This document shows, one piece after another, positions 1 to 64,000 of a stretch of 64,000 nucleotides of DNA. The notes under the pieces were generated by a model. It was not told the DNA's origin. It saw only the letters and a program-made list of their open reading frames with translations, and made no database searches. Location of the stretch: assembly GCA_965113315.1 (NCBI GenBank), contig OZ220372.1; one strand, 5' to 3'. Each line of letters starts with the position of its first letter. The stretch's first letter is position 1. This DNA is from Podarcis vaucheri (lineage: Eukaryota). The position numbers were made by a program, and so were the translations under genes.

Positions 1-166
1 CTTAGCCGTTCCTCATAAGGCATCGATTCCAGGCCTTTGACCATTTTGGTTGCCCTCCTCTGGACACGTTCCAGTTTGTCAGTGTCCTTCTTGAATTGTG
101 GTGCCCAGAACTGGACACAGTACTCCAGGTGTGGTCTGACCAGAGCAGAATACAGTGGCACTATTA
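1..166 (-). mobile_element. CR1 LINE fragment (3' part of ORF2)
   Basis: ctggacacagtactccaggtgtggtctgaccag is the reverse complement of the conserved CR1 ORF2 C-terminal motif [13 protein letters not shown]; runs off the window start. Confidence 0.8.
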
Positions 167-167
167 C

Positions 168-341
168 AGTGCCGCCGGAGCATGATTTCTGTTCTCATCC
201 TGAAGCAAAGTTCTTAACCTGAGGTACTATTTCTGGGTTAGCGGAGTCTGTAACCTGAAGCATATGTAATCTGAAGTGTATGTAACCCGAGGTACCACTG
301 TAGTTTGTAAACAGGACTGTTCGTAAACTGAGGTACCGCTG
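168..341. mobile_element. Partial Tc1/mariner-type MITE plus the end of a second related MITE
   Basis: Same sequence as the 1071-1288 family in opposite orientation, ending gaggtaccactg-TA at 300; a second end gaggtaccgctg-TA at 341. Confidence 0.75.
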
Positions 342-594
342 TACTTGGAAGTTCAATATGTCTTACTCTTGTTTAATTGTACATAGGATTGTAACCTTCC
401 TTGTTTACCTTTGTTCTCATGCACCCTTCTGGGAGGGAAAAGGGAGAAGCATCTGCTGCCACCACTGTGCCCTGATCTTCTCATTTGTGCCTGGCCCTCA
501 TCCATAACAGATATCTATGCAAAGATGCCATTTGTTATCCAACCAACAGCTTCCTTGAGGAACAAAACCTTCTTTGCAAAGAAGGTTGCAGCAG

Positions 595-885
595 CTAAAG
601 ACCAAAAGGATGACAGCCATCTTTAAATATCTGAAGGGCTGCCCTGTGGAAGGTGGAGCAAGCTTGCTTTCTGCAGCTTGAAGGGACAGATTCAAATTGC
701 AAGAAAGGATATTGCAAGAAAGGAAGGATGGTAACAGCCATTCAAGAATGGAACAGACAACCCCGGAAGCTGGCAGACTCTCTTCCACTGGAGTTTTTTA
801 AGCAGAGGTTAAGCAGGATTCTTCACCTGCACTTCTTACATTGAGGGTCCCGTTCCAGCTCTCCCGCTCTGTGATTCTGTGACTA
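595..885 (+). mobile_element. Degraded CR1 LINE 3' end
   Basis: catctttaaatatctgaagggctgcc...ctctcttccactggagttttta...gattctgtgact resembles the CR1 ORF2 end, 3'UTR and ATTCTRTG tail. Confidence 0.65.
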
Positions 886-1070
886 ATGGGGAATGGCCTC
901 AATGGCAGCTTTTCCTTTCCCTGCCAGACAAGTGTATGATATAAACAAAGTTCTAATTCATGTGTACATTTACATGGATGTAAGCCACTGAATTCAATTG
1001 GACTTCCTAACGTGCACAGGATTGGACTGTAGCTAAAATTTTGTTTCTCTTTCTCTTTCCCTTTCTAGTA

Positions 1071-1288
1071 CAGTGGTACCTCAGGTTACATACGCTTCAG
1101 GTTACAGACTCCGCTAACCCAGAAATAGTGCTTCAGGTTAAGAACTTTGCTTCAGGATGAGAACAGAAATTGTGCTCCGTTGGCAGCGGGAGGCCCCATT
1201 AGCTAAAGTGCTCCTTCAGGTTAAGAACAGTTTCAGGTTAAGAACAGACCTCTGGAACGAATTAAGTACTTAACCTGAGGTACCACTG
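1071..1288. mobile_element. Tc1/mariner-type MITE (family A)
   Basis: TIR cagtggtacctcaggtta / taacctgaggtaccactg with TA on both flanks; near-identical copies elsewhere in the window. Confidence 0.9.
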
Positions 1289-1644
1289 TACTGCCCATTC
1301 CTAGTTCCCTCCACCCAGGAAGACATATTTCCTGTTTATAGGAACAGAAGAATTTGCTTCATACCAAGTTAGGCCTCTGGTCCATCTGGCAACAGGCAGT
1401 GTCTCTCTAGGGTCTCTGGCACATTTCTACCTAGAAATGTTTTTGCTCACTTCCTGCTTTAGGCCAGTCACCTATTCCTAGCATATCCCACCTGTGAAGA
1501 TACTGGAGAAGGTATAAAGTAGGTGTAAAAAGGGACTTTCTTCTTGTACCACAGGCATCAAATTTTAGTTCCTGAACCATGTTTTTTCTGTGCACCCCCT
1601 CAATTAGTACAGCTAACTCCCAGATAGTTTGCACAGGGAATGTA

Positions 1645-1971
1645 CAGTGGTGCCCCGCAAGATGAATGCCTCGCAAGACGAAAAACCCGCTAGACTAAAG
1701 GGTTTTCCGTTTTTCGATGCACTTCGCAAGACGAATTTCCCTATGGGCTTGCTTCGCAAGACGAAAACGTCTTGTGAGTCTTGCGATTTTTTTCGCTCCC
1801 CCCCTTTTTCTAAGCCACTAATAGCCTTTTAACCGCTAAGCCGCTAAGCCTTTAATAGCCGCTAAACTGCTAATCCGCTAAGCCGCTAATAGGGTTGCTT
1901 CGCAAGACGAAAAAACCGCTAGACGAAGAGACTCGCGGAACAGATTATTTTTGTCTTGCGAGGCACCACTG
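1645..1971. mobile_element. Tc1/mariner-type MITE (family B, short copy)
   Basis: TIR cagtggtgccccgcaaga / tcttgcgaggcaccactg, TA flanks, subterminal cgcaagacgaa repeats, internal ccgctaa repeats. Confidence 0.9.
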
Positions 1972-4344
1972 TATTCCAAAGATGAGTTATCTTAGGTCTA
2001 TAGCCACTTGTGATGGGAGACTATCCTGATTTTAAAAAATAATAATAATAAAATTCTGTTTACATGTAAAAGAGTATGGAAAAGAGTCAATCACTATTCC
2101 CCTGCCTCAAAAAAATACCTGCTCCCACTTTCTGCCTCAACAGCAAAACCATTGAAATAACTAACAGGATGTTGTCGAATAAATTCCCTTACATTTTAGA
2201 TGTTGTAGAATAATTTATATTTTATTAATAAGAATTTGTCTTACCAATATGGTATTTTATACCACTCATTTATAAAATAACTTTTAAACATAGTGGGCCA
2301 ACTATATTTAAGTAAGTTCTGCTTGATTTGCATTGACGCCGAGTCCCTGACAATGAATCTTTCTGCCTCTTAAAAGAAATCCAAGGCTGTAAGACTGTAC
2401 CCACTTACCTTGGAGTAAGCCCTATTAAACATAAAATGTGTACTTCTGGGTAGAAATGCATGTTATGTAGTAGCATCTGATCTCAGATTAACCTATATGT
2501 AAACAAATTGGACTTTGCTGTCCAAGAAACAAGAGGGGCAAACTACAGAGATTATAAAGGCTAGAAAAATGGAGAGAAACAGGAAATAAAAGTGCATGAA
2601 AGGGGAGGGGGAAACAGCAGCTCTTAGGAAACCAGGGATTCCTATATCCTGGTATCCAAGCAACTCACTTGTCAATCACAGCTCTGACTTCAATCATTGG
2701 TTAAAATCATGGAAATGTGGGTGCAGCCTGGCTGGCTCATCCCACAGAATCACTGAGACATTGCCTGCTCATTTTGCTTGACAGCTTTCCTTCTAGGAGG
2801 ACTAGGCTTTGTTTTGTTTTGTTTGTAATGAAAGCTCAGTCTGGGGATTGTATCCAATACGAGTTCTACACAAAATAAAACATTGGAATTAATGGCCATG
2901 ACTAACTAAAGTCCATTAATTTTGGATACATCTGGCATGGGCTCAGGTGCAGTTGCTTCAACGGCATCACTATAATCTGGCCACAATGACAGGTCCATTT
3001 CAGTGGATGAAACAGCCACTGAGAATGTTTTCTAAGCAAATCTTTGTATAGTCAGAAAACCCTGGGTATGAAATTTATTTGCCTTTTATGTTGCCACTGA
3101 TGTTGCAGTAAGCAAATGCTTGTCACTGAAGTAAGTGGACCATGTCTCCTGTTTGAAGAGGCACCGTGTAAATATTTTCATACCCACCTACAATCACACT
3201 GCTTTGCTGAGGAATACAGATAAATTATTCCCAGATACACACAGCACCTCTTGGAGCACGTAGGACCCAGGGCAGAAGAGTTATCTGCAGATGCCAGTTT
3301 CCACACATGGATTGCCCATGCTGGATTTGAAATTGTACACATTCTAGCTTTCATATCTCAGTTTTTAACACTGCTCATATCTTGTTGCAAGTGTCATGGG
3401 TGTAGGGACGAAATGGCTGCCATGAACAGCAAAAAAAAGGATGGCGATGGTACTCTGTACCAGTGAGTATCATCACAAAAAAAACACTGATTAGATGAAT
3501 GGAGTCACCGAGTCTTTTAATGGCCCAGTGACTTTTAGCACTGTCACAACAGATCAGAGGATGAAGCCAGAAATTCCCAGTGCTCAAACTAGGATAGACG
3601 ACAGACAACACTGTGATCTTACTCCCAGAACTGGCACAGCAGATTCCTGCCATCCTTTGCAGCATTTTACATACTGCACACAAGGTGCAGTAAGCAGGTA
3701 GGGCCAGCAACAACCACAACTGGGACCCCTCAAGCCTCCTTAGAATGGCAGATAAATGTCTGTTTTGTATGTTTCCTTTATTTGGAGGTGTTTAATAGCA
3801 AATGAGCCATACCTGGGTGACTTCCCTCTGTCATTTGGCAAGCAAAGGATGCCAATTTTTACTTATGATGCCAGAAACCACTGTAAACACCTCAGCTGCT
3901 AAAGCAGGGGCGGAATCATATAATAGAGCTGCCTGGCAACTTGCTTTGTGAAGACTGCAAGGGATGCACCATAGTAACTTGCTTTAAGATATGAGTAGTG
4001 TTAGGTGGAATTATGGGCAAGGCCAGGCAAGGAGCACACTCTGTCTCACCATTTTGGACAAGTCACTGTCTTTCAGCCTGAACTATAAAACAGGGTTGAT
4101 GCGAGAGAGAGAGAAAACGTGACAATGAAATATTTGTAATGTATCTCCACCATTCTGCACAGGCTGGGAAAGGAGTTTCGACAGTAAACAATTACTAGCA
4201 GGGGGCTGTGTAAAATTTACCTCAGCAGCAGCTTACATATGGTTGGCAGTGGAGGAATAGGACGATGGCTGGAAATGAGTTATTTTGATGAATGGAACTG
4301 TATTTGTGCGATAGGTTACTGCCTTTTTTGTGATTTAAATATTG

Positions 4345-4482
4345 CAGTGGTACCTCGGGTTACAAACACGTCAGGTTACATGTTTTTGGGTTGCACAGAA
4401 GCGCTGAATCGCACAGACGCGGCGCTGTGGGTTGCGAACATGCCTCCCGCATGGATCACGTTCGCAACCCGAGGTTCCGCTG
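4345..4482. mobile_element. Tc1/mariner-type MITE (short)
   Basis: TIR cagtggtacctcgggtt / aacccgaggttccgctg. Confidence 0.75.
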
Positions 4483-5689
4483 TAATTGAAAAGATAAGAT
4501 CAGGGGTTAGCCGACACTTGGCTTCTCTCTCTTTCGTCTGCCCGTGGCTTTGATCACGCTACATCTTTCTTTGTGCTTCGTTCTCCAGAGACTATCTCAG
4601 GGTCATGGCCTGTTTCCTAGTCAAGAGGTATAAACCTACTGGCTTAAATATTTGAGGCCCACAGTTTTAGCGGGGGGGGGCTTTTTCTCTCTTCTTCATG
4701 CTTTCCCCATTTCCCACATAACCCAGAGCAGACTAAACAAAACCAGTGTGAAATCTCATGGCTTGATGCTGCTATGGTTATATTTTTTAAGCTGTCATCC
4801 ATTCATTTGTACTTGTGTTTATTCCCTGGATTTACAGCTTTTTCAAGCCTTTTTTGGGGTTGGATGTTTGAAACCTTTTGAAAGAGGGGGAGGGGGAAAA
4901 GGGATTGCAGTAAGCAGTGGCCTATGATTAAAGCCTAGCGTTGTTTCTTTCCCCCTGCATGCTGCTCTTGTGCAGTAGTGTCACACATGGTAGCATTTAG
5001 GATCCCCTTCACAGCTGAAGTGTTTCAAACACTAATGAATGGAAGTTTGGTCACATAATGCAGACAAGCTGTAAGGCATGCTTTGCTGAATGGTGTGCGG
5101 CAGTGGCCTGGGAAAGGAAGAGAGTTATAAATTGTGTCAGTTAGCCACCCAGACAAAATGAAGCCATGTGGAAAATCAAATCTATTAAAGTATGAAGACT
5201 GTTATAAGCTGGTCATTCTTAAAAGGTCTCAGTTTGCTGTACGGGTAAATGTTTACCTATTCGCCCTAGATCTTTTTCACATGCTGTCTCACAAGATGAT
5301 GTGCAGCATTTGATAAAAATCAACTTCTCGCTCACAGGCCCCCTTTTATCAACAATGTTTATTGTCTCCAGTTTACCACCCATATCCTGAAAGGTACTGC
5401 TGCACATTAATTGAATAAGGAGTGTAAAAAGGATGGCAAAGTACAGCAAGGTCAGGAGATGGCCCCTACATATTTTAAGACCAAAGGGAAGGGGAGGACT
5501 CCGGCTGCTGAGAGAGAGAGAGAAAGAAAGAAAGCAAAATGAAGCTGTGTCGGGTTTTTGTTTTGTGTGGTTAACGCAGATTTTAGACACTGACTTTCAA
5601 AACAATGTTGTCTTTAACACTCATTTTCGGCTTCAGATGGAGTGCCGTAGTGGCACTTGGTTTAACAAAATCTCAATAATGGCTGAGTG

Positions 5690-5880
5690 GGACTATTGTG
5701 GTGTAGTGTATAGTGTGATAGGTTAGGATGTGGGAGGCCAAAGTTCAATTCCGCACTCAGCTGTAAAGCGTGTTGGGTGGCCTTACTCAGGTTTCTATTT
5801 CGAAGCCTAACCTGTTTCTCAGGATTGTTGGCTGGGTGGATAAATGAGATAAGCAATGAGATACGGTTGTGCACTGAAAA
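5690..5880 (+). mobile_element. Old tRNA-derived SINE remnant
   Basis: A-box-like gtggtgtagtg, B-box-like agttcaattcc, then a MIR/Squam-like core ctaacctgtttctcaggattgtt; related fragments near 4050-4110 and 61490-61620 (-). Confidence 0.5.
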
Positions 5881-6317
5881 GTCCTGGAGACAGGACGGAT
5901 AACAAAAGAACCATTCACATTAGATTCACAGCCTTTAGAAGAAGCTCTTGCCTTCTCCCCCATCTGAAAGCTGGAATAGTTTGCATTTCTTGCCATCTAT
6001 TTTCCTCCATGCAGTTGTTTAAAGGTACATGCAATGCCTCCAATCACAGACAAAGTACCATACGAAGGCATATCCCCCTGGCACACTTTGGTGTGATTCC
6101 CACAGTTGCAGTATTACTTGTAGTATTTGCCACATTAAAAAAAAAAAATCGCTACAGGGTATACCAGTAGTTTCTCATGGAATGTAGCTGTTGTTTTTTA
6201 AACAGTGTATATTTATTCACTGAAAGGTACTTTTAGGATACTTTTTAGCCCCAAACCGCCACAAGGTGGCTTCCGACATATAAAAATACAATGTACACCA
6301 TCAAAACATCTAAAATA

Positions 6318-7399
6318 CAGTGGTGCCTCGCAAGACGAAATTAATTCGTTCCGCAAGTTTTTTCTTCTTGCGAGTTTTTCGTTTTGCAATGCACGGTTTC
6401 CCATAGGAATGCATTGAAAATCAATTAATGCGTTCCTATGGAAACCGCCTTCAGACCAGGTCCGGGGACAGTCTGTCCCCCGACCTCTTCTGAAGGCTGG
6501 GGGGGGGGGAACAAGGGCTTTTCTTCCCACGCCCAGCATTTTAAAAAACCCCGGGACAGCGAAGGACTTCTCCGCTGTCCGGGGCGATCTTAAAATGCTG
6601 GCGGGCGACATTTTAAAATCGCCCGGGACAGCGGAGGACTTCTCCGCTGTCCGGGGCGATGTAAAAGCCCCTGGGAAGGCAGGCAGGGGCTTGGACCTCT
6701 TCTGAAGGCGGGCGGGGGGCGAAAGGCTTTGCTCCCCACCGCCTGCCTTCCAAAGCCGTCCGGGACAGCGGAGAAACGTGCTGCCTTTCTCCACTCTCCC
6801 GGGAAGGCAGGCAGGGGGGAGCAAAGACTTTCGCCCTCCGCCCGCCTTCAGAAGAGGTCCTGGACCTCTTCTGAAGGCGGGCGGGGGGCAAAAGTCTTTG
6901 CCCCCCCCCCGCCTGCCTTCAAAAGCCGTCCGGGACAGCGGAGAAACGCGCTGCCTTTCTCCGCTCTCCCGGGAAGGCAGGCAGGGGGGAGCAAAGACTT
7001 TCGCCCCCGTCCGCCTTCAGAAGAGGTCCAGGACCTCTTCTGAAGGCGGGCGGGGGGCGAAAGTCTTTGCTCCCCCCCGCCTGCCTTCAAAAGCCGTCCG
7101 CGATAGCGGGAAGCGCTTCCCTGCTATCCCGGACTGCTTTTAAAATGCTGGCGGTGGGGAGCAAAGCCTTTCGGCCCCCGCCGGCCTTCCTGGACCTCTT
7201 CTGAAGGCCGGAGGGGGGAAAAGGCTTTGCTCCCCACCACCAGCATTTAAAAGAGGCCCCGGAGATTTCCCTATGGGCTTTCTTCTTGCGAAGCAAGCCC
7301 ATAGGGAAATTCGTCTTGCGAAGCGCCTCCAAAACAGAAAACCCTTTCGTCTTGCGGGTTTTCCGTCTTGCGAGGCATTCGTCTTGCGGGGTACCACTG
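6318..7399. mobile_element. Tc1/mariner-type MITE (family B, long copy) with internal palindromic tandem array
   Basis: TIR cagtggtgcctcgcaagacgaa / ttcgtcttgcggggtaccactg, TA flanks; termini match the 1645-1971 copy in opposite orientation. Confidence 0.9.
6693..7100. repeat. 169-bp GC-rich tandem repeat, each unit self-complementary
   Basis: Units start ggacctcttctgaaggcgg at 6693, 6862 and 7031; complete units end in the reverse complement ccgccttcagaagaggtcc. Confidence 0.9.
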
Positions 7400-7554
7400 T
7401 ACTAGCACAAATAACTGTAAGAACATCTGTAGGACACCACAGCAATGAAAGAACAATAAGAACAGCACTCAACCCAATATAATATCATTAAAATCAGGTC
7501 AAATTATTGAATCCCATTCAGCACCAATTCAGACAACAGAACCATGATATATAT

Positions 7555-7775
7555 AAGGGGTCAGCAACCTTCAGACCTTGTGGGGGGCCGGACTATATTT
7601 TTTTTTGGGGGGTGAACAAATTGCTATGCCCCACAAATAACCCAGAGATGCATTTTAAATAAAAGGACACATTCTACTTATGTAAAAACACGCTGATTCC
7701 CGGACCGTCTGCGGGCCGAATTTAGAAGGTGATTGGGTCGCATCTGGCCCCCGGGCCTTAGTTTGCCTACCCATG
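7555..7775. mobile_element. hAT-type MITE
   Basis: Imperfect TIR aggggtcagcaa / tttgcctacccatg; 8-bp flanks atatatat at 7547-7554 and 7776-7783. Confidence 0.7.
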
Positions 7776-7993
7776 ATATATATTCTAGAAGGGAAAGAAA
7801 CTTGAATTAGTATATATTTGATGCCTGTTTGAAGACCTGCAGAGATTAAGCCATTTGCAGCTTGTTTGGAATTGAATTCCACCAATGGCTTTCCTGCTGA
7901 GAATGCCCTCCTCTCCCTCATGTAAATGGACTCTGTTGACTAGTTTTGAACCTAGAAGCAGCACTAATTCGCCATTTTGGTTGCACATTTCAG

Positions 7994-8041
7994 GAACAGA
8001 CTGAAGAGACATCCTCACAAGAATCTGCAGAAGATGATTAG
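7994..8041 (+). CDS. HMGA2: HMGA2 terminal coding exon (acidic C-terminal tail, EQTEETSSQESAEDD*)
   Basis: Acceptor tttcag at 7988-7993, branch-like cactaat upstream, phase 0, 48 nt including stop; matches the recalled mammalian HMGA2 tail EETEETSSQESAEED*; followed by recognisable HMGA2 3'UTR; synteny with LLPH. Upstream exons lie outside the window. Confidence 0.95.
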   Translation, partial: EQTEETSSQESAEDD

Positions 8042-8061
8042 AAGACCACACATTGCAATTT

Positions 8062-10950
8062 CTACCTCATCAGCAGTTGGGTCTTTTGAAGGGAGAAGAC
8101 ACTGCCGTGACCACTTGCTTCTGTTGCCACAACCTTTCCACTTTGGCCTGAGGGGGGATGGGGAGGGGGGGAAATCAGATAACCTTAAAAAGGACTTATT
8201 AATCACCTTTGCTGTAATCCCTTCACTGCCCTGGTTTTAGTGAAACTGCTGTAACACAGGGGGACACAGATAATGATGCAACATTTAATTACTGTTTTCT
8301 CTTTTATTTTGCTTTAACCTACTAATAGTTTGTTTGAGCTGCTAAGTAAGGGTGAATGGGTCAGTAAATCTCTGAACTGGGTTTTAAGTCATTCACTGCA
8401 CTGCATATAAATAAGACTTTTGTAAAATATTAATTATAATGGGCATTCAAATAAGGAGGCCTTGGTGTCTGACACCAGTCCTTACAACACCTCTGACAAC
8501 CCACTCCCCTAGCTTAGTAATTTCCCTGTTTAGAACACCAAAGATAAGGATTAGATACTACTCTTTTTATAGCCTTGTTCTAGATTTGTGCTTGATTGGT
8601 TGATTTTTTTTAACATTACTGGTATTTCAAGATACATTGATGGCTGATATTTTTTCACTTAATTCAGCTGATATTCAGGAAAGAAAGCCACAAGAAAAAA
8701 AGGTACTTTTACTTTGCGAAAGGGAAAAAAACCTGACAAAGATACATTGTATATTCACTAATACACATATATCTGCAGAAGTAGTACTAAACAGAACTCA
8801 ACACACCTCTGTGGGAACACATTGGCGTCTCTTCAGGTAGACTACGCTTTCTGGGAAGCCTCTGTTGCTTACAGATGGTTGACAGCAAACCCTCTCTCAC
8901 AGCAGACATTTAACAGCTAAAATTTGAATTTAAAACAATACCTCAGAATTGTTCTGAATCATGGTCATAAACTGGAACCGAGGGCAAAGAGTCAAATTCT
9001 TCGTTTGACTTAACTCACTACTGTCGGTCCCGTTCTATTGTCTCTAAACAAATGGATCTCTGTTCTTAAATCACACATCTCAATGCAAGAGCCAACACCG
9101 TGTACCTCAAGTGAGCTTGTTATTACTTTTCAGCAATATACCTTGACATAGGATGGTTTGCTGGGCAGCTTTAACCCAGTTACATGTCTCCACCTTTTTC
9201 ACTCAAAGCAGCACTTTTCAGCCACAAATGCAATATTACCCCACTTTTCAATACTACCTCTGATACGTACCATTAACTCAACAGTCATATAAACATTTGC
9301 TGCTATAATCATGCAATGCAGATTATTATTATTGGGTAGGTAAACATTAATTTCTGCATTTCCCCCTTATTTCTACTTTTGTCACCTAATTTCAGCCAAG
9401 GAGACGATACTTTTAGTGTTTTTCAGCATAACCATGTAATTTCCCCCCTTTTTATGCCTTTACTCTGCTAAATTTCTATGTAATGTACCATTAACTTGAA
9501 TATATTTTTGTACCGAATTGCTCATAAGGTTTGCAAGGATAATTTTCTTCGATAACACTGCATGACAGGAAAAAAATAATAATTAACCGCAATGTTTAAA
9601 TATTACTGTCCAAGTTTGTACCTCAAATAATTTTTTTTAAGGAAATGGACTAGTTGATTGACAAAGACCTACCTCCAGACTATAAATGGAATGAACTTGT
9701 TGTTTCTTTCAACATTAGTTTTTGAGAAGATTGAAACATTTAGGACTGCAACAAATCCCTGATCAAAACTATTTTTTTGTAAATGAACTTTGTGGGAAAT
9801 GAATGCATTAATTACTTTCCTATTAAAAACAACCCTTCAAAGAAACTTGAATCTTTGTAGGTGGGAGGCAACAAGCTCAGCTTTTTGCATAATGCAATCA
9901 CGAATATGTGCGTGTGTTTTAAAAAACTAGTAGATTGTATGCGAATACTTTTCAAGTATTTTCCATGTATTTTTCACAAATGTGATTTTTTTAAAAAATA
10001 TGTGTCAACCAGATTTATTTTAAATGCTTCTTATGTAGAGTTTGTTTAATACTTCTTTCTCTTTCTCCCTTTCTACGTCTCTCACACAGCCTGCTTGCTA
10101 ACATGGTTTTACTATTTGGGCCAGGGGTAGTTTCTCAGGAAGGCTTTCTTCAGTATGACTCAAGTACTTAGCCAAATGCAACTAAGGAAAACTACTTCTT
10201 GGCTGCCTCACAATAGAGAACATTAAGACACAAGCGCCTCACTAAGGAACAAGAGTACTTATTGCTGTGGATCACCAAGAATGGAATTAGCGGCAGGGTA
10301 GGGATGGAATTGGCATCCTTGCATTACCAAGCTGCCTTATGGGCCCTAAGTCATGTCTATTCAAGCTGTTGCCCGGGATCAAAAGCACAGTGACTGTGCA
10401 TGGAGGCATTTTAGCCCCCTGAAAGGCCCTTCACTTTTTCCAAAAAGATTGCAAGGTGCTCTGGAGCAGCACCCCATGAGGCACAGTGGGTTCCTGTTTG
10501 AAGAAATTACCTAATTAATAGGTACACTGGGGCAGGACTTGATAACATGCTCTATTACCTCTGTCGTGGAGTTTTCAGATGCACACAGGCCACACTCCAA
10601 AACTCTTGTAAGTGTCCAAGGTGCACACGTAATCCATTCAGGAGGGGAGAATTTCTCTTCAGTTTTAGAGAGTGTTCTGAACACAAAAACGGGAAATCCC
10701 CGTGGAGAAATGCATTTGAGAGACTCGTTGAAGGGAATTAGGTAGCCCTTGGCAGCGTGGTATATTCCCTGTTCTGGGGCATCTGGATTGGTGTAACAGC
10801 ATGAGACGAAACAAATGTTATCAGTATATATGGGTCAGATATCAAACTCCATGGGACTTTACAGCTCTGATGAAATTAAATCTTATATTTTCTGTAATAT
10901 TGTAGAACAATCAAAATACATTACTACCTCTCAGGGTCTTCTATACCTCA
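8062..10950 (+). promoter_or_regulatory. let-7/miR-98 seed-match cluster in HMGA2 3'UTR
   Basis: 8mer CTACCTCA 8062-8069; TACCTCA at 8939, 9103, 9619, 10944; CTACCTC at 9254, 9669, 10924; 6mer TACCTC at 10556. HMGA2 is an established let-7 target. Confidence 0.9.
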
Positions 10951-11308
10951 TTTTTCAGACTGAAAAAAAACTGCTTGTGACCACTGAAACAGAAAGATCA
11001 TCATAAAAATTTATATATATATAGTTTATTTTTGTGGGAGATAAATTTTATAGGACTGTTCTTTGCTGTCATTGGTCACAGCTAAATAAGACTGGACATT
11101 AACCTTTCTGCCGTTTCTGCAAGAGGGATGTGCTTGCAGAAGAAAAGTATCAAGATGTATAACTACAGTTTACTTTTTCCTGTTTTCTTTGCCTGTCTCC
11201 TAACTCTTCGCTTTGTTATTCATATAGAGTTTCTGACTACGACTGTACTTTGAATTGCTTGCTTGTTGAACATGTTCTTTTAATGGATTATCACCGTCTG
11301 TTCAGCAC

Positions 11309-11388
11309 AATAAACATAATAGCCGCTGTAATCCCCATGTTGTTTGATTCCTAGCGTTTTGTCACAGCTCCATGAAATAAGCAATAAA
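11309..11388 (+). terminator. Two HMGA2 polyadenylation signals
   Basis: AATAAA at 11309-11314 and 11383-11388, at the end of the UTR-like conserved block. Confidence 0.8.
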
Positions 11389-11659
11389 GTTTGGTCCCCG
11401 TGAACCAAGTTTGTAAAAAAAAAGATAAAAGAATGCATGCCAGTTATCTTTGTTCAAGCAACATGGGTCATACATGAAAGATTCATATCAAAATATTCCT
11501 AGGAGATATAGCCATACTATGGTGAGCTTTAAAAATTATAAACACACTTCTATATATTTATTTACGTCTTCAGCAACTTTGGATGTACAGCTGCTTTGAC
11601 CCAGCATGCACAGCAAACAAGAGTTTTGATATCTCCACAGATCAGACCATGGTCTAGAC

Positions 11660-11965
11660 CAGTGTTTTTCAACCACTGTTCCGCGGCACACTAGTGTGCC
11701 ACGAGATGTTGCCTGGTGTGCCGTGGGAAAAATTGAAAAATTTTCGCCCACTAGGCGGGCGCTGGACTGTGTCCACCCTATTTTCCATCCATCCTGGGTG
11801 GGGATCAGATTGGATGAGAGCGGACAAGCAGTCCGCTCTCATCCGATTCCCCATAGAGAGCAGCGGGGCTCTGACATCTCCCTCTCCGCACACAGTGGTG
11901 GTGTGCCTCATGATTTTTTTCATGAAACAAGTGTGCCTTTGCCCAAAAAAGGTTGAAAAACACTG
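11660..11965. mobile_element. hAT-type MITE
   Basis: Perfect 15-bp TIR cagtgtttttcaacc; perfect 8-bp TSD gtctagac at 11652-11659 and 11966-11973. Confidence 0.92.
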
Positions 11966-12165
11966 GTCTAGACTGCCCCTGCCGCCATGCATTTCATTGT
12001 ATCATGGTAGCTACATGTTATTGAAGGAGATGGTGGATAAATTGCTTTAAGAAACTACACTGAATCTACTCTCATTCGTAAGGCATTACTGTATTGGAAT
12101 TCTTTGCAAATGGAATTTCCACATAGGATCCACATTATATGGAGTATCGTGCTGTATCTCACTTA

Positions 12166-12389
12166 CAGTGGTACCTCGGGTTACATACGCTTCCGGTTAC
12201 AGACTCCGCTAACCCAGAAATATTACCTCGGGTTAAGAACTTTGCTTTAGGATGAGAACAGAAATCGGGCTACAGCAGCGTGGCAGCGGGAGACCCCCAT
12301 TAGCTAAAGTGGTGCTTCAGGTTAAGAACAGTTTCAGGTTTAGAACGGAGCTCCGGAACAAATTAAGTACTTAACCTGAGATACCACTG
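12166..12389. mobile_element. Tc1/mariner-type MITE (family A)
   Basis: cagtggtacctcgggtta ... taacctgagataccactg, TA flanks. Confidence 0.9.
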
Positions 12390-15300
12390 TATTTAAAAAC
12401 ACTTTTCTCTGCTACGCACCACAGTATTTTACAGCAAGTGCATTTTTAAAAGTTGGAAGTTCCTAAGGCACATGTACTGTATAATGTTTCCCTATTACAT
12501 AATTAGGTAGCACACATCTCTAATTGGGTGTAATCGTGTGGGAAGTGTTTGGTGTTTGAAAGCTCACTTTCATTTGTGCATAAAATTTGGTGTGGCTTCC
12601 CTCCAACTCCCCACTTTGTTTTCCCTCAAAGACGAGCAGGGGGGAAAGTTGGAGGGAAAATGTGCCAAGTTGGTTCTGTAGGATCAAAGCCGCTTCCCAC
12701 TGACAACAGCAGTAACGGCACATTATTTGTTTACATGGACACATAACGGCACAAGACACTGCAATGAATGAAAAAAACCTAAAGTGAAAGAAATCTGGAA
12801 AATTCCAGAATAAAAGGGCAAATGTGACCTGGAATTATTTCGTTTGCACTCTTCGTCTCTTTGTTGGGTCCCCCGCCCTATAAATCCAGTATTCTTATAG
12901 TAACCTTTCATACATAAATGAAACATGTTTTAAGAGAAAGCTCCGTTTATATTTATTGCATAAAGACCAGTGAACCGGCAACCTCCAGCACAGATTAACA
13001 TTTCACTGAAATCACCAGACTTTACTTCCAAGTAAATATGTTTAGTTTTAGGGTGTGATAAAAATAAGGTCCTCAAGCAACTACTGAGTTGGGTGGGCTT
13101 AACTGAAGCCAGAATTATTTTTTTCCTTAGAAAATAGGTGTAACACAAAGTAGTTGATATGAAGCCAATATTTTTCCTTAGCAGACACATAAAGTTATAT
13201 GGTGCATCTCTTGTGTTCCAAAGGAAATATGTTTGAGAAAGACATATAGCAATTTTTCATTTTCTATGGAACACAGGAAGCATTCACAATATTCTTTCTA
13301 TCTGCTTTCCATTAACAACTTCAGAGTTGTTTCCAGTCATTTTAGTAATTATCCTTGACCTGGAAAAACTGACCTTGAACACTACATTTTCCTCATGCTA
13401 AAAAATAAAAAAGAAAGGGGATCTGCATACTTCAATTTTACTCTTTCAATCCTCAAAGCTCTAAATTATGGATATGCTCAAGGTTCTATATACTCCTCAG
13501 GGATGTGCAATCCTGACAGTGTCTTGTCTTGAATAAGCAAAGGCCATCAACGGCATTGCCAAATGCACAAATCATTTTGTTACTGCATACATAAATGGAC
13601 AGCAAAGAGGCTAAAGTGACAAGTCTTTCTTTTGTTAGAGATGGGTCCGACAAAAGGCTCATTTAGTTGTTGGAATTGAAAATGAACAAATCTGACAAAA
13701 TGCACCATAATCAAATATATATCAGGTAGTCCCAGAGAGTCCTCAAATTGGAATGAAAGCAAAGGGGAAGGCAAACACGAAATTCCACATCTTGTGATAT
13801 ATTCTCATTAGCCAAAGGGACAATGAGGTGACGGAAAACAGATTTTGAAGAAGCAAATGTTCCCAGATATCTCAACCCATAGTATCTGACAGAAGCGTAG
13901 ATACTGCAAGATCCACATTATAAATCCTGGCCTCATCATTCATACTTTATCAGTGAAGTTTCCATTCACTGGGATCATAAGTGCGCATAGCTTGTGACAT
14001 AACAAGTCCAACATAAAGCCCTTTCATAGATGCTTTAAGCATTTATAGTTTTCCATTAAAAGTATCATGTTTCCATACTTTGCAGTCATAAAAGAATAAA
14101 TAATTTTCAAAGGCTTACTTGATAGCAGACTTCTTAATAGACCTTGGAAATATGTGGAAAATCTCCAACATAAAAGTAGCTAATTGACTGGTTACTGTGA
14201 AAGTCTTTTAAAGATCAGCTTCAAGGCAGTAAGCAGATACAATGCCCCCACACTGGAGTATTCAAAGTAATGCAGTGCAATTTATCTTTTGGTTCTGACA
14301 TTTTGACCACTTAGAATCACCTGTTAACTGGTATGCAAACAAAAACATTAAAGTGACATAGAAATGATTATTCCCTCAATTAGTCTGGAATAATCCCATT
14401 GAACACAAAATAAATCTTGAATATGACAATGGCACAAAGATGGTAGTACAAAGATTGCCATGTCTCTTACACGTGAAAGGGGGACGCACCAACTTTAAGA
14501 TCAATGTAAACATTGTATTGATTTTAATTAGGAGCAAACAATATCCATGGTCACAAATAAGGAGAAACAAACCATCACATTCTCCATCTCCAGATAACTT
14601 AAATACAATTTTAATTTGGGAAAGATAGTTTATTGAGTACAATAAACTAAAACTTTCATCTTATTATATTGCTGAGAAGACACATAATCTTCTCAGACCC
14701 ATATACGTTACAATGCGTGTCTCAGTTTTGAATCTTTCTAAAAGCTATCTTTCTCCCGCTTTGAAATCCTATCTCCCAAATGTGCCTTTGTTCAGGAGAG
14801 CTTCCTCTTCAAGAAGGTTTCCTAAATGTTATTAGTAATTAAGAGGAGGTTTTCAGTATATGAGTTTGCTAAAATAAAGCATAGACCTTTGAAAGACATC
14901 GTCATGGTGCTTAATTAAAGAAAAACTTGGGAAGGGCTGGTAAATAGTTTGACCAAGATCCTTTGTAACTTGAGAGACAAAAGCCCTACGGAGACACTGC
15001 TAGATAGTTCAGATCTTTAGTGTTGCAAACTGTAGACACCACAGGATCATGTTTGCTTTAATTGCTAATAACATTATTTATTGTTTATTCACTTCATTTG
15101 ATGCAACAACACAGGGAAGCTGTTTTGCTAGCAAGTGAAGCAGAAGATGCCAAATCAACAAAGTGTAATAAAGGGCAGGATTCACCTAATGAACCCCATC
15201 GGCGGAAGTCCTGTGCAATTGTTCTATCTGGCAATCTAATATGCTTACGTAGATGGAACATTTTGTAATAGAGCAATGCTGAATTCCACCCACTGTCTTA

Positions 15301-15806
15301 AATACACAGTTCATCCCAGTGATAATATGAAGCTTCTTAATACTTTTGCTTTGATGCTTCATGGTGATAGGCTCTCAATAAAAGGAAATGAAATATATAC
15401 CCTGAATTTCTCAGCTTCACTTTTATTATGTAATGGTATCAGGCACTGTGATCCCCAAACGCATTCCCTTGTTTCACAATGGAAAACTGCTGCATATTAA
15501 ATACAGTCACACATTTTACATGTGGTTGCCAATTTGCTAATAGGTACTTGTGTTGATTCATGAAGCTCTACACAAACTGGGCCCCTTAAGAGTCATCTGA
15601 TGGGGAACTTCTGGTAATTCCACGTGTCCCTAAGGTTTAGTTGGCCTCCACCAGGAACCAAGTTTTTAGAGTGGCAGGTCCTGCCCTGTGGAACTCTGCC
15701 AGATGAGGTTGAGCAAGAACTATCCATTGCTTATTTCAGATGACTTTTGGAAATTTTAGGGGTTGGGTAGGCAATCAGAACCTTCTCTTTTTAACCAAAC
15801 AGTTTC

Positions 15807-16234
15807 ATACCCTCCAACATGTTCCCAGTGAAAATAGGGACGTCCTATTTCATTATTAAGGGATGCGGGTGGCGCTGTGGGTAAAACCTCAGCGCCTAGG
15901 ACTTGCCGATCGCATGGTCGGCGGTTCGAATCCCCGCGGCGGGGTACGCTCCCGTCGTTCGGTCCCAGCTCCTGCCTACCTAGCAGTTCGAAAGCACCCC
16001 TAAGTGCAAGTAGATAAATAGGTACCGCTTTATAGCGGGAAGGTAAACGGCGTTTCCGTGTGCTGCGCTGGTGCTGGCTCGCCAGAGCAGCTTCGTCATG
16101 CTGGCCACGTGACCCGGAAGTGTCTCCGGACAGCGCTGGCCCCCGGCCTCTTAAGCGAGATGGGCGCGCAACCCTAGAGTCGGACACGACTGGCCCATAC
16201 GGGCAGGGGTACCTTTACCTTTACCTTTACTATT

Positions 16235-16284
<50 letters not shown>

Positions 16285-16566
16285 TCCCACCCATCTGACT
16301 GGGTTGCCCCAGCTACTCTGGGAGGATTCCAACATATATAAAAACATAATAAAACATGTAAATAAAACTTCCATATATCTTCTAAAGGTTGTACAGTTGC
16401 TTACCTCTTTGGCTCGGTGGTACATAATTCCATACCTTCCAACATTTCTCTGATGAAAATAGGGGCGTCCAAAGATAAGCAGGACATTCTGAGGATCAAA
16501 TCAGAAACAGGGATGGCTTCTGTGAATTTGGTACTATTCTTGGAAAATAGGGGCGCTTGGAGGGTC
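15807..16566 (-). repeat. Unclassified interspersed repeat, interrupted by a Sauria SINE
   Basis: Reverse-complement match to 52968-53345 (ccctccaa..., aaatagggacgtcc, ccatctgactgggttgcccc); SINE inserted next to its (ATT)n tract. Confidence 0.7.
15860..16230 (+). mobile_element. Sauria SINE, full length
   Basis: Head gggatgcgggtggcgctgtgggtaaa, B-box ggttcgaatcc, core gtgcaagtagataaataggtacc, (ACCTTT)n tail; TSD tatttcattatta. Confidence 0.92.
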
Positions 16567-16660
16567 TGCAGTATTTATTGATTATTTTAATAGTGTGGCT
16601 TTTTATATTGCATATTGTCTTGATATAATTTCCATGAAAGTACAGATTATAAATATGTAA

Positions 16661-16663
<3 letters not shown>

Positions 16664-16714
<51 letters not shown>

Positions 16715-16917
16715 GGTTTTGGTGTCTTCGGGTGTCTTCCCGTGTAAGAGTCGGGGTGTCTGTGCGACGTTTCGACGAGGTCTCACTCGTCATCTTCAGC
16801 CTGAAGATGACGAGTGAGACCTCGTCGAAACGTCGCACAGACACCCCGACTCTTACACGGGAAGACACCCGAAGACACCAAAACCTGCATTCCTGTACCC
16901 GTGAAAATCTACGAAAG

Positions 16918-16971
<54 letters not shown>
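16664..16971. mobile_element. Penelope-like element terminus with inverted duplication, embedded in (TA)n
   Basis: Perfect inverted repeat 16710-16799 / 16801-16890; unique tail cccgtgaaaatctacgaaagc; (TA)n on both sides; contains a minimal hammerhead motif typical of PLE pseudo-LTRs. Confidence 0.75.
16799..16836 (+). ncRNA. Minimal type I hammerhead ribozyme motif (mirror core on - strand at 16766-16799)
   Basis: CUGAAGA 16801-16807, stem II GACGAG/CUCGUC, GAAA 16827-16830, palindromic ACGU helix III, GUC site ending 16834; helix I only 2 bp. Confidence 0.7.
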
Positions 16972-16973
<2 letters not shown>

Positions 16974-17087
16974 GTAGTTACTGTGGCAAGGATGCCCAGA
17001 TATATGAAGTGCTTTCGTCACTCAAACAGATGTGCATACTATGTCACACAAATAATTTCCCCTATGCTCTGCACACTCATGTAGGAT

Positions 17088-17113
17088 AATAGTAGTAGTA
17101 ATAATAATAATAA

Positions 17114-17156
<43 letters not shown>
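17088..17156. repeat. (AAT)n microsatellite
   Basis: Direct reading. Confidence 0.95.
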
Positions 17157-18652
17157 GTGTAAGATAAACCTGATCTACAAATAGCTTTTGTTGCTGAGCT
17201 AGAAAAAGAAACACAGTTTGATTGGAAAAAGTAATTCATACAGCTGGCATCTAAATTAACTTCCTAGCATATAAAGACATCTGTGTCTTTAAATACATTT
17301 TCATAAAGCTAGTTTCAAAACAGTGTACTACTTCAACAAAGAAAAAGTTAAATGTTTTAAAAGCTTCCCCTTGCAGTCAGTGACAAAATTCCAGCAGTCT
17401 TTATAGCCCATAGGATCACTTTACAGCAGACTTTAGATATACCATGAAAGGCTGTCTGGAATTTATTATGAACCAAAAATGCCACCAAACTGGAAATTTC
17501 ACATGGGGTGGGGGAAGCAATATTGTTCTTTTACCCTGATATTTTGGAGATGATGTAATCCAAGTATTATTATTTACAACAAATTCATACGTTATGCAGG
17601 CAAGCTGTTCTCAGGGGATATGTGTGGTAAATGGAGAATACCAGTGGCAAATAGAATTTACATCAAAGCAATCCTAGAAACCTCAAACACTCATTATTCT
17701 ACTCATGACCTTTGCTTTTGTGCAGAAGGAGAATACAACGGAACATAATGGTAGCATTTACTGAAAACTAAACATTTCTATTTAAATGGTTGCTGAAAAT
17801 GAGATGAAAACCTTTATGTAAACAATGCAATATATCCTTCTAATACTGTGCACCCTTGTTAAGTAGCAAATTGGCTATAAATCCTGAAGACATTTTATTA
17901 AATTTATGCCATTAAAAATGTGGGGTTGCTGAGGTGATAAAGTATCCATTGTGCACCAGGGGGATCATGGTTTGAATCTAGCGTAAGACACAAAGTCATG
18001 TGTTTGTGATCTCTCTTGAGCCCTCTGTGCTTATGTAGAGCATTTTTTAAAAATAATTTGACCAACTGTCTGTCTCGCCTCAGTATGCGCAAGGCCATTG
18101 CTGCTGCCAGAACTTTCCAAGCGACTGAGGTGAACGTTAGTCATTTCGCATGAAGGCTCACTTTTCATAAAGCCTTTTTTGTGAGAGGGGATTTCCACTC
18201 AACCTTCAGAAAATTCAGATATGGTGACTGTTCTTCTGACTACCACATGCTCAAAGTTCTTATTCCTTGCTGGACTTTGCCATAGAAATTTCTGGACCCA
18301 CTTTCATCTCACATGTTTCTCCATCTTGTTTCAGGGTGCTCAGTGTCCATTCTTAAATCTCCCAGAGCAAAAGCCTTGTGACAATTTTGGGCTTACTCCC
18401 AGACCACTGCTATAAAGCTGGCCTCAGAAAAGGGCTGCCCATTTCCAATCCAGGTCAAGCTCTGGCACTTCCCTCCAATTTACCAGAAAAGGAGCCCACA
18501 ATTACCAAAGGCCTGACCTCTTTACACCTCATATTGGTCTAGCAATTTCTCTTGCTAGGATCCATACGGCTCCTCCACAAAAGCTTCAGCTAATTAAGAA
18601 TAAAAACCTCATTTTCTCTTCCAGAATTAGTATAAAAATGTGTCTGAGTATA

Positions 18653-18894
18653 CAGTGGTACCTTGGGTCACATACGCTTCAGGTTACATACGCTTCAGGT
18701 TACAGACTCCGCTAACCCAGAAATAGTGCTTCAGGTTAAGAACTTTGCTTCAGGATGAGAACAGAAATCGTGCTCCGGCGGTGCGGCAGCAGCAGGAGGC
18801 CCCATTAGCTAAAGTGGTGTTTCAGGTTAAGAACAGTTTCAGGTTAAGTACGGACCTCCGGAACGAATTAAGTACTTAACCTGAGGTACCACTG
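18653..18894. mobile_element. Tc1/mariner-type MITE (family A)
   Basis: cagtggtacct ... aggtaccactg, TA flanks. Confidence 0.9.
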
Positions 18895-20044
18895 TATGTT
18901 GCAACTGGTAGCATTAAAAGAGAAGCATCACCATGATCTTATACAGCAACTAGGTAGTTGCCTATGGGATTTCCAGACCTCTCAGTCTGCCCTGAAGTCT
19001 CCAGGTTTGCCTGGGTCCTTCCAGGGAACAGGTGAAGGGCCTGGATCTCCAAGTGAGTGGCTGCTTTTAATTTAATTTAATTTTTAAGAAGACTGTGCAT
19101 GCATCTTGCAAGCTTCACCCCTGCAGGATCTGACTGCAAGTTATAACACAAACATGCCGTGGGGAGTCTGCCCTCTTCTGCTCCTCACTTCCAATTAACC
19201 TCCATCTCCAGGGCCTGCTCATGACAACACCAGGAACCACCCTTAGGTCTCAGCTTTGGACCCTGAAATCACGGGACCTAGGATGCTCCTGACCTGTCAA
19301 TTCTAGTGGCCTCTGAACTGACACCTCTCTTTTTAGTTGCTCCCCGCAACAGATCAGAGACTAGGAGGGAAGAGAAGCTATCAGTCTACAGTATCTTTGC
19401 AACTTAAAGCTGATTTAGTGAGGTTCCTAAGAAATTTGTCCTAGGATCACCAGGGTTTTCCCCTGTCAAGGATACACCAGCTCCTTGCATGGGGAAACTT
19501 GACAAAATGTGAAACTATACTATCAAACCTATATTCATTTCTACAGCCACAGCAGATGCTGTTAATTTTCCAATAGCATACTCTTCCATTGACTCTCAAG
19601 GCAGATGGACGCCAACTGTCAAATATTATTTTGGGCCCTAGGGTTGCCATATGTCCGGTTATTATTATTTTTGTTGAAAGTTAATAACATTGCTACTAGC
19701 AATACATCACAGCTTCTATAGCCTACATACAGTAGGGGTATTTAAAATTAGAGTTGTCACAGCAATCCACAGTTAAAAGTAGAAGTCAGCAAATGTGTCC
19801 TCTTTCTTTCTCTTCAGAATATGGCAACCCTAATTTTAGCCAGGAAATAACTGTATGACAGGACTGATGGGGAGACTCTTGGCGAAGCAATGATACAGTT
19901 GCTTTACTGAATATCCCTACAACTCAGTTCCAGCACCTCTCAGGTGAACACTATTGCCATTCTAAGAGAACAAGGGAGGTGTTCATGGTGAGTTCCAGCA
20001 CCTCTGATTTTAGGAAAATAGCACTGCCTACAACCAAAACCTAG

Positions 20045-20387
20045 GGATGTGGGTGGCGCTGTGGGTTAAACCACAGAGCCTAGGACTTGCCGATCAGAAG
20101 GTTGGCAGTTCGAATACCAGTGACGGGGTGAGCTCCTGTTGCTTGGTCCCTGCTCCTGCCAACCTAGCAGTTCGAAAGCACGTCAAAGTGCAAGTAGATA
20201 AATAGGTACCACTCCAGCGGGAAGGTAAACGGCGTTTCCATGCACTGCTCTGGTTCGCCAGAAGCGGCTTAGTCATGCTGGCCACATGACCCGGAAGCTG
20301 TACGCCGGCTCCCTCGGCTAATAAAGCGAGACGAGCGCCGCAACCCCAGAATCGGCCACGACTGGACCTAATGGTCAGGGGTCCCTT
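20045..20387 (+). mobile_element. Sauria SINE
   Basis: Typical head and core; 16-bp TSD tacaaccaaaacctag. Confidence 0.92.
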
Positions 20388-23300
20388 TACAACCAAAACC
20401 TAGAACAGCTTTCCCTCACAAGTTACTTTCTAGATGTTTTGGACTACAATGACCATCAGTGCTAACAAGCAGCCCTGCTAGCTGGCTTTGATGGTGAAAC
20501 GGAGCTCCTAACACCCAGTCTTAGGTAGAAGGGAGTTGAGTGTTAATTTCTGCCAGCAACACATGAAAATCTAAATCCAAGATGGCGGGTAATAATAACA
20601 ATAATTACAAGAGGGTGATCAAAAGACACTTAACTGGACATTTGATTCCCTTTCACGGGTTTAACGTAATTTCATAGTGTATCTGCATGATACACTATTA
20701 GTAGACTTACACTGCAATCCAACACATGCTTACTAAGTAGTAAATCCAAAGAATAGCCTCCTTGCTATGCACTGACTTGTTCTACTATATTCTCTCTCTC
20801 CTTTCTTATTATTGCCACTCTTTATAATCCCTCCTCTTGTTTTATGTTCTTTTCCTCTGTTGAATTTTAATGCATTTTTGTATTTGTTGTTATAAACTGA
20901 ATGTGATTTGACAACTCCAAAAATAATAAAAATGGATTGCCTTGTTGGCTCAGACCAAAGTTCCATATAACCCAGTGGCCCGAATCCAACAGCAGCTAGC
21001 CAGATGCCTCTGAAAACCCATGACAAACAAAGTTGGAGAATATGATTACAAACTCCTGTTGTTTGCTGCCAGCATACTATACCGAGAAGGGTCTCAACAA
21101 CTCAGTGGCAAAGTGCAATCTTTGTCTACAGAAGGTTGCTGGTTCGATCCCAGTCATCTCCAATTAGAAGCAGTGAGATTTTTACTTATTTATTTCGGGC
21201 TTTTATAACCTGCTTTTATTTGAATCAATCCCAGAGCACAGTACAACATAATATATATATAAAATGTGTAATAAAACAAAACAATCTTTTTAAAAATTCA
21301 AACTGCAAAACAATAAACCAAAATTATACCACAAACACCATGAGAGCAACAAAACATCTCCTCCAGCCACTGAGTAAATAAAAATGCATTTACAAGGCAC
21401 CTAAAAGCCATCTGTTAAAGGCTTCTGTGCTTGAGACCATAGAGAATTATTGCCAGAATAGACAATATTGAGCTATACAGGCAAATTGTCTGAGCATTAA
21501 AAAATGTTTTTTTTTTTAAAAAAATATTTTTTATTGATTTTTCCATGTATACTTCTTCTAACAATATATATTTAACAATTTTGCATATTTTGACCCTCCT
21601 CCCCTGGACTTCCCTTATACTCCCGTTTTGTTTTATTTCCATATTGTTCACCCTGTGTATTGTTTCCCCAAAATTTTCTCAATACATATAGTCTTATTTT
21701 TTGTTGTATACAGTTGTCTACAACTGTATATAAATGTTTAAAACTGTTCTAACTGCATGCGTAAGCCTGTCATCGTCATAATCATAATCATTTTTCCACC
21801 ATGTTTATTTCTTCTTCAAAAGGGCAGATCTAAAAAGACCATTGCTGGTGCATATGGTAATACCTTTTTTAAAAAAAAATCAAACAAACTGAGAAACTTT
21901 CTCCTGAACTTGTCAGTGTTACTGGAATCCTAAGAGGAGGATTGCGATGCAAATATTCGTGGGGAAGGTGCTTGCCCGTCATCATGGAAACAGGTAGAAA
22001 TTATGGGGCAAAGGAGTCATGCTAGGGTCTGTTAAAAGTGACCAAACCAACACTTCTAGTTGTGGAGGGGAGCTTAAAATGTGAAAAAGTAATTCCCAAT
22101 ATGTTCAATACTATGGGGGGGGGAATAGTGGATGGAAAACTGTTGTAACTGCATTTCAGACAAAGCACATCTGTTCCCAGGTGGCACAAAAAAACTGCAG
22201 GAAGGTTGAGATGTAACTGCAAGCCCACCTTCTAGCATGGGCTTAATTGATTTCAAAACCCGATACAAGCACGCACGTTTGAAACTGTATTTCTGTCTTT
22301 CACACATGCAGACCAACTGCAGAGGAGAGACTCAAAAGTGCTTTAGTGGCATGTGTGAAATCAGTTTGGGCCTGCTTTATAGAATTAGAAAAATACTCTG
22401 CAGAAGCCAAGTTGACAGGAGACTAAATTAATATCAACCCTACTTTCATTGATATAATACTGTGAAAAGAAACTATAGTCTTGTTTTGTTGCAAACAAAC
22501 AAAAATGCCCTTTTGTTAAAGCTCCAGATCAAGGCCACATATGTTTAACCAGCCAGACTGAATTGCCACCTCCCTTTCCTACATGAAAATTCAAGTCTAA
22601 TTTAAAAATCCATAAGAAGATGGGCTTGGTCTTTTTTGTTTTTCAAATTAATTGCATATAAAGTGCCACTTTCCCCCCTACTGTAAATCAAGAGAACTCT
22701 GGTGTCTTTGGAATGAATTCCAAATAGTTGGTCTGGACATGAACTTCACAGTTCTTCCCTCCTCCATCCTGCTGACATTTTCCCATTAATTTCTTTTCCC
22801 CTTTCATCCATTCATTGGCTGATGAGTCTATAAATACACTTCATCTGCTTTTACTTTGCTTTCTAAGGACAAACCATTCCTAAACATGTTGTCTTGATTA
22901 CATTCAAAAGCAAAATCCTCCGATGTTTCTATGTTGGAGCGATAGGCTGAAACGTAACATTTTGTCTATTATGTCAGAGAGAAGTTTCAATGGGCAGTTT
23001 TATCATAATGTCAACAACGTAAATAACCTCATGCCGAAGAAATGCCATATGTGTTAAAGCTGTAAATATCAGTGCTGGCAGCCAAACCGAAGGGGGAGGA
23101 AGGGGTTTGGAGAGATAGAAAAATCAGCTGTATAGTCTCAGACGGTATTATTTTTCCCTGACCTCCTTATTCCACAAACCTCTGCTTTTGCCCATTCCTT
23201 CCTACATTCGGATAACAAATGGCAAATCTTTAAAGAGATAGTCAGGATAAAGAACATCTATATCTCATGCTGAACTTTTCTATCTCAGTGCATAACTTAC

Positions 23301-25012
23301 ATTTTTAAAATGGTTTTTACAATACGTTTTGTTTATATTTTGCTTAGGCTCCTGTATTACATTTCCTGTTGTGCATTATCCACGTATACCTTTTTTGGGA
23401 GATGGGTGGGATGAGAAGTGCCTTTTTACATTAAATTTCTTCTACTATTAAAACCAGCACCAAATGAATTCGTGAATGAAATGTAGTTATAGATTTAAAT
23501 CCAGTCCGCTGCAGCCAGTGGGGCCTTCATCCAAGTGAACATGCGCAGGATCAGGCCGTAAATTGAGCGGGCCTCTGTGAAATAGTTATTATTAAGCATG
23601 GATAAGCATGCTTGAATTCAATGCAGATTGAGAGTGAATAACCCTGCCCGATGCCTGTCTTGATCCAAATTCCATGAAGAATCTATGAAGCAAGCCATGC
23701 TGGCAGTCTGTTGTGTGTTGAGTTGTTCTCTTCCACAGTAGTGTTCAAATTATAAGGAGAAAAATAGGAGACTCTTAATGAACCTTCAAGACCCAGCCCA
23801 TGAGCATTCCCATTTTTTAGCACTATTATTCATGTCGCCATTCCACAGCCTTCAAAAAGCAGTAGTCCAAGGGGGGCATTGCAATCAATAGAGGAGGGGC
23901 GAAGCCCCTTCTGCCCCCCCTCTGTAATGCTGTGCCTCATTTATATTAATGGAGAATCTTTTCTCAGGAGAGAAGTTCCATGACCACACTCTGCATCCAG
24001 AAGAGATTACTGAACCAGAGGTATCGTCTACACAATAGCTTCTGTGGAGATTCCTTTTTTAAAACAGGTCTCTATTTGTATTTGTGTTAATTTTTATCCA
24101 GTTCTGAATGTACGGATACTTGCAAAATAATACATCTCCATTGTAGACCACTGGTGGCCACAACCCAAAGTCCAAGGAAAATCAGGAGATCAGGAGCGTC
24201 ATCGGGGCATTCAGAACTCTACATTCAGTGCTATTTGCATCCATATATAGTGATTTATTGCCAATAAGGAGATACTGTAAAAGGCACAATCAACTGGGGA
24301 ATTGCACCCTGCAGAAGCAAGCCATTGCTGCGAGCTCTCATTGACGGCAACGTGGCTTGCGCATGAGAGCATCCCAGTGGATTGAGTTCCATGTGATTAG
24401 AACTCTACTAAGGAAGAGTTCATAATAGCTTCTTGGCCTTCCGTTTGGCGAAGTTGGTGAGTGCTGTTATAATAACAGGATGCAACACATCCTCTTTTGG
24501 CAGTGCACGTGCCACCTCTCTCCTGTGAACTTGACAAGGGGTCCCAGCTGACGATGAGACCTTTCCTGCAAAAGCGTCATCAAATGTGAAACTGGATCCA
24601 AAGGGTTATGTCTAGGAAACAGGAATGAACTGTACGGTGCTATATATAAAGAAAAGCTGCAGTTGGCTTCTATAAATATTTCATTGTGTTAATTGCTCTG
24701 TGCTCTATGATCTCAGATGGAAAGTGAGCAACCAGAGTTCACAGTTTTAAGAAGCAATTCTAAGCACAGCAACGTGTACAGTAATCTCAGATAGCACAGG
24801 CCTGGCTCCCACCTTGCTAGAACAACCATGTTTATCGTGTCAAAAGTGCCACAAAGTGATCTTTTCCTCACGGTTTATATGTGGTGAATCTTCCTTTTGA
24901 TTTAAACCACACACTTGATGCGCTTCTGCATTTACCCCATTCTATGACCTTTCCAGACGCAGGGGGGGAATATCTGTTGTGTTGTGTTGTCACTCTTCTT
25001 GCGTTAATACAG

Positions 25013-25262
25013 NNNNNNNNNNNNNNNNNNNNNNNNNNNNNNNNNNNNNNNNNNNNNNNNNNNNNNNNNNNNNNNNNNNNNNNNNNNNNNNNNNNNNNNN
25101 NNNNNNNNNNNNNNNNNNNNNNNNNNNNNNNNNNNNNNNNNNNNNNNNNNNNNNNNNNNNNNNNNNNNNNNNNNNNNNNNNNNNNNNNNNNNNNNNNNNN
25201 NNNNNNNNNNNNNNNNNNNNNNNNNNNNNNNNNNNNNNNNNNNNNNNNNNNNNNNNNNNNNN
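25013..25262. other. Assembly gap (250 N)
   Basis: Run of N. Confidence 1.
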
Positions 25263-25359
25263 CTTGAATAAAATATTGCAGGGGGGAAGCATGAGTAAAT
25301 CATAATGTGCACACAGTGTAAGCCTATATCTAACCCGCAGTTATGGAGAAGGCAAAGGT

Positions 25360-25660
25360 TGTTGTTGTTGTTTAATCGTTTAGTTGTGTCCGACTCTTCG
25401 TGACCCCATGGACCAGAGCACGCCAGTCACTCCTGTCTTCCACTGCCTCCCACAGTTTGGTCAAACTCATTTTAGAAGCTTTGAGAACACTGTCCAACCA
25501 TCTCATCCTCAGTCGTCCCCTTCTCCTTGTGCCCTTCATCTTTCCCAACATCAGGGTCTTTTCCAGGGAGTCTTGTCTTCTCATGAGGTGGCCAAAGTAT
25601 TGGAGCCTCAGCTTCATGATCTGTCCTTCCAGTGAGCACTCAGGGCTGATTTCCTTCAGA
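25360..25660 (-). mobile_element. Bov-B (RTE) LINE 3' fragment
   Basis: Translates KLRLQYFGHLMRRQDSLEKTLMLGKMKG...WRALVHGVTKSRTQLND, the Bov-B ORF C-terminus; (CAA)n tail; TSD agaaggcaaaggt. Confidence 0.93.
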
Positions 25661-25681
25661 AATCAGAAAGAAGGCAAAGGT

Positions 25682-25740
25682 GGTTGTTGTTGTTGTTTAG
25701 TCGTGTCCGACTCTTCGTGACCCCATGGACCAGAGCACGC
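25682..25740 (-). mobile_element. Second, very short Bov-B 3' end
   Basis: gtcgtgtccgactcttcgtgaccccatggaccagagcacgc with (CAA)n tail, flanked by aaggcaaaggt. Confidence 0.85.
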
Positions 25741-28676
25741 AAGGCAAAGGTATAGGTGCACAAAACTGCAGACAGAGGGGTAATTCTTGAGCTCTCCTCA
25801 CCTTGGGTTATCACACTAAAGCCAAATCATAGTTTAGGTCAGCAGGGTACAGCAGCAGAATAACCAGGGAGAAGCAAAATGGCTGTGATTTCCTCTCCAG
25901 CAGTCTGTAGGCACACACATTTGCATTAAACCATGGTTTGGCTTAGTGTGAACTAGGCCATAATATATGATGAAATAGCCACCTGTATTGAATCTACAGT
26001 ACAAAAATATGCCTTGAGGCGTAAATGAAAGGGGGGAAATGAAGTATAAGATTCAAACATCTCCTACTAAATACCATCATTTGCTTGCAGGCTTGCAGTG
26101 ACTTGATTCTTTAAAAGATACTTGATTGTCATCATAATTTCATAATGATTAATCATTTCTCTGGGATTTATAGCAATTGCCTCCTTGAATGTAGATCCGT
26201 GTTGCCTACTTTAATGGTGGAGCATGCAATATAATTAAGAAATAAAACAGCACATAACTAGCTGCTCTGCCAGAATTCTCCTGGAATTAAATGCTACTGC
26301 GTTCTGGCTTTTGCTTTTAATCTTTCCTGTGCTGGCCAGTTGTTGTCCTGGGGTTGAAAATTATGAGTCTAAAGAGGTTAATAAAATGTAAGGCTCATGA
26401 AAATTATAAACATGAGAAAGGAGGAGGGGGGAAACAGTGTGCCACAATTTAAAAGAGCCCACAGATATTATTCTAGGCGATTAAGATTCTACATGGTAGC
26501 ACTCTTTGGGGTTATGTCTAGAGAAAAAGAAGGGGGGGAAGGGTAGGTAAAAATTCCACAGGCATTTCACATTTCTTCCCGAGATGCAAAACAATGCTCA
26601 GGTCAGGTTTGGAAGGCTTTTATTGCTTTGTTCACACACACACAAATTAACAGTGGAGGTCTTAAACAAAACCTTTTGCACTTGGTGCTGATGAGAGTAA
26701 ACATTCTTTCCTGAGCTATGTGGTTGCACACGAAGTGAAGATGTTTGCGTGTAGGAAAACACAGGATTTATTCTGCACAGAAAATTTCCCACCCAAACAT
26801 TTAAGAAACGTACTTTCAGTCAATGGGACTTCTTATGCTGATGGGGTCTAGCTGAAAATAAGGGAAACTTCTAGAGAAATTCAACTGATATCAGAATAGG
26901 TTATGGTGTACTGTTGTTTATGCTGTCATCCATCTGTCCTGAGAGACAATGGAGTGTGCCTTCGGAGGTGAAGTCAAACTGTTTCATTAGGAGCACTGAA
27001 GTAACTTTCCCCGGGGGTACAGGTTTGGGCAGTGTGTATGGACGGAGGTCCTGGGCTTTCCAGTTGAGAAGACCCTCCTCTCGGCTCCACTGATGTGGTC
27101 CAAAGGAAAACAAAGCAATACAGCCTTTCAAGTCTTTCTGGTCGACATGATTTTTAACAGTGAGTTTTTGGGGTTTTCTTTTACAACTTTTACATTTTTA
27201 TCTGGTATTTCTACCTTGAACCTTAATGAAGTAATTGTACAAAAGTTGTGGAATTTAACAATTTTGAAAACTCAGCCAAAAAAGTTCTTAAAATAAAATA
27301 AAATCACTTAGGCTTTTATTTTTTAAAAAAACAACAACAACACCAATGTTTTTGAGCCATTTTTAAGGAAATTTGCCAAAATCTATACTCCCGACATGGG
27401 TTGCCATATGTCCGGATTTTCCCAGACATTTAAACAATTTCCGACCAGGCACTGTTTCCATCATCTGAATCCCAGACATATGATAGCCCTAGATGACTAA
27501 CTGACTCCATGCGCAATGCATAGTATTTTTCCCACTTCCATGCCTGCCACCATGTCATTTAGAGCTCAAACCTAGGTGTGCACATGTACAGCCAGATTAA
27601 GATAACTGGGTCTCAGATAACTGCTCCCAGTTTGCATTTGATATAGTCTTTAACAGAATGTGTCACTGAACTCAAGACAGTCACATGCTTAGGCTGAGTA
27701 CTGTGACAGATAGGATTTCTGTAACACAAGCACACTATAAGAATCTGCTGAGAATTCAGGCTTAAGCCTCTACGTTACCCTTGGAACCAAAAACCAATTA
27801 ATTTTTAATTAAGATAGTCTTTGAAAATTGCCATTATTGCTCAGATAGTGTGCAAATTGTACACGTAGGCTGAAAAACAATGCTCATCATTTCTCTTTCT
27901 TGGTAAAAAAGGAGTTCAATGCGATTCCAAACACTCATGAATCTGAAGCCATGGCACACAATGCTTGCAGGAGCAATTTAAAGACACATATAGAAAGAAA
28001 CTGGGGAGGGGGGCAAATGGAAAACAAGAAGGGAAACGACATCTGTTCATTAAAGGCACATCATGCCAGTTTCCTTTCATAAATTAACTGATTTAGCGAC
28101 AATAGAAATGTGATACTCCGGTCTGCTTAAATTTCACTACAGCATTTGGCACAGTGCTACATGGGAGATTATTAGCTAATCTGGAAAAGATGGGGATTAG
28201 TTCCAAAATTATTAAATGAACAAGGAATAGGCTTTTTTGAGGGGGGGGGGATACAAAGGGCTGTGTTGAAAGGTGAACTATTAAGCCACAAAGGGGTTAT
28301 TTATAAACTGAGTTCTATAGAACACATCCTTGGAGATTATCTTTCTGTCCAGAATGATGCTGGACTGAACGCCAAACCATACTTGCTAATGACAAAATCG
28401 GGGAAGGGGGGGTGTGTCTTTACCAAAAACAATCAGAATCAAAAGGAAAATGGGAATCCAGAAGAAAATTCAGCAATACATACTGCAAAGTAGCAGGCTT
28501 CTGGCCTAGTAATAAGATTCTTCTGTCATGAAATTTAGGGACAACTGTATTAGCTGGCCACTTTAACTGATAATGGAGGTCTGAAGACACAACTGCAATA
28601 AGTTGCCCCCCCCCAAAAAAAAGATGGGGAAGGGAGGCTAATGTGGATCTTGGGATAGGAATAGGTTGGGAGGTAC

Positions 28677-28823
28677 CAGTGGCGTAGCGTGGGTTGTCAG
28701 CACCCGGGGCAAGGCAAGTAATTTGCGCCCCCTAACCCGTGGATTTGCGCCCCCTAACCCCAACCCCCAGATGTTGCGCCCGGTGCGGCCGGCCCCCCCT
28801 GCACCCCCCACGCTACGCCACTG
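28677..28823. mobile_element. hAT-type MITE
   Basis: 17-bp TIR cagtggcgtagcgtggg; perfect 8-bp TSD ggaggtac; internal ttgcgccc repeats. Confidence 0.9.
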
Positions 28824-30887
28824 GGAGGTACACAGTTTAGAGTAGGAAAATATGTAGTACAGTATATGGAATAATGAGTTAACACACACACACATTCACA
28901 GCCCCGTTTGTGATATTAAGTCTGTTCCACATCTACCTCAATTGGTTTTAAAATAGATTTCAAAAGTTAAGAGTTCCTGCCAGAGCCACATTTTGTAAAG
29001 TTGGAGCCATTTTGTGCATTTGGTAGGAAAAACCTCTATTCAACAGACAGAGGGTCAAAATGCCACCACAGAGAAAATTGTGTTTTTTGTTGTTGTGGGT
29101 TTTGGACAGCATTCTCTTACCCTGGGTCATCTCAAGAGCAGCAGGATTAGGCCAGATCCATACAAGTTTCATTCCCTGTTTTGTACATCAAACAATACAG
29201 AACAATATCCAAGCAAATAAATTATAGTATACTGTGAGGTTTTATCTTCCGACGCCTGTGAAGTGTGAATGATTGGTCATCACAGTCATTTGGAAATGCT
29301 CCTCACAGGTGCCAGGTGGTGCATGGATGAAGAACAGCAAATAAAGACATCTGATAAACTCTCCTGCCCTCAGGAATGTATTGATATATTGAAGCTGTGT
29401 GGCTGAAATCATAAGATCTGGACCACTATTTCCTTCCTCATTTTGAATATAAGGATTTAGAATCAGCAGCTAGGAAAACTTTGCTACCATTCCCCCTCCC
29501 CCCCCCCCGATTCTCTAATCCTGCCACTGAATGCATCTTGGTGGATCTGAGTCAGAGAACCCCAGAAAGATCATTAAGCATATGAAAGCCAGCAACTATT
29601 CACCTCCCTGCCCCCACCAACTCCTGTAATTTTAATATTTCTGAAACTATTTAACTAAGCATATTCACAGCTTAGCTTTACCTCAAGAGACCACCTACTC
29701 TGTGGGCAGGCAGTGAGGCTGAGGAATTAGGGGACAACATCTGGCAACATCGTGAATTAAATTTTTCTTCTGCAAGCGAAAAACCATAACCTCCATCAAG
29801 TCACAGCAGGATATAATGCTGTTGGAGCAGACAAGATTTGTTTTGATCTCTTATGGAGCAACACACCCAGCTTTCAGTTCATACCAATAACATCTCTGTG
29901 TCTGGAATATACCTCAGTCCAGGGGCTGCTAATTAATGGTTGGAATTAGCCAAATAATTTCCACAAGAAAAAACAAACCAGTCTTATTCAAGCTTTAAAA
30001 TGACTCGCAGCTCTCAATACAATCACATCTAAGTCTGATATTTTGGAAAGGCTTTAGGTACGGTGCATTTTTCAGCATATTAAAAGCTCCTGCGTCTGCT
30101 ACATTTTAAGCTTTCAAAGTTATTTCTAGAGTTCATGGGAAAATACGACAAGCATTCAGTAAGCCAATTATTGATTTTGTGCCATCTTGTTGCTACCGTG
30201 TCAGGCTTTCCTTTCCCTTTCTTAAAAAGCGTGGCGCTCATCAAAACATATTTAGATTATATTCCTATATCTGCATGGCTTTGGGGGCTCAGCCCCACAA
30301 GTTGTCAACTCCAATCTGGAATCTATTTTCAGCACAATCTTCAACTCTGAAACATATGAAATGGAATAATAGTAATAATAAGCAGCATTCTCCTAAGTTT
30401 TACCAGAGCAGACCCTCTGAAATTCATGAGCATGAGTAAGCTGTGCTTTTCTCTAATGAGAAGCGATGTATAAATAGTTGAAATAAATCAGTAAAGGCCC
30501 TTTAAATTCAATGAGTCTACCCTGAGTAAAGCTTAGGTGAATGCCACTCTTTATGTCTTTCACCTTTGAATAATCACAGCCCTGATTCATGTATTTGTAG
30601 AAACTAACCACTTGACAACCCTAATATTCCCATGTAGTTTCCCCTTTTGAATTCTTACTTCAGGTCTTTGCGACACTTTAAAACCAACCATATGTAGTTC
30701 TTGGTTGTAGTGGGTTACTGCTTGATCCCTCTGTTTGCATAATGTCATGTACAGTTATTTTTATTAAGCAGCTGCTAGAGAAACATTAAATATTATGATA
30801 TAAATCATCATAATCATCTACCAAATAACTACATGAAAGGTGGTAGATCAGGTCATGTGCAGAGGATGGAGAATGAGGTTGCAGATA

Positions 30888-31124
30888 CAGAGGTACCTCG
30901 GGTTAAGTACTTAATTCGTTCCAGAGGTCCGTTCTTAACCTGAAACTGTTCTTAACCTGACGCACCAGCTAATGGGGCCTCCCGCTGCTGCTGTGCCGCC
31001 GGAGCACGATTTCTGTTCTCATCCTGAAGCAAAGTTCTTAACCCGAGGTACTATTTATGGGTTAGTGGAGTATGTAACCTGAAGCGTATGTAACCTGAAA
31101 CGTATTTAACCCGAGGTACCACTG
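30888..31124. mobile_element. Tc1/mariner-type MITE (family A, reverse orientation)
   Basis: cagaggtacctcgggttaa ... ttaacccgaggtaccactg, TA flanks. Confidence 0.9.
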
Positions 31125-31428
31125 TACTCTGGTAAGCAAGGAGCTTGCTGGCTGGCTCCAACACTTTATCCTACCTCCAGCACCCAAATCCAGCCCCTTG
31201 CTGAGGACGGCACTCCTTGTTTATTAACCTTTTACCTTGCTGTCACTGCCACATTGGAGCATCCAAAGCTGCACATGTATATATGTTAGCAGCCCACTGG
31301 AAAGCAAACATGTTGGCAGCCTTGAATGTTTACAGCGCTGGCAGTTCAGAAACAGCAGCTGCAGTAAAGGCATGAGCCACCTGGGCTCAGCAGTTAACAG
31401 CAGCCAGGATAAATGCAAGCTCGCCGAA

Positions 31429-32060
31429 TGTCCTGAACCCCTGGCTTACCTGGCAGCATGTCAGTACCCCAAGTCCAGAGTTCTAGGTTTGAAGATCACT
31501 CCACACAAGCAAAGTCCAAAGGTCAGGAAATGCAGTTCAGGGTCAATCCGAGTACCCAAGTCCAAAGACTAGCAGTCAGGATACAGTCCAGAGTCAAACC
31601 TGATGCACAGTCCTGTAGAGATCGAGGACTACCCAAGTCAAGGTCCCTCAATATGGGCCATTGAGCAGACCCAGCACCTCAGCTCTGCTTCCCTTTTGTA
31701 CTTTGCATGCTGATTGCAGCATCTGGGCTTGACGAGGCATATGGCCCTCACCTGTTCTGAGTCTACTCCAGAGCTAGCGAGCCCCACCTGGACAGCTAGG
31801 GAGCTGGGCTGTGGACCCTTGCCTGCCCCAGCCTCCTAAAGCTTTCCTCCCACTGCTCCCTCTGCCTCAGGACTCACAATGCTTGTGGAGACAGGAGCTC
31901 CTTTGGCTCTGGTGATGGGTCCTGCTGCTCCGGTTCCCCCATCGCCATCCTCCATCACCCTGTGAGTACTTCCTTCCCCATCCCCTGTTTGCCCTGGTGT
32001 GTCCCAGTCCCAGCTACACCCCTCGCCGGCATCCTCTTCCTCCTCCCCTTCGTCCTGTCA
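31429..32060. mobile_element. Possible degraded solo LTR or LTR-like repeat
   Basis: TG...CA-like ends (tgtcctga...cctgtca), repeated agtccagag/agtccaaag motifs, GC-richer than flanks; no TSD seen. Confidence 0.4.
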
Positions 32061-33525
32061 GTTAATGATACAGAGCTGCTTTAGCAAATTATATCCGATT
32101 TGACTCTTTATCTGTAGACATTTTGACTCTGCAACCCTATTTGTGGTCCACAACAAAATGGACTGTTACTAACTCTTAGGGTGCCGTCTTATGCATGTCA
32201 AGCAATTGTTAACCCACACTTTGCAATGTCTTTTCCCGTCACTGCCCTTATAGCAACATAAGTCTGCTTTTTGAGAGAAGCGGGCTTGTTCTGCAAGAGC
32301 TCCAAATCCCCCTTAATTGCACAACCTTAAATTTGCGGGTATGTGATTGAATCCCACTCGCCAGACAATCTGGAAGGAGCCACCAGCCAGCTCAATCCTT
32401 TACTGTCTTTAGTTCCATCGGTGACTTATTACTGAGGATATAATGTAAATACAGACTAATTAATAGTAATATTAGACCAAGATATTTATATAAAGTCCCA
32501 CCAACACCATCTGTTATCTTTGAAGTAAGGGTGCATAGAGCAGACACATGCCTGCAGCTTGTAGCACACTTGTATCTTCACGGATGAGCAAGTTGAACAA
32601 GATACAGACTTGTACTGCTGCCTGATAAAGTCTCCCTATCCTCTGTAATGAACTCATTAGCTCTAATGATGCTGCTGCACAAATGTTCGCTAACTTAATT
32701 GCTTCATATTCTCTGTGATTTGATTCCAAAAATAATATTCACAAATTCATACGGTCTGCATTCTCGCCCAGAGCCTTCCAAATGAGCGTGGGTTAAGATC
32801 ACTCAAAGAAAACCTGTCAAATTATTATTATTATTTCTAATATGAAATAATGGAATTCTAGATAGCTTTAATCTCAAGGAAAACATACACTGAATCTCAA
32901 GAGAGGGTGGGGATAGGGTAACACACTATGGGAACAATCCTCTACTGGGGTTACACCAGCGAAGGGGCTTTAGGGTTATGCAGAAGCTCCACTACAATGG
33001 TGTAATATCAAATATGTGACAGATACACTGGAATAGCTCTCTTGATAAAGGGCTGTAGCAAAACGTATGCAGATAGACTGGTTGAAACAAGGCAGAAGTG
33101 GGGTGGGGGTGGGGGAATGTAGCTGTGGGTGGGGGAAGGAAGGAATTGTAACCATGATGCTGTGCACTATTTTTCTGATGTAAATCCCGCCCCCGCCCTG
33201 AAAAAGCCCCCTTTGGTTTGTTAGAGAAAATATATGGGTATTCCCCCATTTCCACAGTGCCATGGTTCCAATCCAATTTGCTCCTTGACTGCATTCCAAA
33301 TAGATAGGTACCGCTTCGGCAGGAAGGTAAACTCACCATGAACACCTCCCTCATTCTCTTAAAATGGCAGTGGTGCCCTCCTGAGAGGGGCTGTCACTGA
33401 GCTCCGGCAAGATCCGACTGAAAAAAAAGCCCCACCTAGAACCCTCTAACACGTTCATTCAATGAGCTAGAGGGTTTGTGTGAACCTGCCCAGGGTTTTG
33501 CAGACACACACACCACACACACCAC

Positions 33526-33931
33526 CAGGGACGCGGACTTATAAAAAATATTGGGGGGGCCCGGGAAAGCTCGTGAAATATAAATAAGCTCATGAATATG
33601 CAAATAAGCTCATGAATATGCAAATAAAGTGGCACCGCCCCCTCGTGAGCGAATAGGGGAGAGCGTGCTGCTGCCTATTAATCAGCTCCGGAACAGCTGA
33701 TATGCGGGAAACCTGGGGCTAGAGGCAGGAGCCCCCGCCCCCGGGGATTCCCTAATCTCGCGGGGGACGGCCGGGGCTCTCCGGCTAGGGCGCGCGGCTG
33801 GCTGGCTGGCGGGGGACGGCGGAGGCGCTCTGCTGGAAGGGCGCCCGAGATTATTGGGGGGGCTGAGCCCCCCCCAAAATTTTTTTGAGGGGGCTCAAGC
33901 CCCCTCAAGCCCCATGGAGTCGGCGCCTATG
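33526..33931. mobile_element. hAT-type MITE, CpG-rich, with tandem POU sites
   Basis: Imperfect TIR cagggacgcggact / agtcggcgcctatg; perfect 8-bp TSD cacaccac at 33518-33525 and 33932-33939. Confidence 0.85.
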
Positions 33932-35200
33932 CACACCACACACCCCAGTGATACATTTCAAAGCAGCGGCAGTTTAGCACCTTCTATTTCCACCCTCAGT
34001 GACATGGACAGAGGTTAATTAGCACTTCATGAGTGCTGCTGTAAATTGAGGATCATTATCAGAGTCCCGGTTCACACTTCACCTGCAACCGTGTAGCAAA
34101 TATTTACTTTCTTGTGTATTCGTTTGTTAATTTATATCCCGCCTTTTGGTATGATGTGTTGAAGGTTGCTATTAAGAAGTAGGCGCATCATTAACCATTT
34201 TATTTTTTTTCGTAAAATCACAAAAAAGCAGGTCTTTTTTTAAATTTAAAAAACCCAGCTGGCTAAAAACTAAATGAACACACGAAACGTAACCGGCTGT
34301 GTTCTTAGATAAATAAGGTATACTATTCATTGTATCAAATTGTAAATTTCAACAGAAGTAACTCATAAAGTTCAACAAAGGAACAAAGTAGAAGACCCAG
34401 TGGATCAGATCATACTTTAGTCAGTTCATGCATAAGGTCCGTCCGTGTAATGGTGTCTATTCCACCTGTCTGTTCATAAAGTCCAAACCATCCACATGAA
34501 AGGTTGTTACAGTTCCACAAAATCCTTTCACAGAGTCTAAGGCAAGGCTTTCTGGAATATTAGCCTTGTTTTGCCATCCTGGGCTTCATCAGTGGTTAAA
34601 GCTCATATGTGATATTACAGGACAGCGTATCTTATAGCATAGTAGTAGCTGCGGTAGTAGTAGCAATCAAATCAAAAAATCTCCCTGGACAGTGAGTTCC
34701 AGAGCCTGGACACAGTTACTGCAAATGCCCTCCTCCCAATGGCACTTCATGTGAATGAAATGGGAGAAAGGCTCCCTCAGACTCCCTTAAAATGTGAGCA
34801 CATTCATAGTGGAGAACAGTCTTTCAAGTACCCTGGTCCTCAGTCAATTAGGGCTTTAAAGGCCTTGCCAGTGTTTCCTGCTGGGCCCAGAACTGGAATG
34901 GAAAACAATGCAGTAAGGATTCTCAAGTGCGGAGATGCCTTTGGACTAATGCAGTGCCACCATTGATCTTACTGTGGTTCCCATCACTTCCACCGTTGGC
35001 CTTGGCCTTTAGATCTGCCTTGCTACTACTTCCTCCAACTGCGAGAGGCTATCCTTCCTGCATAATCTGAGGCAGTATCTGGACAACCACTGCCACTGGC
35101 CAATGTACCAGAGGCTCCACGCAGATCCTGTAAATCGAGGGAGGGATAAAAAGAACAGCAGGGACTGAAACTCAAAAAGTGAATGAAGTATTTGCTTGGG

Positions 35201-35890
35201 ACTTCCGGGGAGGCGCCTCCGGCAATGGCTGAATTCCTCTGATCAGGAGGAATTTGCTCCGTGAAAAGCAGGGTCTGACCGCCACGGTGAAGGCGGAGAC
35301 CCATAGAAATCACAGGTGGGAGAAGCCTGTGAACCTGGGATTCGGCTGGCACCATTTGCGCCCCCCCTACTCGCGGGGAAACCCTGTTTTGGGGATCCGG
35401 AGCGACGTGGGGTGAGCGGTGCGGTGCTTTGAAGCCGCATTGCTGTTGCCGGAGAGCGCTGACTTTTTCCTGTGGACAATTGGATTTTAAACGACTACCC
35501 GTGAGTAGAACGGAAAATTGGACCTTGAAACACTTTAATTTGGCGCTGAAGCGGGAAGGCTCTAAACAGGAAGTCCGCCTCCCATTTTGTAAATAGATTG
35601 AAGCAAAGACGTTACAAGCTAAAGTCTTTGAAAGCTTTTGATAAAGGATTAAATTCCCACCGGATAAGAATATATAACCCCTCTTGGAAGCAGGAGAAGA
35701 GAGGGGAAGTTTTGGGTTTAGTGTGCCTGCAGAAGAGAGTCAAAATTAAATTGCCACTGCTCTGAACCTGGAAAAGGGCTGCCAGATGACGTTTGGGGAA
35801 TGTTTATTGACAGAACGGATTTGACAGCTAGCTAAAATAAGAAAGGCACTGTCTCCATTGTCCTCTTCTGCGTTTAAAAAATGGAGGAAA
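35201..35890 (+). mobile_element. CpG-rich insertion, possibly a LINE-1-type 5'UTR
   Basis: Abrupt CpG-rich start gggacttccgg; 19-bp imperfect direct repeats at 35182-35200 and 35891-35909; class is inferred. Confidence 0.45.
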
Positions 35891-36534
35891 AATGAAATAT
35901 TTTCTTGGGGTTTTGTTCAGGTAGCTCACATGTATTGGTGCCTGGTTTGCTTCTAGACCCTGTTTAAGGTACCTGGGCAGGAGAAGGAGAATTCAAGATG
36001 GCGGAGCTAGTAACTAATTCCAAAGCCCTATGCCAGCTGGGTAAAAGATAGGGGGATCATTTTCCCTATTCCACCAGCCTTTGTTCTTCAATGTATTTTC
36101 CTTCTTTTTAGACCCAATTTTTTTTGGGGGGGATTATTATTTCAGCTCTAGGGGCTATTGTACTCATTGCTGCAACAGGTATCATGAGAATAGGAGATCT
36201 TTGGATATAGTGGCTCCAAATTTTTCCTTTTCCTTCTCCAGTACTGTAAAACTCTTTTTTTGCTGATATCAAGGGCACAGACGAAGGAACAGCAAAAGGT
36301 TTCCACACATACAATAGAAAGGCTTGTGAGGGTGGATCTCCTTCTCTGCCCATAAATCTCCCTCTTCATGGGCAGCCTGGGGGATATACAATATCTATGG
36401 CCTTTCAAGTATGAACCTTTCTACTTGTTACATTCTTATTTAATACTAAGTGCTGCATCTCTGCTCAGTTTGCACCCCCTCCAAAGCCACCCACTCCCTC
36501 CCCCTAGAGCCTGCTCAAACCACTCCTCCTAGTA

Positions 36535-36793
36535 AAAGGTAAAGGTAAAGGGACCCCTGACCATTAGGTCCAGTCGTGGCCGACTCTGGGGTTGCAGCAC
36601 TCATCTCGCTTTATTGGCCGAGGGAGCCGGCGTACAGGGGTCATGTGGCCAGCATGACTAAGCCACTTCTGGCAAACCAGAGCAGCACATGGAAACACCG
36701 TTTACCTTCCCGCCGGAGTGGTACCTATTTATCTACTTGCACTTTGACGTGCTTTCAAACTGCTAGGTTGGCAGGAGCAGGGATCGAGCAAGT
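36535..36793 (-). mobile_element. Sauria SINE, 5'-truncated
   Basis: (AAAGGT)n tail on +, core tacctatttatctacttgcac; TSD ctcctcctagta. Confidence 0.9.
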
Positions 36794-39150
36794 CTCCTCC
36801 TAGTAGACCTCACCAAACCTCCACAGCTTGCTTGGGCTGCCTACCCACCTGCCCACCTCTAGTTCCTTCCTCCATGCCCTCATATGCTGATGCTGCTATG
36901 GCCCGGCAGCTCTGAAAGCCCAGTCTGTCATCACACTGTAGTTCACATCGCCATCTATCTGTGGCCAAATGAACTGCAGCATGATGAAATTGAAACATTT
37001 TTATTATATGTATCGATAAGGCAGGGTTGCTAACTTTGTAGGCTGTTCCAGAAGAAGCTGGTGAACCGGTTAACACACAACTAGATATGAAAATGAAAGT
37101 AACCATGAGAACAAGCTAAAGGGTGGACTCATAGCTCCAACCCAAAATAACTGGAGACAATGTATAACTCTATCATTACCAATTACTACACCACTTACTG
37201 AGGTCTTGCCCTACATTCTCTCAATTACTGTGGTTAGATTTGAGGGGTGTGTGCTTTCTGGGGTTAGATCTGCTGCAGTTAGATCTTACGGAGACTGTGG
37301 AGCATACTGGCTTAAATTTATTTGCTGCTGTACTAGTTTTTTTATTATGAATTGTTATTAGGGTGGTTTTTAGCTTTTGTGGTGCATTGCTGTGAGCACG
37401 TAGCTGCTAGAATTGATCTGGAAAATATACATCAGCAAATTAAATAATATATCAACAGAAAGAACAAGTTAGGCTATTTCACCCAAATACCCCCCACCCA
37501 CTTTCTGTTTTTAATATATACAATTGAGTTGCTTTTGTGAGTTGTTCAGTTATCGTTGTTGCGGCTGCAAGCAAGAATGACCTAACCTTGCATCTTACGC
37601 ACTCGGCTGTGTGAGGAAGAGATTGAAAGTGTTTCCTTTCATTTTCAATTAACCACATTTTAGCATTAGACTGGGACCCTAAACTGATTTAGTCTTAACT
37701 ACTGCTTATTGAAATGAGCCAGCTTCATAAACCAGCATTTGAAACTGGCTTGTTTCAGTAAACCCCAGGAAGGTGAGTTAGCCCCAATGGTCTTCAACCT
37801 TTTGGAGTCCAGAGCTCCCTTGACCAATCAGATTCTTTCTGCCGCTTCATTATGGCAGCCACTTACACTGGACTCCAGTTACAGAATATGTGAAATAGGG
37901 ATGCCCCCACCCCATCCTACTCTGTGCCATCCCCATTCTACCCTGCCCCTTTTCAGGGCTACCACCAGGGAGAGAGAGGCGTATGCAGGAAGATATTGGG
38001 CTGCAAGCTAAAGCCGCCAGCTCCCCTGAGAGAAAGAGAGAGGGAATATTCAGCTCCCCTGAACATTCTTCAAGCCAAGGTGTCATGGCGCACAGGTTGA
38101 CAACCAATGGGTTGGCCAATCTAGATATTGTTGGATTCCTAGCCAGCATGGTCAGTGTTCAGGGATGATGAGAAGTAAAGTTCAATAGCATCTGGAGGAC
38201 CACAGAACCCTTTGTTGTTTTTGTTACAGGAGACTATTATGGCTACCATTTTGCAAATTTGAATCACGTAGCAATAGCAAATGAGGTATTATTCCATTTT
38301 TTTCCCACATGGGCAGGATTCTTTTACTGTTGTGAAAACTGTACCCATCTTCAGCAACACATGATTTCTCAGAACCAGAGCCTAAACATTGAGACTATTG
38401 TTCAGCTCTACAGGGTGGTAGTCCCACCACAACTGCTTTTTTTTTTATTTAATCCCTACACATTTCCTTCCCTGGGAGCCTCCACCCACCATTAACTTCA
38501 TCTACGATAATGCCAAAGGAAACAAAGTATTTCCCCCTCTTTTTAAAAAGAAAAAGTACAAGCTTTTACCACAGAAACCACCTGAGGGCTCAATTTCCAC
38601 TCTTCATTAAAACCCAGTGGACAACTCGCGATAAATAAAAGGTGAAAAAATAACATTGAACCCCCAACAAAAATATACACAGGATGTGGATTCCATGAAT
38701 TCAAAACGAAATGCAGTTGGGTTTGTGTGTAGGTGTAATTGCTTTATTTCAAGTAACTGTACACAACCTTAATCATATTAAACTAGCTAGTATTTAGGGT
38801 TTTGACACGGAGGCAGCCAGAGCAAGGAGCAATGTGAGGCTAGGCCTGTGTTGACCATCATGAAAGTTTCTTGAAAAATAATGGCTCGGGCAGAGAAACA
38901 ACGCTTTACAACTTTTAAAAACCTGCTTGATCAATATAATAAATTTCAAAATATTGACATTTTGGAAAACACAGAGGTTTCCCAAACCCTTAAAAAAAAT
39001 CATTTTGTGTCTGACACCATTTTTTGCTTGCTGTTTCATTATTTGCATATTTAGTATCCTTAACGAGGTCTTGACAGCAGTTTATGGCTGATAATATTTT
39101 ATAGCATTTGTACTAAGTGTATATTTTGTGTCGTATGCTGATATTGGAAA

Positions 39151-39155
<5 letters not shown>

Positions 39156-39198
<43 letters not shown>

Positions 39199-39207
39199 TG
39201 TGTGTGT
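39156..39207. repeat. Compound (CT)n(GT)n microsatellite
   Basis: Direct reading. Confidence 0.95.
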
Positions 39208-39644
39208 ATAAAGTCATACCCACAACACGCTGTGGTTTGTTAAGGATGCTGAGAGTTGTCAGCAGACCCCTCACAGTGTTTGCTGCTAACGTGACCTACA
39301 CACCACCAGATCTGTCTACAATTGGCAGTTGGCTCCTGACTGCCTGGCCTCTCACTGTGGCATGTCACCCTTGGGGCATGTTGACCCGATCTGGCCCCCA
39401 TGTTGAATCAATCTGATCACAGCTGATCACACCACCACCAGCAGCACTAGAACCACTATCATCTATCTGCCACAGCTACCTGGTAAAATGCTCCTGCAGC
39501 GGGCATCCAGGCAGGATATCATCCCCTCTGGGCAGGTGAGAGGCAAGGCATGCTTTTCCAGGTTTCTTGGAGCATGATCATTTTGGTAGAACTCAATTCA
39601 GTGTTATGCTTTTAAAATTTGTACTAAGAAAACAAGGGAGGATT

Positions 39645-39689
39645 GGAGGAGGAGGAGGAGGAGGAGGAGGAGGAGAAGAAGAAGAAGAC
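39645..39689. repeat. (GAG)n(AAG)n microsatellite
   Basis: Direct reading. Confidence 0.9.
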
Positions 39690-41735
39690 GACAACTCTGT
39701 GGCTAGAGAGCGATACTAGAAGGGCATTGAAGAGCAAAGTAGTATACTGTCTGCGGCAACTTATGAAAATTGCTGGCATCAGCCCAGATCCGGTTCAGTG
39801 TGGGAATGAGTGTAGGAGTACCGTCAGGGGCGTGGGCGATGGAGTAGGCAGCTGAGAGTTACTAATGTTTGCTTAGGGTTGATTATAAGCTGAATCGCAA
39901 GTTATTCAGCACTTTTCTCATTTACAAGCTCCAGGGATTCCGATGACTAACTCGCCAATCACTGACTTGGCAGTGAAAAGGTACAAATGTCTCATAGCAA
40001 ACAGCCCTTTGAACAATCACTAGTGTTTTTAAGAAGTCAGGCACTGATTTAATTCTGCCTGCCTTTTTGCTGAGAACTACTCACGGTTTATGAATGATGT
40101 ATAAAAACAATAATGAGCAAACTATGTCCTGTTTAGGCTTCGGCTCGGGTTCTGTTTTTAGTTTTAAAGCAATTCTATCAGCCACTTAAAGATACATAGC
40201 TCCCACCCTCTCCTGATGACTGTGGTCAGAGGAAATTATATTTGATCACTGGTGCAGTAAAACGCATCAGATGTTGCACTGGAACAGCAACTCAGGACAG
40301 TGACAGGTGTGGTCAGAGAAAGTATGTCACAAGCTGGATAAAAAGTGACAGGATGAAGGGCAATCCTATCTCCAACAACAGGACCAGTCTCCATCCCCCT
40401 TTATACTTGTCCAGCCAGCAGCCTTGGCACCCACAAAACATGAGCGCTGGCAACAGCACTAGGTGACCCAGAGACCATGCCTCAGGAGACACCCATTCAA
40501 CCCAAAGGAAAAAAGTTAAGACACTGCAGTTTGCTGCGTTTTAAGCTTTGAACCATGTTCTGTTTCGTTTGTAAATTCTAATAACATATGTTTAGTTGGT
40601 CTCTTGCAAAGTTTATCTTAATGAACATGAAAAGGAATGCAGTCAAAGAACTGTGGTTCGACCCACCAGCTGGTTCTTCCTATCTTGGGGTTGCAGTGTG
40701 GGATGATTTAAAACAAAGCAATTTAAATAATTAAGTCAAATTTCCAATTGAAGTCAACTTTTTCCAGTCTGAAATTCATCTGTTTCTGAACAAACATGCC
40801 TGCTACAATAAGAACATGCTAGTTTTAAAAGTTTTTGAGTGTGTGCTTTATCATGTTTGTATTAAATTCATATTTTACTTGGGAAACAATACAAATGAAA
40901 TTTAGCACACACACAAATCCCATTTTAATTTTTTAAAAAACTGTTTTTAACTGTTCACAGACAAACAAAATGTGATATAATTTGTTGTTGTATATTGGCA
41001 ATGATCTTCTTGGCCTAAAATATACTATTCTTTTGCCGAGGGATTCTGAAACATATTTTTACCTAGTAAGAGATCATAAGGTGCCAAGTACGTTATCAAT
41101 CTCAGTCGGCTACTTTTTTCAGTTCAACCATAGTCTCAGGAAGGAAGGAAGGAAGTTTGTTTAAACTCAGCTTTTACTTTGATAAGCCATTATACAGCCT
41201 TCTCTTTTGTGTGTTGCAAGATTACCGAATATAGATTGGAATAGTATGGTGAATAGTAACATACACTTCATTCATTAACCAGGAACTCAGCTAGACTGGT
41301 AAAGAAAAAGTGTTTTACTGTATATGTGTTGTATGTGCGATATAACATTGTGCCACCAGATGGCTACGCAGAGTCCTGTTTTTCTTCTACCTGTTTTCCC
41401 TGTTTAAATTTACACCGCTTTGAACAGAAACACTTCTTTGATGTGTCTAGATCCAGCCCAGGAGACTGAATTGATGTGGTTTAATATATAAATAGCCTCA
41501 TTATAAAAAACAGTACAAATAGCAGCTATGCAAGAGATATTATGGAACCATAGCACCATTAATCAAAGCACATCGTCCTTTGTAGAAGAACACCACTGTG
41601 ACCCATTGTGCTGTAGCAGTGTTGCAATGTGACATAAAGTGTGGTGGTTTCGCAAGAAGGAGGTTCAGTGCTGCTATGACTCAACCAGCCACCACAGACT
41701 AACATGTAGTACCAATCCACTGATCAGATATATAT

Positions 41736-42339
41736 TTTGTTGTTGTTTAGTCATTTAGTCGTGTCCGACTCTTCATGACCCCATGGACCAGAGCACGCCA
41801 GGCACTCCTGTCTTCCACTGCCTCCCGCAGTTTGGTCAAACTCATGTTCATAGCTTCAAGAACACTGTCCAACCATCTCATCCTCTATCATCCCCTTCTC
41901 CTTGTGCCCTCAATCTTTCCCAACACCAGGGTCTTTTCCAGGGAGTCTTCTCTTCTCATGATGTGGCCAAAGTATTGGAGCCTCAGCTTCACAGTCTGTC
42001 CTTCCAGTGAGCACTCAGGTCTAATTTCCTTAAGAATAGATAGGTTTGATCTTCTTGCAGTCCATGGGACTCTCAAGAGTCTCCTCCAGCACCATAATTC
42101 AAAAGCATCAATTATTCGGCAATCAGCCTTCTTTATGGTCCAGCTCTCACTTCCATACATCACTACTGGGAAAACCATAGCTTTAACTATACGGACCTTT
42201 GTTGGCAAGGTGATGTCTCTTCTTTTTAAGATGCTGTCTAGGTTTGTCATTGCTTTTCTCCCAAGAAGCAGGCGTCTTTTAATTTCGTGACTGCTGTCAC
42301 CATCTGCAGTGATCATGGAACCCAAGAAAGTAAGATCTC
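41736..42339 (-). mobile_element. Bov-B (RTE) LINE, 5'-truncated
   Basis: Translates FLGSMITADGDSSHEIKRRLLLGRKAMTNLDSILK...VKAMVFPVVMYGSESWTIKK...DAFELWCWRRLLRVPWTARRSN; (CAA)n tail; TSD tcagatatatat. Confidence 0.95.
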
Positions 42340-43442
42340 TCAGATATATATAATCATTACTAAATGTGGCATAAGTAAGGTGGAACAGAATAGCACCATC
42401 CCAAAGGCATTTCAAACACCCTGGAGACATTTGTGCATCCGTGTAAAGCAAATTACCTGCTGTGCTGATAGGACTGTATCTAACCTGCTACATAAAAAGT
42501 AAAAAGGTAAAGGGCAGTCATGATTTCTAAGTGTACCTGCTTCTGGGCAAAAGGAATGGGGAGGGATTCAATCTCCAATGGAACAATCCTCCCTTTCTTG
42601 CCTTTCCCCACTGCACGCTGTCCTGTGAGTTCTTCCAACATGCCTGCTGACTGGGGTGGGGGGAAGAGGCAGGGGAAGCCCCCACTGCACTAGCAGAAGT
42701 CCTTGCATGGGCTTCTGCACGTGGGACAAGTTAATGGAATCTAGCCTATGGTCCCCATGTGGGCACCATGTTCAGTGTCCAGCCAACATATACAATTAAT
42801 GTGGACAGTGTGCGCGTCATGTTGCCAATGTGCAAAATGTTGCTAGCAATTCACATTCTCCAACATCACCCAGTGATTGTGCCTATCAGCCAGGCAATGT
42901 GCAGAATCGCCACTTCAACCTCTCGCATTAACTCCGACAAAGAGCAGATAGCAGAGATAGCATTGGGCCATGTGAATTAGTAACGTGGAGTCCCTCCCTA
43001 GCGATGAGCCACAGAGGGAAATGGAGTCTTGCGTATAACAGCAAGGGAATAGGATCATTTCCCTCTCCATAGTTTTGTTCAAAGAGAAGCTAAGTTTGGC
43101 ACCATGCCTTCAAATTGTGGTGAAGATTCCTATACCCTACAAATCTATAGTCTGAGAATTATCCCTTTGTTGAAAGCATACTCCAGAGATTCTTCAAAAT
43201 TATTACCAGCATATGGCACAGAGCTGAACTTCCTTGCTGTGCAGGAAATATTAAAGAGATCATCATTCCCCCCCACCACACAAAAAATTAAAATGGCAAT
43301 GAAATGGTTTGGAAATGCTAATTCAAGTTAACAGTCTTGGGCAATTAAAGTATCTTAAATTATCTCTAAATTTTCTGTTTTATTGCTGCAAATTTATAAA
43401 AGGACCCACACTGAACTCTCTAAATATTATGTGTGTGTGTGA

Positions 43443-43445
<3 letters not shown>

Positions 43446-43482
<37 letters not shown>
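43446..43482. repeat. (CA)n microsatellite
   Basis: Direct reading; another at 44302-44332. Confidence 0.95.
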
Positions 43483-43484
<2 letters not shown>

Positions 43485-44297
43485 CAGTTAATGTTTATGC
43501 TCATCTGGTTTGCATTTAGCATTCTTATGAGTCATTTCACTTTGATAGGAACACTATGCTATAGAAAACTGCTGTTAATATTTTAACTTTTAAACTCAAA
43601 CGCTGGATTGCGGGTTACCTAAATAAAGCAACAACTGGAGGGGAAAAACCGACTTTGCCTTATGAAATGAAGATTGCTCATGGTAGATGTCTGTCACCCA
43701 TGCCAGATGGGAGTATCTTTCCATCTTGTACTGTCACATCCTTCCCCTGCCCTCCCCCCGCCCAGTTTTCATGACTGCATTTTGGAAGCAGCCGCCCGTC
43801 GAAGGGATGAGTGATGCTGTAGGATGCTCTGCACTTCCTTACAGCTGACATTTAACCCGGGCAAAAGTGCTGTATTTGTTTTTCTATCAGCGCCGCTTGA
43901 TTGCTTCTTATGTTCCTACTCTATGCATTTCCTGAGAGCAGGACATTTCTTGAAAATAAAACAAAACACACACACAGGAAATAAACGACTCATAGACGAG
44001 GATTTTAAAAGAGGGTTTTAAAAACAATGTTCGGTTCAAGTGATTTATATGAAAAAAATGCAGGCAGCAACCCATAAAATTCCCACAGAGTTCTAGAGAA
44101 CAAATTTATTTCAAAGTACAACTTTTAAGTGGAGGGGCATAGAGGGTGACTAATGCCTGAATCACCACTTGAGGCAGACTGGGCCAACTCTGCTTTGAAC
44201 ACGGAGCACTTTCCAGGACAATTTGTGGCTATCGAACAGAGACATCCTAGAAAGCTGGCTCTGTGACGCCTCCACTGGTTCGCTGAATATGGTTCAG

Positions 44298-44334
<37 letters not shown>

Positions 44335-44552
44335 AGGGTCGGCAAAGAGAACCTGAGTAAATAAACTGCTTTCAAAGCTAACACGGCGTCACCCATTTTA
44401 AGACAAATAAATAAGAGATGCTCTCAACTGAAAGGCTGAAATGCCTTTGCTGGGGTGTGTGTGCATGGCAGTTTAAGGTGGTTTCAGAGCACCTTGTGTG
44501 TGCATGTCTTTTGCATTGTCCACACTTGGGCTGAGAGATGTCTGGTTTCCAA

Positions 44553-45037
44553 CATGGTGATCACACAGGGTCCCCGGACGTTTGACGGTCTATTGATCCC
44601 TGTGCCACCACTGTGATTGCTTCCCTGCTGCCACCAACCCGTTTCTCTCGGGTACACACGGAGTCCAGACAGTTATTAAACCAAATAAACAAGTTTATTT
44701 TATAAGCCTTAACAAGTTTATTGTTTCAGATAATTTTTCTTGTCAGTTTCTTAATCTTAGTTTCCTTACCGGCCTATACCTTCCTATTACCTCTAACTGA
44801 TTATCCCAACTGTCTACCTGACTCCTCTTAACCGATTCTCTCACTCCCTCACATAAAACTATCCCAACCCACAGATGTATCCTCACTCTCCCTTCTCTAA
44901 CACCCGACTGACTCCTTAATAACACTAACTCTAATTCTAACTCCTCCCCTTGGGTTCCCGCTGGCCAATCACTTCACACTCATTTAACCCTTTCCTTATG
45001 ACCCAGCATGATGTCACCTAGGAGGGCAAACGCCACA
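44553..45037 (-). mobile_element. Putative solo LTR
   Basis: On - strand starts tgtggcg, has ATTGG box, purine-rich U3-like gagttag repeats, AATAAA, and ends gatcacca; no clean TSD. Confidence 0.55.
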
Positions 45038-45193
45038 GTGTCCTATCGCCAGCTAAACATCAGTGCGTACTGATATATCACAATGTCTGAAATGGGGTAA
45101 TGTCCTGGCAAACTGCTACTACTTAGGGTTCTAAAACTGATACATTTTTACTTACTGTTAACATATTGTTATTACAACTGTTATTTTATACTA

Positions 45194-45444
45194 CAGTCTT
45201 ACCTCGGAAGTCAAACGGAATCCGTCCCAGAAGTCCGTTCGACTTCCAAAACGTTCGGAAACCAAAGTGTGGCTTCTGATTGGCTGCAGGAAGCTCCTGC
45301 AGCCAATCGGAAGCAGCGGAAGGCCCGTTGGTTGTTCAGCTTCCAAAAGAACATTCGAAAACCAGAACACTCACTTCCTGGTTTCGATCGTTCGGTAGCC
45401 GATTTGTTCGGGAGCCAAGGCGTTTGAGATCCAAGGTATGACTG
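45194..45444. mobile_element. Tc1/mariner-type MITE (other subfamily)
   Basis: TIR cagtcttacctcgga / tccaaggtatgactg; internal hairpin gattggctgcagga...tcctgcagccaatc. Confidence 0.75.
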
Positions 45445-45848
45445 CAGAGAGCAACAGGAGGGGCAGAAATCATGAGAGAAGCTATACAGTTTTTCCCACA
45501 TCATGATTTTTTTACATAGCGCATGCACAAATCACGATTCATGATGTATCGCCATGTCAAATATTATGAAACAGTTACTGTAATGTGGACTTCAAACCAA
45601 TTTTGGACATATGTTGATACATCACCCAGCCCTAGCCCACACAAGGTCACCCACATCCAAGTGGCAACCCACATTTGTTTCACCCTTTAATTTGGATTTT
45701 CCTGATGCAGGGATAATGTGATGGTGATGGGGAATCCAACATGAAACCACACATTACCTGAGTGCACTGAGTGGATGGATGGCTTTTTTTACATGTGTGG
45801 TGACATTTTGCTGGGTGCTATGTATTGCCTTTGGGATGTATTGCCTCT

Positions 45849-46203
45849 GGGACGCAGGTGGTGCTGTGGGTTAAACTACAGAGCCTAGGACTTGCTGATC
45901 AGAAGGTCAGCGGTTCGAATCCCCGTGACGGGGTAAGCTCTCGTTGCTCGGTCCCAGCTCCTGCCAACTTAGCAGTTCGAAAGCAGATCAAAGTGCAAGT
46001 AGATAAATAGGTACCGCTCCGGCAGGAAGGTAAACGGCATTTCCGTGCGCTGCTCTGGTTCGCCAGAAGGGGTTTAGTCATGCTGGCCACATGACCCGGA
46101 AGCTGTACGCCAGCTCCCTTGGCCAATAAAGCGAGATGAGCACCGCAACCCCAGAGTCGGTCACGACTGGACCTAATGGTCAGGGGTCCCTTTATCTTTA
46201 CCT
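45849..46203 (+). mobile_element. Sauria SINE, full length
   Basis: Typical head, B-box, core and tail; TSD atgtattgcctc. Confidence 0.92.
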
Positions 46204-46790
46204 ATGTATTGCCTCACTCCTTACTTCCATTTGCTTCTCACTGCAGCACATCCTAGCCATTTTGTTTCCATCAGCCCAATGGAGAGGATGTAGCATGCCT
46301 ATATTAAAAAATAAAAGTGGGTTGTGCCCAGTGCTACTCCTACTCCGAGTAGACCTATTGATCTTAATGGATATGGTGAACTTAGGTTCAATAATAAGCC
46401 TAAACCTTAACCTACTCTGAGCTTAAGTTAATTGGATACAACCCTGAGCCCCCTTGCTGACAATTATCAGAGTAGCTGAGAGTGAGATTGTTAAAGTGGC
46501 TGTCTCTTTATGATATTTTACCATTATAATCTGTCCATAATTACAGGTACATTTCAGTGGATCGTAGGATCATGGAATTGTAGAGTTGGAAAGGACCCCG
46601 AAGGTCAGCTGGAGCTATGAGGTAAGAAAGAAAAACAGAAACTCTGTCTCCAAATCTCTCTCCCAGTTCTACATAGGCTATGCATGCTTGTGTGTAAATC
46701 ATACTGTTGATGTTCCGCTAGTGGCTAGGGAAACCCAGCTAGATGGGCGGGGTGTAAATAATAAAATTATTATTATTATCATTATTATTA

Positions 46791-47317
46791 CAGTGGAACC
46801 TTGGTTTCCAAACGCAGTGGGACTCAAACAACTTGGAACCCAAACACTGCAAACCTGGAAGTAAGTGTTCCGGTTTGCAAACTTTTTTCAGAAGCCGAAC
46901 AAGCTCTGTTTTGAGTGTTATGCTTCCAATTTGAATGCCAAACTTCCGTTTTGAGTGCCTCACTTCTGTTTTGAGTGTTACGCTGAGGTCTGTCTGTTTT
47001 TGCTATTTATTTTGCGTTTTTGTTTTTGCGGCTCTTTTTGTTTGTTCTTGTGACTGTGTGGAACCCAGTTCAGCTACTGATTGATTGATTGTGTGACTGC
47101 AGTACATTGTTTATTGTTTTCATTTTATGGACCAGTGGTCTCATTAGATAGTAAAACTCATGTTAAATTGCTGTTTTAGGGGCTGTTTTTAAAAGTCTGG
47201 AATGGATTAATCCATTTTGCATTACTTTCTATGGGAAAATGCAACTTGGTTTTGGAACGCTTTGGTTTTGGAACAGACTTCCAGAACGGATTCAGTTTGA
47301 GAACCAAGGTACCACTG
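46791..47317. mobile_element. Tc1/mariner-type non-autonomous element
   Basis: TIR cagtggaaccttggtt / aaccaaggtaccactg, TA flanks, inserted in an (ATT)n tract. Confidence 0.85.
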
Positions 47318-50300
47318 TATTATTATTATTATTATTACAAGTCTCATCATGGCTTTCAGTTTCCTGAAGATTGGAAGCTCCCATGCCTCTATCCATCCAG
47401 TCATTCTTTGCCGCGGTGATTCACTGCTGGTTCTATACTTGATGGAGATGCATGTGACACAGAAATATATTTGTATTTTTGAAACTGCTGTTTTGCGTGC
47501 ACCTGACGAATATAAAATACATTGTTGTTGTTGTTGTTGACCACCATGTGTGAAACTTTGACTTTGGTGAAAGTTTGTTATTGCGCTAATCCAGAAGTGC
47601 CCAAACTTTTTTCAAAGAGGGCCAGATTTGATGAAGTGAACATGTGTGAGGGCTGAACAAAGTTGGTGAGCTTTTTTTTTAGGATTGAACTTGAAGAGCA
47701 TTTTTTAGGATTTGACCCCAATAAATAAACTGCCACAGGGATTAGGCCCCCCAAACAGACTTTGGACATGCTTGCACTAATCCAATTTAATTTTTTTTTT
47801 AAAGTATGAGTGGGTGGTGCACAGGTAGACAAATACCTTTCTGCTAAGAGTAGATACCTTTTCCCATCTGCTACTTCCCCCGTTTCTCCCCCAAGGCACA
47901 CCTGCTCTTTCCTCAGCAACCTTTTGTGCATGTCTACAAGGAAATACAAGGTCCTGGGACTTCCAAGGGATGGGGAAGCGGCAAATGACGAGAGGGTACC
48001 ACATCCTATCTTGCACTGCCCGCTGAGATAGACTTAAAAGTGCTCATTTGTGGATGGAAATACACCAAACATACAGGGGGAAATCAGATCTCTGTGACCT
48101 ACATGCACATTAACTCCCTTGTGTCTTGGTTTTTGAAAAAGAAGGTGACTTAAGAAACAGAAACTGGTTGGGTCAGGCAGATGGGCTGTCCTTGGGAGCC
48201 AGACCAAGCCTCTGAGCCATCCCTACCTTAGAGCACCTACAAAAATCACCTAAGCTTAAAAAAAAAGATGGTATCGAACAATTTTCTTCGATACAATCCA
48301 AAAGTTCGCTCCTCTCCTGCTGCTTTCCCCTCAGTCCATTTAGGTATACTTTTTATTTACTATATTTAAAATATTTACATCTCTCCCACCACCAGATGTC
48401 ACATGATTGTTTAACAACCACTTACAGTCCAAGAAAATAACAAAATAGGACAAATAAATTATTTGAAATAACAATGGAAACCATCCAAAATCCACACAGG
48501 GCAATATATTTAATAGGACCTACCAAATAGCAAGGAAATTTCTGCGTTCTCAGAAACTCTTAAATCAGACTAGACATTAAACAAAATGGGGAGGAGGAGG
48601 AGAGAGAGAAAAGTCTGACATCTGAATTTCCATCCCAATAAAAAGACCAGTTGCCTATATATATAGTGTGTGTGTGTGTTTTTAGATATATGATTTATCA
48701 TAAACATATGTACAAACTAACACACAAGCATACAAACAATATGAAGTTTATACTAACTATGGAGCATATTCAGTATAAAAAACAAATTACAGAGATATAG
48801 TTACATACAGCTATGATTTTAAGATGAGTCTATATATCCCAACCACAACAAGGAATGAGTCATTGGAAAAGTACTTATATGACTCTTCCTATTTATATAA
48901 TAAAAATTGGAGACCTGTCCACATCAAAACCGTCCTGTTTGGCTTTGCCCCAGACTACGCATCTGTGCCTGACCAGACATTCAGATAAAGCAATGTTCCG
49001 TACATTTTGTCCTGTTCGCCTCTGCCTCTAGACTTGCCACCTGACTGTAGCAGAGAGGGGACAGAGGCCCCACTCCATCTGCTTGGTGAGACACCAGCTG
49101 CCGTTTGGCTCCCCACTCCCGGAACCAGCTCCATTCCAGCCAGTCGTTATAATAACAATTGCATGACTTTAAGAAGTGATGATCAAGTTTGTTTGTTTTC
49201 TTTTTCCCTCACCATCCCTTTTTCCTTTTGTGACATGTCCGTTAGATGATAAGCTTGTGGACAGGGACTGTCTTATTTATTTGAAAAAACAACAACTCTG
49301 TGCTGTATTTAGGTGCTTTTAAAATGAAATAATAGCTGATTGGTGAGAGTCTGATTGGTGGCTGTAGTCACTCAGTTGTGAAAGTAGGCACTCCACACAT
49401 GCTCTATAACACTTTTCTTTATTATCCTGTCTGCTGCAGCTTGAGTTTCAGCATTGAAAGTGCCTATCAGTATGCCTTTCCTTAGATATAGCTACTTGAA
49501 TTGCATACAGAGCAGAATTTTAATTTCCCCTGACAAAAGGGTTGCCATTGTTGTTATATTGCAGCGAGTCCTTAGAGCATGTGTCTGTATGTTTCCACAC
49601 AGAATCATATGGTGCATCCCTTCAGGAGCGGCTGAACTACCTAGCATTAGGAATGGGGGGGGGGGGCGGCACTTGATATCTGGGCCCCATTACATGGCTT
49701 TACTTTTCTCCTATAGTACATTCAAGAAAATTAGGATGAGGGTTAAAGCTTCTACTCATCCTCTCAGTTTCTTGAGGGAGGCAGGATTTGATTGCAGATA
49801 TTTTACTTGGTCCCACATAATTTAATGAAAAGCCACTGAGAATCAGTCTCCTGTGTGACTAGACACCATCAGTCCCTGGCGTACAAAGCAGGTGAGAGTT
49901 TGTTGAGCTGGCAGAACCTAGGAACTTACCTGTAGAGCTATGATTAAGCATGATATTAATTCAGGGAAATGTAAGCTGCAAACCTGTATATCATATTGGC
50001 AAACTGTGGCCCACAGGCCGCTTGAATACATTTTCACACGGCGCTTGGGGCTGGAGATGTTGGAGAAATTCACCAAAGCCAGAAACAGAGATGGGAATTG
50101 ACAATATTCACTCATTCATCCCATGTCCAGAACAGAACAGAATTCAGCAAATACGATTGGTGTTCACTATTGCCGCTTTCAGTCTGCAAATCATACGTAA
50201 CTGATTGTTCCACACACACCTGCACTGTGTTTCCTTTACATTGAATTGAATAGGATGGAATCACATTAATGACAATGTAGCATGTAGCTATGTAAGTTCA

Positions 50301-50761
50301 GTCATTTTGCTACTTAAGTGAGACAGATTACATAAGTTTGGGCAGAAGGCAAACTGCAGTGGAACAAAAACAGTGATGCGTGCAACAAACACAGGGCGGA
50401 AAAGAAAAAAAACGACACCTTCTTGCATCCTTGTCATGTGGCTGATCCCTGCAGTCAAAATCCCCGTGGCCACAGTTACATTCCCATGACCAAATTTCCG
50501 TGATTTCCATAGCAGAGTGGAACACACTTCGGATGGGAAGGGATGGCACATGGAGAAAGTTATCCCTCTGTGCCACCCCTGCCCATGGAAATCAAACTCC
50601 CCTTACCATTACCCAAGCTCTGTTCTTTGGGCTGCATGAAGGTCTCCTATAAGCCTTCTTGCTCCCGATATTAATGCAGCACTGAGCATTTCTTTAGAGT
50701 ACTGCACAGACTGCTTCATCTTTTCAAAGAAAACCTTTTTTTTAAGAAAGGAAAGAACGGA

Positions 50762-50792
<31 letters not shown>

Positions 50793-52967
50793 AACAAATC
50801 TTAGGTCTCTTCTGAATGTGAGCAAAGAGATTGTTTTTTAATCAGGCTTTCAGAAATAAAAATATAAAAAGCCCACCTTCGCCGAATTCTACTAATGTAT
50901 TCTAAGGAAACGCTTCTTCCACAGATTTACACTGGGGTCCAATACAAACCCTTTTAGAAGGTATTCAGATTTATTAGCAATGACCGGATGCGATCACAAA
51001 GCAACCCTGAGGAAGAAAAACTAACTGATTTCCCATTGAGTCATATTTGGATATGATCCAGTCGCTGTTCACAAAAGCAGACTGATTCATTAAGAAGCAT
51101 CAAATCCACACACAACTGAACAGAGGAAGATGCCTAAGCGCAACTTGTTTTAAAAAAAATTCCGCTGGCAAATTCATAGAATCATGAGCTCAGCAAATTA
51201 TTTCCACTTTGTCTTCTTTTTCCCTGGCAGTAACAACTTAACCATGCCAGATATTTCAGCTTTGCAATTAACCTTGATTCTATGAAGAGGATGCGTTCAG
51301 TGGATTATGCACGCTATTCTGCAAAACATTACTTTGGAGAAATGCTTGCAGTTGGATCTGATCATACACACGTGTGTGCCATTTAAACAATGAACAACAA
51401 CATTTAGAATTAACCCATTTAGTTTAGAAAGTGGATGCATGTTTTCAGGCAGGGACAGTATCAAACTGGGCTCCATCCTCAGAGTATGGGTGTGTGCCCA
51501 CTATATTCTTGTTCATGATCCTGCATTGATGACCCCCCTGCCTCCACAAAAGCACTGCTGGGCAAAACAACTCTTGGCTTATATGCAAGCATCACCTGCC
51601 TTCGCCTATTTACTTACCCAAACTGGCATTAGTTTTCAGTGTGTCACAATGATTTACATTCTTTTTCTTTCCATTCTAAAACTTAATCCTGATCAAACAA
51701 AATACCTATGAAGGACTGATTTATCTTTAACAAAGCTCTGAGCAGCATAAACATTACTGCTTTCTTTTAAAAAACATAATGGATACAGAGGACTTGAGAA
51801 TAAATGATACGCGTGATCTTCACCGTTTACTCCTCTTGTCCTTTGGCATCACCACTTTCTACCCTGCTCATCAGTTATGAAGCCTAGGCTCTCTCTTTGT
51901 CTCTTCTCTCTCCTTTTATGCCTGTCCCCCTCCACCCATAATCCATCCATCTCCAAATCATGACTCTGATCCCTTTACATGATTACAAACACACGTCAAA
52001 TACCAACAGGTGGTGGAAAATCCAGTCATTGCCACCTTGTAGCAAAAGCCTAAAGTTCCCAAAGGTTCCTTTTCACTTAAGGAGTCTCACAGAAGTCTTC
52101 GGCTGCATATACACCATATATTTAAAGCACACAACTTCCCCCAAAGAATTCTGGGAATGGTAGTTCACTTATTACAAAGCTACTACTGTTCCCGATACTC
52201 TTGCGGGGATGAGATGGGCTTTAAATGTACACAGCCTTCCACTCAGAGGGAGTCCCCTTTGTGAGAGGAATTATCCTTCCAAAAGGAAGCTGTGGTTTTG
52301 TTTTCTAAACCATATTGCTTCAGGCAGCACCAAAACCAGCAAACTTGAAATAAGACACAGCACGTCTTCAAGACCATCAGAGGAACAAACAAACAAACAA
52401 AAAGTTAATGAATCCAGTAAAGAGAGGAAGACTTACACTCTGGAAGACCAGCAGATAAAACAATGTTGTGTTTTTAAACTGTGCTGTTGCTACAAAGTGA
52501 AGCTCCTAAGATTTTTGTGTGGCCTAATCACTGAGTACTTCCTAATGAGGTAGCTATTGAGTAACACCTGGTGGGGATGAAACTAGCTCTAACGCATGTG
52601 CAGAAGATGCAAATAGTTTCTGACAGACATGATGGATTCTGCTGTGAATCTGGTACTGCTGTGCAGGCTTCTGTATTCTCAGAATATCTGTTCGGATTAT
52701 ATGGATTACTACAAATACAAGAAAAGCCTAAAATCCTTTCTCCTCCAAACCAAGGGAAGGACCAGAGCTCACCGGTAGGGCACATGGCCCCAGATTAAAT
52801 CCCAAGCATGCCCAGGGGGGCATGGGGGGGATAGGAATCAGATAGCATGGCTGGCAAAGAACTCTCTTTGCCCCAAATCCTGGACAGCAGCTTCCAGTCA
52901 AAGTACGCAACACTTAGGGTAGATGGACAAAATAGCCTGAACTGGTATTATGCAGCTTCCTATGTCA

Positions 52968-53270
52968 AACCCTCCAAGTGTCCCTGTTTTCCTGGGACAC
53001 TCCCGGATTTACAGAAGCTGTCCCAGTTTCTGATTTAATTCCAGAATGTCCTGCTTTTCCTTAGGACGTCCCTATTTTCATTGGAGGGTATGGAGTTATG
53101 CAACCCCTGAGCCATGAGGAGATAAGTAACTGTATAACCTTTAGAAGACGTCTGAAGGCAGCCCGATATAGGAAAGTTTTTAAAATGTTTTATGTTTTAT
53201 TATGTTTTTATATATGTTGGAAGCTGCCTTGAGTGGGTGGGGCAACCCAGTCAGATGGAAGGGGTAGAAA

Positions 53271-53302
<32 letters not shown>

Positions 53303-53345
53303 TGAATAGGATGTCCCTATTTTCATTGAAGAAATGTTGGAGGAC
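52968..53345 (+). repeat. Unclassified interspersed repeat (same family as 15807-16566)
   Basis: ccctccaagtgtccct ... gtccctattttcatt ... atgttggagg; internal (CAT)n. Confidence 0.7.
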
Positions 53346-53563
53346 ATGCTATGTTCCTGTCAATACTCTCCTGAATTTTCCATCCTGTTGATAAAAACGT
53401 TCTCTTGTACTGTATATTACCTGCTTCTAATGTTGTCACCTGTAACTCTATATAACCTATTCTCAAATTTTCCAACTCTCCAGTTTTTTTTTAAATGCAA
53501 GAGTTTGAAAAAGTTTGACAAAATATTTTAAAAATTAGAAAATGAACTAAACTTTACTTCTGT

Positions 53564-53601
53564 GTATCTGAAGAAGTGTGCATGCACACGAAAGCTCATA
53601 C
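53564..53601 (+). ncRNA. Minimal type I hammerhead ribozyme motif in a short Penelope-like 3' end (~53555-53645)
   Basis: Helix I GUAU/AUAC, CUGAAGA 53568-53574, stem II GUGUG-CAUG-CACAC, GAAA 53590-53593, palindromic AGCU helix III, CUC site ending 53597. Confidence 0.75.
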
Positions 53602-55451
53602 CAAGAACTAACTTAGTTGGTCTTTAAGGTGCTACTGGAAGGAATTTTTTTTCATTTAAACTTTACTAAAACACTGCTATTTTCAGCAGCACCGTACCAT
53701 TTGATACTCTTGAAATACACCTTGATTTTCTTGGCTGGAAATAACATAATCTGTCAGATAATTGTCTGTGTCAGGGCACAGACCACAAATCATAGAATTA
53801 TAGTGTTGGAAGGGCCCACGAGGGACATCTAGTCCAACTCCCTGCAATGCAAGAATCTTCTGCTCAAACCCATGGCCCTGAGATTACTTTTAAGGGGAGG
53901 CTGTCAAACTACATTTTTGTAGGAAACAAATGTTATTTTTGCATTAGCAAAGCTCAAATTGTTTTAAGCGATATGTAACCATGCATTCTGCTGATTTCAT
54001 GTTTTGCCCTTCACTATAGATTAGAATATTTAGAATAGCAGTCAGCTTCAGTTACATTCCCCAGTTTTTTTGCACTATCGCTCGAGCCATAAACACAAGG
54101 AAATTTGTAAAATCCAAACCAAACATCCTTGTTTATGCCAATTTAGAAATAAAACAAACAATCATGAAACTTATCTGTAATGATGGGTAATAGATTCTTT
54201 TCTCCCAAAGCTTTCTCAAAGAGCAAAACATTTGGAAGGGGAATTCTAGCTTGCGCAGCCATGAAAATAATATTTTAAAAAAACAAACACACAGCTGATT
54301 CGTACCAAGCAAGCTGAAAATGGTTATTTATTAATGTTATGGTTATCATTGTTCCAGTTGTTGCAATGTCTGGGGCAACAACATTCGAAATCACATTTTT
54401 CCTTGTACTTAACTCACAGTGCCATCTACTGGGCTTCATGGAAACCCAATATTTGATGTATTTATCAAACATGAAGAAACCAGGCAAACTTCCACATGCT
54501 CAAGTCTTTGGGCATCATTTCTTAAAGAGAGAATGAATTCCATCACTTTGCTCTTATTGCTTTGGATGTCAATAAAAGTTCCAATTAGTGTCAGTTGAGA
54601 TCTGGACAACAGTTGGCGGGTAACTGAAGGGAGACCACCAGCTCATGTTAAATTGCCTTCTGAATAGCCATCAAATGGTAATCACTTTTCATCACTGGGC
54701 TGCATTTGAACCAGTGACCTAGAGGTGGAAAAAATGTCCTCTCGGATTACTGACTGCTCCGTTAATCCAGGGAACTTTTGCATATTTCGTGGGAGCTTCA
54801 GGACGCAACAGACGGGAAGAGTTTGAGAAAACAGGAACAAATGTTGTTGTTGTTTTAAATTATACTCCCTCTCCACTAATCAATGCCACGAAGAAATCCA
54901 CTTTCAAATGTTGAAAAAGTGACGCAATGCGATTGGCAGTTTCTTGGGAACAACCATAATGTATATAGGGACCACGTGCTGCCCTTCACTATGGTTGCAG
55001 TGCTGTGTTACAGCACAATACAACACAATCATGATTGGTGCATAATGAAACCTTGCTAATTCAGGGTGCCATTGTGGATTGGGGTTCCGACTTGACATGT
55101 ATTATTGAGAGCTGAGTGGGCAAGCTGCGAGGAGCTGAGCTTGACCCACTTGTGGCCTGTCCAGATATTTGGTGCAGCATAAAGACAGAGTGCAAGGACA
55201 AAGGGGGGGGGATTGCTGTGGTCCACAAAACTTGCATTTCTAACACCAGGACACCCCTCCATCTTGGAGCTGGACGTGAGGGCCTGCAACTGGTGTCGAG
55301 CCAAGGAGACAGTAAAACTAAGGTTGAGTGGTGTCCCATGCATCCTGCTGTCTTGCCGGTTCTAGCAAGCAGCGCAGGTGTGGTTTTGGAGGAACCCAGA
55401 ATTCTGGGTAGTTGTAATGTAGATGCTGCTGCTGCCTTAGTGTTAGGGTGC

Positions 55452-55825
55452 AGATGGCGTTATGGTCTAAACCACTGATCGTCTTGGGTTTGCCGATCAG
55501 GTCGGCGGTTTGAATCCGCATGACGGGGTGTTACCATTGCTCTGTCCCAGCTCCTGCCAACCTAGCAGTTCGAAAGCACGCCAGTGCAAGTAGATAAATA
55601 GGTACCACCTGTGGGAGGAAGGTAAATGGCGTTTCCGTGCACTCTGGTTTCCGTCACAGTGTTCCATTGCACCAGCAGTTTAGTCATGCTGGCCACATGA
55701 CATGGAAAGCTGTCTGTGGACAAACACCGGCTCCTTCAGCCTGAAAGCGAGATGAGCGCCGCAACCCCATAGTCGCCTTTGACTGGACTTAACCATCCAG
55801 AGGTCCATTGCCTTTTTTTACCTTT
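55452..55825 (+). mobile_element. Sauria SINE (older variant)
   Basis: Core cctagcagttcgaaagcacgccagtgcaagtagataaatagg; TSD ttagtgtt. Confidence 0.85.
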
Positions 55826-55949
55826 TAGTGTTCTGGCTCATGACTTCCAGGCCTCCAGGAAGTCCACAGGACTGTCTCAAGGTGTTGTCCATTGGACAAA
55901 GAGGGTACGTTATACCTTCAGTTTGGTCTTCACTTCAGATGAAGGGATT

Positions 55950-57910
55950 ATTTGGAAACAGGGTTATATGTGATCATGCTTAGATCACCTCTTGGTGAAA
56001 TTTGGACTTGCAGCGCTTTGACCCTCCCTCACCACCACTGGGGTATGGAGGGTGGACAGATTTGGAAGGTCTGCAGCTGATGACTAATACAATGAATTCC
56101 TTAATGCTCCTGGTGATTTTTCAGTGGATAGAGCAGGTGACCTGGTTGAAGCCCTTTCTCCCTGTTGAACACAGAGATGCACTGAACTCTTGGCATCACC
56201 ACCCCCCAAGCACCCTCTCCAGCACTAAAAGCCTGTTCTGCCCCTTGGTATACCAAGGAACGAAGGCTGATAAAACAAGATGAGCATAGGTGGCAAAAAG
56301 CAGGCTGTGAAGCCAAATGAGCATGAGAGCACGGTTCTGGCTGCTGTGCGGCGGTGAGGGGAGTGGAACTTTTTAAATATTGTTGAGGTCCTGCTCACAT
56401 CTCCTCCAGGAAATGGAGCTTCAGGAGTGCACTTTAGTTTGATTCCATTGCACTTTGAGGATAGAACCACTCCCCTCAAGAGTGATTTTGAAATTTATTG
56501 CAGACTCCAGGAAAGTATTCGGCGCAGTATCTACTGTGACACCATGGCATCAGGTTCTCTTGATATAGCCTAATGTCATGGCTAAGGTGCTTGCTATTGT
56601 GTGCCCATTTTTTGTCTTGCTCCTTCTGACTTATTAAAGGGGTATGGCTAGGAGGACAACACGTCCTTGCAGGAGCATGTGGTCCCAGCCTTCTTGAAAA
56701 AAGGCTACGTTTTGACCTGAAAAAGCTCAGTGACCCTTTAATTCTCCCTTGGGTGTGAGGGAAGGTGATTGAGGGGGTCATGGTGAGACTGTTGCAAGCA
56801 CTCTTGGATGAAAGAGTATCTTGATGCATTTTAGTCAAGGTTCAGGCCTTATTACTGAATCAGCCCTGTTGTTCTGATAAATGGCCGCCTTCAAAAGGAC
56901 AGGGGGAATGTGCATTATTTTTACTTGAACTCTCCATGGGTTGCAGTACAATGGCATTTCCCTGAGCTGACTCATTGGTTCCAGTTCTATCTTCAGGATC
57001 AGTGATTCATTTTTGGTTCCCTGGCACATGTGCTGCAAGGTACCTTGGTCTCTTTAGCTTATATATGAAGCTGTTGGCAGTGATTATTAGATTTGGGGCC
57101 TATTTCTCTAGCCTAGCATCTGAAGCAGGAGAGGCCATGCAAGCCCTCGACCAGTAGCTGAACTCAGTGATGGACTAGATGAGGGCCAGCAAAGAAAGCT
57201 TGAATTCTGGCAAGACAGGGGGATTGTGAACTGAGTCTGAATAATTGGTCAACTGCTTGCTTTGGATGGAGCTGTACTCAGGTTCTAGCTTGTGGGTGTT
57301 CCTGGATCCATCTTTGGCACCAACAGCGCAGGTGACCTCAGCAGTTAAAAGGGGTAAAGGGGACCCTGACCATTAGGTCCAGTCGTGCCCAACTCTGGGG
57401 TTGCGGCGCTCATCTCGCTTTATTGGCTGAGGGAGCCGGCATACAGCTTCCGGGTCATGTGGCCAGCATGACTAAGCCGCTTCTGGCGAACCAGAGCAGC
57501 GCACGGAAACGCCGTTTACCTTCCCGCTGGAGTGGTAGCTATTTATCTACTTGCACTGCGTGCTTTCAAACTGTTAGGTTGGCAGGAGCTGGGACCGAGC
57601 AACGGGAGCTCACCCCGTCATGGGGATTCGAAACGCCGACCTTCTGATTGGCAAGTCCTAGGCTCTGTGGTTTAACCCACAGCGCCACCCACATCCCGTG
57701 TCTCGCCCTCAGCAGTTAGGAATTCCTCTAAACAGCTTCACCTGGTATGACAGCTATGGCTATTTCTGAACTTGGACTGCCATCCATGCACTGGCAATCT
57801 CCATGTTGGATTACTGCATGGTGTTCTGTGGGACAGCCTCTGAGGCTGACCAGTGAGCTGCAGCCTAGTACAAAATGCAGCAGCTTGATGGCTCATGTTC
57901 AACATGTCTG
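55950..57910 (+). mobile_element. Highly degraded L2-type LINE remnant (boundaries approximate)
   Basis: 3' part catgcactggcaatctccatgttggattactgca...ctgcagcctagtacaaaatgcagcagc resembles the L2 HAL..SRLDYCN...LQLVQNAAAR motif; interrupted by a SINE. Confidence 0.55.
57348..57706 (-). mobile_element. Sauria SINE, full length
   Basis: Reverse complement of the 20045 copy; TSD cctcagcagtta. Confidence 0.92.
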
Positions 57911-58284
57911 CTAGCCATGGTTGCTGTGTATAACCTCTGGTACTGGAGGCGGTATGTTTCTGAATACCATTTGCTAGGGAGAGCAAGAAGGAGAAGTTGC
58001 TGTTGCGCTCATGTCTATCTTGTGGGATTCCCACAGGCATCTGGCTGGTCACTGTAGGGAACAGGATGCTGGACTAGGTAGGCCCTTGGTCTGATCCAGC
58101 AGAGTTCTTTTTAGGTTTGGGAGAGGGATGGAGGTTAGCAAAGCCAGGCAGCATCAGGCATAAACACCAGCAGTGCTGGTGCACTGTAGTGCTCCTTGCA
58201 CTACACACAGTCCTCCTTCACAACCCATGCATTCTCACAAACACGGAAACCCGAATCCGTTCCACATCCAGCTTTTTAAAACTA

Positions 58285-58517
58285 CAATGGTACCTCTGGA
58301 TACGAACAGGATCCGTTCTGGAGCTCCGTTCGCATCCTGAAGCGAACGCAACCCGCGTCTGCATGTGTGCGGGTCGCTGCTTCTGCGCATGACGTCATTT
58401 TGACTGCCTGTGCATGCGGTGAAACCCGGAAGTAACATGTTCCATTACTCCCAGGTCACCGCAGAGCACAACCTGAAAATGCTCAACCCGAAGCAACTTC
58501 AACCCGAGGTATGATTG
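58285..58517. mobile_element. Tc1/mariner-type MITE (diverged)
   Basis: caatggtacctc ... gaggtatgattg, TA flanks. Confidence 0.7.
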
Positions 58518-59343
58518 TACAGTGTACAACTTGCCATTAACATATGAGGACATTTGCAATGCTAAATTCAATACATGTGTTATTGGCTAAAAATACCTAT
58601 TTCGAGTAGGATGTAAGTGAATCTGAGCAGCTACATGTTAGTCATGAGCAATTCCAAGTCAATTCAATGGAGTTTACTCCCATGTATGTGTGTGCAGGAC
58701 TACAGACTAACAGTGTAATCCTAGGCATGTCTACTCAGAAGTAAGCCCCAGGGATTTCAATATTGCTTATTCCAAAACAACTGTGTAATGGGCTGCAGAC
58801 TTAGAGCTACTGCTTTCAAGGGAATAATGGGGCTACAACTCTCTGTACTCTCAGCTAGGATCTCAACAGAACAAAACTGGATTGGGCTGCACAGCATATA
58901 CTTAGCTCTGAACCACTGAAATTAAAGAGGCATAAAACCTTTGAAGTGGTGAGCATGCTGATGATGATCTTCTGTGGAGGTACGCAAGAAGGAAATGAGG
59001 AGGAGTGCCCAGCCCATTAAGAGGGCAAATCTCCCAATTCGCATACTCCTGTCTAGTAGATTCCAACTGTGGATCCCTATCCCGCACCACATAAAAATAA
59101 ACTTTTCTGCCGGGACGTGGTACCAGCACCCAGATGGAAGCACACATTGTTTATGATGAGCACAATCCACAGAGAATTAGTTGGGACTGAATTCCATTAA
59201 AATCACTGGGTCTTAAAGCATTTGACCAGTCCCATTGTTTTGGAAAGCATAGACCTACCTAACTTAGAATGTGCTCACTCTGTTCAGGCTGACTGTTTTC
59301 TAGTTTGTGCAGGATGTAAAATGCATACTAAACACGTGAAAGT

Positions 59344-59349
59344 TTTATT
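59344..59349 (-). terminator. LLPH polyadenylation signal
   Basis: AATAAA on - strand about 210 nt after the stop codon. Confidence 0.65.
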
Positions 59350-59556
59350 AAATCAAAAGTATTCCAAGGTGCCTCCAAACTGACATCCACAAGGTGACAG
59401 TCCAAGCGTCTGAAGCAAGAAATTAGTCATTTGAAGCAAACAGTGAAAAGGGCAGTAATGGTTTAAGTCACATTTTGTTTTGTTTTTGTGGCTGCCTTTT
59501 TGACATAAAAGTCTTCCACAAACACACATGACTTTTTTTTGAAATTCACCCAGACT

Positions 59557-59720
59557 CTACCATGCTAATCCCTTAGGTGGTTTGTGCTTATTCTTCCCTT
59601 TGGTCCGCTTTGACTTGAGCTTCTTCCTCTGCCTGGGATTCATCCATACTGGATACTGTCCATGTTCATCCAGAAGGGTTTTTTGGTTTCTTTTTGAATC
59701 CATGTCCATCTTACTCCCTT
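59557..59720 (-). CDS. LLPH: LLPH (LLP homolog), last coding exon
   Basis: Acceptor ttttccag; phase-compatible with the previous exon; [36 protein letters not shown]...KGLAW* matches the LLPH C-terminus. Confidence 0.96.
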
Positions 59721-60110
59721 CTGGAAAAGAAAGGGGGGGGGGAACACTTAAGGAAGTATGAGCAGTGTGAACGGTTACAGCAGCTAGCGCTGAAAGCAAA
59801 TCAAAAGATGTCGGAAGAAATAAGAGAAATGATTCAGGCTACTACTAATACTGACTGGTTGTGGGAGGAGAGAAGAACTGGAAAGAGGATGGTGTGAGAA
59901 AGTATGGGGATATTATATATATTTTATAAATATTCCCCTCTGCTTTGTTCTTCCTATATTTAACTTCAGATGCTGAAGCCTTTGGGCACACAGGCAACAG
60001 TCCCATAGAAAGTGCCCAGCATTTGAATAAAGAAAGCTATGGATCAGAATACACTTGGGAGAGCACAGCAAATTTCTTCTACAAAGATTCCTTTGGCCGC
60101 ACAACATATA

Positions 60111-60336
60111 CAGTGGTACCTCGGGTTAAGTACTTAATTTGTTCCGGAGGTCCGTTCTTAACCTGAAATTGTTCTTAAGCTGAAGCACCACTTTAGCTAA
60201 TGGGGCCTCCTGCTGCTGCTGCGCCGCCGGAGCACAATTTCTGTTGTCATCCTGAAGCGAGTTTCTTAACCTGAAGCACTATTTCTGGGTTAGCGGAGTC
60301 TGTAACCTGAAGCGTATGGAACCTGAGGTACCACTG
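60111..60336. mobile_element. Tc1/mariner-type MITE (family A) in LLPH intron
   Basis: cagtggtacctcgggtt ... aacctgaggtaccactg, TA flanks. Confidence 0.9.
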
Positions 60337-60577
60337 TACTGGCTAAACTTGTCAAGGAAGCAGTTGCATTCCTACAGTAGCAATGGCTGAACTTCATTAA
60401 TAGAGACGTTGAGAGATTTGGCAAACAAAAAGAGGGGGTGGGAATGAGAAAAGCGCACATCAAATGAATTAGAGGAAGAGCGTTTCTGGCAAAGGATGTA
60501 TGTAATATTTGCTTCCCACTTTTCAGAGCTGATTTGTGGCATTCCTTAGAGCAAAAGCAAAAAATAGGTCAACTCAC

Positions 60578-60767
60578 CCTCCTGATCCTCCTTCTTTATG
60601 ACTTTCTCAGCAGGAAGGACAGTTGCTATCTCTTTCACCTCATCCATTAGAACATCAGCGTTTGTTTTGAGGATGTTCTGCAATCTGGCAAGCTCCTTGG
60701 GGGCATTTTTCTTTCTCTTCTCTGCCCGCATCTTTCGCTTCCATTTACTCCTCAAGCTTTTTGCCAT
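60578..60767 (-). CDS. LLPH: LLPH (LLP homolog), first coding exon
   Basis: ATG at 60767; [25 protein letters not shown] is the LLPH N-terminus; donor G|gtgagt, phase 1; spliced CDS 190+164=354 nt, 117 aa. Confidence 0.97.
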
Positions 60768-61181
60768 TTTTTTGTTTACTTCTATGAAGAGGAAAACACA
60801 GGGCAAGACGTAACCCACTGTTTGCCAGTGCAGCACCCCACAGCTGCACAGGTACCCACATTAAGGCAGGCCAATGCAGGAGAAAGGAGAGGAACAAAGG
60901 AAAGGAGAAAGGGAGGGGGGATACCTCCAGGTACACAAAGTAAATCTTTCTTCCACAGCCCAAAACATTTCAGACCAAGTTCTGTTCAACTGATTTCTTG
61001 AACAACTAGGTTCAGTCCAAAATTAATTTCAAACCATGTTTGGAACACCAACTACAAACAAACTTGTGCAGCTGAAAGTCTCCTTCCTTTTCAGTTTGAT
61101 GCCTTTCTGCTTTTTCTTTCATGCTTCTGACAGCAATGCAGGGCACTATTTATGTATTATATTTATTTATATCCTCTAAGG

Positions 61182-61317
61182 CAGGGATAGGCAACCTTTG
61201 GCTCTCCAGATGTTTTGGACTACAATTCCCGTTATCCCTGACCACTGGTCTTGTTAGCTAGGGATCATGGGAGTTGTAGGCCAAAACATCTGGAGGGCCA
61301 AAGGTTGCCTATGCCTG
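61182..61317. mobile_element. hAT-type (URR1-like) hairpin MITE followed by (TAA)n
   Basis: Long inverted arms aggcaacctttggctctccagatgttttggactacaa / ttgtaggccaaaacatctggagggccaaaggttgcct. Confidence 0.85.
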
Positions 61318-61318
61318 C

Positions 61319-61373
<55 letters not shown>

Positions 61374-62279
61374 TTTTATTTATACCTCGCCCTCCCCGGC
61401 CAGAGCCAGGCTCAGAGCAGCTAACACCAATAAAATCACAAGAAAAACATAATGGGGGGGGGACCAATTTAAAATACAGGTTAAAGGCATTCAAGGTTGT
61501 GTGTGTGATTCTCTCCCTTCCTGATTTACAATACATCCCTGTGAGGTAACTTAGGCTGAGAGACCGTGACTGAATCCTGGGGTCTCCCAAGTCCTAGTCA
61601 GGCCCTCTAATCACTACAGTTCCCCTGTTGTTTTTTGGTGGGTGGAGGGGGTCTGGCCAGGCACTTTGAAGTCTAATTATTACTTTGATTTAATTATTTA
61701 TTACATTTGTATACCGTCCTTCATCCAAAGATCACAATCTAAGGTCCAATCTAACTTAAAAAAACAACAACAACCCAACCCAATCAGAACTGCAACACCT
61801 CTGAGCGACAGCTGCTGGGAAACACAGAAAGGGAGTGATGTGGTGCTCACTCCTTGCTTGGGGACACCTGGTTGGCCACTGCAGGAAACAGAGTGCTGGA
61901 CCAGATAGATATTTGGTCTAGGGTTGCCACCTTCATTCAGGCAAAATACAGGACATGGTGAGATGGGGCAGTTGGGGGCCGGTTTGTTGGTTGTTTCCCC
62001 CACCTGGTGCTGAAGTGACTTCAAAGCCTATGGCAGCCTCACAAGATGGCCCGTCTTGGAATTTGCCTCTCTCTCACACAGGCACATAAATCTGTAAATC
62101 TCCCTGTGTTTTGATACCCAGGACGGCTTAAATACATGACCTTTCACACACACACTTCCAAACACGTGCATTTGGAGAGGGTCTCTCACTTGGCAAATGG
62201 GTAGGGGGAAGAGACCTGAAATACAGGTCAAATTAACTCCATGCTACAGGACGTAGCATTTTTTACATTGAAATACAGG

Positions 62280-62960
62280 CCACGTGTCAACCCTACTTGG
62301 GTCCGACCCAGCAGGCGGGGCCCTCCCTGGGGGCTTACCTGTGGCCCCCGCTGGGAAACAGCCTGCGGACCCCTCCGCCAAAGAATAAGGGGAGGGGAGA
62401 CGGCGCGCGCAGAGAGAGAAACCAAAAGCAGCCGCACACCCCGCCTCCCCCCGATCTTTTCACCTGATCACGCGGAGCTCTCCCGTCCCCTGCGAAGAAA
62501 GCCACGCCGGCCGCAGCGCTTCTTCCGGAGCTGCGCGCGCAGGGGGGGGGGAAACGCGCCGCTTCCGGGAAAAGCAAGTCACGCCCCACCCGCCGCAGTG
62601 CCCAACAGCGCCCCCTGGCGAGTTCCTCCGGCACTGCGCAGTTCTGTAAATGACTGTAGGCAGGCTGGCGGCGCTGTTCCGTGGGAGGTGGGCTGACCTG
62701 CCCGTTGCTGTTTAATATACGCTTTATAAACGAAATTGCCCTGAATTGCAGGCTGGATACGTGGGGGGAGGTTGGTCACTCACGGCCCCCTGCGAGGAGT
62801 CTTTGGCAGGGGGCAGAGGTCCCCGCGCAGCGCAAGGGCAGCACTGCATAGCGATCCTGTTTTGCGTGCAACAAGCTTCCCACGTGTAACGCCCGGGAAG
62901 AGAGAGGGAGCGCCCGCTTCCTGGAGTCCTGACTCGCTGCTGCCAGTCAAAGTCTTGACA
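62280..62960 (-). promoter_or_regulatory. CpG-island promoter of LLPH
   Basis: High GC and CpG; ETS cttccgg at 62522 and 62562; NRF1-like ctgcgcgcgcag 62531-62542; SP/KLF-like cacgccccacc; CTCF-like motif at ~62605-62622. Confidence 0.85.
62339..62520 (-). other. LLPH: Probable non-coding first exon of LLPH (5' end approximate)
   Basis: Donor CAG|gtaagc with exon ending at 62339 inside the CpG island; alternative donor CAG|gtgaaa at 62464. Confidence 0.55.
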
Positions 62961-63557
62961 AGCTAGATGAGCCGGGTTAGTGGCCTGGCTCGCTGCAAGG
63001 CAGCTTCCCATGTGCTTTCAGGGACAGATTTTGAAGGACAGGTGTCAGGAGCAGGGAGCAGAGTTATTAGCCCTCCTCTCCGCCAGGTTATTTGATCACC
63101 CTTAATTGCCCCTTGAATTGAAAAGGGCAGGTGAGGAGGGCAAGCCACCCAGTGCTGTACTCTTTTTAACACTTGATTGGGAGCCGCCCAGAGTGGCTGG
63201 GGAAACTCAGCCAGATGGCCGGGGTATAAATGATATATTATTATTATTATTATGAATGGTAAAGGGGAACTTACATGAATTGGAAAAGGGAGCGCTTGGG
63301 ACACCACTGAGAGGAGGAAGGAAATATGCTCCCACCCACTGTTGACGCGATCTTTACGTTCCACTGTTTGCTCACATGTGGCAAAATATTGGGACCTTTT
63401 TTTATACACAACTGCCCTTTCCACTTTGATTTCCTAAACTGTCGGTCTGCCTCCTAGGGTTAATATACCATGTTAGACCCCAAGAGAACAAGCTCAGCCA
63501 AATCCCTGACTCTTTGCTTATCCTTAGACATTTTTGCTGAAAAGTACATTCACTCAA

Positions 63558-63919
63558 GGACGCGGGTGGCGCTGTGGGTAAAAGCCTCAGCGCCAGGGCT
63601 TGCCGATCAAAAGGTCGGCGGTTCGAATCCCCGCGGCGGGGTGCGCTCCCGCTGCTCGGTCCCAGCGCCTGCCAACCTAGCAGTTCGAAAGCACCCCCGG
63701 GTGCAAGTAGATAAATAGGTACCGCTTACCAGCGGGAAGGTAAACAGCGTTCCGTGTGCTGCGCTGGCTCGCCAGATGCAGCTTTGTCACGCTGGCCACG
63801 TGACCCGGAAGTGTCTCCGGACAGCGCTGGCCCCCGGCCTCTTGAGTGAGATGGGCGCACAAACCCCAGAGTCTGTCAAGACTGGCCCGTTCGGGCAGGG
63901 GTACCTTTACCTTTACCTT
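63558..63919 (+). mobile_element. Sauria SINE, full length, CpG-intact
   Basis: Typical head, B-box, core, (ACCTTT)n tail; TSD tacattcactcaa. Confidence 0.93.
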
Positions 63920-64000
63920 TACATTCACTCAAACGCACAAAATGAGAATGCTGCGTTGATTTTGGTCATGCACGAGAGTATTGCTTGAGGGAATGGATAT

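Follow-up and report, generated by a model that had tools for sequence, protein, structure and literature searches.

A head-to-head, non-coding stub of a Penelope/Poseidon-type element between TA repeats of a lizard genome, likely recent and likely formed by cDNA fold-back

What kind of element leaves a perfect palindrome between two TA repeats of a lizard genome, and how was the palindrome made? Here, we report the analysis of such a locus in Podarcis vaucheri, within a stretch of 64,000 nucleotides that was analysed as a whole (the window, 64 kb). The arms at 16710-16799 and 16801-16890 are 100% reverse-complementary with the single nucleotide C16800 between them, pairing stops at 16709/16891, and eight CpG were counted in each arm; the 90-bp perfect palindrome with a 1-nt spacer, the many CpGs per arm and the (TA)n bracketing (16665-16710 and 16921-16970), all of which had been read from the letters at the outset, are borne out. 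No other perfect palindrome of the 64-kb window has arms >23 nt with a spacer of at most 10 nt, two-letter repeats excluded. The whole mirror-image element is 212 bases long and asymmetric, with 31 nt (16891-16921) on the right side only, a tail that the original prediction had missed. The inverted copy is 94 nt long and the direct copy 125 nt, both without ORF body. Unique flanks outside the element are not mirrored, no further copy of it occurs elsewhere in the window, and the target-site duplication (TSD) is hidden by (TA)n at both sides. The features are the following (PLE, Penelope-like element).

16665..16710, no strand: left (TA)n tract, the likely target microsatellite
16710..16803, minus strand: inverted tail-less copy of the element end, ending at ORF +84 and overlapping the direct copy by 7 nt
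16766..16799, minus strand: mirror hammerhead core without helix I
16797..16803, no strand: native CAG-C-CTG micro-hairpin at the turn, with 3-bp microhomology
16797..16921, plus strand: direct copy of the pLTR 3' end, 5'-truncated and carrying the tail
16799..16836, plus strand: minimal type-I hammerhead motif with a helix I of 2 bp
16807..16923, plus strand: first 39 codons of the putative PLE ORF, with its ATG (16807-16809) where stem II begins and a frame that runs into the TA tract
16891..16921, plus strand: one-sided 31-nt tail, ending at ORF +115
16921..16970, no strand: right (TA)n tract

Smaller perfect palindromes with a 1-nt spacer are found inside a GC-rich repeat (period ~169 bp) at 6480-7260 of the window, one centred at 6860 with 23-nt arms and one centred at 7029 with 19-nt arms; the flanks of this repeat near 6314-6393 and 7279-7402 match 1896-1975 and 1642-1766.

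The palindrome had been said to carry a hammerhead core on each strand. Our minimal type-I hammerhead descriptor, which we wrote ourselves from the consensus in PMC4209133 Fig S3, matched the window at 16801 (+), at 16799 (-) and at an unrelated 53568 (+), and matched none of 40 first-order Markov sequences of 64 kb. Both strands have the core, as claimed; helix I, however, counts 2 bp on the plus strand and 0 bp on the minus strand, where G stands opposite G at 2.1/1.1 and no closing pair is present. On the plus strand, the core starts at 16801 and is followed by an extra U16808, helix II (16809-16814/16821-16826), GAAA (16827-16830) and a loopless, palindromic helix III, with cleavage predicted 3' of C16834; this is the one copy in which core nucleotides, helix II, palindromic helix III and the closing pair of helix I are all present, and it fits the consensus row of PMC4209133 Fig S3. 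The metazoan PLE minimal hammerheads in the portion of PMC4209133 available to us share with it the common core, the extra nucleotide before helix II, G10.1-C11.1, a 6-bp helix II and a loopless palindromic helix III, and motif pairs on opposite strands are reported there as well; their helix I usually has 3-5 bp, with 2 bp given for D. virilis, Culex and Oikopleura PLEs, and the window hammerhead is not among the rows compared. Scoring with hammerhead models, which had been suggested as a check, gave nothing at the element: Rfam returned no hammerhead family at gathering threshold, nor any among 30 matches at E up to 10. Its miRNA matches were dismissed as generic hairpin or TA matches below their own cut-offs. 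A second minimal type-I hammerhead lies at 53564-53601 (+), with a helix I of 4 bp, a helix II of 5 bp and a palindromic helix III; by eye it resembles the turtle row of PMC4209133 Fig S3, in the portion available, and is likely the end of a different PLE family.

The parentage of the element was approached from its ORF. Briefly, a full-library phmmer search with the 38-aa ORF start against 1.84 billion proteins gave two matches at E up to 0.001, P0002 and P0003. P0002 had the better score and was rejected as compositional, being a repetitive stick-insect protein that matches residues 6-24 fifteen times. P0003 aligns from its first Met with the entire 38-residue query at 68% identity (E 1.5e-4) and is 65% identical to P0004 from Crotalus (E 8.5e-64); compared directly, the window peptide (P0001) and the N-terminus of this snake PLE are identical at 23/39 residues (59%). 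A search with P0004 found 398 long proteins, and nearly all of the 120 listed have an RT domain, including P0018 from Anolis and P0022 from Podarcis. P0022 has RVT_1, DKG, YVDD and a GIY-C..C-YIG endonuclease, the GIY-YIG match being 19.8 bits and thus below the Pfam cut-off of 22.6, and its gene model is without the N-terminus; the start of P0018 agrees by eye with the ORF of Poseidon_Ac (PAc) as printed in PMC11167929. This chain to RT and GIY-YIG proteins supports the PLE origin that the original prediction had proposed. We therefore read the element as the end of an EN+ Penelope-like element, with the ORF linked solely through the homology chain; please note that its first step rests on 38 residues, which weighs against the explanation that we favor below. 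Two other approaches gave no relative: a word-index search with the 41-aa ORF start returned two candidates, none of them scored, and pattern scans for relatives in metagenome (two), viral (one) and prokaryote (one) contigs gave 0 matches.

The CX2-5CxxC linker that Neptune and Nematis carry between RT and EN is absent in 65/65 homologues matching the GIY-C..C-YIG pattern (120 examined), P0022 and P0018 among them, which fits Poseidon and not Neptune. Neptune had been our first guess from the TA target and was dropped in view of the PAc anatomy, the ORF alignment and the linker-less homologues. The putative Penelope/Poseidon-type assignment draws on the missing linker in homologues and on PAc-like anatomy. 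In the literature within reach, from which most subscription papers and some supplements fell out, we found no description of this family, and the element sequence is absent from the PLE-paper supplements searched.

Comparison with PAc of Anolis carolinensis (PMC11167929, the portion available) is informative. In PAc, as here, the ORF ATG lies at the start of hammerhead stem II, and the cut falls 26 nt after the codon versus a predicted 25 here. Reverse transcription of PAc starts at 111-118, and the element here ends at +115, inside that range; the paper assigns the tail to the stretch between two RT start sites. Both have a tail and an AT-rich target, which here is (TA)n, and the E-x-L-R-x-x-I motif is kept at the ORF position where the copy here ends. 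PAc is a different family, however: the N-terminal peptides align poorly outside the motif, Crotalus P0004 and Podarcis P0022 are nearer among the named relatives, and the 2-bp helix I and the 212-bp stub are both unlike PAc. The arrangement itself has precedents. The inverted 5' duplication that had been invoked as a known PLE pattern is supported by EN+ PLE inverted pLTR insertions in the available portions of PMC3846280 and PMC8557442, where an inverted 5'-truncated copy also stands beside a direct copy, with a junction overlap of 15 bp versus 7 here, a 31-bp tail at one end in both and a microsatellite target that hides the TSD as it does here; the locus here differs from them in being a stub without ORF body. 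For rotifer Penelope, an overlapping inverted pLTR and a 31-bp tail are described and self-priming at palindromic junctions is proposed. Animal non-LTR retrozymes (10.64898/2026.07.22.740005) are likewise pLTR-derived, hammerhead-bearing and non-coding. They are direct tandem units, in contrast to the one inverted pair of one-and-a-half copies here; a retrozyme was ruled out, since it needs at least two direct tandem units each with a hammerhead, and the window holds one inverted pair and no second copy.

The ends of native family copies were then read from public sequencing runs. Four of the 24 runs listed were compared, X1, X2 and X5 (DNA) and X23 (RNA); X1 and X2 share a species label, X5 represents a third species and X23 a related species, and X1 is possibly the sample of the assembly itself. 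Over the element, contig depth sums to 1e5-1e6, versus 17-50 on the unique left flank; depth is not copy number, but the abundance of the family is clear. The agreement of native copies with the window reaches back to 16797 and ends there (6 contigs in X1, 31 contigs in X5 and 67 reads in X23, with 24 of 615 rows listed), so that 16797-16800 is native and the direct copy spans 16797-16921; the overlap between this copy and the inverted one is the 7-nt micro-hairpin. The idea that the inversion had trimmed helix I to 2 bp does not hold, since both pairs and the following A.A mismatch are native. By eye, native copies have a UCUGU further upstream that could pair, over a bulge of 27 nt, with 16837-16841; at the locus here this pairing is lost. 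At the other end, six X1 contigs stop at the 16890 equivalent and then run into (AT)n, which makes the tail-less end a native family end; both ends of the element are thus native to the family. Head-to-head junctions at 16767/16819 and 16779/16814 are also found in X1 (2 of the 15 joints listed of 70), the latter within helix II, and the turn is therefore not tied to the 5' edge of the ribozyme as had been thought. Upstream of 16797 in native copies, a frame can be followed by eye without a stop codon across the hammerhead until it closes with a TGA at 16815-16817; in tandem copies, consecutive ORFs may therefore overlap, the end of one with the start of the next.

In X1, the window alleles account for about 75% (16837) and 96% (16848) of the depth; their share is about 0% in X2 and 1-3% in X5. 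Dominance in only one of the three DNA runs indicates that the subfamily is likely young, and this run-restricted pattern supports the youth claimed for the locus in the sense of a likely young, lineage-restricted subfamily. The alleles at 16837, 16838, 16848 and 16873 differ sharply between X1, X2 (of the same species label) and X5, which suggests separate recent bursts.

How, then, was the head-to-head structure made? We favor, with moderate confidence, a non-coding head-to-head Penelope/Poseidon-type stub between TA repeats that is likely recent and likely arose by fold-back self-priming of the cDNA. The endonuclease of the element would have nicked AT-rich DNA, as is known for Anolis Poseidon, and reverse transcription would have started inside the ORF near +115 on uncleaved RNA; the end point at +115 and the passage through the predicted cut site can be read directly from the locus. 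The cDNA halts after 125 nt at 16797, an end point that is likewise seen, and its 3' end may then have paired via the native CAG/CTG, with the RT copying its own cDNA back to +84. Such self-copying would yield identical arms and a one-sided tail. The end points, the overlap and the arm identity are observed, and nicking, fold-back and resolution are the steps that we infer. All three known junctions (that of the window and the two of X1) have short loops, with stops 4-14 nt apart, which favors fold-back. It is not without difficulties: a 1-nt loop on a 3-bp stem is sterically unfavorable, which leaves a 2-bp stem closed by a 3-nt loop as the one structure able to form, 16767/16819 has no microhomology by eye, and this comes from the 15 joints listed of 70.

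The chief competitor is twin priming, in which a dimeric PLE protein would nick both target strands and two cDNAs, from +115 and +84, would join via CAG/CTG. PAc cleaves and extends both strands, has two adjacent start sites and is predicted to be a dimer (PMC11167929, the portion available), and under this route the one-sided tail needs no trimming and the 1-nt loop is not required. Nothing would oblige two independent cDNAs, however, to stop as close as 4-14 nt to each other, as they would have done at all three junctions; the arms also share every subfamily allele, a point of little weight as the subfamily is the majority in X1. We regard twin priming as rather unlikely. A plain insertion that was mirrored later by repair or replication fold-back, or older arms homogenised by gene conversion, would explain the perfect identity of the arms, and TA tracts, which are fragile, lie on both sides of the element. 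The mirror ends exactly at a native family end (16890) and spares the tail, however, the unique flanks are unmirrored, and the alleles are those of a run-restricted, likely young subfamily, all of which makes later mirroring or conversion quite improbable.

An assembly or library artefact, i.e., a fold-back chimera, has to be weighed as well. No read or contig over the palindrome centre is among the 24 of 31,871 pieces listed, and the right flank has zero depth in all four runs, for which a record filter is possibly responsible; both observations also count against the fold-back explanation. In X2 and X5, the left flank is partly covered only and contigs break at TA tracts, and PLE inverted structures are described as troubling assemblers in the portions of the literature available. 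An artefact, on the other hand, would be expected to include mirrored flanking DNA and to disregard the native ends, both of which are kept here, and X1 contigs contain two further head-to-head joints of the family. We consider it very improbable.

Does the hairpin have a function where it lies? The upstream gene, given for context only, is as follows.

7994..11388, plus strand: final coding exon, with 16 codons behind an AG, and the 3' UTR, with AATAAA at 11309 and 11383

This gene resembles HMGA2. Four of the window's six plus-strand matches to the let-7 seed motif lie within it, at 8062-10924. The element lies ~5.3 kb past the likely poly(A) signals, so a selected regulatory hairpin might be imagined, in which HMGA2 readthrough feeds dsRNA or siRNA silencing of the family or the ribozyme aids transcription termination. 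A transcript would form a roughly 90-bp duplex of the ADAR-substrate kind that hides the core, with a predicted folding energy of -191.8 kcal/mol; the masking of the core proposed in the original prediction is supported by the fold, the pair probability of helix II being 0.00 in the hairpin versus 0.97-0.99 in a lone sense copy. The perfect duplex predicted, the likely editing of family RNA described below and the small RNAs of rotifer Penelope (literature, portions available) all fit such a role. Set against it are the subfamily, likely too young for selection, the 14 additional A(A/T)TAAA hexamers that lie from 11383 up to the element, the masked core and the little that a single stub would add within a very large family; we therefore hold selection for regulation to be highly unlikely. 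Later repair or conversion, artefact and regulatory hairpin all fit worse than fold-back and twin priming. Under the fold-back explanation, the hammerhead would be a pLTR passenger without a role at the locus.

The hairpin had also been suggested as an ADAR substrate, and X23 bears on this at family level. About 12% of this run was read and 794 reads aligned, with strandedness not on record and no DNA of the same animal. Family RNA is present in both orientations. C replaces the species' T only in first-mate-plus reads at six sites (40 of 86 rows listed):

16815, T>C: 11/40 versus 1/56 on the other strand
16822, T>C: 17/40 versus 0/59 on the other strand
16838, T>C: 18/34 versus 1/55 on the other strand
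16852, T>C: 9/31 versus 0/60 on the other strand
16853, T>C: 12/31 versus 1/60 on the other strand
16854, T>C: 13/31 versus 0/60 on the other strand

Fisher p values for this bias range from 2e-4 to 1e-8, which is optimistic because reads are not independent, and three control sites other than T>C show no strand bias. Over the whole aligned stretch, A>G changes are listed at 18 places and T>C at 17 in X23, versus 5 and 11 in the DNA of X5. In a usual stranded library, the T>C would be A>G on antisense RNA, and the highest site is in a UAG context. Against editing, 16822 has a disfavoured 5' G, T16853C is found at 3% of X5 depth, and T16822C stands in one X1 contig. The strand-specific T>C in family RNA is likely ADAR editing. 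By the depth table, the edited reads appear to include the tail and would come from copies other than the tail-less-arm kind. The ADAR idea is thus supported as likely editing, in another species and at family level only, and it is already published for lizard Penelope: PMC5625713 reports heavy A-to-I editing at over 40,000 sites, and PMC10636886 heavy editing in Xenopus tropicalis too. Penelope RNA is a major ADAR target in both; in the available portions of these two papers, editing is not tied to built-in head-to-head palindromes. In the literature within our reach, we found nothing that connects editing in lizards with head-to-head junctions of PLEs. RNA ends do not pile up at the predicted cut site in X23, the same as in PAc (PMC11167929, portion available), which says little on self-cleavage. 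X23 has no reads on the unique flanks of the locus; the species may lack the insertion, which makes this uninformative for readthrough. A search of public runs listed no RNA run as a holder.

The locus is unexceptional, following an insertion pattern that is known already, and the hairpin that any RNA from it would form is of a kind known to be edited in lizards. On its own it carries little weight; what makes it useful is that PLE integration has left a clean footprint in vivo, with both arm ends in agreement with the two-start-site model of Anolis Poseidon and the microhomology preserved at the junction. In the portion available, PMC8557442 names the formation of PLE inverted repeats and the choice of microsatellites as open, and a young high-copy family allows a test by counting. 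The locus also suggests a structural origin for the heavy editing by ADAR that Penelope RNA undergoes in lizards. As a tentative proposal, more doubtful than probable, a Poseidon subfamily may be bursting now in one lizard lineage and building perfect hairpins into many of its insertions, the RT folding back at micro-hairpins that are native within and beside the ribozyme, with arms ending at the two RT start sites; built-in palindromes, and not chance neighbor pairs, would then explain why, of the LINE-class repeats of lizards, it is Penelope that is massively A-to-I edited. If true, thousands of young junctions would give a direct in vivo test of fold-back versus twin priming, and a (TA)n-targeting PLE would exist without the Zn-finger linker proposed to give that bias.

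Other repeats of the window were recorded along the way. Copies of a ~350-bp SINE-like repeat, 79-92% alike, lie at 15860-16230, 20044-20390, 45849-46194, 57354-57697 and 63558-63922, the first flanked by a 14-bp direct repeat (15845-15858 and 16230-16243). An assembly gap of 250 N lies at about 25020-25270, and an ORF fragment at 41751-42487 is presumably the C-terminal part of a non-LTR RT of RTE/BovB-like type.
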